Positions 1-64,000 of a stretch of 64,000 nt of DNA are shown here, piece by piece. Source of the DNA: an uncultured Acidimicrobiia bacterium (GTDB lineage Bacteria; Actinomycetota; Acidimicrobiia; Acidimicrobiales; Ilumatobacteraceae); NCBI GenBank assembly GCA_963774125.1, contig CAVZDR010000002.1, positions 420,605-484,604 on the forward strand. The letters run 5' to 3'. The notes beneath the pieces were generated by a model. The model had not been told where the DNA came from, ran no database searches, and saw nothing but the letters and a program-made list of their open reading frames with translations. The position numbers and the translations under genes are program-made. Every line of letters begins with the position of its first letter. Positions within the stretch are counted from its first letter, which is position 1.

Positions 1-792
1 GACCACTTCTACGGCGCCACAGGCGACCCCGACGACGCGGCCTGCCTGGAAGCTGTTGCCATGCATGCTGCGCTCGCCTGCGAGACGGATCGGGTGCAGT
101 GCGGTGCCCTGGTGTACTCGATCGGCTACCGCCATCCAGCCGTCCTCGCCAAGGCGATCACCGCCATCGACCTCATCTCGGGCGGCCGCGCCGCCATGGG
201 GATCGGTGCGGGATGGGCGGAGGTCGAATACCACGCGTACGGCATCGACTTCCCCACCGTCGGCACCCGGATGGACCAGCTCGAGGAGGGGGTCACCGTT
301 CTCCGCGGACTGCTCCACGACGAGGTGACGACGTTCGAGGGGAAGTGGTTCTCCGTGCGCGACGCCCGCAACGAGCCACGGCCGATCCAGGACCGCCTGC
401 CGATCTGGATCGGTGGCGGTGGCGAGCGCCGCACCCTACGCATCGCCGCCCGCGCCGCCGACGGGTGGAACGTGCCGTTCGTCTCGCCGAACACGTTCGC
501 CGCCAAGAAGGAGATCCTGCACCGCCACTGCGAGGACGTCGGTCGCGACCCGGCCGAGATCAGGTGCGCCGTCAACGTCGGCTTGGCGTGGACCGAGGAC
601 AGCCTGCGCCATCAATTCGGCAACATCGCCGAGCGCGTTCGGCCTGGGGTGCTCACCGGTTCGATCGATCAGGTCGCCGACCGCGTCGGCGAGTACGTCG
701 CCGCCGGAGCCGATCAGGTCAATCTCGCCCTTCGCGCCCCGTTCGACGTCGACGCCCTCGAACGGTTCAGCGAGGCGATGCAGCTCGCCTGA
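1..792 (+). CDS. LLM-class (luciferase-like) F420-dependent oxidoreductase, 5' end outside window
   Basis: Frame open from nt 1 to TGA 790-792. The peptide YRHPAVLAKAITAIDLISGGRAAMGIGAGW...PIWIGGGGERRTLRIAARAADGWN is a typical luciferase-like oxidoreductase core. The stop shares ATGA with the next start. Confidence 0.8.
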   Translation, partial: DHFYGATGDPDDAACLEAVAMHAALACETDRVQCGALVYSIGYRHPAVLAKAITAIDLISGGRAAMGIGAGWAEVEYHAYGIDFPTVGTRMDQLEEGVTVLRGLLHDEVTTFEGKWFSVRDARNEPRPIQDRLPIWIGGGGERRTLRIAARAADGWNVPFVSPNTFAAKKEILHRHCEDVGRDPAEIRCAVNVGLAWTEDSLRHQFGNIAERVRPGVLTGSIDQVADRVGEYVAAGADQVNLALRAPFDVDALERFSEAMQLA

Positions 793-1361
793 TGGCAGCC
801 GCCGCGGGAGATGTCTCGCTCGCCGAGCGGCTACGGACCTACGAGCCGACGGCCGCCGAGCACGGTGACGTTCGACGCGTACGGCAGCTGGTCGCCGCTG
901 GGTCGCCCTGGGACCGGGAGCGAGCGCTGCATGTCACGGCGTCGGCGCTGATCGTCCACCCGTCATCTCGCCGAGTGCTGCTGCGCTGGCACGAGCGACA
1001 GCAGGCCTGGCTGCAGATCGGTGGCCACGGTGATCCCGGCGAGGACGACCCGCTGGCCGTGGCCCTTCGTGAAGGCGCGGAGGAGACCGGCCTGCCGGAC
1101 CTCAGCCCGTGGCCGGACGCTGAGCTACGACACGTCGCGGTCGTGCCGGTTCCTGCGAACCGGCGTGAGCCGGCGCACGAGCACGCCGACCTGCGTTTCG
1201 TGCTGGCGACCGACGTTCCGGAGGCGGCGCGTCCTGAGCGGCCCACGGCGATGCTGCGATGGCTGTCGATCGAGGACGCGCTCCAACTGACGTCCGAGGA
1301 GAACGTCCGCGAGACGATTCGGCGCGTCAAGCGAGCGTTTCGTCGAGCCAGTCGAGGATGA
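792..1361 (+). CDS. NUDIX hydrolase
   Basis: Nudix box GGHGDPGEDDPLAVALREGAEETGL. ATG at 792 overlaps the upstream stop. The part of the 99..1361 ORF before nt 792 is an Arg/Pro-rich shadow of the upstream gene. Confidence 0.8.
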   Translation: MAAAAGDVSLAERLRTYEPTAAEHGDVRRVRQLVAAGSPWDRERALHVTASALIVHPSSRRVLLRWHERQQAWLQIGGHGDPGEDDPLAVALREGAEETGLPDLSPWPDAELRHVAVVPVPANRREPAHEHADLRFVLATDVPEAARPERPTAMLRWLSIEDALQLTSEENVRETIRRVKRAFRRASRG

Positions 1362-2652
1362 GCGTCTCGGCGAGCGCCCGGTTCAGCGTCTCCTGGTGCC
1401 CACCCGCGCCTTCGGCCGCGCTGAACGGCAGCAGCGTGGTCGGCACGTTCAGACGGTCGAGCGTCGACTGGGCGCCGACGGCCAGCGGATCGCGATCGGC
1501 GAACGTGCCGAGGACCGGGCACTGGATGCCGTCACTGACGCCCTCCAACGTGAACGGCGCGATCTTCTGCAACCAGTCGCGCAGGTCGGTCGCGCCGTTG
1601 ACCCACAACCCGCGCTGCACGAAGATCCAGTAGAACCGTTGGTTCGAGTTGACGCCGGCCTCCATCTTGGCGAGGTCCTCGTCGGAGATCTCCGGCAGTT
1701 CCGCGATCGCCTCCGGAGAGAGCCCGAACGCCGCGAACGCGGGCGCGAGCTGTTCGTAGAGCGACCAGGCAGGCGGGTCGGAGACGACGGCGGCGATCCG
1801 CGGCTCGCCCGCCGCGCCACGCAGAGACAGCTGGCCGCCGAGGCTCCAGCCCTGCAGGACAATGCGCGCCGGGTCCACATCGGGTCGGCCGACGAGCGCG
1901 TCGACGACGGGTCCGATCACCCGCTCCCACTCGGCGATCATCGGCACGCCGTCTTGGACCAGGAGCGCGCCCTGGCCTGGGCCGTCGACGAGCACGACGT
2001 GGTAGCCGCGAGGCAGCGCCTGGAGGCCCATGGCGAGGTACATGTCGGACACGCTGGCGTCGTAACCGTTGACCATGACGATGGTCGGGCGCGGTTCGCC
2101 GGGCGCGGCGTCCTTGGCGCGCAGGAAGTAGACCACCAGCCGATTGCCGTCGAGCGTCACGTCCAGCGGCTCCGCCGGCGGTTCGATGAGCGCCATCGGC
2201 GCGGTCGAACGAGGTCGTCTGCGTCTCGAACGCGGTGGCCAGCCGAGGGTCGACCGGTGCGCCGAACAGCAACTTGTAGCTGACGCTGGCGTACACGGCC
2301 GCCCGCAGGTGGTGGTAGAGCGCCGTGTGCGTCTTGCCCTGCGCCTCGGCTTCCTCGGCCTTGGCTCGATGGCGGGTGGCGTGCTCGTACCACGCGTCGT
2401 AGTAGGCGGCGTCGTCCTCGGATGCGACGTCGTTGGCGATGGCCTCGATCTCGCCGACGTCGGCACCCTCTGCCACGTACTCGAAGGCCCACGCCGCGAA
2501 CTGGTTCTGCAGCGGAGTCGCGAAGAGCGTGATGGCCTTCACGTCCTCTTCCGAACCGCCGCCGCCATGACCGCTACGCCCGCGCCGGCGATCAGTTGCC
2601 GCCGCCCGACCGCCCGCGGCGCGGATGCTTCGAAGTCGCCAGCCTCGTCCAT
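1327..2652 (-). pseudogene. alpha/beta hydrolase with probable Tat signal peptide; two frame breaks as sequenced
   Basis: C-terminal two thirds lie in the frame of ORF 1327..2466 (GYHVVLVDGPGQG, QGWSLGG nucleophile elbow). The helical N-domain lies in the frame of ORF 1532..2773 (VKAITLFATPLQNQFAAWAFEYV...), with a break near 2198. Upstream, ATG 2652 with SD GAGGGAG gives MDEAGDFEASAPRAVGRRQLIAGAGVAVMAAA, a twin-arginine signal. It joins the gene only after a shift inside a (GCC)n run near 2560. Confidence 0.6.
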
Positions 2653-2739
2653 TGCTCCCTCGCAACTCGCCGGTCCCCGCCGTCGCCGGCGGGAGGCCAC
2701 CCCGCTGGTCACAGTAGTGCGGTCCCTGCGTCACTCGGG

Positions 2740-3507
2740 TCAGCCGGCGGCCTCCAGCACGACGTAGCGCCATTCCATCCAGCCCTGCCGTTGACGATCG
2801 GGCTCCGGGAGTGAACGCAGCGCGCCGATCGCCGGCACGACCTCGTTGGTCCAGACCTCATCCGACAGGTCCCAACACCACGACCAGGCCCGTGACTCGA
2901 GCAGCTCGGCGGCGTTGGCGGGTGACTGCGCGAACTTGCGTCGAGGCATGTGACCGTCATGGACCAGCACCAGTCCGTCGTCGCGACCGAGGTCGATGAC
3001 CGCCTCGGCAGCCGGACTCGGAATCAGACGGTGCCGAGACGCCACGTCTTGCTGGATCGTCCAGATGTCGTCGTCAGAGTGGTGGTTGCCGTCAATGCCT
3101 GACACCACCAGACGCCCACCGGGCTGCAACAGGTCCGCCGCAGCACGCACGGCGCCGGCGAGGTCGCCGACGAGATGGAGCACGTGCACCGCCACCACCG
3201 CGGCCGCAGCACCCGAGCGGAACGGTGGCGCGAGGACGTCGCCTTGGAGGACCCGTCCGGGCAGGCGCTCGGCAGCCCGGTCGAGCATCGGCCGAGCCAG
3301 GTCCACGCCGACGATCGCGTGGCCTGCGGCGGCAAGGGCGGCGCCGATGAGACCGGTGCCGATACCCAGCTCGACGACCGTGCCTGGCGGCAACCACGGC
3401 GCGAACGCTTCGGCCGTGTGCCGCCCACGAGCATCGCCGCCTCGCGTGGCGTCGTAGCGGTCGGCGATCCGATCGAAGGCGATGGAGGATGACCGCGGCG
3501 GCGTCAC
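2740..3507 (-). CDS. class I SAM-dependent methyltransferase
   Basis: Intact 255-aa ORF with the motif I region VVELGIGTGLIG and FDRIADRYD, typical of Methyltransf_11/25-type enzymes. Confidence 0.8.
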   Translation of the reverse strand: MTPPRSSSIAFDRIADRYDATRGGDARGRHTAEAFAPWLPPGTVVELGIGTGLIGAALAAAGHAIVGVDLARPMLDRAAERLPGRVLQGDVLAPPFRSGAAAAVVAVHVLHLVGDLAGAVRAAADLLQPGGRLVVSGIDGNHHSDDDIWTIQQDVASRHRLIPSPAAEAVIDLGRDDGLVLVHDGHMPRRKFAQSPANAAELLESRAWSWCWDLSDEVWTNEVVPAIGALRSLPEPDRQRQGWMEWRYVVLEAAG

Positions 3508-3524
3508 GAGCGAGGCGGGCGCGA

Positions 3525-4148
3525 TCAGCCGTCGAGCAGCTTGCGCTTGTGCTGCTCGAACTCCTCGGGCGTCAGCGAACCACGGTCGCGGAGACCTTCC
3601 AGCTTCTCCAGCTGCGTCGCCACGTCAGCGGCCGTCGCGGACGTCGCGCCGTCTTGATTGACGCCGTACATGTTGTCCTCACGGGCCTGCATCTGGGAAT
3701 GGATGAGGTTCTGGACGCGATCGGGGTTGCGGATGTCCGTGAACCGCTGCTGCCCCTCCTTCGCCCCGGATTCGATCAACAGGTCGCCGGCGCCGACCAT
3801 CCGCTCGAAGATGCCCTGGTCGAAGTGCACGCTGTTGACCCGCTCGAGCGGGATCTCGATGCCGCTCTTCGCCAACACGCCGTGGCGGAAGATGACGCGA
3901 TCGCTGGTGATCACGAAGTGCGTCGTGATCCATTTCAGATACGTGTGCAACACCCAGAGCGCGCTGAGGACGATGAGGATGAGGACGACCCACTTGAGCC
4001 ACGACGCGGCATCCATTGCTACGACGACGACCCCGAGGACGATGGACACGATCAGCGAGAACACCGACTCGGCGAAGTACCACCAGTGGGGATGGAGGTC
4101 GAGGGCGAGCGTCTCGTAGTCATTGAGCAGCTTCCGCGGGTACGGCAT
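3525..4148 (-). CDS. membrane PH-domain (bPH_2/YdbT-like) protein with C-terminal SHOCT motif
   Basis: Two N-terminal hydrophobic helices, then FVITSDRVIFRHGVLAKSGIEIPLERVNSV. The C-terminus LEKLEGLRDRGSLTPEEFEQHKRKLL matches the SHOCT short oligomerisation motif. Confidence 0.75.
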   Translation of the reverse strand: MPYPRKLLNDYETLALDLHPHWWYFAESVFSLIVSIVLGVVVVAMDAASWLKWVVLILIVLSALWVLHTYLKWITTHFVITSDRVIFRHGVLAKSGIEIPLERVNSVHFDQGIFERMVGAGDLLIESGAKEGQQRFTDIRNPDRVQNLIHSQMQAREDNMYGVNQDGATSATAADVATQLEKLEGLRDRGSLTPEEFEQHKRKLLDG

Positions 4149-4188
4149 GCGCCATGAGCGTATACAGCCGGGGTCCTAGGGTGGCGGT

Positions 4189-6105
4189 GTGCGAGCGGCC
4201 TCGGACGCCAGCGGACAGGACCCGGTCGCCGACGCACTGGCCGGTCTCGATCCGGCGCAGATCGAGGCCGTCACGACCCCGTCGACGCTTGTCGCCGTGA
4301 TTGCCGGTGCTGGCTCGGGCAAGACGCGCGTGCTGACGAGCCGCATCGCATTCCGCATTGCGGCGGGTACCGCCGACGCCGCCCACACACTCGCCCTCAC
4401 GTTCACCCGGGAGGCGGCCGGCGAGCTGCGGCGGCGCCTCCGCCGAAGCGGCGTGCATGATCACGTCGAGGCGGGGACGTTCCATGCCGTGGCGCTCGCC
4501 CTCGTGCGTCAACACCGACGCGACCTCGACCGTCCGCCGCTCACGGTCGCCGACGATCGCGACCGGTTGCTGGCCGTGGTCGCCGACGGCATCCCGGTCA
4601 GCACGTTGGCGACAGAAGCGGACTGGTCGGCCGCCCGGGGCATCGAACCCGGGTCGTACGCGAAGGCCGCTCGTGCGGCCTCACGTCGCGGCGCCACGCC
4701 TCCCGAACGCATCGCCGGGGCGCTCGCCGCCTTCGAGACGTTGAAGCGGCGCCGAGGCGTCGTCGATCTCAACGACCTGCTGACGATGGCGGTGCGCGAT
4801 CTGGAGGCCGACACACCGTGGGGTGATGCGATCCGCTGGCGCTACCGCCACCTGCTCGTCGATGAAGCGCAGGACCTCAACCCGATCCAGTACCGGTTCC
4901 TCGAGCTCGTCGGCGGCAGCCGCAACGATCTCTACCTCGTCGGTGATCCAGCGCAGGCCATCTACGGCTTCAACGGGTCGGATCCCGCCTTCCTGGCCGG
5001 CCTCGCCGATCGCCTTCGAGGTGTGGAGGTGGTTCGGCTTCCGACCAACCATCGGTGCACGCCGCAGATCGTCGCCGCCGGTGCCCACGTGCTTGGAGCG
5101 ACGGACAACGCGAGCAGTTCCGTTTCATCACGAGCGGAGGGACCGGCTGTTCGGGTCGTCGCTGCCGACGACGAGGATCACGAGGCGTCGCTGGTCGTCG
5201 CGTTCATCCGCTCGCTGGAACCCGGTGTTGTTCGCGCCGGCTCCTTGGCGGTCCTCGCCCGCACCAATCACCAGCTGGCGCGGTTCAACGACGCGCTTGC
5301 GGCGGCGAACGTTCCGCTGCGTCGTCGCCGCCTCACGGAAGGGACGCCGCTCGGGCGTGCCGTACGCAAGGCAACGGCCCTGCCGTCGGCGTCCCGCCTG
5401 CGCGAGTGGGCCCACGACACGCTCGACCCGGGTGGCGACGACGCTGGCGACGACGCGGCAGCCGATGAGCGGCTCGTCGCAGTGGCCGTGCTGGAGTTCC
5501 TACGGGAGCAGCCGAGCGGTGACGGCGCAGCGCTGCGCTGGTGGATCGCCTCGACGAACCCGTTCGACGACGCGCGGGAGGACGGCGGCGTCGATCTCCT
5601 GACGTTCCACGGCGCCAAGGGCCGGGAGTGGCCGACGGTCATCGTCACCGGGGTGGAAACGGGCCTCGTCCCGCACCGCTCGGCGACGACGAACTCGGGG
5701 CGCGTCGAAGAGGCGCGCCTGCTGCACGTCGCGATGACGCGAGCTTCCGACCGGCTGGTGATCACCTGGTCGCGCCGCCGCGGTGGTTACGGCCGCCGTC
5801 CCAGCCCGCTGATCAGCGGGCTCGACATTGATCCGCCTCCGGCCGCGCCCATGCCCCCCGAGCTACGACCTTCGCCGCGCAACGAGGATCGCCAGCTCGC
5901 TGACCTACGGGCTTGGCGGGACCGTGCGGCACGAGCGGCCGGTGTGCTGCCCAGCGAGCTGTGCTCCGACAGCGACCTCGTCGCCGTCGCGGCAGCATCC
6001 CCGACGTCGGCCGAGGGGCTCGCCGCTGTCACGGGTCTCGGGATGCTCACGGCGACCCGCCTGTTCCCCGGCGTGCGCGCCGCCCTCGACGACGCCGAGA
6101 GCTGA
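4189..6105 (+). CDS. UvrD/Rep-family ATP-dependent DNA helicase with C-terminal HRDC domain
   Basis: GTG start. Walker A VIAGAGSGKT, LLVDEAQD, VGDPAQAIYGFNG, TFHGAKGREW. The C-terminal ~70 aa (LRAWRDRAARAAGVLPSELCSDSDL...) are HRDC-like. Confidence 0.85.
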   Translation: MRAASDASGQDPVADALAGLDPAQIEAVTTPSTLVAVIAGAGSGKTRVLTSRIAFRIAAGTADAAHTLALTFTREAAGELRRRLRRSGVHDHVEAGTFHAVALALVRQHRRDLDRPPLTVADDRDRLLAVVADGIPVSTLATEADWSAARGIEPGSYAKAARAASRRGATPPERIAGALAAFETLKRRRGVVDLNDLLTMAVRDLEADTPWGDAIRWRYRHLLVDEAQDLNPIQYRFLELVGGSRNDLYLVGDPAQAIYGFNGSDPAFLAGLADRLRGVEVVRLPTNHRCTPQIVAAGAHVLGATDNASSSVSSRAEGPAVRVVAADDEDHEASLVVAFIRSLEPGVVRAGSLAVLARTNHQLARFNDALAAANVPLRRRRLTEGTPLGRAVRKATALPSASRLREWAHDTLDPGGDDAGDDAAADERLVAVAVLEFLREQPSGDGAALRWWIASTNPFDDAREDGGVDLLTFHGAKGREWPTVIVTGVETGLVPHRSATTNSGRVEEARLLHVAMTRASDRLVITWSRRRGGYGRRPSPLISGLDIDPPPAAPMPPELRPSPRNEDRQLADLRAWRDRAARAAGVLPSELCSDSDLVAVAAASPTSAEGLAAVTGLGMLTATRLFPGVRAALDDAES

Positions 6106-6115
6106 CGCTCTCAAC

Positions 6116-6162
6116 GGGTTCGTCTCGCAGGCAAGCTGCTCGACTCACCTCCCGAGCTCGCC
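6116..6162 (+). repeat. dispersed intergenic repeat, family A, copy 1
   Basis: GGGTTCGTCTCGCAGGCAAGCTGCTCGACTCACCTCCCGAGCTCGCC lies 11 nt after the helicase stop. It aligns with copies at 12809-12855 and 35964-36009 in the same orientation. Confidence 0.7.
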
Positions 6163-6185
6163 CACCTGCCCCATCCGGCAACTCC

Positions 6186-7116
6186 TCAGGACTCGCCGGC
6201 AGCCCGGGCGATGACCAGCCGCACCGCATCGATCACGAGGTCTGGCTCCGTGACCTGGATGTAGTGGATGCTGCCGGTGGCGATCTCGTGCGGCGTGTTC
6301 GGCACCAGATCGACGAGCGTCTGCTGTGCTTCGGGCCAAATGGCATCGACGTCGGCGTTGGTCATGCCCGAGCCGGCGGGGAAGTCGGGGAACGGTTCGG
6401 TCTTGCTCATCACGACGAGCGGAAATTCGGCATCGAGTGGCGGCGCGCTCACGACCTCGTCGATGCTGGCGTCGATGTCGAACTTCTCGTACTCCGGCTG
6501 AGCGTTCAGCGATTCGCCGGGCGGGTTGTTCAGCACCTCGACGTAGGCCTGCCACTTCTCGCCCAACAGCTCACGGACGGCGGGCGCGAACGCGTCGACG
6601 AGGACCAGCCCGACGACGTCGTCCGGGTGGGACCGGGCGTACAACTGGGCGATCATGCCGCCCCACGAGTGGGCGACGAGCACGTAAGGCCCGGGAACTT
6701 CGGCGACGGTCAGCAGCGTGTTCAAGTCGGCGACGGAGTCAGCGACCGTGCGCGGCATCTCTACGGGAGTCGACCGGTCGGTGATCGCCGGCGGGTCGCC
6801 GGGAACGACCGTGCCCGGTCGGTCGTAGCGACAGACCGCGGTTCGTCTCCGCCAGACCCTGCATGACCGGCGGATCGACGGCGGGAGGCAGCAGCTGTGA
6901 CACCGTCCAGTACTCGCTCGAGTCGTGGATGCCGGACTCGAGGATGACGGTCGGCTCGCCGTCCCCCATGCACTCGAGGAACATCGTCCGCCCGTCGCCG
7001 ATGTCGACGGACGGTGATGAATTCCCGTCGTCCCCCCCGCAGGCGGCAAGGACGGCGAATGCCGTGACGATCGGAATGCACCGTACGGCCGAGGTGTTGC
7101 GCGACCTGTGAGTCAC
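6186..7116 (-). pseudogene. alpha/beta hydrolase lipoprotein; one frame break as sequenced
   Basis: N-terminus in the frame of ORF 6739..7725: VTHRSRNTSAVRCIPIVTAFAVLAACGG (lipobox LAAC), then TMFLECMGDGEPTVILESG. The rest is in the frame of ORF 6186..7049 (LVAHSWGG nucleophile elbow). The break is near 6838. The GTG 7116 start is tentative. Confidence 0.65.
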
Positions 7117-7999
7117 ACGACAAGCGAGTCCTTCACGTTCACCAGCGGCGGTGACCGACTGGTCGGCACCCTGTACCTCCCGGCAGGCCAGCCCGTGGCG
7201 GCTGTGGTGACCACTGGCCCGCTGACGTCGGTGAAGGAGCAAGCGACCGGAGCGTACGCGCGGGCACTCGCCGAGCGAGGCTTCGCCGCCCTGGCCTTCG
7301 ACCATCGAACGTTCGGCGAGAGCGAGGGTGAACCGCGCCAACTCGAAGACCCCGTCGGTAAGGCCGTCGACGTGCGGGCCGCCGTGACCGCGTTGGCCGC
7401 CGACGAGCGGACCGGCGATCTTCCGGTCGTCGCCGTCGGCGTCTGCGCCGGAGCCGGGTACATGGCGAGGGCCGTCGCCGATGACCAACGTCTCCGAGCG
7501 TTCGCCGGCGTTGCCGGGTACTACTCGGACGCCACCGAGTTCGCCAACTCGTCGCCGGAGCACTACCAGGCGGCGATCGACCGTGGACTCGCCGCGGAGC
7601 AGCGCTGGCGAGACACGGGCGAGGCGGAGACCATCCCGGCGGTCGCCGCCGACGGTGGCGACGTGGCGATGCCGCTGCAAGAGGCGTACGAGTTCTACGG
7701 CACTCGAGCGCGGAGCGGTCGACAACTACACCAACGGCTTCGCCGTCCAGTCACTCGCTCACACGACGCCTTTCGACGCCCAGGAGTCGGCAAGCCGGAT
7801 CACGGTGCCGTTCCTGCTCGTGCATTCCGAGCACACGCTCGCTCCCCCGCTCGCGCGCAGGTTCTACGGCGTGGTCAGTGCACCGAAGACCGAGCGGTGG
7901 CTGGAATCGCAGGGGCAGATCGACTTCTACGACGACCCACGCCTCATCGACCCGGCCGCCGACACGATCGTCGAGCACTTCACCGCCGCGCTGAACTGA
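7108..7999 (+). pseudogene. alpha/beta hydrolase (dienelactone-hydrolase-like); one frame break as sequenced
   Basis: ORF 7108..8025 gives MSHTTSESFTFTSGGDRLVGTLYLPAG...GVCAGAGY up to AYEFYGT. The sense continues in ORF 7481..7999 (ERGAVDNYTNGFAVQSL...VPFLLVHSEHT...). The break is near 7705. Confidence 0.65.
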
Positions 8000-8037
8000 C
8001 GGTTACCCAGATCTCCCACGGATAGGCAGGCTGAGAC

Positions 8038-8823
8038 TCAGGACGCGTCGGCCAGATCGAGCACGATCGGCGCATGGTCGCTCGGGCTCTTGCCCTTGCG
8101 GGCGTTGCGGTCGATGATGATCCACTCGGCGCGCGCTGCGACTGACGCCGAAGCCAGCACGTGATCGATGCGCATCCCACGGCCCTCGTGGAAGTCGCCC
8201 GCTCGGTAGTCCCACCACGAGAACACCTTTGGCGCATCGGGGTGCTGCTCCCGGAACACGTCCGTGAGCCCCCAGTCGAGCAGGGAGGCGAAGCGGGCCC
8301 GCTCCGGCTCGCTGGTGTGCGTCGTGCCGATGTACTTGGACGGGTCATACACGTCGGCGTCGGCCGGCGCGATGTTGAGATCACCGGCGACGATGACGTC
8401 AGTGCCGGGCGCGGCCACGGCGTCGAGGTGGGCGACGAGGCGGTCGAGCCAACGCAGCTTGTACTGATAGTGATCGGCGTCGAGCGATCGCCCGTTGGGC
8501 ACGTACACGGTGACGACGCGGATCCGCCACAGGTCGCCGTCATCAGACGCGCCTCGTCATCGGGAGGCTCGCCGTCGGCAAACCCGAACGAGACGTCGGT
8601 GAGGCCCTTGCCGCGACAGGATCGCCACACCGTTCCACCGTCCCTCGCCGTGGTGGGCGGCGTCGTAGCCCATCGCCTCGAACGTCAACTGGGGGAACGC
8701 GGAGTCGGCGATCTTCGTCTCCTGCAGGCAGACGATGTCTGGAGCGATGTCCGCCAGCCACTGGTCGACCCGCTCCTGGCGCACCTTCAGCGAGTTGACG
8801 TTCCACGTCGCGAAGCGCGTCAC
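8038..8823 (-). pseudogene. xthA: exodeoxyribonuclease III; two compensating frame breaks as sequenced
   Basis: N-terminus [16 protein letters not shown]...CLQETK...GVAILSR is the tail of ORF 8557..10149. The middle GLTDVSFGFADGEPPDDEARLMTA is in the frame of ORF 7980..8630. The C-terminus VVTVYVPNG...DLNIAP...DHAPIVLDL is ORF 8038..8508, which is the same frame as the N-terminus. The breaks are near 8608 and 8530. Confidence 0.8.
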
Positions 8824-10149
8824 AGCGAACGTCCTGCCGCAGCCACGTCCGCGCTGCTGACCACCTCCGCGGACGCTTGCTTGCCGCGTCGCTCGTTTCC
8901 GCGTCGGCGGACCTTCGTTCGTCGTGCCGACAGCCTGCTTCGCCGCCACCCTCTTGGCTGACTCCTTCGTCGCTGTGGCCTTCATTGCCGGAGCCTTTTG
9001 CGCCGCCTGCTTGGCCGCGGCCTTCCTGGCCGGCTCCTTCTTGGCCGCCGCCTTCTTCGTTGCTTCCTTCTTCGCCGGCTCCTTCTTGGCCGGGGCCTTC
9101 TTCGCCGCGTCCTTCTTGGCGGGCTCCTTCTTGGCCGGCGCCTTCTTCGCCGTCGCCCTCTTGGACGCGGCCTTCTTGGTCGGAGCCTCCGCCACGGCCT
9201 CGACGAGCTCGATGAGATCGGGACTGACGGCAACCGCCGCGCCGGGTGCCATTGCCGGGACGGCAAGCTCCACGCTGCGCCGCGCCGGGGCGAAGCTCGT
9301 CACGACGAGGGTCACCGCGTCGCCGATGCGCATCACCTCGCGGGCACTCCGCGGGGGTGCGTCCCCCATCAACCGGAGCGGCACATAACCGCGGATGTCG
9401 CCGATCGTGACGTACGCCCCGTGCGACGAGTACGACTCGACGACTCCGTTGACGCTGCTGCTGATCGGGTGGTGCTCGACGAAATCGAGGAACGGCAGGA
9501 GGTCGTTGACCGCTCCGCCGGGGGCGGCGGGCCGTGCGGGCGCCGGCGCCGACTCGGCAGGCGCGTTCGGCGTCACGCTCGCGACCGGTCGCTTCACACT
9601 CGGCGGTGGCGCCGTCGGCACCGGCATCGGCTGGCTCGCTTCCCTGCTCGCCGACCGGCGCACGACCTTGCGATCTGAGCCACCGCGCCCAGCCCGCTGG
9701 GCCTTGCGGCTCACCGGGCCCTTGACCGGCAGGCGTTCGACGAAGACCCAGCCGACGAACGGCACGGGTTTGCCGCCGATCAAGCGGCCTTCGTCGAACA
9801 GCCAGGGGTAGTCGCCGTGGAACTCCTGGAACGAGTCGTTGCTGAGGATTCGCGCGCCGACCTTGTTGGCGATGCTGAGGACGAACGCATCGCCGCGCCC
9901 GATTGCGCCGGCGGGCGGCGCCACGAGCTCATTGTGGGCGACGGCCTCGTCGAACGCGACGGCCTCCCGCCTGTCGATGCGGTGCCCGAACGTGGCGTCG
10001 ACGACGACCGTCACCACGGCGTCGGGAAACTCGTCCCGGAACGCCATCACGGCGTCGTTCAGCTGGGCCAGGCTCGGGGTGGACCGCCCTTCGGTCGCGA
10101 TGTTCGATCCGTCGACCACCACGACGTCTGAATTGGTCTTTGTGTTCAA
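8820..10149 (-). CDS. NYN/PIN-like ribonuclease domain, S1-like OB region and Lys/Ala/Pro-rich basic tail
   Basis: TTG start 10149. [10 protein letters not shown]...VVVDATFGH...ILSNDSF is Zc3h12a/NYN-like. [28 protein letters not shown]...IGDAVTLVV is S1-like. The tail is (AKKxPAKKE)n. As sequenced the frame runs on into xthA with no stop. The +1 frame ends at TGA 8820-8822 and overlaps the xthA GTG (GTGA), so a 3'-terminal indel is likely. Confidence 0.6.
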
Positions 10150-10167
10150 CTTGAGCGCGTCACCAAC

Positions 10168-10285
10168 TGCGAGCGAGCGAGCGCCGGCGTGCTGGGTGCG
10201 AGCGAGCGAACGCCAGTGAGCGAGCGGCTACACGCGGCCTGCGTGGCCGGGGAACGCCAATGGCGTCTGCGTGGCCGGGGAACGC
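10168..10285. repeat. two short tandem duplications in the NYN/HAD divergent intergenic region
   Basis: TGCGAGCGAGCGARCGCC occurs at 10168 and 10197 (period 29). CTGCGTGGCCGGGGAACGC occurs at 10239 and 10267 (period 28) and ends 5 nt before the HAD ATG. Confidence 0.7.
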
Positions 10286-10290
10286 AACGA

Positions 10291-10950
10291 ATGGGCATGG
10301 AGCAGCCCATCGTAGAGTCACCACCGGTGATCCGAGCGGTGCTCTGGGACTTCGGCGGGGTCATCCTGTCCAGTCCGTTCGAAGCGTTCCGGCACTACGA
10401 GATCGAACGCGGCCTCCCGTCGGAGTTCATTCGGACCGTCAACGCCATCAACCCACACGCCAACGCGTGGGCTCGGCTGGAGCGCGCCGAGATCAGCGCC
10501 GATGAGTTCGATGAGGTGTTCGCCGAGGAATCGGCGGCGCTCGGTCACCGCGTCCAGGGTGCCGACGTGCTGGCTTTACTGATGGGTGAGGTCCGTCCGG
10601 AGATGGTCGCTGCGCTCGATCGCATCAAGGCGGCTGGGCTCGCCGTCGCCTGCCTCACGAACAACGTCGTCCCGGACGGCCCGATGCGGGCGGACGTCGA
10701 CGCCGTGATGGCCCGCTTCGATCTGATCCTCGAGTCGAGCAAGCTCGGCGTGCGCAAGCCGGAGCCGGAGTTCTACGTGTTGGCCTGCGAGCGACTCGCC
10801 GTGGAGCCGCGCGAGTGCGTGTTCCTCGACGACCTCGGCGTCAACCTGAAGCCGGCGCGCGAGCTGGGCATGACGACGATCAAGGTGGGTGACCCGGCGG
10901 AGGCGATCATCCAGTTGGAGCAGATCCTCGGGCTCGAGCTGAGCACATAG
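10291..10950 (+). CDS. HAD-superfamily hydrolase
   Basis: Motif I VLWDFGGVI, motif III KLGVRKPE, motif IV FLDDLGVN. The ATG at 10291 or 10297 is preferred over the ORF-track start at 10189. Confidence 0.8.
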   Translation: MGMEQPIVESPPVIRAVLWDFGGVILSSPFEAFRHYEIERGLPSEFIRTVNAINPHANAWARLERAEISADEFDEVFAEESAALGHRVQGADVLALLMGEVRPEMVAALDRIKAAGLAVACLTNNVVPDGPMRADVDAVMARFDLILESSKLGVRKPEPEFYVLACERLAVEPRECVFLDDLGVNLKPARELGMTTIKVGDPAEAIIQLEQILGLELST

Positions 10951-10959
10951 GGAGCGCGT

Positions 10960-12802
10960 ATGAGCAAACTTGATCCCGGCTTGAAGTTCCTCTCCGAGCA
11001 ACGCAAGACGGTGCTCACGAGCATGGCGGCGGACTCGATCTTCGAGTTCGACTCCGCACCTGGCCGCGAGCCGACCGCCTCCGTGCTCGTCGAGTTCGAT
11101 GGCGACGTGGCGGCGCTCGAGGGTGCGGGGCTGACGGTCAGTGCGGTGGCGGGCGACGTCGTGTCCGGAGAGATCGTGTTGCGGCACGTCGACCGGCTGA
11201 CCGAGCTCGACGACGTGCGACGCATCGAAGTGGCGCGGGCGATGCATCGAGACCTCGACCTCGCGCTGGCGGAGATCCGCGCCGACGCCGTCCACACCGG
11301 TCCGCCTGGCCACCGCGGCAACGGCGTCGTGATCGGCATCATCGATTCCGGGATCGACTTCATGCACGAGGCGTTCCGGAGGGCGGACATGTCGTCACGG
11401 ATCGTCGCGATCTGGGACCAGGGACTTGTGCCGCGCAGCGGTGAGTCGAGCCCGGCCGGCTTCAGGTACGGCGTCGAATACCGAACGTCGCAGATCAACG
11501 CTGCGCTGGCTGCTCCTGATCCGTTCGCCGTCGTGCGCCATCGTGACCTCCAAATCCCGGGCGACGGGTTCCACGGCACCCACGTCGCCGGAATCGCCGC
11601 CGGCGACGGCTCGGTCGCCGGTTCTGGCCAACCGCCGTTCACGTTCGTCGGCGTGGCGCCCGAGGCCGACCTCGTCGTCGTTGCGAACACCCGCGGCGCC
11701 GCAGCGGGGCAACGCGGTCTCGGTGACTCCGCCGACACGCTCGACGCGGCCCGGTACATCCTCGATCTCGCCGAGGCGCTCGGCCGCCCCGTCGTGATCA
11801 ACCAGAGCCAGGGCGACAACCTCGGTCCGCACGACGGCACGAGCCTGCTCGAGCGGGGTCTCGACAACATGTTGGGCGGCAGCGGTCGGGCGATGGTCAA
11901 GTCGGCGGGCAACGAAGGCAACCGCAACAGGCACGCCGGCGGGATCATGCAGGGCGGCGGCACGCAGGCGGTGCAGCTCACGATGCCGGCCCGCACAGCA
12001 CCGGTCACGATCGATGTCTGGTACGCGGGCGCCGATCGCTACGACGTGACGATCGCGCCACCCGGAGGCGGCACAACGCCGATCGTCTCGCCCGGGATGA
12101 CGACGACGGTCAACGTCGCCGGTGGCAACTCGGTGTTCATCGACTCAGCGGTTGGCGACCCCGGCAACGCCGACAACCGGATCTTCGTCGTGCTGTCCCA
12201 CGCCGGCGCGGCGAGCCTGACGGCAGGGACGTGGACGATCACGCTGACGGGCACCACGGTCAGCAGCGGTCAATGGGATGCGTGGATCCAGCGCGGCGAA
12301 CCCAGCCCGGAGTTCCGGGCACCGCACCGCAGTCCGGCGCGCACCATGTCGATCCCAGGGACGGCCCACGAGGTCATCACCGCGGCGTCGTACGTCACCC
12401 GCGGGGCCGGCGTCGGCTCCATCTCGACGTTCTCCAGCTTGGGACCGACGCGGGACGGTCGACCATCACCGACGGTCGCCGCACCGGGCCAGTCGATCGT
12501 CGCTCCACAGCCTCCGAGCACCGGAGACACGTACGGGCCGATGGCCGGCACGTCGATGGCTGCGCCGATGGTGACGGGCACGGTCGCCCTCATGCTCCAG
12601 GCCAACCCCGAGCTCACGGCTGCTCAGATCCGCGACTGCCTGATGAGCACCGCACGCGCCGACGCCTTCACCGGCGCCACGCCGAACTACCGCGTGGGGC
12701 GCCGGCAAGCTCGACGCCGCGGGGGCCTTCGAGTGCGCCAGTGCGGGGGCCGACGTCGACGGCGTGCCGGGCGCCAACCTCACGAACTACTGGTACGACT
12801 GA
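10960..12802 (+). pseudogene. S8 (subtilisin-family) serine peptidase without recognisable signal peptide; one frame break near the 3' end
   Basis: Catalytic triad contexts IGIIDSGID, HGTHVAG and GTSMAAP. After ...TGATPNYR the sense continues one frame over as WGAGKLDAAGAFECASAGADVDGVPGANLTNYWYD, ending at TGA 12800-12802. The break is at a G-run near 12695. Confidence 0.8.
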
Positions 12803-12808
12803 ATCATC

Positions 12809-12855
12809 GGGCTCGGCTCGCAAGCAAGTTGCTCGCCTCACCTCCCGAGCTCGCC
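12809..12855 (+). repeat. dispersed intergenic repeat, family A, copy 2
   Basis: GGGCTCGGCTCGCAAGCAAGTTGCTCGCCTCACCTCCCGAGCTCGCC lies 7 nt after the corrected S8 peptidase stop, between convergent genes. Confidence 0.7.
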
Positions 12856-12867
12856 GCCTCCGCTGCG

Positions 12868-13176
12868 CTACGGCGTCTCACCCACCTGCGTATCTGCGGG
12901 CCTCTGACCGCTGTCCGGCTCCTCCGGGAAGAGCGGGGCGGAGATCTGCACGGAACGCACGAAGTGACGGTTCGTCACGATCTCGATCGCGTCGGGGCCG
13001 CCGTCGGCGGTGAGCACGTCTCCGGCGACGGTGCGGATCAACAGACCGTCGGCGCGCAGCGCGTCCAGTTGGTCGTCGTCGAACGGGGCGTCCCCGCGGA
13101 CGAACACCGCGAGGACACGGTCACGCTGGTGCAGGAGGAGGCGTCCGGGTGCATCGACCTTGGCGAGATCGACCAT
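12868..13176 (-). CDS. hypothetical small acidic protein downstream of kgd
   Basis: 102-aa ORF with ordinary composition and high GC3, starting 14 nt after the kgd stop. I recognise no motif. Confidence 0.4.
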   Translation of the reverse strand: MVDLAKVDAPGRLLLHQRDRVLAVFVRGDAPFDDDQLDALRADGLLIRTVAGDVLTADGGPDAIEIVTNRHFVRSVQISAPLFPEEPDSGQRPADTQVGETP

Positions 13177-13190
13177 GTCACACGACCATG

Positions 13191-16829
<3,639 letters not shown>

Positions 16830-16833
<4 letters not shown>

Positions 16834-17507
16834 GTACTCAGAGTACCGGTCGGCGAAATGGCGGGGTCCCTACGGGCGACGACCATCGTCGCCTCAGGCG
16901 GGCCGCCGCGGCGGATCGGTTCGGCGGCGACGTGCAACAGCTCCCAGCTCGCCAAGGCCGGCTCGAACACGTCCCACTCCCCGATCACGAAGGCCACCGT
17001 CGCGCCCCGCTGCAGCACGCGCCGCACCTCTGCCAGCACCGCGGGGCCGACGCCGCCGGCGGTGAACGTGCCGGCCGAGACGGCGGCGCCGTACGAGTCG
17101 TCGGCAAGTGGCAGCGGGCGCTGCAGGTCCGCTTCGATCAAGGCTCGGTACGCCCCCTTGCGGGCAGCGACGCCCAACATCGCCCGGGAGATGTCGATGC
17201 CGTCGACGGACGTGAAGCCTTCCCTGAACAGCCGGATTCCGACCGCCCCCGTCCCACACCCGAGGTCGAGAACCGGTGTCGTGCGATCGCCGAGATGGTC
17301 GGCTAGGAGGTCTGCGATCCGGTCGCTGCCGATGAAGCCGAGCTGGTCGAAGACGTCCCGGTCGTAGTCGGCGGCCCAGTCGCGGTAGGCGGCGACGGTG
17401 TCTTCGGCGGACCTGGCAGCGCGGGCTCGGAGCACCCGCTGGCGGGCCTGGTCCGACGGGTCCACTCGGCCATTCTGCTCAGTAGAGTGCGCCCCCCAAG
17501 GACACAA
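16830..17507 (-). CDS. class I SAM-dependent methyltransferase
   Basis: VLDLGCGTGAVG motif. The stop overlaps the kgd ATG (ATGA at 16830-16833). The start is either TTG 17507 or GTG 17465. Confidence 0.75.
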
Positions 17508-17533
17508 CCAGAAGGCACAACCAGTCGGGGGTC

Positions 17534-19645
17534 ATGAGCTTGATGAGTCCGTCCACGGACAAGATCCGCAACGTCGCCGTCGTCGGCCACGGCGGATGCG
17601 GGAAGACCACACTTGTCGAGGCGATGCTGCTGCGGGCCGGCGTCGTTCCCAGGGCCGGGCGAGTCGAGGACGGCACGACCGTGTGCGACACCGAGCCCGA
17701 AGAGATCAAGCGGACGATGACGCTGTCGTTGGCGATCGCTCCGGTCGAGTGGAAGTGCGACGACGGTCAGACCTACAAGATCAACCTCATCGACACCCCC
17801 GGCTACGCCGACTTCGGGGGCGACGTCGAGGCGGCCCTCTCGGTCGCCGACCTGGCCGTGGTCGTGGTCAGCGCCGTCGACGGCATCGAGGTGGGCACCG
17901 AGGCGGCGTGGTCCAGGTGCGTCGAGCGCAACATCCCGCGGATGGTGTTCATCTCCAAGGAAGACAAGCAGCGGGCCAACTTCCACCAGGTCCTCTCCGA
18001 CCTCAGGACTCGGTTCGGATCCGGCTTCGTCGTGCTCGAACTGCCGCTGGGCGAGGAGGAGGCCTTCCACGGCGTAGCCGACCTCCTCAGCGACCAGGGC
18101 TTCGCGTACACGCCCGATGGCCAGCACCACTCCGAGCCGCTGCCGGCCGATGTGGTGGACGAGGAGCACCGCCGCCACGACGAGCTCGTCGAGGAGATCG
18201 TCGCCGGTGACGACGAGCAGTTGGAGCGGTACCTCTCCGGCGATACGCCGTCAGCGGCCGAGCTGGAGAAGACCCTGGCCCACGAGATCCTGAACGGAGC
18301 TGAGTTCCCCGTGCTCGTCGGGTCGGCCACGACGGGCGTCGGCATCGACCGCTTGCTCGACTTCATCTGCGAGCTCGGCCCATCCCCGGCCGAGCGGCCG
18401 GTGACCGTCCTCGCCGGCACCGGCGCTGATGGGGTCGAGGTCGAGGTCGCCGCCGACGCAGCCAGCAAGCCACTGGCCTACGTCTTCAAGACCGTCGCCG
18501 ACCAGTTCGTCGGCCAGATCTCGCTGTTCAAGGTCCTGTCCGGGACGATCGCCGTGGACGATCGACTCGTCAACACCACGACCGGCTCCGAGGAACGGCT
18601 GCACGGCCTGTTCCAACTCCGGGGCAAGGAGCACGTGCCGGTCGGGCGGCTGACTGCGGGTGATCTTGGTGCGGTCGCCAAGCTCAACGACACGGTGACC
18701 GGATCGACCCTGGCGCCGAAGGACGCTCCGGTGCGAGCGAAGGCACCGACACCACCAATGGCCGTGTACGGGCTGGCGCTGCGCCCCGTCACCCAATCCG
18801 ACGACGACAAGCTGTCGGGCGCGCTGACCCGCCTGCTGTCGGAGGACCCGGCGCTCGTCGTCGATCGCAACGAGGAGACCGGGCAGACCGTGCTCCGCGG
18901 CACCGGCGACGCGCACTTGAACGTGGCGCTCGAGCGGATGAGCCGGAAGTTCGGCGTGAACGTCGAGACCGAGGAAGTGCGGGTGCCCTATCGGGAGACG
19001 GTCACTGGATCGGCCGAGGCCGAGGGGAAGATCAAGAAGCAGTCCGGGGGGCATGGGCAGTTCGCCGTAGCTCAGCTGCGGGTCAGCCCGACGGCGCGGG
19101 GCGACGGATCGCAGTTCGTCAACTCGATCGTCGGTGGCACGATTCCCAAGCAGTACATCCCCGCCGTGCAGCGCGGCGTCGAGGAGACGATGTCGACGGG
19201 CGGCGTCTACGGGTTCCCCGTCGTCGACGTTCGTGTCGAGTGCTACGACGGCAAGTACCACTCCGTCGACTCGTCCGACATGGCGTTCCGGTCGGCGGCG
19301 GCGCACGGACTGAAGGAAGCCCTGACCAAGGCCGGCGCGGCCGTGCTCGAGCCGGTCTCGGTGCTCACCGTGACCGTGCCGGAGGGGTACCAGGGCGACG
19401 TGCTCGGCGACCTCAACTCGCGGCGGGGCCGGGTCAGCGGCACGTCCGTGCTGGGGAACGGGAACCACGAGATCGTGGCGTACGTGCCGGCCGCGGAGAT
19501 CCAGCGCTACGCCGTGGACCTGCGCTCGATGACCGGCGGCCGTGGCACGTTCGTGGCCGTCCACGACCACTACGACCTGCTGCCGAACCACCTCATCGAC
19601 AAGATCAAGAAGGCGTCTGCGTCGAACACCGCCCCGGTGCACTGA
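17534..19645 (+). CDS. elongation factor G paralogue (EF-G-like GTPase)
   Basis: 703 aa. G1 VVGHGGCGKTTL, G3 DTPGYADF, and full domain II-V length with ...GGHGQFA...GKYHSVDSSDMAF. The P-loop context differs from canonical AHIDAGKTT, as in actinobacterial EF-G2-type paralogues. Confidence 0.8.
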   Translation: MSLMSPSTDKIRNVAVVGHGGCGKTTLVEAMLLRAGVVPRAGRVEDGTTVCDTEPEEIKRTMTLSLAIAPVEWKCDDGQTYKINLIDTPGYADFGGDVEAALSVADLAVVVVSAVDGIEVGTEAAWSRCVERNIPRMVFISKEDKQRANFHQVLSDLRTRFGSGFVVLELPLGEEEAFHGVADLLSDQGFAYTPDGQHHSEPLPADVVDEEHRRHDELVEEIVAGDDEQLERYLSGDTPSAAELEKTLAHEILNGAEFPVLVGSATTGVGIDRLLDFICELGPSPAERPVTVLAGTGADGVEVEVAADAASKPLAYVFKTVADQFVGQISLFKVLSGTIAVDDRLVNTTTGSEERLHGLFQLRGKEHVPVGRLTAGDLGAVAKLNDTVTGSTLAPKDAPVRAKAPTPPMAVYGLALRPVTQSDDDKLSGALTRLLSEDPALVVDRNEETGQTVLRGTGDAHLNVALERMSRKFGVNVETEEVRVPYRETVTGSAEAEGKIKKQSGGHGQFAVAQLRVSPTARGDGSQFVNSIVGGTIPKQYIPAVQRGVEETMSTGGVYGFPVVDVRVECYDGKYHSVDSSDMAFRSAAAHGLKEALTKAGAAVLEPVSVLTVTVPEGYQGDVLGDLNSRRGRVSGTSVLGNGNHEIVAYVPAAEIQRYAVDLRSMTGGRGTFVAVHDHYDLLPNHLIDKIKKASASNTAPVH

Positions 19646-19660
19646 GCCGCCGGTTGCGCT

Positions 19661-19727
19661 GCGCCGCGAGCGCGTCGCGGCGCCTCTTCGTCAGCGTTCT
19701 GGTTGAACGGTCCGCCAAAACGCTGAC
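19661..19727. terminator. two GC-rich hairpins between convergent EF-G-like and MBL genes
   Basis: GCGCCGCGA-gcgcg-TCGCGGCGC at 19661-19683 is a perfect 9-bp stem. GTCAGCGTT...AACGCTGAC at 19690-19727 is a 9-bp stem with a 20-nt loop. There is no clear U-tract. Confidence 0.45.
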
Positions 19728-19746
19728 AAAGAGCCGGTGCCTCGGG

Positions 19747-20487
19747 TCAGGCAGCTTCGGCGCTCGATTCCATCATCGACTGGTAGCGGTCAGCGAGGTC
19801 GTACAGCGCCTGGCGGCAGTCGCCGGTGAACGACGATCCGTGCATGATGCCCAGCGTCGTCGGCTGCAGGTCGCCGAGACCGCGGATGATCGTCGCAGTC
19901 TGGGGAGCGAGCGTCGATGCGTGGAACATCTCCTCCGCGGCGATCGCCGGACCGACGACGTCGCCGGTGGTCAGTGGCTTGCCGGCACCGAGCTGGGAGA
20001 ACAGGTCACCGCACAGCAGCGTGCCGGTCGTCTCCTCGAACAGCACCTGCGCCTCCCACCCGTGTGGGACGTGCGGCGTCGAGATCTGCCGGACCCGCTT
20101 GCCTCCGAGATCGATCACCTCGCCCTCTGCGAGCGCCCGCGGCGGGCGATCGCACAGGTCGTTCAACGAGACGTCGCATCCGAGCGCGCCGTGAGCTACC
20201 GAGCTGGACGGCGCCGCAGCCAGCCACATGTTCATCGCTCCGCACTCGTCCGCCTCGACGTGCCCGAACGTGATCCACCGCAGCGACTCCACCGGCACGA
20301 CGGTCGCCATCGTCTCGGCGACCAGCGGGAACAGGCCTCGCATCCCGGTGTGGAAGAGCAACGGCTCGTCCGCCGCGATCAGGAACTGGTTGAAGGTGAA
20401 GCCCTCCGGGCTGACCTCAGGGATCCAGGTCGAGATCCGATAGATCCCGTCGGCGATCTCGTCGATGACTGGCTGCATGGGTTCCAT
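19747..20487 (-). CDS. MBL-fold protein with variant diiron-type motif
   Basis: 246 aa. GHVEADECG is an H-x-E-x-D-E variant of the H-x-E-x-D-H motif of flavodiiron/ODP-type MBL domains. It is the last gene of a same-strand string starting at osmC. Confidence 0.65.
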   Translation of the reverse strand: MEPMQPVIDEIADGIYRISTWIPEVSPEGFTFNQFLIAADEPLLFHTGMRGLFPLVAETMATVVPVESLRWITFGHVEADECGAMNMWLAAAPSSSVAHGALGCDVSLNDLCDRPPRALAEGEVIDLGGKRVRQISTPHVPHGWEAQVLFEETTGTLLCGDLFSQLGAGKPLTTGDVVGPAIAAEEMFHASTLAPQTATIIRGLGDLQPTTLGIMHGSSFTGDCRQALYDLADRYQSMMESSAEAA

Positions 20488-20524
20488 GCCCCTGAAGCGT
20501 GCCGAATACGCCGCATCCGTTCAT

Positions 20525-22447
20525 TCAGCACTGAACGATCCAGAAAACATCCTCCGGCGCCGGTTCGTACACGCAGTACAGGCCCGTGCGAATGCGCCGG
20601 TCGAGGGCGTCCCCGGCCCCGGGCACCGCATCGGACATCCTGGTCAGCGCCGTTCTGAGCGCTCGGGTGACGTTCAGTCGTGCCCGCTCTGCCGCCGATG
20701 ACGCCCGCCGGTCGCGGCCGCCCACGCCGTAGGCCGCCGACAGCTCATGGACGAGCAGCTCCAGCTCGGCCTCGCGAGCCTCGGCAGTCTCGAGCAGTCC
20801 GGCGGCGAGCGCGTCGTCGGCCTCCGCCCGGAGCTGCTCGATGCGATGCCGATAGGCCGTGCGAGCCCGTGTGTCCAGCACCGCGCCGGCATCGCCGAGA
20901 GCGCGCCGATCAATCGTCCGGTCGACCCCCTCCACACGATCGACCAGATCCAGGGCGTGGCGCTCGACGCCCGGCCGCGACACGAGCTCGGCGACGTAGC
21001 GCAATCCCTTGCTGTCGGGCACCCGCGCTCGCGCGCGCCGTCGAAGTCGACCGTCCACCACTTGCCCTGACGAGTGAGCTCGGCGGCCGATCTCGCGCTG
21101 ACGATCGACGAGATGGTCAGTCGCTCGAGCAGCGCCACGTCGGCCGGCGCAAGCACGACATCGAAGGACTCCAGCGCTCCAGCCACCGCCGCCGCCTCGA
21201 CCGCGGCCACCGGGTCACCAGCCTGCTCGCGCACGCGCACCAGCTCGAGCTGCACCATCACGCGCAGCCACGGCAGATCGGCCGAGGCCAGCCCATCGAC
21301 GGCGGTTTCGAGGGCGGCGACCGCCGCATCGGGCTGCCCGCTCGCCGCCAGCACCCGCGCCTGGGCCACGCGGGCGCGGGCCAGCAGCGCCGGCACGGAG
21401 ACGTCCGTGAGAAGCAGCTCGAACCTGTCGGCGGCTTCGGCGGCCGCAGCCACGTCACCGGCGGCGAGCTCAGCATCGACGAGGACGGTCAGCAGCTCGA
21501 CCGCCCGGAGACGGTCGTCACCGAGCACCCGCAAGCCGCGGCAGACCACCGCCCTCGCCAGCGCGACGTCACCGCGGGCCAGGTGCAGCCGGGCGGCCGG
21601 AAGCAGTGCTTGCATCGACTGGTCCTTGCCGATCAGGAGCGCCTCTGCCTCCGACCAGCGCCCCTGCCGTATCCGCAGGTCGGCGAGCGCGATGTCGGGG
21701 TGCCAGCTCGGCATCTGCATCACTTGCTCGAACTCGGCCCTCGACCGCTCGAGCAACGCCTCCGCGTCACCCCAGCGACCGAGCTCCATGAGCAGCGTCG
21801 CTTGCACGCTGTCGCAGTGACTGGACAGGAAGAGCTGGGTGCCGGCAGCCGAACCGATCACGCCGTGGCGTCGCAACAGCTCGGCCCACGACCCAGCCCG
21901 GCCGAAGTCGCCGGCGTGGTAGCAGGCGGTGAAGAACGAGCACGCTGACTGACCCGCCGTGGAGACGTCATCGGCCGCTCCGCACGCCAACGCCATCGCC
22001 TCGTCGAGCAACGCCATCCCCTCGGCGATCCGGCCGGCCTGCACGTGCGCCAAGCCACCGTCGGCGAGCGCCTTCATCTCCAGGTTCAGATCACCGAACC
22101 GGCGAGCCCGATCGAGAGCGAGATCCGCCGCGGCGAGCAGTTCGAGCGGGTCGTCGACGTCGCATCCCATCGAGGCGACGGCAATCCATCCCTGCTCGAC
22201 ACACGGTGGCTCCGACTCGATGAGGCGTTGCGCTCTCGCGAACCACGCTCTGGCTGCGGTGAGGTTGCCGAGCCGCCAGCCGTAGACGTTGCCGAGGCGC
22301 AGGCACACCATCGCCGCCGCGCACGGGTCATCCGTCGAGCGCGCGGATCGCCGCCGAGAGGTGGGCGACGGCACCGTTGACGTCCGAGCGGCCGAGCGCC
22401 TCGTCGGCCGCGGCCAATGCCCGATCCGCCTCCGCCTTGCCCGACAT
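20525..22447 (-). pseudogene. TPR-repeat putative regulatory protein; two frame breaks as sequenced
   Basis: Start MSGKAEADRALAAADEALGRSDVNGAVAHLSAAIRALD (ATG 22447), with a break near 22330 into ORF 20674..22374 (long Ala/Leu-rich TPR-like helical repeats). A second break near 21030, in a GC-alternating tract, leads into ORF 20525..21061 (VPDSKGLRYVAELVSRPGVERHALDLV...). Confidence 0.6.
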
Positions 22448-22480
22448 CACCCACAGCTTCGCGCCTGTGTGGTGTGTCGC

Positions 22481-23657
22481 TCACAGCGCGGCGAGCGCGT
22501 CCAGTGCGACCAGTGCGTCGACTTCCTCCGCCATCGAGGCGCTGAGCCGGATCAGCAGCCCACCGATGGTGGCGTCGGTCCATCGCTGCGTCGCGATCTG
22601 GTCGGTGATGAGGAAGAGCGGCATCGACAACCGGTCACGCACCAGCTGGTAACGGGCGAAGGCCTCCGACTCGGTCTCGTCACCGCTCGCCGAGACCTGG
22701 ACCGCCCGGGCGAGCAGCTCGGCGTCGCGGCAGCGCGTCCGTCAGCCCGTGTGCGCTGAGCGGGTCCTTCCAATAGCCGGCGTCCCCGACCAGTGCCCAG
22801 CCGGGACCCCACGCCCGACGCAGGAATCCCGGCTGTCCGAGGAAGGTCCGCACGCCCGTTGCCAACGTCGCGTCCCGCACGCGGGCTGCCGTCTCCGGGC
22901 ACGCTTGCCGCAGCACGGACTCCAGCGCGGACGGCCCACCGCGCCCGATCCGCGCTGGCGACGCGGCGGCGAAGACACAGGCCAGCCCGCCGTTGGTCGG
23001 GATCACGCCGGCGCAGGCGTTCGGTCGGAAGACCCACTCGTAGCCGGTCGTCTCCAGCTCGGACCAGTAGCCGTAGACGACCGCGCTCGCTCCGGTGCCG
23101 CGCCGCTCGGTGGGTGCGGCGACGTGCCGTGCGACGGATGAGCGCATGCCGTCGGCACCGATGACGAGCGACGCGTCGACGACGAGGGGACGGCCCGTGT
23201 GGTCGCGTCCGACGACTCCGGCGACGCGGCCATGCCGATCGCGCCGCAGACCGGTGACCGTCACGCCATAGGACACGTCGGCGCCCGCCGCCGCGGCCGC
23301 ATCGACGAGCACCGAGTCGAGCACGGTGCGCCGTGGCGCGTACAGCGCCTCGACGCCGTGCGATGGCTTGATCGGGACCTCGATCGTCTCGGCGCCGTAG
23401 CGAAACGTGGTGCGCGTGATCGGTGGTGTCCCTGCGGCGACGATGTCGTCGAGCAACCCCCATCGGCGGAGCTGGATGACGGCGCCACGCATCAGGGCGT
23501 GGGTGGACAGCGTGTCGGCGCCGTACCGACTGCGATCGACGACGAGCACGCGTTGCCCGGCGCGAGCGAGGAGCATCGCCGTTGCGGCGCCGGCGGCACG
23601 TGCTCCGACGACGACCACGTCGTAGTGGCGCTCGGGAGCGCGAGGTGACGTGCTCAT
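22481..23657 (-). pseudogene. FAD-dependent monooxygenase (aromatic-ring-hydroxylase-like); one frame break
   Basis: MSTSPRAPERHYDVVVVGARAAGAATAMLLARAG (GxGxxG)...ADGMRS...GDAGYWKDPLSAHGLTDAL. After a break near 22730 the sense continues RDAELLARAV...ALDALAAL to TGA 22481-22483. The start overlaps the upstream stop (ATGA 23654-23657). Confidence 0.75.
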
Positions 23658-24898
23658 GCCCGACACAGCACGGCCGTCCTGCGGGCGAGATGGTCGGCGA
23701 TCCAGGCCGCATCTCGGCCGACGCCGTCGATGAAGTTGGAGTTGCGGCGGTGCTGGAAGCGCTGGCCGAGGACGTACAGGCCCGGCACGGGTGTGCACCC
23801 GCGCCGCTGACGGATCTCCCCTGACCCGTCGAGCACCGGCACGTGCAGCCACGGATACGCACGGCGGTGACCGGTCGCCCACAGCACAGTCGTAATACGG
23901 CGCTCGTGCAGGTCCAGTTCGCGGAGCCGCTGCTCGACCTGGATGGTCGGCGGTGACTCGGCGTCGAGGACCTCTGACGTCAGGCCGGACGCCTCGATGT
24001 GGGCGTCGATCTCGGCGAGGACGCGGCGCACGCGGGCGTCGGCCGTGGCCACGTGGCTGCACAGGTCGTCGGCGAACCCGACCCGGCGGCCGTCCGCCGA
24101 CGTGAGCCTTCCGGTCAGTTCGACGCCAGCTTCACGGAGCGCCTGGAGATCCAGCGTCCGGTGATCCGGTCGCCCAGCCAGCTGCAGCGACGGCTCCTGG
24201 CGCGCCGCCTCAGGGTCCGCCACGTCGTCGATCGTCCGATCGAGGGTTCCGGTCCGCTCCAACCACCAGAAGATGTCCATGCCCCGGTATGTGCGGGGCA
24301 GCCGGCTGTGGCGCCCGACGGCCAGCACGACATCGCGACCCGCCCGCGACAGTTCGTCGGCGATCTGCACGCCGCTCGCCGACGCACCGACGACGAGCAC
24401 GCCGCCGGCGGGCAGCGAATCCGGGTTGCGGTACGTGGCCGGCGTCAGCTGGTTGAGCGCACGATCGAGCTGCCGGGCCGGCGGCGGCACAGCTGGCCGG
24501 TCGCACCACCCACTTGCGATCACCACGTTGGCTGCCCGCCAGTGCCCGGCGCTCGTCCGCAACGCGAAGCCCTCGCCCAGCGGGGCCAGGCACTCGACGG
24601 CGGTCTGCTCCGTGACGGGCGCCGCCGACGAGCGGGCGTAGCCCTCGAAGAACGACACCACCTCGTCGCCCGTCATGAAGCCGTGTGGGTCCGGGCCGCG
24701 GTATGACCAGCCGGGCAGCCGGGTCATCCAGTTCGGACTGAGCAGTCGCAGCGAGTCCCACCGCTCGCTGCGCCAGCGCTCGGCGACCCTGCCCCGCTCC
24801 AGCACGACGTGCTCGACCCCGCGGTCGGTGAGGCAACGGCTCATGGCGAGGCCGGCTTGGCCGGCGCCGATGATGACCGCTGGGTGGACGGTGCGCAC
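23654..24898 (-). CDS. flavin-containing monooxygenase-like NAD(P)/FAD-dependent oxidoreductase (CzcO-like)
   Basis: Intact 414 aa with two dinucleotide folds, VIIGAGQAGLA and VLVVGASASGVQIA, and LWATGHR near the C-terminus. Confidence 0.75.
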   Translation of the reverse strand: MRTVHPAVIIGAGQAGLAMSRCLTDRGVEHVVLERGRVAERWRSERWDSLRLLSPNWMTRLPGWSYRGPDPHGFMTGDEVVSFFEGYARSSAAPVTEQTAVECLAPLGEGFALRTSAGHWRAANVVIASGWCDRPAVPPPARQLDRALNQLTPATYRNPDSLPAGGVLVVGASASGVQIADELSRAGRDVVLAVGRHSRLPRTYRGMDIFWWLERTGTLDRTIDDVADPEAARQEPSLQLAGRPDHRTLDLQALREAGVELTGRLTSADGRRVGFADDLCSHVATADARVRRVLAEIDAHIEASGLTSEVLDAESPPTIQVEQRLRELDLHERRITTVLWATGHRRAYPWLHVPVLDGSGEIRQRRGCTPVPGLYVLGQRFQHRRNSNFIDGVGRDAAWIADHLARRTAVLCRA

Positions 24899-24934
24899 GA
24901 GTCGCTCTTCTGGTGACGAAACGTGGCTGCAGGC

Positions 24935-25498
24935 TCAGCCGGCGTCGACCTCGATGGCGACCGGCACGCCGTTCGTGACGACGTCGTACACGGCGGAGCG
25001 GCTCTTCGACTGCTCGACGACGGCGCGCAACTTCTCCGGATCATCGCCGCGCAGCTTGAAGCTGACCTTGATCTGCTGGTAGCCGTTGCGGACCTCGTCC
25101 GAGAGCCCGAGGATGCCGAGCAGGTCGATGTCCCCCTCGACGGTCGAGGTGACCTCCGTCAGGTTCACGCCGCGGGCAGCAGCGATGTTGGCCAGACCGG
25201 ACGTCAGGCAGGCCGCCAGCGCGTGGAGGACGAACTCGACGGGCGTCGGGCCGTTGTCGTTGCCGACGAGCACTGCGGGGTGGTCGGCGTCGTAGGTCCG
25301 CGCCTCCTTGTGCGTCATCTCCTGCATGGCGCCGTAGAAGCCGTGGATCGTGGATCGGTTGTGGGTCCCGCTGACCCACGTGTTGGTGGCGCGGAACTGG
25401 AACTTGGCGATGTCCGTGTTGCCCTTCACCGCGTCGATCGTGGCGAAGAGTCCGGCGGTGTCGACCCCGTTGCGGCTGGGGTGCTCGACGATGGTCAT
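24935..25498 (-). CDS. OsmC-family peroxiredoxin-like protein
   Basis: ATG 25498 with SD GAAGGAG. PVEFVLHALAACLTSGL and the overall OsmC/Ohr length. The longer ORF-track start at 25663 runs through the promoter region. Confidence 0.8.
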   Translation of the reverse strand: MTIVEHPSRNGVDTAGLFATIDAVKGNTDIAKFQFRATNTWVSGTHNRSTIHGFYGAMQEMTHKEARTYDADHPAVLVGNDNGPTPVEFVLHALAACLTSGLANIAAARGVNLTEVTSTVEGDIDLLGILGLSDEVRNGYQQIKVSFKLRGDDPEKLRAVVEQSKSRSAVYDVVTNGVPVAIEVDAG

Positions 25499-25507
25499 GG
25501 GAACTCC

Positions 25508-25631
25508 TTCGGTCGGTAGCGTTCGAATGCATTTCGGTCGATCGACCGACCGAGAGCGTCGCGCTTCGGTCGAGCGTGTGTCAAGCTTGATTCCGATCGC
25601 GATCGGCGTGATACTAGATTCGGTCGACCGA
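25508..25631. promoter_or_regulatory. palindrome-dense divergent control region (probable TetR operators)
   Basis: TTCGGTCG occurs 4 times (25508, 25533, 25565, 25619). Perfect palindromes are TCGGTCGATCGACCGA at 25534-25549, TCGGTCGACCGA at 25620-25631, CCGATCGCGATCGG at 25593-25606 and TCAAGCTTGA at 25581-25590. A TAGATT -10-like hexamer sits at 25615-25620. Confidence 0.55.
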
Positions 25632-25647
25632 CCGAGGAGGAGCAGCC

Positions 25648-26290
25648 TTGGCAATCCCGGCAACTGAAACTGCGACCGCCCAGGTCATCCTGACGGCCGC
25701 TCGGACGCGCCTCCTCAGCGACGGCTATGCCGGGTTCTCGACACGCAAGGTCGCCCAAGAGGCCGGCGTGCCGCTGTCCCAGGTGCACTACCACTTCGGC
25801 TCGAAGGGCGGGATGGTGCTCGCCCTCCTGGAAGCCGAGAACCAGCGTCGCCTCGCCCGCCAGGCGACGATGTACGCCGAGGACGTACCTCTGTGGCGGC
25901 GGTACGAGCAGGCGTGCGACTTCCTCGAGGACGATCTCGAGTCGGGCTACGTCCGCGTCCTCCAGGAGATGATCGCCGCCGGATGGTCGACACCCGAGAT
26001 CGGCGAGCGCCACCAAGGAGATGCTGAGCGGCTGGTACGAGCTCCTCACGGAGGTGGCGACCGAGGCGGCCGCCCGCTTCGGCGGGCTCGGCCCGTTCTC
26101 GCCGGCCGAAGCAGCAGCCCTCATCGTCAATGCCTTCATCGGAGCGGAGGGACTACTGCTCCTCGGGTTCGACCGCCACGAGATGCCGATCAGAGCGAGC
26201 CTGCGCCGGATCGGTGAGCTGATCCGTGCCGCCGAGGAACGCTCGAGCGCCAACGGGAACGGGAACGGCGACACCGACGGTCCGCCGTGA
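25648..26290 (+). pseudogene. TetR/AcrR-family transcriptional regulator; one frame break
   Basis: TTG start after GAGGAGGAG. The HTH is FSTRKVAQEAGVPLSQVHYHFGSKGGM. The sense breaks after ...STPEIGER near 26010 and continues as ORF 26021..26290 (KEMLSGWYELLTEVA...). Confidence 0.75.
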
Positions 26291-27161
26291 TGAGGGCGAG
26301 CGAACCCGTGCGCACAGGTTTCGTCGAGCGCGACGGAGTGAAGCTGCACTGGCAGGAGTTCGGTGCCGGCGACCCGACGATCGTCCTGCTGCCAACGTGG
26401 TCGATCATCCACTCGCGGTTCTGGAAGGCGCAGGTGCCGTACTCGCCCGGCACTTCCGGGTCGTGACGTTCGACGGCCGGGGCTGGGGTCGTTCGGACCG
26501 GCCGACGAAGCCTGAGGCATACAGCCACCTCGAGTTCGCCGCCGACACGCTTGCCGTGCTCGACGCCACGGAGACTCCCGACGGCGTCCTCGTCGGCCTC
26601 TCGTGCGGCACGCTGTGGGGCGTACAGGTGGCCGCCGACCATCCCGCTCGCGTCCGGGCACTCGATCTGCCTGAGCCCGCAGGTTCGCCCTGGCGCCGAC
26701 GCATCCCGACCGCACGGTGTACCCGTTCGCCGAGCGGCTGGACGACCACGGACGGGCTGGGCGAAGTACAACCGCCACCACTGGATGGAAGGTGGCTACC
26801 GGGACTTCCTCGAGTTCTTCGCTCGAGAGTGCTGCACCGAGCCGCACTCGACCAAGCAGATCGAGGACTTCATCGAGTGGGGCCTCGACACCGAGCCGGT
26901 CACGCTGGTGGCCAGTGACGAAGGGATGGAGGCGTGCGGGCTGGAGAGCTCCGTTCGGTCTGCGAGCGGGTGAAGGCACCGGTGCTCGTGATCCACGGCG
27001 ACGGCGACGAGCTCGCTCACTACCCCAGGGGGGCGGCTCTGGCGACGGTCACCGGTGGCGAGCTGATCACGGTCGCCGGCGGAGGTCACTTTCTCCAGGC
27101 TCGTGAGCCCGTGCTCGTGAACCACTCGATCAAGCGGTTCGTCGATCGGATCGCCCGATGA
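26290..27161 (+). pseudogene. alpha/beta hydrolase, paralogue 1; about five frame breaks
   Basis: MRASEPVRTGFVERDGVKLHWQEFG..., then RVVTFDGRGWGRSDRP...GLSCG..., ...RFALAPTHPDRTVYPFAERLDDH, GWAKYNRHHWMEGGYRDFLEFF...HSTKQIEDFIEWGLDTEP, and VKAPVLVIHGDGDE...GGGHF. The pieces lie in alternating frames, with breaks near 26445, 26665, 26682, 26745 and 26930. Confidence 0.65.
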
Positions 27162-28045
27162 GAGCTCGCCAGCCGGACCGCGAAGGCTTCGTCGAGCGCG
27201 ACGGCGTGAAGGTCGGCTACGAGGTCTACGGCCACGGCCCGGCCACCGTGTTCCTCGTCGCGGCGTCGCCGATCACCCACGCCCGGTCGTGGAAGGGACT
27301 GGTCCCGTTCCTCTCGCGCCACCTCACGGTCGTCGACGATCGACGGGCCGGGCACCGGCCGCTCCGACCGTCCGCATCGACCGCGATCGCTACGCGCCCG
27401 ACCGAGATCGTGGCTGATCTGGTCGAGGTGCTCGACGTCGTCGACGTCCAACAGGCCGTCGTCGTCGCCCATTGCCACGCCGTGCCGTGGGCGCTGCGGC
27501 TCGCCGCCGACGTGCCCGAACTGGTCGCCGGACTCGTGGCGATCTCCCCAGGCATCGCCGTGATGCCGGGGTACGAGTACGCCGCCGAGGCCGAGCGCCG
27601 CTGGCAGGACGAGCTCGTCGACGCCTCCGGTTGGCAGCATGCGCAACCGCGCCGTTTGGCGCAGCGACGGCGGCTACCAGGCGTGGGTCGAGTTCTTCTT
27701 CGACCAGCTCCTCCCGGAGCCGCACTCGACCAAGCAGCGCGAGGACGCCGTGGCGATGGGCCCTGGACACCGAGCCCGAGGCGATGATCGCCGAACGGGA
27801 GGGTCGCGCCGCACCCGCCGGCTCTCCGGCAGACGAGCTGTGCCGGACGTGTCCGCTGCCCGGTGCTCGTCCTTCACGGGACCGACGACCGCTGCCAGCC
27901 CCTGGCACGGGGGCGGCGGCTCGCCGAGCTCACCGGCGGCGAGCTCGTCGTGCTCGACGGCTCTGGCCACCTGCCGCACGTGCGCGATCCGGTGCGGGTG
28001 AATCATCTGATCCTCGACTTCGTCGAGGAGATCTCGGGAGTGCAG
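27158..28045 (+). pseudogene. alpha/beta hydrolase, paralogue 2; about six frame breaks; 3' end unresolved
   Basis: ATGA overlap with paralogue 1. MRARQPDREGFVERDGVKVGYEVYG..., TIDGPGTGRSDRP, IDRDRYAP, TEIVADLVEVL...AHCHAV..., MRNRAVWRSDGGYQAWVEFFFDQLLPEPHSTKQREDAV, ALDTEPEAMI, and VLVLHGTDD...GSGHLPH. The pieces lie in alternating frames. Confidence 0.6.
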
Positions 28046-29284
28046 ATGCAGACCAAGGTCTGGACACGCGGTCTCGAGTCGGCCCAAGCGGGCGCTCTAC
28101 CTGTCGTCGCCGATCGGGCTCGGCCACGCCCGGCGTGATGTCGCCATCGCCAAGGAGCTCAAGCAGCTCCGTCCCGACGTCGAGATCGACTGGCTCGCCC
28201 AGCATCCCGTCACCGCGGTGCTCGAGGCGGAGGGCGAGCGGATCCACCCGGCCAGCCGCTGGCTGGCCAACGAGTCGGCGCACATCGCCTCGGAGTCCAG
28301 CGAGCACGACCTGCACTGCTTCCAGGCGCTGCGCCGCATGGACGAGATCCTGTTCGCCAACTTCATGGTCTTCCAGGAGGTCGTCGAGGAGGGGCTGTAC
28401 GACGTCGTGATCGGCGACGAGGCGTGGGACGTCGACCACTTCTGGCACGAGAACCCCGAGCTCAAGCGCGGCCAGCACGTGTGGCTGACCGACTTCGTCG
28501 GCTTCCTGCCGATGCCCGACGGCGGAGCGCGAGAGGCCTTCCTGACGACCGACTACAACGCGGAGATGATCGAGCACATCGCTCGATACCCGTGGATCCG
28601 CGACCGGTCGATCTTCGTCGGCAAGCCCGACGACATCGTGTCGGATCGGTTCGGCGCTGAGCTGCCGGCGATCCGCGAGTGGACCGAGGAGCACTTCTCG
28701 TTCTCCGGCTACATCACCGGGTTCACGCCTCCTCCGCCGGAGGAGGTGCCTGCATGGCGCGCCGAGCTCGGTTACCAACCGAGACGAGCTGGTGTGCGTC
28801 GTCGCCGTCGGCGGCAGCGGCGTCGGGCGGGCGCTCCTCGACAAGGTCATCGCCGCCTACCCGATGGCGAAGCGGCAGCTCCCAGCGCTGCGGATGATCG
28901 CCGTCGCCGGGCCACGCATCGACCCGGTCGGGTTCCCGAGCGCTCCCGGCCTCGAGGTGCACGGCTACGTCGACCGCTTGTACCGACACCTGTGCGTGTG
29001 CGACCTCGCCGTCGTGCAGGGTGGGCTCACGACGACGATGGAGCTGGCCGCGGCCAAGCGGCCGTTCCTGTACTTCCCGCTCGCGCAACCACTTCGAGCA
29101 GAACTTCCACGTCCGCCATCGCCTCGATCGGTACGGCGCCGGCCGGTGCATGGACTACGCGGCGACCGATCCCGATCTCCTGGCGGAGGCGATCTGCGAG
29201 ACGATCGGTCGTCCGGTCGCCTACCGCGACGTCGAGACCGACGGCGCGGCGCGCGCCGCCCAGCTGATCGCCGAGTTGGTCTGA
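28046..29284 (+). pseudogene. GT-B fold glycosyltransferase (MurG/GT28-like C-terminal half); about three frame breaks; start unresolved
   Basis: KRALYLSSPIGLGHARRDVAIAKELK...DEAWDVDHFWHENP... (ORF 28218..29267 frame), VCVVAVGGSGVG...VVQGGLTTTMELAAAKRPFLYFPL (ORF 28792 frame) and RNHFEQNFHVRHRLDRYGAG...AAQLIAELV (ORF 29021..29284). The breaks are near 28088, 28785 and 29085. Confidence 0.6.
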
Positions 29285-30492
29285 GCGCTCGCCCGCTGGG
29301 CGAACCGGGGTCGACTGACGCTCAAGAGCAGCCCGATGCTGGCGACGGTCAGGGCCATCAGCAGCCAGGCACCTGCCTGGATGCCGAGTTGGTCGGCGAG
29401 CGCTCCGAACGCGATGGCGAACGGCACGAACGTCAGCCACGTCGCCGCCCCGACTCCCGACGACACGCTGGCCCGAACGGTCGACGCGATGCGGTCATGG
29501 AGCAGCCGAGTGCCGACCACGCCGGCGGCGACCGCAAAGGTGGCCAGGACGACCTGGGCGACCGTGGCGACGATGGGATCCCGCACGACGACGAGCGTCA
29601 GCCCGGAGATGGCGAGCAGCCCGACGACGATGATCCGTGGCCCGCTCCGCTCGATCCGCAGGCGCGACGCGATCGCCCCACCAAGTCCGAGTGACGCCAT
29701 CAGCAGCGCCCATGCCGGGCCGTAGAGACCGGGTCCGGCGTCCGCAGCAACGAGCCACAACGGCCCGAACTCGTAGACCGCCTGGGTCAACAGCGACGTC
29801 ACGACGAGCAGGGCGACGATCGGCAGCAGTTGCGGCTGGCAACGGACGGTGTTCACCGCGGTGGCGATGTGCTGTCGCACACCCATCGACTCGCCGCCTT
29901 CGTGGAGCTTCGGTTCGCGGAAGTACAGCAGGGCGACCGTCGAGACAACGAGGAGCGGCAGTGTGGCGAAGTACGTGAACCGCGGGGACGTCAGGGCGGC
30001 CAGTGCGCCCCCGGCGAGCGCTCCGATCACGAGTGCCGCGCTCGACACCACGCGCAGACGGCCCAGAACGGCCTCGAACGTGTCGCTCGACCCGGTCTCC
30101 TCGAGGACGGCGTCGTAGACGATCGCGTCGAGCGTTCCGGACTGCATGGCGAAGTAGACGCCGAGCAGGACGGCGGCGACGAGGTACATCGCGACACCCG
30201 AGCTCAGCCCACCGACGGCCACGCTGGCCAGCGCCCCGAGGTTCCCGATGACGAGTACGCCGCGCCGGCTCCAGCGGTCAGCGAGGATGCCGGACGGCAC
30301 CTCGAGCAACGGCACGGCGGCGGCGTACAGCGCGGCCATCACACCGAGGATCGCCGGGGTGAAGCCGAGCTCGTCGAGAAAGAGCTTCTCGACGGGCACC
30401 CACAGGGCGATCCCGCCGGTGAACGCCGAGGCGTAGAGGGGGGCCAACCGTCTGCCGACCCGGACCGTGCTGCTCGTCGTCGGTGCGCTCAC
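29221..30492 (-). CDS. MFS transporter
   Basis: Intact 423 aa from a GTG start, with about 12 hydrophobic helices and the GILADRWSRRG loop motif. The 3' end overlaps the convergent glycosyltransferase by about 64 nt. Confidence 0.8.
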   Translation of the reverse strand: MSAPTTSSTVRVGRRLAPLYASAFTGGIALWVPVEKLFLDELGFTPAILGVMAALYAAAVPLLEVPSGILADRWSRRGVLVIGNLGALASVAVGGLSSGVAMYLVAAVLLGVYFAMQSGTLDAIVYDAVLEETGSSDTFEAVLGRLRVVSSAALVIGALAGGALAALTSPRFTYFATLPLLVVSTVALLYFREPKLHEGGESMGVRQHIATAVNTVRCQPQLLPIVALLVVTSLLTQAVYEFGPLWLVAADAGPGLYGPAWALLMASLGLGGAIASRLRIERSGPRIIVVGLLAISGLTLVVVRDPIVATVAQVVLATFAVAAGVVGTRLLHDRIASTVRASVSSGVGAATWLTFVPFAIAFGALADQLGIQAGAWLLMALTVASIGLLLSVSRPRFAQRASAQTNSAISWAARAAPSVSTSR

Positions 30493-30569
30493 TTGTCACT
30501 CTCCTCGATCTGTGCTATGTTTTTAGGAGTAAACACTCTGCTGATTGAAGTTGTCAAGAGGAATTGGGA
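30493..30569. promoter_or_regulatory. AT-enriched divergent promoter region between MFS and HxlR-type regulator genes
   Basis: A locally AT-rich stretch (ctatgtttttaggagtaaacactctgctgattgaagttgtcaagagg) in an otherwise GC-rich window. TTGTCA occurs twice (30494, 30551). The SD AAGAGGA lies 7 nt before ATG 30570. Confidence 0.4.
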
Positions 30570-31244
30570 ATGGCGCACTACGGTTCGGTGATCAGCGAAC
30601 GACGCACCTATGGGGACGGCTGCTCGTCTGCCCACGCCCTCGACCTGGTCGGGGACCGCTGGGCGCTGCTGATCGTCCGCGACCTGCTGTTCGGCCCGAA
30701 GCGCTTCAGCGACCTCCAGGTCGGCCTGCCGCACGGCAGTCCGAACGTCCTGACGCAGCGCCTTCGCGAGCTGGAGTCCTCCGGTGTCGTCCATCGACGG
30801 CGGCTGCCGCCTCCCGCTTCGGCCAACGTCTACGAGCTGACCGAGTGGGGCCGCCAGCTCGAGCCGATCCTGCTCGGGCTGCAGCGATGGGGCGCCAGCT
30901 CACCGTCGTTCTCGCCGGACGTGCCGGTTGGGTGCGACGCCGCGATGCTCGCCCTGAAGAACGCGTTCGACAGCGCTGCCGCCACTGATGTGGAGATGGT
31001 GGTCGAGGTCCGGTTCCCGCTGGCGACGTTCGGCGTCACGGTACGCGACGGCTCGATCAACATCGCTCGCGGAGCCGCCGACGCTCCCGACCTGACGCTG
31101 GAGACCGACCCCTCCACCCTCGAGCACGTCGCCTTCCTCGGGCTCACTGTCGACGACGCAGAGCGGCACGGGGACCTGGTCGTCCACGGCGACCGCCCAC
31201 TGGTGCGGCGGTTCTTCGATCTGTTTCCCCTGCCGGAGCCGTAG
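30570..31244 (+). CDS. HxlR-family winged-helix regulator with C-terminal SCP2-like extension
   Basis: CSSAHALDLVGDRWALLIVRDLLFGPKRFSDL...NVLTQRLRELESSGVV is the HxlR signature. An additional ~110-aa C-terminal domain follows. Confidence 0.8.
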   Translation: MAHYGSVISERRTYGDGCSSAHALDLVGDRWALLIVRDLLFGPKRFSDLQVGLPHGSPNVLTQRLRELESSGVVHRRRLPPPASANVYELTEWGRQLEPILLGLQRWGASSPSFSPDVPVGCDAAMLALKNAFDSAAATDVEMVVEVRFPLATFGVTVRDGSINIARGAADAPDLTLETDPSTLEHVAFLGLTVDDAERHGDLVVHGDRPLVRRFFDLFPLPEP

Positions 31245-31275
31245 TGCGCCGGCGATCAAGTGCCGGCCGTGTCGT

Positions 31276-31333
31276 TCAGAGGTGAAGGCCCGGTTCGGCA
31301 CGGCGGGCGCTCCAGCGCCTTCGCCGGCCGCAT
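31276..31333 (+). repeat. dispersed structured repeat, family B, copy 1
   Basis: TCAGAGGTGAAGGCCCGGTTCGGCACGGCGGGCGCTCCAGCGCCTTCGCCGGCCGCAT ends exactly at the VOC gene ATG. Near-identical cores lie at 47279-47336 and 47363-47420. An internal imperfect hairpin is CGGCGGGCGCT-CC-AGCGCC(TT)CGCCG. Confidence 0.75.
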
Positions 31334-31735
31334 ATGTTCGGGTGGATGCTGCGGATCACGGGCTTCGACCACCTCGTCCTGCGCTGCCGGGACGTCGACA
31401 CGTCGCTGCGCTGGTACGTCGACGTGCTGGGTCTGGAGCCGATCCGCGTCGAGGAGTGGCGACAGGGCGGGGCGCCGTTCCCGTCGGTGCGCCTCTCCCC
31501 TGAGTCGATCATCGATCTGATCCCCGCCGACGGGCCGCTCACGGACCGCAACGTCGACCACTTCTGTGTCGTCGCCGACCGGGCCAGCGTGGACGCCGTG
31601 GCCGCCGGCGACGGCACGCGCTTCAACGTGGTCGCCGGACCGGTGACCCGGTTCGGTGCCAAGGGGGACGGGTGGTCCGTCTACGTCACCGATCCCGACG
31701 ACAACATGGTCGAGATCCGCACCTACGAGGATTGA
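31334..31735 (+). CDS. VOC-family (glyoxalase/bleomycin-resistance/dioxygenase fold) protein
   Basis: 133 aa, with FDHLVLRCRDVDTSLRWYVDVLGL and ...VYVTDPDDNMVEI, typical of the VOC fold. Confidence 0.8.
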   Translation: MFGWMLRITGFDHLVLRCRDVDTSLRWYVDVLGLEPIRVEEWRQGGAPFPSVRLSPESIIDLIPADGPLTDRNVDHFCVVADRASVDAVAAGDGTRFNVVAGPVTRFGAKGDGWSVYVTDPDDNMVEIRTYED

Positions 31736-31736
31736 A

Positions 31737-31809
31737 CTGGGCGCGGAGCGTCTCGAATCCGAGAACGTCCGCGCCCAGATGTCGTTTGAGAACGTCCGCG
31801 CCCAGATGT
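31737..31809 (+). repeat. long hairpin right after the VOC stop, with its right arm duplicated in tandem
   Basis: CTGGGCGCGGAGCGTCTC (31737-31754), loop GAATCC, GAGAACGTCCGCGCCCAG (31761-31778). GAGAACGTCCGCGCCCAGATGT is repeated at 31788-31809 (period 27). It may act as a terminator. Confidence 0.6.
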
Positions 31810-31890
31810 GGGGGTCGACGGGTTCGTAAGAACCCGAATACGACGTCCGTCCGATGTGCCTGAGGGCACGTTGGCTCACCGTGGGTCGGC

Positions 31891-32889
31891 ATGAACCGAA
31901 CCACCATGTTCCTTTCGTCCGTAGTGGCGGGCGTGTCCGTTGCGCTCGTCGCCCCCGCCGTCGGCGTCATCGGCGCCGCGGGCGTCGACGCCTCCGTCAC
32001 CGGCGACACGCTGCGCGTCGTCGGCACTTCGGGTGCCGACGCGATCACGCTGCGGCTCCGGGCCGGCGACCCGAACACCGTCGAGGTCGACGCGCCGGCA
32101 GACGGTGTCGCCGACGCTTCCTTCTCCCGCGACCAGTTCACGAAGATCCTGATCCTCGGCCGTTCCGGCAACGACGTGCTGCGGATCGACGACACCAACG
32201 GCACGTTCACCGACACCGAGACCACCACGGTCGACGGTGAGAGCGGCAACGACAGCATGTTCGGCGGTGGCGGCGTCGAGACCTTCCGCGGTGGCTCCGG
32301 CAACGACGTCGTCGACGGAAACCGGGGCAACGACATCGGCATCATGGGCTCCGGCAACGACAACTTCATCTGGGACCCGGGCGACGGAAACGACACCATC
32401 GAGGGTGAGTCCGGCATCGACACGATGACGTTCAACGGCGCCGGCGGCCCCGAGACGTTCGACATGAGCGCGAACGGCGGGCGGCTGCTCTTCTTCCGCA
32501 CGCCCGGCAACGTGTCGATGGACACCGACAGCGTCGAAGCAGTCACCGTGAACGCCCTCGGCAGCGCCGACGTCTTCACGATCGGCGACCTGTCGGCGAC
32601 TGACGTCGCCACGACGCTGCTCGACCTCGGCGCTGCGCTCGGTGCCTCGGGTGGCGATGGCGCCGTTGATGAGGTCATCCTGAGCGGCACCGAAGGTGAC
32701 GACGACATCACCGTGGCCGGCAGTGGCGCCGGGATCTCGGTCGCCGGCCTGCAGCCCGAGGTGACCATCGTCGATGCCGAGCCGACCGACCAGCTGCGGG
32801 TCGAGACCCTCGGCGGCACCGACACGGTCGACACGGCAGCCCTCGTGCCGGGTGTGATCGACCTGCTCGTCGACGGCGCCCCGGCCTGA
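31891..32889 (+). CDS. secreted calcium-binding protein with hemolysin-type (RTX-like) GGxGxD/GNDxxxG repeats
   Basis: N-terminal signal-like MNRTTMFLSSVVAGVSVALVAPAVG. Repeats include GESGNDSMFGGGGVETFRGGSGNDVVDGNRGNDIGIMGSGNDNFIWDPGDGNDTIEGESGID. Confidence 0.7.
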   Translation: MNRTTMFLSSVVAGVSVALVAPAVGVIGAAGVDASVTGDTLRVVGTSGADAITLRLRAGDPNTVEVDAPADGVADASFSRDQFTKILILGRSGNDVLRIDDTNGTFTDTETTTVDGESGNDSMFGGGGVETFRGGSGNDVVDGNRGNDIGIMGSGNDNFIWDPGDGNDTIEGESGIDTMTFNGAGGPETFDMSANGGRLLFFRTPGNVSMDTDSVEAVTVNALGSADVFTIGDLSATDVATTLLDLGAALGASGGDGAVDEVILSGTEGDDDITVAGSGAGISVAGLQPEVTIVDAEPTDQLRVETLGGTDTVDTAALVPGVIDLLVDGAPA

Positions 32890-32920
32890 GACTGACCGAC
32901 CGACCCTGAGAGGACGCGCC

Positions 32921-34327
32921 GTGGCCGACGTCATCATCATCGGTGGGGGGATCGCCGGGCTGTGCAGCGGAATGCTGCTTGCTCGCGACGGCCACCGCGT
33001 CCGCATCCTCGATCGGGACCCGGCGCCCCCACCCGCCGGGCCCGATGACCGCTGGGCGGGCTGGGAGCGCCGCGGCGTCACCCAGTTCCGCCAGCTCCAC
33101 GGCTTCCTTCCCCGGTTCCGGCAGCTGCTCGATGCCGAGCTGCCGGAGGTGGTGCCGGCGCTCATCGCCGACGGCGCGCTCCACGGCAACCGGGTTGCGT
33201 CGCTGCCCGAAGCGCTGACCGGTGGCCTGCGCCCTGGCGATGAGCGCTTCGCTCACGTCACGGGCCGCCGCCCCGTCGTCGAGGGCACGATCGCTCGGCT
33301 GGCCAGCCAGGAGCCCGGCCTGGAGATCCGCCGCGGCGTGGCCGTGCGCGGACTGCTGACCGGGACCCCGACACTGGACGGCGTCCCTCACGTGATCGGC
33401 GTCGTCACCACCGGCGGCGATGAGATGTTTGCCGACCTCGTCGTCGACGCGGGTGGCCGGCGCTCACCGATCCCGAGCTGGCTGGCGGAGCTCGGTGAGC
33501 GAGGCCCGGTCGAACATGCCGATGACGACGGCTTCGTGTACTACGCCAGACACTTCCGCTCGCCTGACGGCACCGTCCCAGCCGCGAAGGCGCCGCCCCA
33601 GCAGCCATACGACTCGGTGACCCTCGTGACGCTCCCGGCGGACAACGGAACATGGGGCGTGGCGATCGTCGCCAGCGCCGCCGACAAGGCGTTGCGGGCC
33701 CTTCGCCAGGTCGATGTGTTCGACAGCGTGGTGCGCAGCTACCCCCTCGCCGCGCACTGGGTCGACGGAGAGCCGCTCACCGACGTCGACGTCTTCGCCC
33801 GGATCGAGGACCGTCACCGCCAGTACTGGGTCGACGATCGACCGGTCGTCACCGGCCTCGTTGCGGTCGGCGACGCCTGGGCGTGCACCAACCCGTCTCT
33901 CGGCCGCGGGGCGACGATCGGGCTCCGCCATGTCGTTGCGTTGCGCGACGTGCTGGCGGAGGCCACGCCGCGGTCCCCCGTCGAGCTCGTCGAGCGGTTC
34001 GCAGTCGAGACGGCGGCGACGGTGGAACCGCTGTACCACGACGCCGTGGACTTCAGCCGCCATCGCCTTGCCGAGATCGACGCCCAGATCGCCGGTCGCC
34101 CCTACGAGACCGACGACCTCGCGTGGCGGTTGGGCCAGGCGCTGCGCCACGCGTCGACGCGGGACCCTGATCTGCTGCGGGCGTTCATCAGCGTCGCCAC
34201 GCTGCTCGAGCGCGGCGTCGACGTGTTCCGCCAGCCGGGCGTCGCCGAGAAGGCGTTGGCGCTCGGCACGCCCACCGCGCCGCCTGGTCCTGGACGCGAG
34301 GAGCTCCTCGAACTGCTCGCCGCCTAG
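32921..34327 (+). CDS. FAD-dependent oxidoreductase
   Basis: GTG start after [39 protein letters not shown] is a Rossmann dinucleotide fold, and ...[16 protein letters not shown] follows. Intact 468 aa. Confidence 0.75.
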
Positions 34328-34365
34328 AGGCCGGGCTCAGCGCGCACCGACCTCCGCGCGCGACT

Positions 34366-35958
34366 GTGTCGCCCGTGGAGGAGTTCGAGATCGGTCTGGC
34401 GGCCGTGCTCCTCGCGGTCGCCGTCCTCAACGCGCTCGCCGGACGCATCGGCATCCCGTATCCGATCGTGCTCGTTCTGGGCGGTCTGGTGCTGGGGGTT
34501 CTCCCCGGCGTTCCCGAGACCGAGCTCGACCCGGACCTCGTGCTGTTCGTCTTCCTGCCGCCGCTGCTGTACTCCGCTGCCTTCTTCGCCGATGTGAGGG
34601 CGCTTCGCGGCTATGCAAGGGCGCTCTCGCTCACAGCCATCGGGCTCGTGCTGGTCACGGTCGTACTGGTCGCCCTCGCCAGCCACTACGTGCTCGATCT
34701 GCCCTGGCCCATGGCGTTCGCGCTGGGCGCCATCGTCTCACCCACCGACCCGGTCGCAGCAACGTCGATCATGCGCCGCCTCGGCGCGCCTCGCCGGATC
34801 GTCAACCTGGTCGAGGGCGAGAGCCTCGTCAACGACGCCGCCGCGTTGGTCGCCTACCGCGTCGCCGTGGCGGCCGCCGTTGGCGGAGCCTTCTCGCTAC
34901 TCGATGCGAGCGCACGCTTCGTCGTCGGCGGCGCAGGCGGCGTGGCCGTGGGGCTCGTCGTCGGATACGTGATCGGCGAGATCCGCCGTCGGTTGGACGA
35001 TCGCCTGACGGAGATCACCATCGGGCTGCTCACCGGGTACGTCGCGTTCGTTCCGGCCGAGCGGCTGCACCTGTCGGGCGTGCTCGCCGTGGTCACCGCC
35101 GGGCTGTACCTCGGTTGGCGTTCTCCCGAGCTGACCTCGCCAGGAACACGGCTGCAGTCGTACGCCGTGTGGGAGCTGTTGACGTTCCTCCTGAACGCCA
35201 CGCTGTTCGTCCTCATCGGCCTGCAGTTGCCGGTCGTGGTCGACGGCCTGGACGGTCAATCCTTCCCCGCGCTGCTCGGGTATGCCGCCCTCGTGTGCGT
35301 CGTCGTCATCGGCGCTCGGTTCGCCTGGGTGTTCACCACGCCATACCTCATCCGGGCGATCGACCGCCGACCGCGGCAGCGCGAGCTCCGCATGGGCGCC
35401 GCCCAACGGGCCGTGATCGCGTGGAGCGGGATGCGCGGCGCGGTGTCGCTCGCGACGGCCCTGGCACTCCCCGCGGCGACGGACGCTGGTGCTCCGCTCC
35501 CGGGCCGGAGCCTCATCGTGTTCGTCACGTTCGCCGTGGTGCTCGTCACCGTCGTCGGTCAGGGGTTGACCCTGCCCACCCTGATCCGTCGGCTCGGCGT
35601 CGCTGCCGACGGACAGGAGGAGCAGCACGAGATGCTCGTCGCCCGCATGATGGCGAGCAAGGCAGCGCTGCTCGAGGTGGACCGGATGGCCGGAGAGGGC
35701 TGGGCCGGCGAGGAGGCGCTCACCCGCGCCCGCCAGTACTACGAGCAGCGCAAGCGCCGCGACGCCGCCCGGGCCGGGAAGATCGAAGACGATGGGTACG
35801 AGGAGGAGTCGACGAACCGACGGCAGATCCTGCTGCGGGTGTACGGAGCCGAGCGGAGAGCGATCGTCGACCTCCGCAACTCGGGTCAGATCAGCAACGA
35901 GGTCATGCACACCCTCGAGCGCGAGCTCGACCTGGAAGAGTCCTATCTCGACCAGTAG
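34366..35958 (+). CDS. Na+/H+ antiporter (CPA1, NhaP-type) with cytoplasmic C-terminal tail
   Basis: 530 aa, about 12 TM helices, [12 protein letters not shown] and [12 protein letters not shown] motifs. The long charged C-terminal domain ends ...[15 protein letters not shown]. Confidence 0.85.
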
Positions 35959-35963
35959 GTCTG

Positions 35964-36009
35964 AGGCTCGGCTCGCAAGAAGTTGCTCGCCTCGCCTACC
36001 GAGCTCGCC
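35964..36009 (+). repeat. dispersed intergenic repeat, family A, copy 3
   Basis: AGGCTCGGCTCGCAAGAAGTTGCTCGCCTCGCCTACCGAGCTCGCC lies 6 nt after the antiporter stop and 45 nt before the ettA ATG. Confidence 0.7.
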
Positions 36010-36053
36010 GCCGCTTCGGGCTCGAGCTCGGCGCCCGTAGCCTGGGTCGCCGC

Positions 36054-37730
<1,677 letters not shown>

Positions 37731-37927
37731 CCGGTCGCGAAGGGCGGCGCCGGCCGGCGTGCGAGCGCCAGCGAGCCGCCGGCAGATGGGGTCTGGGGGC
37801 GCAGCCCCCAGCAGAACACGGCGCCGCCGCCGACCAGCCCCACCGGATCAAGTACAAGAAGCTGGCGTCATGACCGTTCGCGAAGGGCGGGTGCCAGAAA
37901 ACGTCGACCGATAGCGTCCGGCACCGC

Positions 37928-38728
37928 ATGGCGGCCCCCAGCGACGAGACCGAGCCGGGCTCCCAGCCCGACGTTCGCGCCAGTGTCGAGACCGATGTCG
38001 AGCTGGCCGTGCGCCTCGCCACGCAGGCGGGGATCGGGTTGCTCGAGGTGCGCCGCCGGCTCGTCGAATCCGGCGCACGTCCGTGGCAGGTGATGGACGG
38101 CGGGGACACCTCGAGCCAGCGCTTCCTCGCCGATGAGCTGGAACACGTGCGCCCGGATGACGCAGTGCTCTCCGAAGAGGGCCTCGAAGACCCCCGCCGC
38201 TTCGTCAACGACCGCGTTTGGATCATCGATCCGCTCGACGGCACCCGCGAGTTCGGTGAGCCGGGCCGACCGGACTGGGCCGTCCACGTCGCGCTGTGGA
38301 CCGGCTCCTCGTTCGGGGCCGGGGCCGTGAGCCTGCCGGCGATGGGGGTCACGTTCGGCACCGATCCACCGGCGATCGTGCCACCGTCGCCACGGGACCG
38401 CCCGCGGCTCGTCACGTCACGGTCGAGACCGCCATACGCCGCCGCCGTGGTCGTCCACGCCCTCGAAGCCGAACCCGTGCACCTGGGGTCAGCCGGGGCC
38501 AAGGCGATGTCGGTCGTCTCCGGCCAGACGGACATCTACGTGCACGACGGTGGCATGTACCAGTGGGACTCGGCGGCACCCGCCGCCGTGGCGCTCGCGG
38601 CTGGCCTGCATGTGAGCAGGATCGACGGGTCTCCGATCGTCTACAACGCCCGTGATCCGTGGCTGCCCGATCTGCTGCTGTGCCGGCCCGAGTGGGCCGA
38701 GCCCGTCCTCGAGGCGTTGTGGGGATGA
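37928..38728 (+). CDS. cysQ: 3'(2'),5'-bisphosphate nucleotidase / inositol-monophosphatase family (CysQ-like)
   Basis: SEEGLED, WIIDPLDGTREF and WDSAAPAAVALAAG motifs of the IMPase/CysQ family. Confidence 0.75.
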   Translation: MAAPSDETEPGSQPDVRASVETDVELAVRLATQAGIGLLEVRRRLVESGARPWQVMDGGDTSSQRFLADELEHVRPDDAVLSEEGLEDPRRFVNDRVWIIDPLDGTREFGEPGRPDWAVHVALWTGSSFGAGAVSLPAMGVTFGTDPPAIVPPSPRDRPRLVTSRSRPPYAAAVVVHALEAEPVHLGSAGAKAMSVVSGQTDIYVHDGGMYQWDSAAPAAVALAAGLHVSRIDGSPIVYNARDPWLPDLLLCRPEWAEPVLEALWG

Positions 38729-38781
38729 GCCATTCGCCGGCCGACCGGTGGGGGGTTGATTACCAGGCGTAAGCTCGACAG

Positions 38782-40698
38782 GTGGCTCGTCGCATCAGCG
38801 CTTTCGCCGTCGCGGGACTGGCTTCGATCGGCGCCGGCGTGGTGCACGCCACGGCGGCCGGCATGCACGCCGAGCACGAGCTGCTGACCCGGCTCTTCGT
38901 CGCCACCGCGGCAGCCCAGGTGCTCATCGGCGCGCTCGTGCTGCTGCGCGCCGGTCGGCTGACCGCCATCGGGACCGCCCTCATCAACGGGGCTGCCGTT
39001 GTCGCCTGGGCCATCACCCGCGTCGCTGACATCTCGTGGATCGGAGGTCTCGAGCAGGCCGAGGCGCCGCAGTTCGCGGACACCGCCTCCGCGGCACTCG
39101 GAGTGCTCGCCACCGTCGCTGCCGTCGTCGCCCTGCGGCCGGCAGAGCGGACCGTCAAGAACGGCACCGGCATCATCGCGCCTGCCGTTGCCGTCGCCGC
39201 AGTGACGGTCGCCGCGATGCTCGCGACGGCGAGTCACGTCCACTCCCACGGTGAGTCCGAAGCCGGTCACGAGCACACCGGCGAGGAAGCCGCCGGCGCA
39301 CACGATCACGCAACAGAGGCGGCGACCGAGACAACGGCCCACTCCCATGGCGACGAGGTCGCCACGGCGGATCACGAGCACACCGACGATGCGACCGCGG
39401 CCGCGCATGAGCACACCGACGACGCCACCACAGCGCAGGCGGTTGCCGCCGCGGCGTGGCCGCGACCATGGGACCCGACGCAACCAATCGACTTCTCGGG
39501 TGTGCCCGGCGTGACGCCCGAGCAGCAAGCCCGCGCCGAGGCCCTCGTCAAGACGACGCTCGAGCAGCTCCCGCAGTTCGCCGACGTCTCGACGCTCCCG
39601 GCGCTCGGCTACCGGTCGATCGGCGACGCGTCCACCGGGCACGAGCACTACATCAACATGGGCTACATCGTGGACGACGCGTTCCTCGACCCGTCGAAGC
39701 CCGAGTCCCTCGTGTACGCCGTCGACGGTGACCAGCGCACGCTCGTGTCAGCGATGTTCATCGCCAACGACCGTCCGATCGATGATCCGGAGCTCGTTGA
39801 TTTCGGCGGCGGCCTGATGCAATGGCACGTCCACGAGAACCTGTGCTGGGGTCTGAACGACGCCGGCGAACCGGTCGTCGTCGGGCTGACCGACGCCGAC
39901 GGCAACTGCGCCCCGCCGTCCGTCCACGCCGGCGGCAACAACCCGATGGTCCACGTGTGGATCGCGCCACACGAGTGCGGGCCGTTCGCCGCGCTGGAGG
40001 GACACGGGGCCGGGCAGACCGGAGATGACGGCCCGCGTGTCGATCAGTGCGCGCACGAGGGCCACGGTGATCACGCCGCGGCGGGTGCCGTCGTGGCGCC
40101 GGTGCCCTACGACCCGACGAAGCCGATCGATCTCTCGGGCGTCGAGGGCGTCACACCGGAACAACAGGCCTACGCCGAGAACCTGGTTGCCGTGACCGTG
40201 ATCCGGTTGCCGCAGTGGTCGGACCCAGCCGTTGCCGAAGCGGCCGGATTCCACTCGATCGGTGACGCCGCGACCGGACACGAGCACTACGTGCAGTGGG
40301 ACTGGATCAATGACGACGTCTGGCTGGATCCCGATGCCCCCGAGAGTCTCGTGTACGAGCCGCAGCCGGACGGGTCGAAGAAGCTGGTGTCGGCGATGTA
40401 CATGCTTCCGACCTCGGTGGCGTTGGAGGACGTGCCGGAATACGGCGGCGCGCTGATGCAGTGGCACATCCACGACAACCTCTGCTACACGAACGACCCG
40501 GTCGCCCCCCAGGTCGCCGGCCTGACCCGCGGGGATGGATCATGCCGACCGCCGCTCGTCAAGCACGACGAGGCGGCGATGATCCACGTCTGGATCACGC
40601 CCCACCAGTGCGGCCCGTTCGCCGCTTTGGAGGGCGTCGGTGCCGGCACGGTGCCGGCCGGTGAGGAGCAGTGGTGCGATCACGCTCACGGTTCCTAG
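38782..40698 (+). CDS. uncharacterised polytopic membrane protein with His-rich spacers and two tandem His/Cys-rich domains
   Basis: GTG start, 638 aa. About 4 hydrophobic helices span aa 1-150. The spacer at aa 151-212 has many H-x-H units. Repeats at aa 226-411 and 441-621 share PIDxSGVxGVTPEQQA, SIGDAxTGHEHY, PESLVY, LVSAM, LMQWHxHxNLC, CxPP and HVWIxPHxCGPFAALEG. I recognise no named family. Confidence 0.7.
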   Translation: MARRISAFAVAGLASIGAGVVHATAAGMHAEHELLTRLFVATAAAQVLIGALVLLRAGRLTAIGTALINGAAVVAWAITRVADISWIGGLEQAEAPQFADTASAALGVLATVAAVVALRPAERTVKNGTGIIAPAVAVAAVTVAAMLATASHVHSHGESEAGHEHTGEEAAGAHDHATEAATETTAHSHGDEVATADHEHTDDATAAAHEHTDDATTAQAVAAAAWPRPWDPTQPIDFSGVPGVTPEQQARAEALVKTTLEQLPQFADVSTLPALGYRSIGDASTGHEHYINMGYIVDDAFLDPSKPESLVYAVDGDQRTLVSAMFIANDRPIDDPELVDFGGGLMQWHVHENLCWGLNDAGEPVVVGLTDADGNCAPPSVHAGGNNPMVHVWIAPHECGPFAALEGHGAGQTGDDGPRVDQCAHEGHGDHAAAGAVVAPVPYDPTKPIDLSGVEGVTPEQQAYAENLVAVTVIRLPQWSDPAVAEAAGFHSIGDAATGHEHYVQWDWINDDVWLDPDAPESLVYEPQPDGSKKLVSAMYMLPTSVALEDVPEYGGALMQWHIHDNLCYTNDPVAPQVAGLTRGDGSCRPPLVKHDEAAMIHVWITPHQCGPFAALEGVGAGTVPAGEEQWCDHAHGS

Positions 40699-40708
40699 GC
40701 GGCGCTGT

Positions 40709-41215
40709 GTGCTGATCGCCATCGTCGCGACCGTCGTGGGAGGCATCGCCGCCTGCGCGCTGGTCTGCGGACTGATGGCCAGAGCTCGTCCCCAGCGCCA
40801 GCAGCGCGCGCCCGAACCGACGACTCCGGACGACGCGGTGCTCGAGCAGCTGATCGATCCTGGCGACGTCGCCGAACTCGAGGCGCGCTGGCACGCGCTC
40901 GACGCCGATCATCGGCGGCTCAACGAGGTCCTCGTGGCCCGCCTGCGCCCGCTCGTCGATCGTCGCGTCCCGGTCCGCGTCGTCGAGCCGGTCCCGGCCC
41001 GCCAGGTCGTGCGCATCCGGTTCGCCGACGGGACGACGGTGGTCGGGCGCGGAGAGGTCGCCGGCGATGCAGGCGTTCTGGCGTCGTTGGCGCGCCAGCA
41101 ATCGGTTTGGCCAGGCTCGCTGACGACCGACGCCTCCGGCGCCCACGTCGTGTTCTCCTGGTCGGGCGGGCGCTGCGTCACGGTACTCGTGACCGGCCTC
41201 GATCAGCCTGACTGA
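40709..41215 (+). CDS. hypothetical single-pass membrane protein
   Basis: Probable GTG 40709, 10 nt after the preceding stop. An N-terminal hydrophobic helix LIAIVATVVGGIAACALVCGL is followed by a soluble ~140-aa domain. No motif recognised. Confidence 0.45.
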   Translation: MLIAIVATVVGGIAACALVCGLMARARPQRQQRAPEPTTPDDAVLEQLIDPGDVAELEARWHALDADHRRLNEVLVARLRPLVDRRVPVRVVEPVPARQVVRIRFADGTTVVGRGEVAGDAGVLASLARQQSVWPGSLTTDASGAHVVFSWSGGRCVTVLVTGLDQPD

Positions 41216-41246
41216 GACGCCTGCGCGAACGCCATGATGGGAGCCG

Positions 41247-42822
41247 ATGACTGCACCGGCGGATCTCTCGTGGGGAGCCTTCTCCGAGACGGCCCCCTGG
41301 GTGCTCGACCGCGAGTCGATCACCTGGCTGGGCGACGCCGGCCGGGTCCGCCACGCCGCCCGCCGCCGTGTCCCGTCGCTGACAACGCCCACCCGGCTGC
41401 CGCCCGGGGGACGCGGCTTCGCCGTCACGTGGCGGCTGGCGGCCACCGTGCTCCCGTGGATGTGGCGGCGCCGTCGGGGGCAAGCTGCCGGCTCGGCCGG
41501 TGTCGCCGACCTGTCTCGACGCCTGCGCCTCGCCGCTGAATCGCTCGGTCCGACGTTCATCAAGCTCGGACAGATCATCTCCTCGGGTGAGGGCCTCTTC
41601 CCGCCCGAGCTGGTCGACGAGTTCAAGCGCTGCCGCGACCAGGTTCCAGCCGAGACGTTCACGGACGTGCGACGCACCGTCGAGGACGACCTCGGCGTTC
41701 CGCTCGAGGACGTGTTCGCGGAGTTCGCCGAGACGCCGATCGCCGCCGCGTCGATCGCCCAGGTCCACGTGGCCCGACTGCGCACCGGTGAGGAGGTCGT
41801 CGTCAAGGTGCAACGACCAGACGTGTCGCGCCTCGTCCACGACGATCTACGGGCCATGGCATGGGTCGCTCCGCACCTCGTTGGCCGGATCCCCATCGCC
41901 TCGTTGGCCAACCCTCCGGCCCTCGTGGAGCTGTTCGCCGACACCATCGTCGAGGAGCTCGACTTCCGCATCGAGGCGGCCAACATGCTGGACGTCGCGA
42001 CGATGCTGCGCAACCTCAACCAGACCGGCTACGTCGTCCCCCGACCTCATCCCGAGCTCGTCACGCGGCGCGTCCTCGTGATGCAGCGGCTCGACGGCTT
42101 CAAGTTCGACGACGTGGCCGGCATGCGCCAAGCCGGCATCGACACCGAAGGCGTCGTGCGCACCGCGATGGTCGCCCTCATGGAGGGGGCGATGATCGCC
42201 GGCGTCTTCCACGGCGATCTGCACGGCGGCAACCTCTTCGTGATGGCCGACGGACGCACGGCACTGCTCGACTACGGGATCGTCGGGCGGCTCTCCGACG
42301 AGCGACGCGTCGCCTTCCTGCGGCTGATGGTGTGCGCCACGACGAACGACCTGAAGGGTCAGATGGCAGCGCTGCGCGACCTCGGCGCGCTGCCCCAGGA
42401 CACCGACCTGCGGGCGGTGATCCGTGATCTCGGGCTGGACCAGGCGCCCGTCGACCCAACGACGCTGACCGGCGACCAGCTCGTCAAGGAGGTCCAGCGA
42501 GTCGTCAAGGCCTTGCTCGGCTACGGCGCCCGGATGCCCAAGGAGCTGATGCTCTACGTCAAGAACCTCGTGTTCCTGGACGCCGCCATCGCGCGGTTGG
42601 CGCCGGACCTCGACATCCTGGCGGAGGTCGCCAACATCTCGATGATGTTCGCGGTGCGCCACGGCGAGCAGCTCGGCCGTGAGCTCGGGATCAATGGGGT
42701 CGAGGTCGACTTGGCTGGCGTCAAGGCGGGGTTCGGGGTCGATCAGAGCGTCGAGCGGCTGACCCACCGGGAGCTGCAGGCCGCGCCGCGCGCTCATCCA
42801 GCACCGCATGCGCGAGAGATGA
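41247..42822 (+). pseudogene. ABC1/UbiB-family atypical kinase; one frame break near the 3' end
   Basis: LGPTFIKLGQIISS, AAASIAQVHVARL, HGDLHGGNLF. After ...THRELQ the sense continues one frame over as [12 protein letters not shown] to TGA 42820-42822. The break is near 42785. Confidence 0.8.
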
Positions 42823-43876
42823 TCGGGTCGATCCGCGGGACGAAGACACCACTCCACGAACCGTCATCGACGCGCACCGCCGCCAGCCGCTGCGCCGACT
42901 CCTCCGGCAACGTGTCGTTCAGGAACAGACTCAGTGCAGTCTCCACCGATGCACGGATCTTCAGCCGGTGCTCGTCGCGGTGCGGCGGCAGCAGCTCGAC
43001 GTGCAAGTGCCAGTCGGGCGAGCCGGCTGGCGCCTCCTGGACGCACAGCATGTACGGGAGCTCCCGGCCGAACAAGCCGTCGTAACGGGCGGTGACGCTG
43101 CGAATCGCTCTCGCCAGGTCCACGGCCTCGCCGTCGGTCACGTCGCCGAGGCGGCTGCACCCGTGGCGCCGGGCCCGCACGTGCACCTCGAACGGCCACC
43201 GGGCGGCGAACGGAACGGCAACCGTGAAGGAGTCGTTGACCACGACGTCCCGCCCGGCTCCGGCATCGGCCGCGACGAGCTCGCAACCGAGGCATCCTGC
43301 TCGTTCTCTTCGGTGCTGATCGATCGCCGTAACCTTGGCGACCGTTGCCGGTGGCAGGAACGGCAGCGCGTAGATCTGGCCATGGGGATGGCTCAACGTT
43401 GCACCCACCTCGACACCGTGGTTCTCGAACGCCATGACGTAGTCGTGGCCCTGCGCCCACAGCGCCGCGCAGCGGTCGCGCCAGAGGGCGACGACCCGGG
43501 CCACCTGGGCAGGTGAGAGCGTCGACAGCGACCCCTCGTGGTCGCTCGTGTAGACGACCATCTCGCAGCGTCCACGCGCCTCCGGCGACAGCGCGGGGAA
43601 GCGGTTGTCGAACACTGCCGCGTCGTAGGCGAACGGCAGCTCCGCTCCGCCCGGGCACAGCGGGCAGGCGGCGACCTCACGGCCGGGTCGAGTGTTCCGT
43701 GCCGGTGACACGGCGACCCACGTGTCGTTCAACATGTCGTACCGCAGGTGGACGTCACCCACGTCGACTGCGCTCGGCTGCCCGTTGAGTGTCCCCTGCA
43801 ACTCGCCGTAGAGGTGGAACGCCCGGCCGTCTGGGTGGACGAGATCGTGGCGTGGAAGCGGGTTGACGGTGCTCAT
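42794..43876 (-). CDS. galT: galactose-1-phosphate uridylyltransferase
   Basis: CPLCPGG zinc motif and the SHPHGQIY active-site His-Pro-His. Intact 360 aa. The 3' end overlaps the convergent ubiB-like gene by about 29 nt. Confidence 0.85.
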
Positions 43877-43908
43877 GGGCAGCCTCAGCCTCGCGAACCC
43901 GGGCCGGT

Positions 43909-44581
43909 ATGGTCGGGGCCGTGCGGGTCGTGATCGCGCGCTGCTCGGTCGACTACGACGGCCGCCTCTCCGCCCACCTCCCCGAGGCGCTGCGATTGAT
44001 CATGGTCAAGGCCGACGGCTGTGTGGCGGTGCACGCCGACGGGGGCGCGTACAAGCCGCTGAACTGGATGAACGCACCCAATCGGCTGGAGATGCTGGTT
44101 GATCGATGGGTCGTCACGAACCCCAAGGGCGAACGGCTCACGATCACGCTGCACGAGGTCGTCTCCGATTCGATGCACGAGCTCGGATCCGACCCCGGCC
44201 TGCGCAAGGACGGCGTCGAGGCCCACTTGCAGGAGCTGCTCGCGGCCACACCGAGCGCGATCGAAGCCGGCATGACGCTGGTCCGCCGTGAATACCCGAC
44301 AGCGATCGGTCCCGTCGACCTCGTGTGCCGCGATGCCGAGGGTCGCGTCGTCGCCGTGGAGGTCAAGCGTCGTGGCGAGATCGACGGTGTGGAGCAACTG
44401 GGTCGCTACATCGAACGACTCCAGCTCGACTCGACACTCGGCGACGTCCGCGGCATGTTCGTCGCCCAGGTGGTCAAGCCGCAGGCCCGCGTGCTCGCCG
44501 AAGCACGCGGCTACCGTTGGATGGAGGTCGACTACGACGTGCTGAGGGGGATGGCTCCAGCGAGATCTTCGGCTGTTCTGA
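43909..44581 (+). pseudogene. nucS: endonuclease NucS (non-canonical mismatch repair); one frame break at the extreme 3' end
   Basis: [22 protein letters not shown]...[20 protein letters not shown]...EVDYDVLRG. The expected C-terminus ...DLRLF-stop (TGA 44579-44581) is one frame over, with the break near 44562. The start is ATG 43909 or GTG 43921. Confidence 0.85.
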
Positions 44582-44599
44582 CGGCTACGGTCCCCCGCC

Positions 44600-45685
44600 A
44601 TGTCCCAGCGTGTACGTGGGGTGATCGCCCGGGCCAAGGGCGAGCCCGTGACCATCGAGACCGTCATCGTGCCCGATCCGGGGCCCGGCGAGGCCGTCGT
44701 CCAGATCCAGGCGTGCGGTGTGTGCCACACCGATCTGCACTACCGGGAGGGCGGGATCAACGACGATTTCCCGTTCCTCCTCGGACACGAAGCCGCCGGC
44801 ATCGTGGAATCGGTCGGCGAAGGCGTCACCGACGTGGCTCCGGGCGATTACGTGATCCTCAACTGGCGAGCGGTGTGTGGCGAGTGTCGAGCCTGCTCAC
44901 GCGGCGAGCCCTGGTACTGCTTCAACACCCACAACGCCAAGCAGAAGATGACGCTGGAGGACGGCACCGTGCTGTCGCCGGCACTCGGCATCGGCGCCTT
45001 CGTCGACAAGACGCTCGTCGCCGCCGGCCAGTGCACGAAGGTGGATCCGGCGGCGCCGGCTACGGCCGCCGGCCTGCTCGGCTGCGGGGTGATGGCCGGG
45101 CTCGGTGCGGCGATGAACACCGGTGGCGTGCGGCGGGGCCAGTCCGTCGCCGTGTTCGGATGCGGAGGGGTCGGCGACGCGGCGATCGCCGGATCTGCGC
45201 TTGCCGGCGCCACCACGATCGTCGCCATCGACATCGATGACCGCAAGCTCGAATGGGCGAAGGCCTTCGGGGCCACGCACACGTGCAACTCGTCGACGAC
45301 CGATCCAGTCGAGTACGTGAAGTCGGTGACCGGCGGCTTCGGTGCAGATGTGTGCATCGAGGCCATCGGCAACCCGAAGGTCTACCGCCAGGCGTTCGAG
45401 GCCCGAGACCTCGCCGGCACCGTGGTGCTCGTCGGGGTGCCGCAGCCCACCGACGTCATCGAGCTGCCGTTCATCGAGCTCTTCGGTCGGGGCGGCGCCC
45501 TGAAGTCGAGCTGGTACGGCGACTGCCTGCCGTCGCGCGACTTCCCGATGCTGATCAACCTGTACCGGCAAGGGCGGCTCGACCTCGACCGCTTCGTGAG
45601 CGAGCAGATCAAGCTCGACGACGTCGAGGAGGCATTCCACAAGATGGAGCGCGGTGAGGTGCTGCGCTCCGTCGTCGTGCTCTGA
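44600..45685 (+). CDS. mscR: S-(hydroxymethyl)mycothiol dehydrogenase (class III zinc ADH)
   Basis: [38 protein letters not shown] and [10 protein letters not shown]. It is followed 3 nt later by an MBL hydrolase, the usual actinobacterial pairing. Confidence 0.85.
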
Positions 45686-45688
45686 CCG

Positions 45689-46315
45689 ATGGCCGTCGAG
45701 CTCGTCACGACGGATGGCATCTTCGCCCTCGATGGAGGGGAGTGGGAGGTCACCAACAACATCTGGCTCGTCGGTGACGAACGCGAGGTCGTCGTGTTCG
45801 ACGCCGCACACGATCACCAGCCGATCGTCGACGCCATCAACGGCCGCCGTGTCCGGGCGATCGTGCTGACTCACGGGCACAACGACCACATCAATGTCGC
45901 CGTGCCGCTGCGCGACGCTGTCGACGCGCCGATCTGGCTGCACGACGCCGACCGGATGCTGTGGGACGTCGTGTGGCCGGCGGATGCGCCTGACCACGAC
46001 ACCGCTCCCGGCGAGGACATCAGGACGGGCGGGCACACGTTGCACGTGCTGCACACACCGGGCCACTCCCCCGGCTGCTGCTGCTTCCGCGACGTCGAGC
46101 AGGACGTCGTCTTCTCGGGCGACACCCTGTTCTGCGGCGGGCCAGGTGCCACCGGGCGGAGCTACAGCGACGAGCCGACGATCCTGCGCTCGATCCGCGA
46201 CACGCTGCTCACGCTCCCGGACGAGACCGTCGTACACACCGGACATGGTGAGTCGACCACGATCGGCAACGAGCGAGAACGGGTCCTCGACCGCGCCAAG
46301 GAGCTCGGAATCTGA
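45689..46315 (+). CDS. MBL-fold hydrolase (glyoxalase-II-like; candidate S-formylmycothiol hydrolase)
   Basis: THGHNDH (HxHxDH), HTPGHSPG, and ...HTGHG. 208 aa. Confidence 0.8.
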   Translation: MAVELVTTDGIFALDGGEWEVTNNIWLVGDEREVVVFDAAHDHQPIVDAINGRRVRAIVLTHGHNDHINVAVPLRDAVDAPIWLHDADRMLWDVVWPADAPDHDTAPGEDIRTGGHTLHVLHTPGHSPGCCCFRDVEQDVVFSGDTLFCGGPGATGRSYSDEPTILRSIRDTLLTLPDETVVHTGHGESTTIGNERERVLDRAKELGI

Positions 46316-46367
46316 CTTCTGTCCGTCGCAACCGCCTCACAACGCACGCTTTCGACAGACAGAACGA

Positions 46368-47231
46368 TCAGCAGGTGCGGCCGGGGACCTGTTGCACCGC
46401 GGCGACCTGGTACGTGACGTCGCTGTCGGTGAAGAACGTCAGCTGGTTGGCGTCGGCGAATACGGGCTCGGCCTCGACGGCGGGCAGCTCAGCGCACTCC
46501 GCGGCATCGGCGAGGCTGACCGTGGAGTCCGCCGGCCATGGGACGACCGTCGGCTCGACGTCGAACGTCATCGTGTCGAGGTCGACCGGCGTCGCCTGGA
46601 TCAGGTACGTGGTCGCGGCATACGGCTCCTCGGGACCGAGCTGATCGGCGCCGACCGTCGTCTGCAGGTCGGTCATCGCAGTGACGAACTCGGCGAGGTT
46701 GGCGCGAGCCGGATCCGACTCGGTGTCGAAGCCAAGGGCATAGGCCTGATGGCGATACGTCGTGCCGCCGACCGTGATCGTGACCACCGTGTCGGGCGCG
46801 TCCGCGATCTGGTCGTTGCGGGGGTACTCGACCTCCGCCAGCAGGCCGAGCTCGTCAGCCTGCGCGAGCACCGACTGGATGCCCTGTGGCGTGATGGAGC
46901 GCTGCAGCAGGTTGGGCAGCAGCGGGCCGGGAAAGATCATGGTCGTCGGCCCCGTCGACAGCGCCCGTCCGTCGCCGCTGATCAGGGCCGTCGGCGTGCG
47001 GGCGAAGATCACTTCGGGCGGCACGAAGCCGCCCTCCTGGGTCACCTCGACGACGACGTCGTCGGCTCCGGTGGCGTACTCGTAGCTGCCCCCTGCCGGC
47101 ACGGTCGGCAGCGTGGCGTCGGCGGGCGGCGCGACCGTGGACGCCGACGAAGCATCGTCGTCATCGCCACCGCAGGCGGCAAGCGGTACGAGAAGCAGTG
47201 CGGGGGCGAGGAGGAGCAGCCGGGGGTTCAC
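46368..47231 (-). CDS. hypothetical lipoprotein
   Basis: Preferred start VNPRLLLLAPALLLVPLAACGGDDDD (lipobox LAAC). The ORF-track start at 47336 lies inside repeat family B. Confidence 0.55.
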   Translation of the reverse strand: MNPRLLLLAPALLLVPLAACGGDDDDASSASTVAPPADATLPTVPAGGSYEYATGADDVVVEVTQEGGFVPPEVIFARTPTALISGDGRALSTGPTTMIFPGPLLPNLLQRSITPQGIQSVLAQADELGLLAEVEYPRNDQIADAPDTVVTITVGGTTYRHQAYALGFDTESDPARANLAEFVTAMTDLQTTVGADQLGPEEPYAATTYLIQATPVDLDTMTFDVEPTVVPWPADSTVSLADAAECAELPAVEAEPVFADANQLTFFTDSDVTYQVAAVQQVPGRTC

Positions 47232-47258
47232 GGTCGTTCGACGGTAGTGGGAGCTCTT

Positions 47259-47436
47259 CAGTTCCCGAAGCCTTTCGCTCAGAGGCGAAGACCCGGTTCG
47301 GCACGGCAGGCGCTCCAGCGCCTTCGCCGGCCGCATTCAGAACAGTTCCCGAAGCCTTTCGCTCAGAGGCGAAGACCCGGTTCGGCACGGCGGGCGCTCC
47401 AGCGCCTTCGCCGGCCGCATTCAGAACAGTTCCCGA
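47259..47436 (+). repeat. 84-bp tandem repeat (2 copies plus the start of a third) containing family B cores
   Basis: CAGTTCCCGAAGCCTTTCGCTCAGAGGCGAAGACCCGGTTCGGCACGGC[A/G]GGCGCTCCAGCGCCTTCGCCGGCCGCATTCAGAA starts at 47259 and 47343, and CAGTTCCCGA recurs at 47427. It lies between the divergent lipoprotein and manA starts. Confidence 0.85.
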
Positions 47437-47456
47437 TGGTTTCCTAATCTGCCGAG

Positions 47457-48416
47457 GTGGAGCCGATCCGTGGTGCCGTGCAGCACTACGCGTGGGGCGA
47501 CTACACCTTCATCCCCGATCTGCTCGGCGAGCCACCCGACGGTCGCCCGTGGGCCGAGCTGTGGTTGGGCACCCACCCGCACGGTCCCGCCACGCTGACC
47601 GATGGGCGCCCGCTGTCGGCGGTCACGGGGACGCTGCAGTACCTCCTCAAGGTGCTCGCCGTCGCCGAGCCGCTGTCGCTCCAGCTCCATCCCAGCCGAG
47701 CGCAAGCGCAGGCCGGGTTCGCCGCGGGTCGCTATCCGGACCCCGAGCCGAAGCCGGAGCTGCTGTGCGCGCTGACCACGTTCGAGGCGTTCTGCGGCAT
47801 CCGGCCAATCGACGCGACCCTCGACCTGCTCGACGAGCTCGGTGTGGACGACCTGGCCGGAACCCTGCGCGACGCAGGGGCTCATGCAACGCTTGCTGCG
47901 CTGTATCACGGCGAGATGCCCTGCGACCCGATCATCGCCGCTGCCGCATCGAGTGACCGCCCGGAGGCGGTGTGGATCTCCCGCCTCGCCAGTCGCTACC
48001 CGGGCGATCCGAGCGTCGCGGTGACGTTGCTGCTCAACTTCGTCCGCCTGTCACCCGGTGACGCGCTGCAGCTCGGCCCGGGCAACCTCCACGCCTACCT
48101 CGGTGGGGCCGGCATCGAACTGATGAATGCCAGTGACAACGTGGTGCGCGGAGGGCTCACCACGAAGCCCGTCGACGTCGCCGCCCTGCTGGCGATCGTC
48201 GACTCCGATCCACTCGACGATCCGGTGATGCCGCTCGCCACCATGTATCCGCTGAATGGCACGTCGATCCGCCTGCTGCGCCTCGTCGGACCGCAGGAAC
48301 GTACGGCCGAGGGCAACGAGCTCGTCGTCACGACGAACGGGGGGACGTGGTTCCTGGCGTCAGGGGATCAGCTCTTCGTGGAGCCGGACGTCGTGGCCTA
48401 CATCGCCACGGCGTGA
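47457..48416 (+). CDS. manA: mannose-6-phosphate isomerase, class I
   Basis: GTG start. VQHYAWGD, ELWLGTHP, YLLKVLAVAEPLSLQLHP, NVVRGGLT. Confidence 0.8.
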   Translation: MEPIRGAVQHYAWGDYTFIPDLLGEPPDGRPWAELWLGTHPHGPATLTDGRPLSAVTGTLQYLLKVLAVAEPLSLQLHPSRAQAQAGFAAGRYPDPEPKPELLCALTTFEAFCGIRPIDATLDLLDELGVDDLAGTLRDAGAHATLAALYHGEMPCDPIIAAAASSDRPEAVWISRLASRYPGDPSVAVTLLLNFVRLSPGDALQLGPGNLHAYLGGAGIELMNASDNVVRGGLTTKPVDVAALLAIVDSDPLDDPVMPLATMYPLNGTSIRLLRLVGPQERTAEGNELVVTTNGGTWFLASGDQLFVEPDVVAYIATA

Positions 48417-48420
48417 TCGG

Positions 48421-49653
48421 CTACACGTCCCCGGTCACTCGCTCTCGGATGTTGACGATCCGTTCGCCGCTCTGGTTCACGTCGTCGCCCTTGGCGTCGA
48501 GCAGCTGGCTGCGGTCCCTCGCCGCCTCACGCTCCGCCTTCGCCGTGTCGGCTCGAGCGATCGCCGCGTCGATGCCGTGCTCGTTGATGAACTCCGCCCA
48601 CTCGACGAGCGAGTCGACCATCTCATCCTCTGGGACGACGGCGATGTTGCGGCCGCGCACGAAGAGGTGGCCGCGCTTGTTGCCGGCGGCGATCCCGAGA
48701 TCGGCCTCTCTCGCCTCGCCGGGGCCGTTCACGACACAGCCCATCACCGCCACCTGCAACGGCAGCTGGCGTTCGCCGAAGGCGTCCATCGCCCGCTTGG
48801 CGACGTCGATGACGTCGATCTCCGCCCGCCCGCACGACGGGCAGGCGATGAGGTCGACGTTCTTGCGCTCGCGCAGACCGAGCGCCTCGAGAAGTTGCCG
48901 GCCGGCCCGTGCCTCCTCGACCGGGTCGGCAGTCAGCGAGTAGCGAATCGTGTCCCCGATGCCCTCGAGCAGGAGCGTCGAGATGCCGGCGGTGGCCTTG
49001 ACCAGCCCAGCCGGCGGCGGCCCTGCCTCCGTGACACCGAGGTGCAACGGGCGATCGGTGACCTCCGAGAGCTGTCGATAGGCCTCGACCATCAAGGGGA
49101 CGCTCGACGCCTTCACGGAGATCTTGATGAGATCGAAGTCGACCTCTTCGAAGTACGCCATCTCCTGCTGGGCGGATTCGACCATCGCCTCGGGAGTCAC
49201 GCCGCCGTGCTTGTCGTACAGCGACGGGTCGAGCGAGCCGGCGTTGACACCGATGCGGATCGGCAGCTGGCGGTCGCGGGCCTCGCTGGCGACAGCCTTG
49301 ATGTGCTCCGGCCGACGGATGTTGCCCGGGTTGAGGCGGAGTCCGTGGACGCCGGCTTCCATCGCCGCCAACGCCATCCGGTACTGATGATGGATGTCGG
49401 CGATGATCGGCACCGGCGAGCGGGGAACGATCTGCGCCAATCCCTCGGCGGCCTCTGCCTCGTTGCACGTGCACCTGACGATGTCGCATCCCGCTGCGGC
49501 GAGGCCGTAGATCTGCTGCAGCGTGCCTTCGACGTCCGCCGTCTTGGTGATCGTCATCGACTGGACGCTCACGGGCGCGCCACCACCGACCGGAACCGAG
49601 CCGACGTGGATCTGGCGGGTCGGCCGCCGCTGCATGACGGACCCGGCCTTCAT
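48421..49653 (-). CDS. ispG: 4-hydroxy-3-methylbut-2-en-1-yl diphosphate synthase
   Basis: RRPTRQIHVGSVPVGGGAPVSVQSMT, RLNPGNI, ACPSCGR, GCVVNGPGEA. The start is ATG 49653 (SD GAAGGGG) or ATG 49635. Confidence 0.9.
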   Translation of the reverse strand: MKAGSVMQRRPTRQIHVGSVPVGGGAPVSVQSMTITKTADVEGTLQQIYGLAAAGCDIVRCTCNEAEAAEGLAQIVPRSPVPIIADIHHQYRMALAAMEAGVHGLRLNPGNIRRPEHIKAVASEARDRQLPIRIGVNAGSLDPSLYDKHGGVTPEAMVESAQQEMAYFEEVDFDLIKISVKASSVPLMVEAYRQLSEVTDRPLHLGVTEAGPPPAGLVKATAGISTLLLEGIGDTIRYSLTADPVEEARAGRQLLEALGLRERKNVDLIACPSCGRAEIDVIDVAKRAMDAFGERQLPLQVAVMGCVVNGPGEAREADLGIAAGNKRGHLFVRGRNIAVVPEDEMVDSLVEWAEFINEHGIDAAIARADTAKAEREAARDRSQLLDAKGDDVNQSGERIVNIRERVTGDV

Positions 49654-49673
49654 CAGAACCCCTTCATCAGAAC
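49647..49673. repeat. 14-bp tandem duplication of the rseP stop / ispG start junction
   Basis: CCTTCATCAGAAC occurs at 49647-49659 and 49661-49673. On the minus strand this reads TTCTGATGAAGGggTTCTGATGAAGG, giving rseP TGA, then the mini-ORF ATG-AAG-GGG-TTC-TGA, then the ispG ATG. Confidence 0.8.
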
Positions 49674-50947
49674 GGGTCAGTGATGTCGAGGTACAGGCCG
49701 GACATGAATAGGAACAGCAACAGCACGATGACGCCCATCGCGACGGGCATCAGCTTCGAGACGTCGGCGAAGTAGCGCCGACCCCCGCGCTCCCGCACCC
49801 GTTCGTACGTGGCGATCGCGGCGTGACCACCATCGAGCGGCAGTAGCGGGAACATGTTGAACACGCCGACGAACACGTTCAGCACGGCGAGCAGGTACAG
49901 CACGCCGATGAAGCCCTGGCTCTCCCCGATCGTGCCGCTGACCTGCGTGATGCCGACGACCGTCGTCGGCCGCGTCGAGAGATCCTCGCTCTCACCACTC
50001 AAGTGCTCGTAGATGTTGACCGGGTTGAAGACCTGGAAGATCCCCTTCGTCGACTCCCAGGTCACGGGGAACAGCTCCGACACGCTGGACACCGCCGCCT
50101 CGCCCAGCGACATCTGCTCCCACTCGGCGGCCGGCCGGCTCCGCACGCCCAGCAGGGCCTGTCCGAAGTCCGCGCTGTTCTCGTCGGTGTTCGCTCCGAG
50201 CCGGGTCGGGATCGTCACGGTGGTGCCATCGCGCTGCACCTCGACGTCCACCTCATCTCCTGGAGCGAACGAGCGCACAACCGGGCCGAGCTCCTCCCCG
50301 TCGTCGATCTGCTGACTGCCGACGGCGACGATGACGTCACCCGAGCGCAGCCCGGCGGCCTGGCCCGGACCATTGGCCTGCAAGCTGCTGACCTCGGCGC
50401 CCGGACGCTCGACGAGCTCACCACGGATGGAGAACACAGTGAACAACAACACGATGGCGATCAGAAGGTGCATCAGCGAGCCGGCCGTGATCACCAGCAT
50501 CCGGCGCGGGTAGCTCTGCTGGCGGTAGGTCCTGGCCTCGTCCTCCGGCGGCACATCGTCGAGGTTGTTCATCCCGATGATGCGAACGAAGGCGCCGAGG
50601 GGCAGCGCGCGGACGCCGTACTCCGTCTCACCTCGACGGAAGCTCCAGATCCGCGGCCCGAAGCCGAGGAAGAACTGGGTCGCCTTCATGCCGGTGAGGC
50701 GGGCGGTGACGAAGTGCCCGGTCTCGTGGAGGAAGACCGAGATCAGGATGCCGACGGCGAAGACGAACATCCAGATGTTGACGACGGCGAGCCACACCAG
50801 CAGGGCGAGGATGATGATCCCGGCGATCGCCCCGGCGGGACCCGCGCCCGTCTCCTCGTCTGGCGTCTCGGTCACGGATCCGCCAGCCATCACCTCGTTG
50901 CGGAACCGGCCGTAGCGGCCGTCCTCGATGCGTTCGCTGGTCTTCAC
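49667..50947 (-). CDS. rseP: RIP metalloprotease RseP/Rip1 (site-2 protease, M50) with PDZ domain
   Basis: HETGHF (HExxH), a PDZ-like segment GPGQAAGLRSGDVIVAVG, and the NxxPxxxLDGG motif (NMFPLLPLDGG). The GTG start overlaps the dxr stop (GTGA). Confidence 0.9.
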   Translation of the reverse strand: MKTSERIEDGRYGRFRNEVMAGGSVTETPDEETGAGPAGAIAGIIILALLVWLAVVNIWMFVFAVGILISVFLHETGHFVTARLTGMKATQFFLGFGPRIWSFRRGETEYGVRALPLGAFVRIIGMNNLDDVPPEDEARTYRQQSYPRRMLVITAGSLMHLLIAIVLLFTVFSIRGELVERPGAEVSSLQANGPGQAAGLRSGDVIVAVGSQQIDDGEELGPVVRSFAPGDEVDVEVQRDGTTVTIPTRLGANTDENSADFGQALLGVRSRPAAEWEQMSLGEAAVSSVSELFPVTWESTKGIFQVFNPVNIYEHLSGESEDLSTRPTTVVGITQVSGTIGESQGFIGVLYLLAVLNVFVGVFNMFPLLPLDGGHAAIATYERVRERGGRRYFADVSKLMPVAMGVIVLLLFLFMSGLYLDITDPF

Positions 50948-52097
50948 CGGTCGATCACGTCCTGCACCTGCTGGCGGGCGACGACTCTCGCCGCCCGATC
51001 GGCCTCGACGACGTCCTCGATCGTCGACGGCACCCCTAGATCATGCCTGTCGAGGGCCCGGTTGCACACGTCAGCAATCTGGTTCCATCGGATCTGGCGG
51101 GCCAGGAACGCGTCGACAGCGACCTCGTTCGCCGCGCTGAGCCAGGCCGGCGCGCTGCCGCCCGCCTTCCCGGCCTCGTAGGCGAGGCCGAGGCAGCGGA
51201 ACGTCTCGACGTCGGGTCGTTCGAAGTCGAGACGGTCGAGCTGTGACCAGTCGATGCGCCCGAACGGAGTCGCGATGCGCTCAGGGTAGGCAAGTGCGTA
51301 TCCGATCGGTAGCCGCATATCGGGATTGCTGAGCTGGGCGATCGTCGAGCCGTCGGTGAACTCGACCATCGAGTGGACGATCGACTGAGGGTGGACGACG
51401 ACTTCGATCCCGTCGTACGGGACCCCGAACAGCTCGTGGGCTTCGATGACCTCCAGTCCCTTGTTCATCAGCGTGCTCGAGTCGATGGTGATCTTCGGAC
51501 CCATCTGCCAGGTCGGATGGGCCAATGCCTCGTCGACACCGACTTCCGCCAACTCCGGCGGCGGCGGCCCCGGAACGGCCCACCACTCGCCGTCAGCAGG
51601 ATCCGGGCGACCTCGGTGGCGGTTCGGGTCGAGGCCCGCAGGCATTGGTGGATCGCCCCGTGTTCGCTGTCAACCGGCACCAGCTCAGCGCCCGGGGTCG
51701 TGCGCAACGGCTGGACCACCGGTCCTGCGGCGATCAGGCTCTCCTTGTTGGCAAGGGCCAAGCGCTTGCCGGCACGCAGCGTGCGCACGGTGACCGGCAG
51801 CCCGGCGAAGCCGACGACGCCGTTGACGACGACGTCGGCGCCGTCGGCGAGGTCGGCGAGCTCGTCGACGACCGTGGCGAACGGCACCGCGGCGGCCAGC
51901 TCGGCGCGACGCGACGGGTCGCCGATGGCGACGTAGCGCGGGCGAAGTCGTGTGGCCTGCTCGACCAGCGTCTCGAGCGCGCTGCCGACTCCGAGCGCGA
52001 CGACCTCGAAGCGGTCGGGCTCCGACCGGATGACGTCGAGGGTCTGGGTGCCGATCGAGCCGGACGAGCCGGCGATGGCGACGCGAAGACGGCTCAG
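50944..52097 (-). pseudogene. dxr: 1-deoxy-D-xylulose-5-phosphate reductoisomerase; one frame break; start codon unresolved
   Basis: RVAIAGSSGSIGTQTLDV...LANKESLIAAG...VDSEHGAIHQCL...LTASGGPFRG are in one frame. After a break in a (GGC)n run near 51562, PPELAEVGVDEALAHPTWQMGPKITIDSSTLMNKGLEVIEAH... follows to the stop at 50944. There is no ATG/GTG/TTG in frame after the cdsA stop; CTG at 52097 is the only candidate. Confidence 0.85.
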
Positions 52098-52107
52098 TGC
52101 GGGTGCG

Positions 52108-53562
52108 CTATCGGGTCCAGGGTTCGAGCACGTACGTCACGTAGTAGGCGACGGGGAGCACGAACAGGAACGAGTCGAAACGGTCGAGGACTCCGCCGTG
52201 GCCGGACACCAACGTGCCGAAGTCCTTCACGTCGAGGTTGCGCTTGAACATGCTCTCGGCGAGATCCCCGAGCGGTGCGAACACCGAGACGATCAACGCC
52301 AACAGCAGGAGGTCACGTGTCGTCCAGGTGCCGCTGCGATCCGTGAGGCCGACGACGAACAGGACGAGGAACGTCATGAACGTGCCGCCGATCAGCCCTT
52401 CCACGGTCTTGCCGGGGCTGATCCACTCGCGCAGCGGTGTCTTGCCGACCGCTGAACCGACGAGCAAGGCGCCGATGTCGTTGGCGACGACACCCAGCAC
52501 GATGAGGAACATCGTGTCAGTTCCGACGTTCTCGAACCCGGGCTGGTTGGACCACCGGAGGATCAAGGCGGCGAACGAACCGAGCAGCCCGATCCACACC
52601 ACGCCCATGGTCGTGACGGCCATGTTGGGGAGTGGGCCCGATTCGACACCCGATGCACCGAGGAAGCCCACGGACGCGGCGATGAAGGCGAACGCGACGA
52701 CGAGTGGCAACGCGACGTTGCCTGCCCAGTAGGCCGCGAGCGGCGCGGCGACGCACGCTGCCAGCCCCGGCGCGACAGCCGGCCGATACCCCTTCTCGGT
52801 CACCTTGCCGAAGTACTCGAAAGCGGCGATGGCGAGGATCACGGTGATGAGCGCCAGCACAGCCGCCGGCCGCCAGAGCGTGGCGATGATGAACAGCGCG
52901 GCGAGCACGACGCCGGCGATCACGGCGGCCGGCAGGTTGCGGCCCGCCGCCATCGACCCGGTGGCCGTGCGGGCCGGACCGGCGGGGCGACCAGACCGTT
53001 GCTGCGCCCCGCGTCGGCGCGACGTCCCAGGCGGTGGCCGCCGCTGCACACCCGAAGGGTCCGTACCGATCGTGATCCGGCCCGGTTCCCGACGCGGCGG
53101 CGTGGTCATCGGCTGCTCACCGGTCTGCGGGCTGGCGATGGGCGTCGAGAGGTCGTCCGCGTACACCTGGCCGGTCGGCTCGGCGTCGACGCCGCGTGGC
53201 TGTTCGCCGCTCGGATCGGTTGCGTCGTCGCGCCACACGGGTGATTCCGTCGTGAACGAGGACCACACGTCGACGTCGTCGTCCTCGTCCTCCGCTCCGG
53301 CCACGGTCGACGGCTCCAATCGAGGCACCTCGCCCGTTGGAGGCTCGGTCCAGTGCGGCAGTGGACCGGTGTCGTTGGGACCGAAACTGAGCCGGCGCTC
53401 GCCGGTGTCATCGCCCTCACTGGGGCGCTGGGTGCCGTTCGACGGTTCCTCATCGGGGAACAGCGGCCCGCCGAACTCATCGGTCTCGTCGCCGTGCTCA
53501 CGTCGGCGCCGCCACATGTCGTCGCTCATCACCTCTCCCTGGTCACTGTCCGCATCGACCAA
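52108..53562 (-). CDS. cdsA: phosphatidate cytidylyltransferase with ~190-aa acidic/Pro-rich N-terminal extension
   Basis: The C-terminal ~290 aa are polytopic, with SMFKRNLDVKDFGTLVSGHGGVLDRFDS. The N-terminal part (MVDADSDQGEV...DEDDDVDVWSSF...) is low-complexity. Confidence 0.85.
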   Translation of the reverse strand: MVDADSDQGEVMSDDMWRRRREHGDETDEFGGPLFPDEEPSNGTQRPSEGDDTGERRLSFGPNDTGPLPHWTEPPTGEVPRLEPSTVAGAEDEDDDVDVWSSFTTESPVWRDDATDPSGEQPRGVDAEPTGQVYADDLSTPIASPQTGEQPMTTPPRREPGRITIGTDPSGVQRRPPPGTSRRRGAQQRSGRPAGPARTATGSMAAGRNLPAAVIAGVVLAALFIIATLWRPAAVLALITVILAIAAFEYFGKVTEKGYRPAVAPGLAACVAAPLAAYWAGNVALPLVVAFAFIAASVGFLGASGVESGPLPNMAVTTMGVVWIGLLGSFAALILRWSNQPGFENVGTDTMFLIVLGVVANDIGALLVGSAVGKTPLREWISPGKTVEGLIGGTFMTFLVLFVVGLTDRSGTWTTRDLLLLALIVSVFAPLGDLAESMFKRNLDVKDFGTLVSGHGGVLDRFDSFLFVLPVAYYVTYVLEPWTR

Positions 53563-53580
53563 ACACCAGCGCCGGTCGCG

Positions 53581-54138
53581 CTAGACCTCGAGTAGCTCGG
53601 ACTCCTTGCGCCCGAGCGCGGCGTCGATCTTCTCGACGTGATCGTGAGTGATCTTCTCGAGCTCCTTCTCGGCCCGTTCGAGATCGTCGGCGGAGATCTC
53701 GCCGGACTTCTCCGAGCCCTCGAGGTGTTTGCGTGCGTCGCGGCGGAGGTTGCGAACGGCGACCCTGCCGTCCTCCGCCATGTGCCGGACGACCTTGACG
53801 TACTCCTTGCGACGCTCCTCCGTCAGCGGAGGGAAGGACAACCGGATGACGGTGCCGTCGTTGCTCGGGTTGACACCGAGATCGGAGTCGCGAATCGCCT
53901 TCTCGATGGCGCCGAGCGAGTTGCGGTCGTGGGGGCGGACGATCATCTGGCGCGCCTCGGGAACCTGGATGCCAGCGAGCTGCTGCAACGGGACCGGGGC
54001 GCCGTAGTAGAGGACGTTGAGCTTCTCGATCAAGACCGGCGCGGCCCGACCGGTGCGGACGGTCTGGAAGTGCGCGTGCACGCGCTCGACGGCTTTGTCC
54101 ATCCTGTCGATGGCGTCGAGCAGCGTCTCGTCGATCAC
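53581..54138 (-). CDS. frr: ribosome recycling factor
   Basis: 185 aa, with ...FQTVRTGRAAPVLIEKLNVLYYGAPVPLQQLAGI...PPLTEERRKEYVK. Confidence 0.95.
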   Translation of the reverse strand: MIDETLLDAIDRMDKAVERVHAHFQTVRTGRAAPVLIEKLNVLYYGAPVPLQQLAGIQVPEARQMIVRPHDRNSLGAIEKAIRDSDLGVNPSNDGTVIRLSFPPLTEERRKEYVKVVRHMAEDGRVAVRNLRRDARKHLEGSEKSGEISADDLERAEKELEKITHDHVEKIDAALGRKESELLEV

Positions 54139-54200
54139 CGGCGACAGCGTAATGGAAGTGTTACGCGAGCCGAGGTACGCCCCATCGTCCGGGCTCGTGA

Positions 54201-54923
54201 CTACCGGACGATCGTGCCGACGTGCTGGCCTTCGAGGATCGCTCGCAGGCTGCCCGGCTTCGACATGTCGAACACGACGATGGGGATCTTGTTGTCACGG
54301 CAGAACGCGATCGCCGTGGCATCCATCACCCGTAGGTCCTTGTTCATCACGTCCATGTAGCCGATCTCGTCGTACTTCTTCGCGTCGCGGTTCGTTCGCG
54401 GATCAGCGTCGTAGATGCCGTCCACACCCGAGTGCGTGCCCTTGATCAACGCCTCCGCATCGATCTCGGCCACCCGCAACGCGGCGGCCGTGTCCGTGGT
54501 GAAGAACGGGTTGCCGGTGCCCGCAGCGAAGATGACCACCCGCCCCTTCTCGAGGTGGCGGACGGCGCGCCGGCGGATGTACGGCTCGGCGATGCGTGGC
54601 ATCTCGATGGCCGACTGGACCCTGGTCGGCTGGCCGAGGCGCTCGAGTGCATCCTGCAGCGCCAACGCGTTCATCACGGTGCCGAGCATGCCGATGTGGT
54701 CGGACTGCGTGGCATCCATCTCGGACAAGGTCCCGCCGCGGCCACGCCAGAAGTTGCCCCCGCCCACGACGACGGCAACGTCGACCTCGAGGCCCTGGCG
54801 CAGGTCGATGATGTCGTGTGCGGTCTGGTCGAGCGTGGCACCGTCGATGCCGTATCCCGCCGGCCCGGCCAACGCCTCGCCCGACGGCTTGAAGACGATG
54901 CGGCGCCAGCGCGGTTGGCCCAC
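54201..54923 (-). CDS. pyrH: UMP kinase
   Basis: GTG 54923, then [30 protein letters not shown] and [21 protein letters not shown]. The ORF track fuses it to tsf only because of the tsf frame break. Confidence 0.9.
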   Translation of the reverse strand: [240 protein letters not shown]

Positions 54924-54925
54924 GG

Positions 54926-55715
54926 TCAGCCGATCTCCACCTGCGCGAAGCCGGCCACGCGCGGCGCCGCCGAGCAGTTGGCCGATGGTCTGCTTGTCGT
55001 CCTTGGCGTAGGGCTGATCGAGCAAGGCGATCGTCTTGAAGAAGCCGTCGAGCCGACCCTCGACGATCTTCGGGATCGCCTGCTCCGGCTTGCCCTCGTT
55101 GCGGGTGATCGACTCGAGCGTCTTGCGCTCCTCGTCGACGACGTCCGCCGGCACCTCGTCCCGGGACAGGAACTGCGGTCGGGCGAAGGCGATGTGCACG
55201 GCCACGTCGTGGGCCAGCTGAGGCGTCCCGTCCGTCAACACGACGAGCACGCCGTTGACGCCGCGACCACCCTGCACATGGAGGTAGCTGTCGATCACCT
55301 GCCCGGGCTCGGTCTCCAGCCGGACGACGCGCCCGACCTCGATCTTCTCCTTGAGCGTGAGCTTGAGGTCCTCCAAGCGGTCCTGGCGCTCCTCGACCGC
55401 GTCGACGCCCTTCGCCGCCACGATGTGGGCCAGCTCCTGCGCCTCGAGCTTGAAGTGCTCGGAGCTGGCGACGAAGTCCGTCTCGCTCTTCAGCTCGACC
55501 ATCGCGCCGACACCGTCTTGCACGACCAGCGCGACGACGCCCTGGGTGTTCTCCCGGTCCTCGCGCTTCGCGCTGGCGGCCAGGCCCTGCTCACGCAGCC
55601 ACTGCGTGGCAGCCTCGGCGTCGCCGTCGTTGGCCTCGAGGGCGCGCTTGGCGTCCATCATCCCCGCACCCGTCGCCTGGCGCAGTGCTTGTACGTCCTT
55701 GGCGGTGAACGCCAT
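54926..55715 (-). pseudogene. tsf: elongation factor Ts; single-nt frame break 10 codons before the stop
   Basis: MAFTAKDVQALRQATGAGMMDAKRAL...IGQLLGGAA. The expected tail VAGFAQVEIG-TGA (stop at 54926-54928) is one frame over, with the break near 54958. As sequenced the frame runs into pyrH. Confidence 0.9.
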
Positions 55716-55753
55716 CGTGATCTCGCAGTCTCCTCGTCGTGGTGAAGGTGAGC

Positions 55754-56833
55754 TCAGGACTCGGTGGTCGAGACGGTTGCCTCGTCCACAGCGGCCTCGC
55801 TGGCCGTCGTCTCGGTGCCGGCCGTGTCGACGGCCGGCTCCGGCTCCACAGCCTCTGGTGCAGCCGCCGGCTCAGAAGCCTCGGGCTCAGCGGCCACGGG
55901 CTCAGCGGCCACGGGCTCAGCGGCCACGGGCTCAGCGACCTCGGGCTCAGTCGCCGGCGACGCCTCCTGCTCCACGTGGTCCGTTGCCGGCACCGGCGGG
56001 GGTGGGATCTCGCGCGCTGCTGCGAGACGGGCGTCGCGGTCGGCCTGGGCGCGAGCCGCGGCGTGGCGTGCTTCCGCCTGCTGGTTGGCGAACGCCGCCT
56101 CCTCCTCGGCGGTGCGCGTCACCGGCACGGACGATGGATCGCGCTTGGCTGCGATGAAGCGCCCTTCCTCCACCGCATCGGCGATCACTCGAGCCAGCAG
56201 CGAGTTGGCACGGATGGCGTCGTCGTTGCCCGGGATCGGGTACTGCACGAGCTCGGGATCGACGTTCGTGTCGACGACCGCGACCACCGGGATCCCCAGC
56301 TTGTTCGCCTCGGTGACGGCGATGTGCTCCTTCTTCGTGTCGAGCACGAAGATCGCATCGGGCTTGCGCTCGAGCCCGCGCAGGCCACCGAGGTTGCGCT
56401 GCAGCTTCTCCATCTCCCGCGTCAGCAGCAGCGCCTCCTTCTTCGGCATCACCTCGAACTCGCCGGAGTCACGCATCCGCTCGTACTCGAGCATCTTGCC
56501 GACCCGCTTGGAGATGGTGTCGAAGTTGGTCAGCATCCCGCCGAGCCAGCGCTCGTTGACGAACGGCATGCCGCACTTCTCGGCGTAGCTGCGAACCGGG
56601 TCCTGGGCCTGCTTCTTCGTGCCGACGAAGAGGATCACTCCTCCGTTCGCGACGAGGTCCCGGACGTACGCGTACGCCGTTTCGACCCGCTTGAGCGTCT
56701 GCTCGAGGTCGATGATGTAGATGCCGTTGCGCTCGCCGAAGATGAATCGCTTCATCTTCGGGTTCCAGCGCCGGGTCTGGTGCCCGAAGTGGACGCCGGC
56801 CTCCAGCATCTGCCGCATCGTGATGACGGCCAT
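55754..56833 (-). CDS. rpsB: 30S ribosomal protein S2 with long acidic C-terminal extension
   Basis: ATG 56833 after [36 protein letters not shown]. The tail has AEPVA x3, encoded by a 15-nt tandem repeat at about 55887-55935. Confidence 0.95.
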
Positions 56834-56978
56834 CAGTTCTCCTTCGCGGTTGGTCGGACCCGCCACCGGCGCCGAAGCGACCGCAGGGTGGTGACGGGCG
56901 GTGAGTGGTGATCGGCGCACCGGACGGTGAGCCGAGCCGCGAGTGTACCGGGCGCAAGCCGGTCGCCCGCCTGCTCAG

Positions 56979-57013
56979 CCCACCCGTCAACCCACCCGTC
57001 AGTCCACCTGTCA
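56979..57013 (-). repeat. 12-nt tandem repeat starting at the M23 peptidase stop
   Basis: The minus strand reads TGACAGGTGGAC TGACGGGTGGGT TGACGGGTGGGC TGAGCA. The TGA recurs in frame every 4 codons, four times. It lies upstream of rpsB. Confidence 0.7.
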
Positions 57014-57493
57014 CGGCGATGCCGGACAGCGCAGCCGAGGCGGTGGCGCACGGCGGCCGGGCGAGCCATCCGTCGGCACGAGGCGCCATCGCTCGACGAG
57101 TCGTCCCAGCAGTGGCGCGGGGTCGACGTACGTGTCGCCGCGGCGGAGCCCGAAGTACAGCTCGCTGGACGCTCGACCCACCTCGGATCCCTGCGTCACC
57201 GTCGATCCCATCGACAGCTCAGTGCTGGAGAGCCGACCATACGTGGCACGCAGCCCGTCGGCATGTTCGACGACCACGTACAGGACGCCGGCGACGGAGC
57301 CGCGAAACGTCACCCGACCGGCGGCCGCCGCACGGACGGCAGTGCCCGCAGGCACGGTGTATTCGAGGCCCCGGTTCCCGGGGCACCACGTACACGACGG
57401 TTCGCGGAAGGCGTCGGCTACCGGTGCGTTGACCGGCGGGAGCAGGCAGCTCGCCGCCAACAGTGGGGCGAGCGCGGGGATCAGCAACGGCAT
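57011..57493 (-). CDS. M23-family metallopeptidase (secreted)
   Basis: MPLLIPALAPLLAASCLLPPV signal, then NRGLEYTVPAGTAVRAAAAGRVTFRGSVAGVLYVVVEHADGLRATYGRL, a LytM/M23 core. Confidence 0.75.
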   Translation of the reverse strand: MPLLIPALAPLLAASCLLPPVNAPVADAFREPSCTWCPGNRGLEYTVPAGTAVRAAAAGRVTFRGSVAGVLYVVVEHADGLRATYGRLSSTELSMGSTVTQGSEVGRASSELYFGLRRGDTYVDPAPLLGRLVERWRLVPTDGSPGRRAPPPRLRCPASP

Positions 57494-57573
57494 GGGCACC
57501 TCCAAGCGGCACAACCGAACTGGGGCGGAGTCCGGACGACGAGTTCGAGGCGGCGAGCAGCGCCGCGAAGAGA

Positions 57574-58335
57574 TCAGGCCACGCCGGCGGCGGTCAGGCG
57601 AGCCCGGAGGTGGAGGACCGACTTCGTGTGGAGCTGGGGCACACGGCTCTCGCTCACGCCCAGCACCCGGCTGATCTGGGCCAGCGTCAGGCCCTCGTCG
57701 TAGTACAGGGAGAGGATCAGCTTCTCCCGATCCGGCAGCTTGCCGATCTCAGCGCGCACGAGGTCACGGACCTCCTGCTCCTCGACGACCGCCGACGGAA
57801 CGATGGGCACCTCGCCACTCAACCCGCGCGGCTCCGCTCCGGCATCGAGCGCCCGTTCCAACGGCCCGACCGTCGTCGACGCGATCGTCGACAGCCACTG
57901 GTCGAGCCGGGGCCGGGCGATCTGCAGGTGGTCGGCCAGCTCGTCGTCGTTCGGCGCACGGCCCCACCGACCCTCGTAGTCGGCGATCGCCCGCTCCACT
58001 TCACGTGCCCTCGAGCGCACGGAGCGAGGCACCCAGTCGAGCTCGCGAAGTCCGTCGTAGATCGCCCCGCGGATGCGCGGCGTGGCGAACGTCTCGAACT
58101 TGACACCGCGCTGCGGGTCGAATCGCTCGATGGCGTCGATCAGCCCGAGCACCCCGGAGCTCACGAGATCGCCCGGATCGACGCTCGTCGGCAACCCGGC
58201 TCCGACCCGCCCGGCAACGAACTTGACGAGCGGGGCGTAGGAGACGATCAGGTGGTCACGAGCGCTGGAGCTGCGCCGTCGCAGCCAACGCTCCCACTGC
58301 GTCGCCAGGTATGGATCGACGTCGACGATGGTCAC
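57574..58335 (-). CDS. whiG: FliA/WhiG-family RNA polymerase sigma factor
   Basis: Region 2 LVSSGVLGLIDAIERFDPQRGVKFETFATPRIRGAI, region 4 LTLAQISRVLGVSESRVPQLHTKSVLHLR. Confidence 0.85.
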   Translation of the reverse strand: MTIVDVDPYLATQWERWLRRRSSSARDHLIVSYAPLVKFVAGRVGAGLPTSVDPGDLVSSGVLGLIDAIERFDPQRGVKFETFATPRIRGAIYDGLRELDWVPRSVRSRAREVERAIADYEGRWGRAPNDDELADHLQIARPRLDQWLSTIASTTVGPLERALDAGAEPRGLSGEVPIVPSAVVEEQEVRDLVRAEIGKLPDREKLILSLYYDEGLTLAQISRVLGVSESRVPQLHTKSVLHLRARLTAAGVA

Positions 58336-58350
58336 TCGTGAACCGTTGCC

Positions 58351-59316
58351 TCAGGCCCGCGGATGTGCCTCGCCGTAAGCGGCGCGGAGGCGCTCGCGGC
58401 TGACGTGGGTGTAGCGCTGGGTCGTCGCGACATCGGCGTGCCCCAGGAGCTCCTGCACGGCGCGCAGGTCGGCACCACCATCGAGCAGATGAGTGGCGAA
58501 GCTGTGGCGCAACGCGTGCGGATGCGTCGGCGAAGGGGATCGGCGATCGATGATCCGGCGGACGTCCCGTGGGCTCAAGCGTCGCCCCCGCTCGTTGCCG
58601 AACAGCGCGGGGTCGTCCGCTTCGATCACCTCGGCTCGTATCCGAGCCCACGCCCGCAGCGCGGCGACCGCCGGCTCCGACAACGGAACACGTCGCTGGA
58701 CCGCGCCCTTCCCCCACACCACAACAGCGCCCTGGTCGAGGTCGATCGACGTCGTGTCGAGGCCGCAGAGTTCGCTGACCCGCAACCCTGAGCCGTACAG
58801 GACCTCCAGCACCGCGTCGTCGCGACTGCGCCGCCAGGCCGGCTCGTCGTCGGGAAGGCGACCCTCGAGCAGCGCGTCGAGGTCGCGATGGTCGAGCACC
58901 CGTGGCAGGCGGCCGTCGCCGCCTTTGGCCTGCACCCCCGTCGTCGGGTCGGCGGTCAGTCGTCCGGTCCGCACGAGCCACCGGAAGTACCTGCGCAGTG
59001 CGGCGGTCTTCCTGGCGATGCTCCGGCGCGCGTATTGCCTCGTGGTGAGGTGGGCGAGATAGCGACGGACGGTCGTGCGGGTGACCGCCGACGGACCCTC
59101 GATGCCAAGTCGCGCCGCCCACTCGGCGAAGCCACGAACGTCCGATGCATAGGCAGTGACCGTGTGGGCTGACAGCGAGGCGAGCGACCGGGCGAACGAC
59201 TCGACGAGCCACTGCTGCGCCCGCTCGTCGGAGGAGGCTGCGGAAGCGGGGTCCTGACCGGCGTCTCGGCGGTCGCGAACCGCGCGAACGTCGTTGTCGG
59301 CGCGTGCTCCCGGCAT
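58351..59316 (-). CDS. xerC: site-specific tyrosine recombinase XerC
   Basis: ...LYGSGLRVSELCGL...HALRHSFATHLLDGGADLRAVQELLGHADVATTQRYTHV. It sits in the housekeeping whiG/dprA/comM context. Confidence 0.85.
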   Translation of the reverse strand: MPGARADNDVRAVRDRRDAGQDPASAASSDERAQQWLVESFARSLASLSAHTVTAYASDVRGFAEWAARLGIEGPSAVTRTTVRRYLAHLTTRQYARRSIARKTAALRRYFRWLVRTGRLTADPTTGVQAKGGDGRLPRVLDHRDLDALLEGRLPDDEPAWRRSRDDAVLEVLYGSGLRVSELCGLDTTSIDLDQGAVVVWGKGAVQRRVPLSEPAVAALRAWARIRAEVIEADDPALFGNERGRRLSPRDVRRIIDRRSPSPTHPHALRHSFATHLLDGGADLRAVQELLGHADVATTQRYTHVSRERLRAAYGEAHPRA

Positions 59317-59334
59317 TCGAGCGAGGGTATTCGC

Positions 59335-60477
59335 TCATGCCCGCTCCAGCCATGACACCACGGGCTCGAACCAGCCGCCCGACTCCTGTACCCACCCGGT
59401 TCGCTCGAGGCGGGCGAGCGTCATCGCCGCATCGGCCAACGGCAGCCCGAGCTCGACGACGATCTCTTCCAAGGTGCATGGGTCTCGCCGGCACCGCTCC
59501 AGCACGGCAGCGGCGATGCCCCGGGGCATCGGCCGGGGGTCGTAGGCCGGCACGGCGACCCGTCGGGTGTCGAGCCCGAGCGCGAGGAGCACATCATCGA
59601 CCGAGGTGACGGGCGCCGCACCGTCGCGGAGGAGTTGGTTGGTGCCGACAGCTGCCCGGTTGCGAACCGAACCCGGCACGGCCATGACGTCGACCGAGCG
59701 CTCGATCGCCGCTTGCGCCGTGATCAGCGAGCCGCCTCGCTCACGGCTCTCCACGACGACGAGCACCTCGCAGAGTGCGGCGAGGATGCGGTTGCGCAGC
59801 GGGAAGCGGAACGGCTCGGGAACGGTTCCCGGCGGCCACTCCGACAGCAGGACCCCACGCCGACAGACCTCCTCCCACAGCTTGGCATGCACCCGCGGGT
59901 ACGGCTGGTCCGGTCCATTGCCGACCACGGCCGCTGGCGGAGCGCCGTCGGCCCGCAACGCGCCTGAGTGCGCAGCGCCGTCGACACCTTTGGCCAGTCC
60001 CGACACGACGACGATGCCTGCCGTCGCCAGCTCGCGACCGAGCTCGAAGGCGGTCTCACGTCCGGCCCGTGTGGCGTTGCGCGTCCCGACCACGCCGACC
60101 CGCCGCCGCTCGAGGACGGACAAGTCGCCGCGAACGAACAGCACCGCCGGCGGCTCCGGATCGTTGACGAGCACGGCCGGGTAGCTCTGGTCGCGCGCGC
60201 TGACGACGCGGATCGAGCTGCGACGGCAGCGCGCCGCCCACTCGTCGGGGTCACGACGATCGCCGGACGCTCGCCACGCGGCTCGGACGGTGGGCGTCAA
60301 CAGCCGCGCCACGCTCGGATGAGGAACAGCGCGACCGGTCGCGACGGCATGTGCCTCGACGGGCTCGTGGTGGGACAGCAGGACACGCAGCCGCTGGATC
60401 GTCATGAGGTCGAACCCGGCGAGCGCGGCGAGACAGCCATCGGCCGCCGCAGTGGAGGCCGGAGCACCGGCGCTCAT
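59335..60477 (-). CDS. dprA: DNA-processing protein DprA
   Basis: ATG 60477 overlaps the upstream stop (TGATG). VGTRNATRAGRE, VVSGLAKGVDGAAH, and a C-terminal winged-helix region. Confidence 0.85.
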   Translation of the reverse strand: MSAGAPASTAAADGCLAALAGFDLMTIQRLRVLLSHHEPVEAHAVATGRAVPHPSVARLLTPTVRAAWRASGDRRDPDEWAARCRRSSIRVVSARDQSYPAVLVNDPEPPAVLFVRGDLSVLERRRVGVVGTRNATRAGRETAFELGRELATAGIVVVSGLAKGVDGAAHSGALRADGAPPAAVVGNGPDQPYPRVHAKLWEEVCRRGVLLSEWPPGTVPEPFRFPLRNRILAALCEVLVVVESRERGGSLITAQAAIERSVDVMAVPGSVRNRAAVGTNQLLRDGAAPVTSVDDVLLALGLDTRRVAVPAYDPRPMPRGIAAAVLERCRRDPCTLEEIVVELGLPLADAAMTLARLERTGWVQESGGWFEPVVSWLERA

Positions 60478-62009
60478 CACGCCACCAACCCGGCGGCTGC
60501 CGCCCTGAGGCGGGTGCGCAGTGACAGGGCGATCGACACGTGCTCCACATCGAGAGCATCCGGGGGCAGCACGCCGTCCCGGGCGCTGTGGAGATCGGCG
60601 ATCGTCCGAGCGACGCGACGGATGCGGTGGTAGCCGCGTCCCGTCAGTCGTTCCCGTTCGATCTCCGATCGCAGCAGCGCCCGGGCGTCCGCCGTGACCG
60701 GCGCCCACCGGTCGAGCAGCTCGCCGTGCAACTCGGCGTTGAGGCGCCCACCCCGCTCGATGGCGCGCCGGCGAGCGTCGGCCACGCGCGCGGCGACGAC
60801 GGCGCTCGGCTCACCACCGCCGGGATCGAGCAGCTCGTCGACGGCCGGCCTCTGCACAGCCACGCGCAGATCGAACCGGTCCAGGAGCGGCCCGGAGAGA
60901 CGCCGGACATAGCGCATCCGGGCGATGTCGTCGCACTCGCACGAGCCCGGCGCGCCCCCGCCACACGGGCAAGGATTCGTGGCTGCCACGAGGAGGAAGC
61001 GGGCCGGCATGACCGCGTGACTGTTCGCTCGGGCCACGCGGATGACGCCTTCCTCGAGTGGTTCGCGGAGCGCGTCCAACACCGACGGCGGATACTCGCC
61101 GAGCTCATCGAGGAACAGGACGCCACCGTGAGCGAGGCTGATCTCGCCGGGTCGCAGTGAGGCCGAGCCGCCCCCGACCAGCGCGACCACCGAGCTCGTG
61201 TGGTGTGGCGCCCGGAACGGCGCGGTGGTCACGAGTCCGGCCCGCGGCATCGCCACGCCGGCCGCCGAGTGGATCATGGTCGCCGCCAGCGCGTCGGCCC
61301 GGTCGAGTGCCGGCAGAACGCCGGTCAACCGCTGCGCCAGCATCGTCTTGCCCGAGCCGGGCGCCCCGACCATCAGCAGATGGTGGCCGCCGGCCGCGGC
61401 GATCTCGAGGGCTTGCCGGGCGACCGGTTGCCCGCGCACATCAGCCAGGTCAGGAGTCGGCGGTGCTTCGTCGCCGACCAGCGGGTCCGGGTCAGCTGGC
61501 CACGGCGTCTGCGTGGTGAGGCACGTCACGACCTCGTTCAGCGTCGACGCGACCCGCACGGGACCGGTTGCGGCGACGTGCGCCTCGGGGCTCGACGAGA
61601 TCGGCACGACAACCGCCAGCTCCTCGAGCACGGCCACCATCGGCGCGACCCCGGGAACACGGCGCAGCGAGCCGTCCAGACCGAGCTCACCGACGAACCC
61701 GTGCCCGGCAACGGCCTCCGGCGGGATCGCTTCCGAGGCCACGAGCACCCCGATGGCGATGGCGAGGTCCAACCCGGCACCGGTCTTGCGACGTCCCGAC
61801 GGCGCAAGGTTGACCGTGATGCACGCCGTCGGCCAGGGCAGCTCGCTGCTCATGACTGCGGCACGGACCCGATCGCGGGATTCTCGGCACGCCGCGTCAG
61901 GGAGGCCCACGATGTGGTAGCCCGGAAGTCCGGGACCGACGTGGACCTCGACGGTCACGGGGTGGCCGCTGGCGCCGAGGAGTGTGGCCGACGGGATGGA
62001 TGCGAGCAC
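60477..62009 (-). CDS. comM: YifB/ComM-family Mg-chelatase-like AAA+ ATPase
   Basis: GTG 62009. VLASIPSATLLGASGHPVTVEVHV...IVGLPDAACRESRDRV, Walker A GAPGSGKTMLA, and GVLFLDELGE. Confidence 0.85.
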   Translation of the reverse strand: MLASIPSATLLGASGHPVTVEVHVGPGLPGYHIVGLPDAACRESRDRVRAAVMSSELPWPTACITVNLAPSGRRKTGAGLDLAIAIGVLVASEAIPPEAVAGHGFVGELGLDGSLRRVPGVAPMVAVLEELAVVVPISSSPEAHVAATGPVRVASTLNEVVTCLTTQTPWPADPDPLVGDEAPPTPDLADVRGQPVARQALEIAAAGGHHLLMVGAPGSGKTMLAQRLTGVLPALDRADALAATMIHSAAGVAMPRAGLVTTAPFRAPHHTSSVVALVGGGSASLRPGEISLAHGGVLFLDELGEYPPSVLDALREPLEEGVIRVARANSHAVMPARFLLVAATNPCPCGGGAPGSCECDDIARMRYVRRLSGPLLDRFDLRVAVQRPAVDELLDPGGGEPSAVVAARVADARRRAIERGGRLNAELHGELLDRWAPVTADARALLRSEIERERLTGRGYHRIRRVARTIADLHSARDGVLPPDALDVEHVSIALSLRTRLRAAAAGLVA

Positions 62010-62296
62010 GGTGCCCTCCCACGAACGTGAGGTTCGAGCTGGGAGCGGCACCAGGCCCCTCGATCGGTGGAAGGCACCATAGCGAGGGGGTGTGACACTC
62101 CCACGGGGCCAGGTCGATGCGGCCGCCGAGGCGCCTGGAGGCGCCGGGCTCCTCACCCAGCACGACACCGTCCAGGGTTGGGATTCGGCTCACAATGTCT
62201 GGCTCCGCGTTGACCGGAGGGTCGGGACCGCGTGATCATCATGCGAGGCGGGCGGTGGGCCGTCGCAGGTCGACGAACCAGGAAACGAGGGGGCAA

Positions 62297-63180
62297 ATGC
62301 AGACACCCGCACCGTTCGGCTACGAGCGCGCGACGAGCGTCGAGCACGCCGTCAGCCTGCTGGAGCAGCTCGGACCTGAGGCGCGAGCTCGTCGCCGGCG
62401 GGCACTCCCTGCTGCCGATGATGAAGTTGCGCCTGGCGCGACCCGAGCACCTGGTCGACATCAACGACCTGGCCGGCGAGCTGTCGTACATCCGGGTCGA
62501 CGGCGACGAGTTGCGCATCGGTGCGATGACCCGGCACGCCGAGCTGCTCGCCTCGGCCGTCGCCGGCGAGCACTTCCGGATCCTCCACGACGCCGAGCGG
62601 GTGATCGCCGATCCGGTCGTGCGCAACCGCGGGACGGTCGGCGGATCGCTCTGCCAGGCCGATCCGAGCGAGGACCTCTCGGCGGTCTTCGCCGCCCTGC
62701 AGGCCGAGGTCGTCATCCACGGGTCGGCGCCGGCACACGGACGGTGGCCGCGCGGGAGCTCCACGTGGGGCCGTACGAGACGGTCGTCGGTGACGGCCGA
62801 ATGCTGACCGAGAGTCCGCGTACCGATCCGCGCCGGCGGCGGGAGCGGCCTATCGGAAGGTCGAGCGGCGGGCGGGCGACTGGGCGGTCGCCGCCGCCGG
62901 CGCGGCCGTGTGGCTCGACGGCGACACGATCAGCGACGCCGGCATCGGGCTCACCGCGGTCGGCGCCGAGCACTTCTGCGCTCCGGCCGCCGAGGACGCG
63001 CTGCGCGGCGCGACCGTCTCCGACGAGGTCATCGAACGAGCCGGCGCGCTGGCCGCCGAGCACTCAATCCGGCCACCGACCAGCGCGGCCCGGCCGAGTA
63101 CAAGCGCCACCTCGCCGGTGAGCTGACGAAGCGAGCGCTGCGAACGGCGATCAGTCGGGCGAGAGGAGAAGCGGCGATGA
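62297..63180 (+). pseudogene. FAD-binding medium subunit of a CO-dehydrogenase/xanthine-dehydrogenase-family molybdoenzyme; about five frame breaks
   Basis: ATG 62297 after GGAAACGAGGGGG. MQTPAPFGYERATSVEHAVSLLEQLGPEAR, ELVAGGHSLLPMMKLRLARPEHLVDIN...NRGTVGGSL..., TRTVAARELHVGPYETVVG, ...RKVERRAGDWAVAAAGAAVWLDG... and ...RGPAEYKRHLAGELTKRAL lie in alternating frames. The 3' end is unresolved. Confidence 0.7.
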
Positions 63181-63653
63181 ACGTCACGGTCACCGTCAAC
63201 GGCGAGTCCCGCTCGGCCGACATCGAGCCACGAGTGCTGCTCGTCCACCTGCTGCGCGACAACCTCGGACTCACCGGCACGCACTGGGGCTGCGACACCT
63301 CGAACTGCGGGGCGTGCGTCGTGCGCCTCGACGGCGCACCGGTGAAGAGCTGCACGGTGCTCGGGGTGATGGCCGACGGCCGCACGGTCGACACCGTGGA
63401 GGGGCTCGAGGGCGCCGACGGGCTGGACCCCGTGCAGCAAGGCTTCATGGAGTGCCACGGCCTGCAGTGCGGGTTCTGCACGCCCGGGATGATGATCACG
63501 GCGCGGGCGCTGCTCGACGACAACCCGAACCCGACGGACGATGAGATCCGCGAGGCGATCAGCGGGCAGCTGTGCCGCTGCACCGGCTACCACAACATCA
63601 TCAAAGCGGTCCGCTGGGCGGCCGACCGCACGCCCGTGGAGGTGACGTCATGA
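63177..63653 (+). CDS. [2Fe-2S]-binding small subunit of the same molybdoenzyme
   Basis: MNVTVTVNGESR...GCDTSNCGACVV...ECHGLQCGFCTPGMM...CRCTGYHNI. The stop overlaps the next ATG (ATGA 63650-63653). Confidence 0.9.
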   Translation: MNVTVTVNGESRSADIEPRVLLVHLLRDNLGLTGTHWGCDTSNCGACVVRLDGAPVKSCTVLGVMADGRTVDTVEGLEGADGLDPVQQGFMECHGLQCGFCTPGMMITARALLDDNPNPTDDEIREAISGQLCRCTGYHNIIKAVRWAADRTPVEVTS

Positions 63654-64000
63654 CCGCGACGGAAGCACCCGTCTCCGCAGCGGGCAACCCGATCGGGTTC
63701 GGCCGGATGCTGCGCAAGGAGGACGCTCGGTTCCTGCGCGGCCGCGGCAACTACCTCGACGACGTGCAGCTGCCCGGGCATGCTGCACGGGGCGATCCTC
63801 GCCAGCCCGTACGCCCACGCCCGCATCGTGCTCGATCGACACGTCGGCGGCCGAGGCCCACCCGAAGGTCAAGGCAGTGATCACGGGCGCGATGCTCGAC
63901 GGCCTGAAGCTGGCCTGGATGCCGACGCTGTCGGCCGACGTGCAGGCGGTGCTGGCCACCGACAAGGTGCGCTACCAGGGCCAGGAGGTGGCCTTCGTCA
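63650..64000 (+). pseudogene. molybdopterin-binding large subunit (CoxL/XdhA-like), 3' end outside window; two frame breaks in the first 200 nt
   Basis: MTATEAPVSAAGNPIGFGRMLRKEDARFLRGRGNYLDDVQLPG, then MLHGAILASPYAHARIV, then SIDTSAAEAHPKVKAVITGAMLDGLKLAWMPTLSADVQAVLATDKVRYQGQEVAFV. The breaks are near 63780 and 63832. Confidence 0.75.

Follow-up and report, generated by a model that had tools for sequence, protein, structure and literature searches.

A five-helix membrane protein with two tandem His/Cys-conserved domains in the Ilumatobacteraceae, a candidate extracytoplasmic metal-binding family

Results

The window analyzed here is a 64,000-nucleotide stretch from an uncultured bacterium of the Ilumatobacteraceae (Acidimicrobiia). 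On its forward strand, an open reading frame (ORF) with a GTG start (38782..40698, +) encodes a 638-aa membrane protein composed of a five-helix transmembrane (TM) module, a His-rich linker and two tandem repeats, R1 and R2. An adjacent small gene (40709..41215, +), which has no Pfam family, encodes 169 aa with one N-terminal TM segment when read from the GTG at 40709, a plausible start that lies 11 nt past the stop codon of the larger gene. ORF limits and repeat alignment agree with a previous sequence-only reading of the locus, which had described a 638-aa product with two repeats followed by a gene for a single-pass membrane protein. The larger protein contains 37 His (5.8%) and eight Cys, four in each repeat, and every full-length homologue at 55-96% identity has two repeats. 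AlphaFold modeled the full-length protein with a mean pLDDT of 79, and no promoter, terminator or Rfam match was detected at the locus. The protein is a cytoplasmic-membrane protein with two paralogous alpha+beta domains of ~190 aa on its outer face.

The TM module (aa 1-150; 38782..39231, +) was delimited by hydropathy, DSSP helices, conservation and the positive-inside rule. Hydropathy and DSSP place its helices at aa 7-28, 33-55, 59-81, 98-117 and 132-150, which raises the count of about four in the sequence-only reading to five. Among 20 diverse TM domains, the mean number of Lys and Arg residues is 1.05, 0.95 and 3.3 at the N-terminus, loop 2-3 and loop 4-5, respectively, versus 0.05, 0.3 and 0.25 in the outer loops, which puts the N-terminus inside and the C-terminus outside. 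As the number of helices is odd, the repeats are placed outside the cell, and this charge distribution, together with family members that carry the domain on a lipoprotein anchor, bears out the extracytoplasmic location proposed earlier. The residues kept in the module, polar ones in particular, are H22, G27, H29, Q46, N69, W76, R80, G89-L90, E94 and D100, with H22, G27 and H29 falling in the TM1 motif GAGxxHxxxxGxH. The conservation of polar residues in mid-membrane and at the outer face suggests that the module is more than an inert anchor. A profile of the module found no relative among PDB sequences. Kinship with CopD was rejected (hhalign probability of 0.13% against a CopC-CopD protein, and no Pfam match to CopC/CopD, PF04234/PF05425), as was kinship with Caa3_CtaG (PF09678; hhalign probability of 0.13% against the CtaG protein of locus L086, and no Pfam match). 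The HupE/UreJ nickel/cobalt permeases have a six-helix profile and an HPxxGxDH signature in TM1; the spacing of H22-x4-G27-x-H29 approximates this signature in a different sequence, and there was no Pfam HupE_UreJ match at E<=1.

The linker (aa 151-225; 39232..39456, +) is rich in His, Asp and Glu and is predicted to be disordered (AlphaFold pLDDT 29-46). Its H-x-H units, noted previously as a spacer, are indeed present and occupy aa 152-211, and part of the series is coded by a 33-nt tandem repeat of 2.5 copies (39351..39431, +; Tandem Repeats Finder, 77% matches, score 90) that yields the units 'HEHTDDAT'. The first cluster, T/S-H-x-H-S-H, directly abuts the outer end of TM5, and in close homologues H154 and H163 hardly vary. 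Across the family, the composition of the linker is kept and its sequence is not: linkers have a median length of 72 aa with 14% His and 20% Asp plus Glu, Met and Cys are essentially absent, and at least one HxH occurs in 116 of 125. Some lipoprotein forms of the family are without any His-rich linker.

R1 (R1 type; aa 226-411; 39457..40077, +, including the tail 'RVDQCAHEGHGDH') was delimited by BLASTP, conservation and a pLDDT of about 90, and R2 (R2 type; aa 439 to about 625; 40096..40695, +, including the C-terminal tail 'EEQWCDHAHGS') by conservation and a stand-alone AlphaFold prediction. The two repeats, each ~187 aa and offset by 213 aa as reported earlier, share 55% identity and 69% positives (BLASTP E=1e-66), far above chance. 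In an alignment of 94 diverse domains, the R2 core consists of E501-H502, D511, D516, P520-E521, H562-x-H564 (preceded by Trp in the invariant motif W-H-x-H), C568, C588, M600, H602-V-W604 and C610-G-P-F613 (codons 40285-40287 for H502, 40465-40473 for H562-x-H564 and 40585-40587 for H602), with its R1 counterpart at E288-H289, H349-x-H351, C355, C376, H391 (codon 39952-39954), C399 and C423. The fourth Cys (C632 in R2, C423 in R1) is likewise conserved, and R1 and R2 both keep the complete set. Across these 94 domains, whose identity descends to ~37%, conservation is 96-100% at the four His, at the acidic residues E501, D511, D516 and E521 and at the Cys, and in domains filtered to <55% pairwise identity the mean column identity is 46%, with many invariant Gly, Pro and Trp. 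The His/Cys conservation on which the sequence-only reading depended is therefore present among homologues as an invariant core of both residues, while its strict motif list does not hold in full: the first His of 'TGHEHY' (H287/H500) is mostly Phe, Tyr or some other amino acid, 'PHxCGPF' has its His in 64% and Asn in its place in 29%, and the prolines of 'CxPP' vary. The R2 Cys (568, 588, 610 and 632) are spaced by 20, 22 and 22 residues and form no CxxC or CxC motif. Modeled alone, R2 folds into two N-terminal helices and seven short strands (pLDDT 86, pTM 0.84).

The family is absent from the Pfam-A and NCBIfam copies searched and has no PDB counterpart. The 638-aa protein matched no Pfam-A or NCBIfam family at E<=1, and searches with 60 diverse relatives revealed no family in common, the sole matches being to the unrelated fused or chimeric parts of single members (kinase, methyltransferase/SDR) and weak chance matches. 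PDB sequence searches with three profiles found nothing. Since Foldseek with the full-length model gave only helix-bundle noise, one repeat was re-predicted alone, and the R2 model (pTM 0.84) had no neighbor in PDB and BFVD (best E=0.08, TM-scores <=0.19). These profile and structure searches, which yielded no characterized family, agree with the earlier failure to name one, and literature searches did not find a description of the family. Several specific identities were considered and rejected. The LAS metallopeptidases (M23/M15/M74) share the H-x-H (H562/H564), but the His-Asp spacing here is 8 (H502...D511) and there is no fold match, with lysostaphin appearing in Foldseek at E 1.2-1.5 and a TM-score of about 0.1 and M23 receiving an hhalign probability of 0.2%. 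For the cupin superfamily, G556-x5-H562-x-H564 corresponds to the opening half of motif 1 (G-x5-H-x-H-x3,4-E-x6-G), but its Glu is missing, as is motif 2 (G-x5-P-x-G-x2-H-x3-N), the predicted helices and short strands do not form the jelly-roll barrel and no cupin was among the Foldseek matches listed. A thioredoxin-like/Dsb identity failed for lack of a CxxC in the repeat and of a thioredoxin fold, and a YcnI-like protein and DUF305 were ruled out as relatives by motif, fold or hhalign.

The repeat family is large and common in Acidimicrobiia: clustering at 50% identity gives 1,938 clusters, and GTDB contributes more than 531 species loci. It turned up in metagenome-assembled genomes of Acidimicrobiia (Ilumatobacteraceae and relatives) that come from soil, freshwater and other environmental metagenomes; named members are nearly all Acidimicrobiia, with one Nocardia, and two carriers are cultured (Desertimonas flava and Nocardia caishijiensis). 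The domain occurs as the R1-R2 tandem, as a single domain behind the same five-helix module and on a lipoprotein anchor. Single-domain R1-type proteins are found, for example, in N. caishijiensis, and at least 14 members (e.g., P0303) combine a signal peptide and LAAC-type lipobox with the domain, while in the great majority of members the TM module is fused to the ectodomain. The single and lipoprotein-anchored forms indicate that the domain is autonomous, and both types of carrier, five-helix module or lipoprotein anchor, place it outside the cell. A fusion to a Ser/Thr kinase (P0183) has no TM segment between kinase and ectodomain and is a probable assembly chimera.

Gene neighborhoods across the family vary, and most are unrelated to metals. 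In the window, the gene sits in a conserved, vertically inherited block (EttA, inositol-phosphatase-family gene, the gene itself, ABC1 kinase, NucS), which was rejected as a functional operon and regarded as housekeeping synteny. The two-gene unit suggested by the sequence-only reading did not survive comparison. An iterative HMM search detected a homologue of the downstream gene in only six of the 68 two-domain GTDB loci with enough downstream sequence, for which reason the gene was dropped from the unit, and none was detected in L037, with repeats ~91-94% identical to those of the window. The downstream gene is clade-specific and stands outside any conserved unit. All-against-all clustering of flanking ORFs from 80 GTDB loci and 81 single-domain loci identified no partner in more than seven loci, and nothing metal-related was found beside copies near a Ser/Thr kinase (Nocardia), an acyltransferase, luciferase-like monooxygenases, P450s, a PBP and others. 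A few neighborhoods are informative. A copper island (L086) contains the single-domain protein P0274, flanked on one side by a NirK-like multicopper oxidase and a cupredoxin and on the other by a CopC-CopD fusion; also present there are a P-type ATPase, a CDF protein, two ArsR, DsbA/VKOR, DUF305, Caa3_CtaG and a BlaI/CopY-like repressor. CopC-CopD also adjoins L094 and L095, the closest metagenomic relatives of P0274, in a different arrangement, and a cupredoxin-multicopper-oxidase fusion is two genes away from the two-domain copy of L033. Bacterioferritin is directly upstream in three loci, L090 has ferritin on the downstream side, and in L093 the gene belongs to an operon in the order ArsR-AHSA1-gene. 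The CopC-CopD and bacterioferritin links each derive from one lineage of three related loci and thus count as roughly one evolutionary event each.

Discussion

Metal binding by the repeat domain is plausible given its residue chemistry, the linker and the few metal-gene neighborhoods, and we tentatively propose, at a little under an even chance, that the protein is a membrane-tethered extracytoplasmic metal-binding module, for which Cu(II)/Zn(II)-type ions would be the most plausible ligands. Each domain would build one mononuclear metal site from its four invariant His (H289, H349, H351 and H391 in R1; H502, H562, H564 and H602 in R2), with invariant carboxylates nearby, and its four Cys would pair in two structural disulfides. 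Divalent ions might be gathered at low affinity by two arms, the flexible linker and the C-D-H-x-H-G tail at the C-terminus, and transferred from there to the folded sites or onward to a conserved polar face of the TM module (H29, R80, E94 and D100, together with the H-x-H-S-H cluster where TM5 ends). In this scheme the protein would capture, buffer or hand off a transition metal at the cell surface. The linker chemistry, His/Asp/Glu without Met or Cys, favors ions of the borderline class, among them Cu(II), Zn(II) and Ni(II), and the informative neighborhoods, few as they are, point most often to copper. Against a reading limited to binding, so many invariant carboxylates and so high a degree of conservation fit a catalytic site equally well.

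These same features also speak for the main alternative, an extracytoplasmic metalloenzyme, a hydrolase or oxidoreductase acting on an envelope or extracellular substrate, in which the His tetrad and Glu/Asp would be catalytic and the linker would only load the metal. Four invariant or near-invariant acidic residues accompany the His, the lipoprotein-anchored domain can occur without a His-rich linker, M23 peptidase and BacA genes are near some copies and in one case a PBP transpeptidase gene precedes a lipoprotein copy by 31 nt, both on one strand, an adjacency not repeated in two other lipoprotein loci. The LAS-type zinc peptidases (M23 lysostaphin/LytM, M15 VanX/VanY), defined by H-x3-6-D and H-x-H zinc motifs, offer a loose analogy in the H...D...HxH order on an extracytoplasmic alpha+beta scaffold with occasional cell-wall gene neighbors, but the domain has H-x8-D and a fourth invariant His, and no resemblance in fold or profile to lysostaphin (Foldseek TM ~0.1), M23 (hhalign 0.2%) or any other enzyme family was found. 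About 160 loci also revealed no conserved partner or substrate-related gene. We consider an enzyme rather unlikely, if a serious contender.

The polar residues of the TM module raise a further alternative, that the five helices themselves carry metal across the membrane as a monomeric or oligomeric permease, with ectodomains and linker as antenna in a self-contained importer that would follow the logic of CopC-CopD (YcnJ). H22, H29, Q46, N69, R80, E94 and D100 are conserved inside the helices or at their outer end, the H-x-H-S-H cluster is right at the TM5 exit, the TM1 spacing recalls HupE/UreJ and module and ectodomain are mostly fused. Five helices are small for a transporter, however, the module is unrelated in sequence to CopD, CtaG and PDB membrane proteins and belongs to no Pfam transporter family, and the ectodomain also occurs on lipoprotein anchors without it, which leaves a permease improbable. 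Least probable, and in our judgment very doubtful, is that the Cys are the active element of an envelope thiol-disulfide or other redox protein with purely structural His. Four nearly invariant Cys per repeat and the DsbA and VKOR genes of the L086 island would suit such a role, but the His vary no more than the Cys and no thioredoxin-like fold was found. The lack of CxxC or CxC and the ~20-residue Cys spacing, as commonly seen where an exported protein has two structural disulfides, also make the thiol-type redox function offered by the sequence-only reading unlikely.

Few Acidimicrobiia (Ilumatobacteraceae and relatives) are cultured, and a good part of their envelope biology is unannotated. 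The fixed, vertically inherited chromosomal position of the gene in the Ilumatobacteraceae suggests a core function. Should the His tetrad prove to bind metal, the extracytoplasmic metal-handling proteins would gain a new scaffold, and the family would offer a way into how Acidimicrobiia obtain or resist copper or zinc, a question that the cultured carriers D. flava and N. caishijiensis open to experiment. A more ambitious version, in which the repeat would be a new fold with a new four-His metal centre and would form, with the undescribed five-helix module, a class-specific metal acquisition or hand-off device that would be a core component of the acidimicrobial cell surface, is possible yet on balance unlikely.

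The putative metal-binding module can be compared with several known systems. ZnuA and ZinT are periplasmic zinc-capture proteins with His-rich flexible segments. Zcp/DUF4198 is another (PMC12663993), and the likeness lies in an extracytoplasmic folded domain with a His-based site, predicted here, and disordered His/Asp/Glu-rich stretches thought to gather metal. Unlike these, the present protein is membrane-integral and duplicated, has no associated ABC transporter in the window and shows no detected relation in sequence or fold. The CopC-CopD fusions, of the YcnJ type, and E. coli YobA-YebZ (PMC8689200) similarly join an extracytoplasmic metal-binding domain, putative in our case, to a polytopic membrane module with conserved His, and a CopC-CopD gene adjoins family members in L086, L094 and L095. 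The two are not homologous: five helices stand against the larger CopD module, and the CopC beta-barrel contrasts with a ~190-aa alpha+beta ectodomain that bears a His tetrad, is duplicated in tandem and comes after a long His-rich linker. PacL1 is likewise actinobacterial and membrane-tethered, and its short terminal metal-binding motif has a putative counterpart here in C-D-H-x-H-G. PacL1 acts on the cytoplasmic side, whereas the domain described here is outward-facing, large and folded, with invariant His and Cys and no conserved ATPase partner. A bioRxiv preprint describes PacL1 (Rv3269) as anchored in the membrane, as resembling a metallochaperone and as bearing a metal-binding motif at its C-terminus, with the P-ATPase metal exporter CtpC as its partner (bioRxiv 10.1101/2021.10.01.462712).

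Architecture and topology

The target gene (38782-40698, +) lies in a window of ~70% G+C throughout, starts with GTG and encodes a 638-aa protein with 37 His and eight Cys, four of the Cys in each repeat. Hydropathy and the AlphaFold model place five TM helices in this protein (aa 7-28, 33-55, 59-81, 98-117 and 132-150), instead of the roughly four proposed in the sequence-only reading. Directly after the helices comes a 75-residue linker (aa 151-225) of H-x-H units interspersed with Asp, Glu and Thr, partly encoded by a 33-nt tandem repeat (39351-39431) and predicted to be disordered (AlphaFold, pLDDT 29-46). The two repeats, R1 (aa 226-411) and R2 (aa 439-624), share 55% identity across 186 aligned positions (E=1e-66), far beyond chance, and the initial description of the gene and its tandem repeats was correct.

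Among 20 diverse TM domains, Lys and Arg cluster in loops 2-3 and 4-5 and at the N-terminus, and the remaining loops and the linker are acidic. Combined with the five helices, this distribution gives a cytoplasmic N-terminus and repeats that face outwards. Lipoprotein-anchored variants, and the presence of four conserved Cys in each domain, fit a disulfide-bonded domain outside the cytoplasm, and the extracytoplasmic location suggested from the sequence alone holds.

Conservation within the family

The conserved core is smaller than the motif set listed initially. Residues conserved at 96-100% in 94 diverse domains comprise, in R2 numbering, E501-H502, D511, D516, P520-E521, H562, H564, C568, C588, H602-V-W604 and C610-G-x-F613; M539 (98%) and M600 (95%) are conserved as well, and the fourth conserved Cys of R2 sits in the tail. 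The R1 equivalents E288-H289, H349, H351, C355, C376, H391, C399 and C423 are retained. Of the positions listed in the sequence-only reading, the core His and Cys were borne out by the family alignment, but not the first His of TGHEHY, the prolines of CxPP or the His of PHxCGPF, a position that is 64% His and 29% Asn. Conservation is moderate in the C-terminal tail C-D-H-x-H-G, at 80% for the D and 64% for the last His. Linkers across the family vary in sequence and share a composition (median length 72 aa, 14% His, 20% Asp+Glu, with Met and Cys essentially absent), and conserved polar residues listed for the five-helix module are H22, G27, H29, Q46, N69, W76, R80, G89-L90, E94 and D100.

A large family on an unnamed scaffold

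The repeat domain is a large, real and well-defined family. A collection of 5.8 billion proteins holds more than 2,018 matches to the target, the best 120 of which are full-length (55-96% identity, about 600-730 aa), carry two repeats in every case, are all annotated as hypothetical without Pfam domains and, where the source is named, belong to Ilumatobacteraceae or Acidimicrobiia, among them Desertimonas flava, which has been cultured. A repeat profile recovered 1,938 clusters at E<=1e-3 (303 at E<=1e-30) from 1.84 billion representatives at 50% identity. A GTDB scan with one genome per species confirmed at least 531 loci, the best 80 of which are all from Acidimicrobiia MAGs plus Desertimonas flava, and searching with the most divergent members as queries led to proteins of Acidimicrobiales and to a single Nocardia caishijiensis protein. 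Three MAG loci (L012, L017 and L030) carry an Ilumatobacteraceae-type gene under the title 'uncultured Bifidobacterium sp.', a label that is probably wrong; L012 and L030 keep the full EttA - inositol-phosphatase - target - ABC1 order, and L017 only the inositol-phosphatase gene.

Members occur as R1-R2 tandems, as single-domain proteins of ~400 aa with the five-helix module of the target and a His linker, and as ~250-aa lipoproteins with a signal peptide and LAAC-type lipobox; single-domain proteins of both R1 and R2 type are known. The domain is autonomous, as its single and lipoprotein-anchored forms show. In a separate two-domain lineage (P0126, P0128 and P0272, metagenomic and Acidimicrobiia MAG proteins) the copies are more similar and both score as R2-like, which suggests an independent duplication; the linker of P0126 is long and Pro/His-rich, with repeated 'HPPSDPT' units. 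Two 281-aa lipoprotein-type members, P0303 and its neighbour, stand in tandem in L088 (1691-2536 and 2574-3419), and L087 and L127 each hold two target genes. A Ser/Thr kinase catalytic domain fused straight to the ectodomain, without a TM segment between them, in the metagenomic representative P0183 (406 aa) is probably a chimera.

The repeat was described as belonging to no named family, and this stands. The copies of Pfam-A and NCBIfam searched gave no family for the window protein and none common to 60 diverse relatives, and three profiles searched against PDB sequences gave no match. In the full-length AlphaFold model the TM module and the two repeats each reach pLDDT ~90, and one repeat modelled alone (pLDDT 86, pTM 0.84) is predicted to fold into seven short strands and two helices, of which the N-terminal one is long and the other short. 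With this single-repeat model, Foldseek found no structural counterpart among 350,542 PDB chains (best E=0.08, TM-scores 0.10-0.17) and a best E=0.16 in BFVD; the full-length model retrieved generic helix bundles only (E ~1). LAS/M23 peptidases, cupins, CopC/CopD, Caa3_CtaG, a YcnI-like protein and DUF305 were each tested and ruled out.

Metal-related gene contexts

Clustering of flanking ORFs gave no partner exceeding 7 of ~80 loci in either locus set. The family protein P0274 (locus L086) is located in a copper or heavy-metal island, where ArsR, P-type ATPase, DsbA, VKOR, CDF, ArsR, NirK-like multicopper oxidase and cupredoxin genes precede the P0274 gene, and CopC-CopD, YcnI-like protein, Sco-like lipoprotein, DUF305, BacA, Caa3_CtaG, a BlaI/CopY-like repressor and a second cupredoxin follow it. 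CopC-CopD also adjoins the two closest relatives of P0274 (L094 and L095), in a different orientation from L086. Elsewhere, a cupredoxin-multicopper-oxidase fusion lies two genes downstream of the family member (L033), bacterioferritin immediately upstream (L121, L129 and L135), ferritin downstream (L090), and an ArsR-AHSA1-target operon occurs in L093. Each recurrent metal-gene association is limited to one lineage, the other family-member contexts inspected contained no metal-related genes, and gene context is suggestive only as evidence for metals, copper in particular. Close to the family member and CopC-CopD gene of L094 is a cytochrome-oxidase-subunit-I-like C-terminal fragment (6846-7643, -), assigned by eye, with a His/Asp/Gly-rich C-terminal tail, 'DGGHGHHDGDHGHGPDGG'. 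In L084 (8193-9698) the Nocardia caishijiensis copy and a Pkinase gene are divergent neighbours.

Possible function

The most economical reading of the target is a membrane-tethered extracytoplasmic metal-binding module, and the metal binding by the repeats that was proposed initially is plausible. Each repeat would hold one His-based metal site and be stabilised by two disulfides, ions would be gathered by the C-terminal C-D-H-x-H tail and the linker rich in His, Asp and Glu, and the five-helix module, through its conserved outer face, may take up the ion or pass it on. The analysis establishes the topology, the autonomy of the domain, its pattern of conservation and the composition of the linker; we infer the site itself, the identity of its metal and any transfer of the ion. 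An envelope metalloenzyme is the strongest alternative, and the invariant acidic residues and very high conservation fit it equally well. It is less likely that the TM module acts as a permease, and a thiol-redox role is likewise less likely. Extracytoplasmic metal handling, the likely role, would be a known kind of function on an undescribed scaffold; that the domain is a truly new fold with a new metal centre, of wider interest, is less likely than not.

Gene neighbourhood in the window

The block around the target runs EttA-like ABC-F, inositol-phosphatase family, target, small gene, ABC1/UbiB kinase, GalT (-) and NucS. Most Ilumatobacteraceae loci retain this order, interrupted by variable insertions, and it represents vertical synteny of housekeeping genes rather than an operon. 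The MAG locus L002 (MFD02840.bin.3.693) has the identical order and 94-99% identity in the target and compared neighbours (EttA 91%), and is a close relative of the window's source. The small downstream gene (40709-41215, +) has homologues at 6 of 68 loci, each time directly 3' of the target, and L037, with repeats ~91-94% identical to those of the window, yielded no homologue; the two-gene unit proposed earlier is accordingly unsupported as a general arrangement and is clade-specific. In L001 (10107-10596, on the same contig as L062 8667-9117) the small-gene homologue is broken across two reading frames, one holding its N-terminal TM part and the other its C-terminal 78 aa, which is a frameshift or sequencing error. 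In the gap preceding the inositol-phosphatase-family gene, a 72-nt direct repeat (37676-37747 and 37819-37890, 99% identity, start-to-start 143 nt) copies the end of the EttA-like gene (its final codons and stop codon) plus ~18 nt beyond, and may reflect either a small tandem duplication or an artefact of assembly; the corresponding gap in L002 is, by tblastn matches, only ~14 nt.
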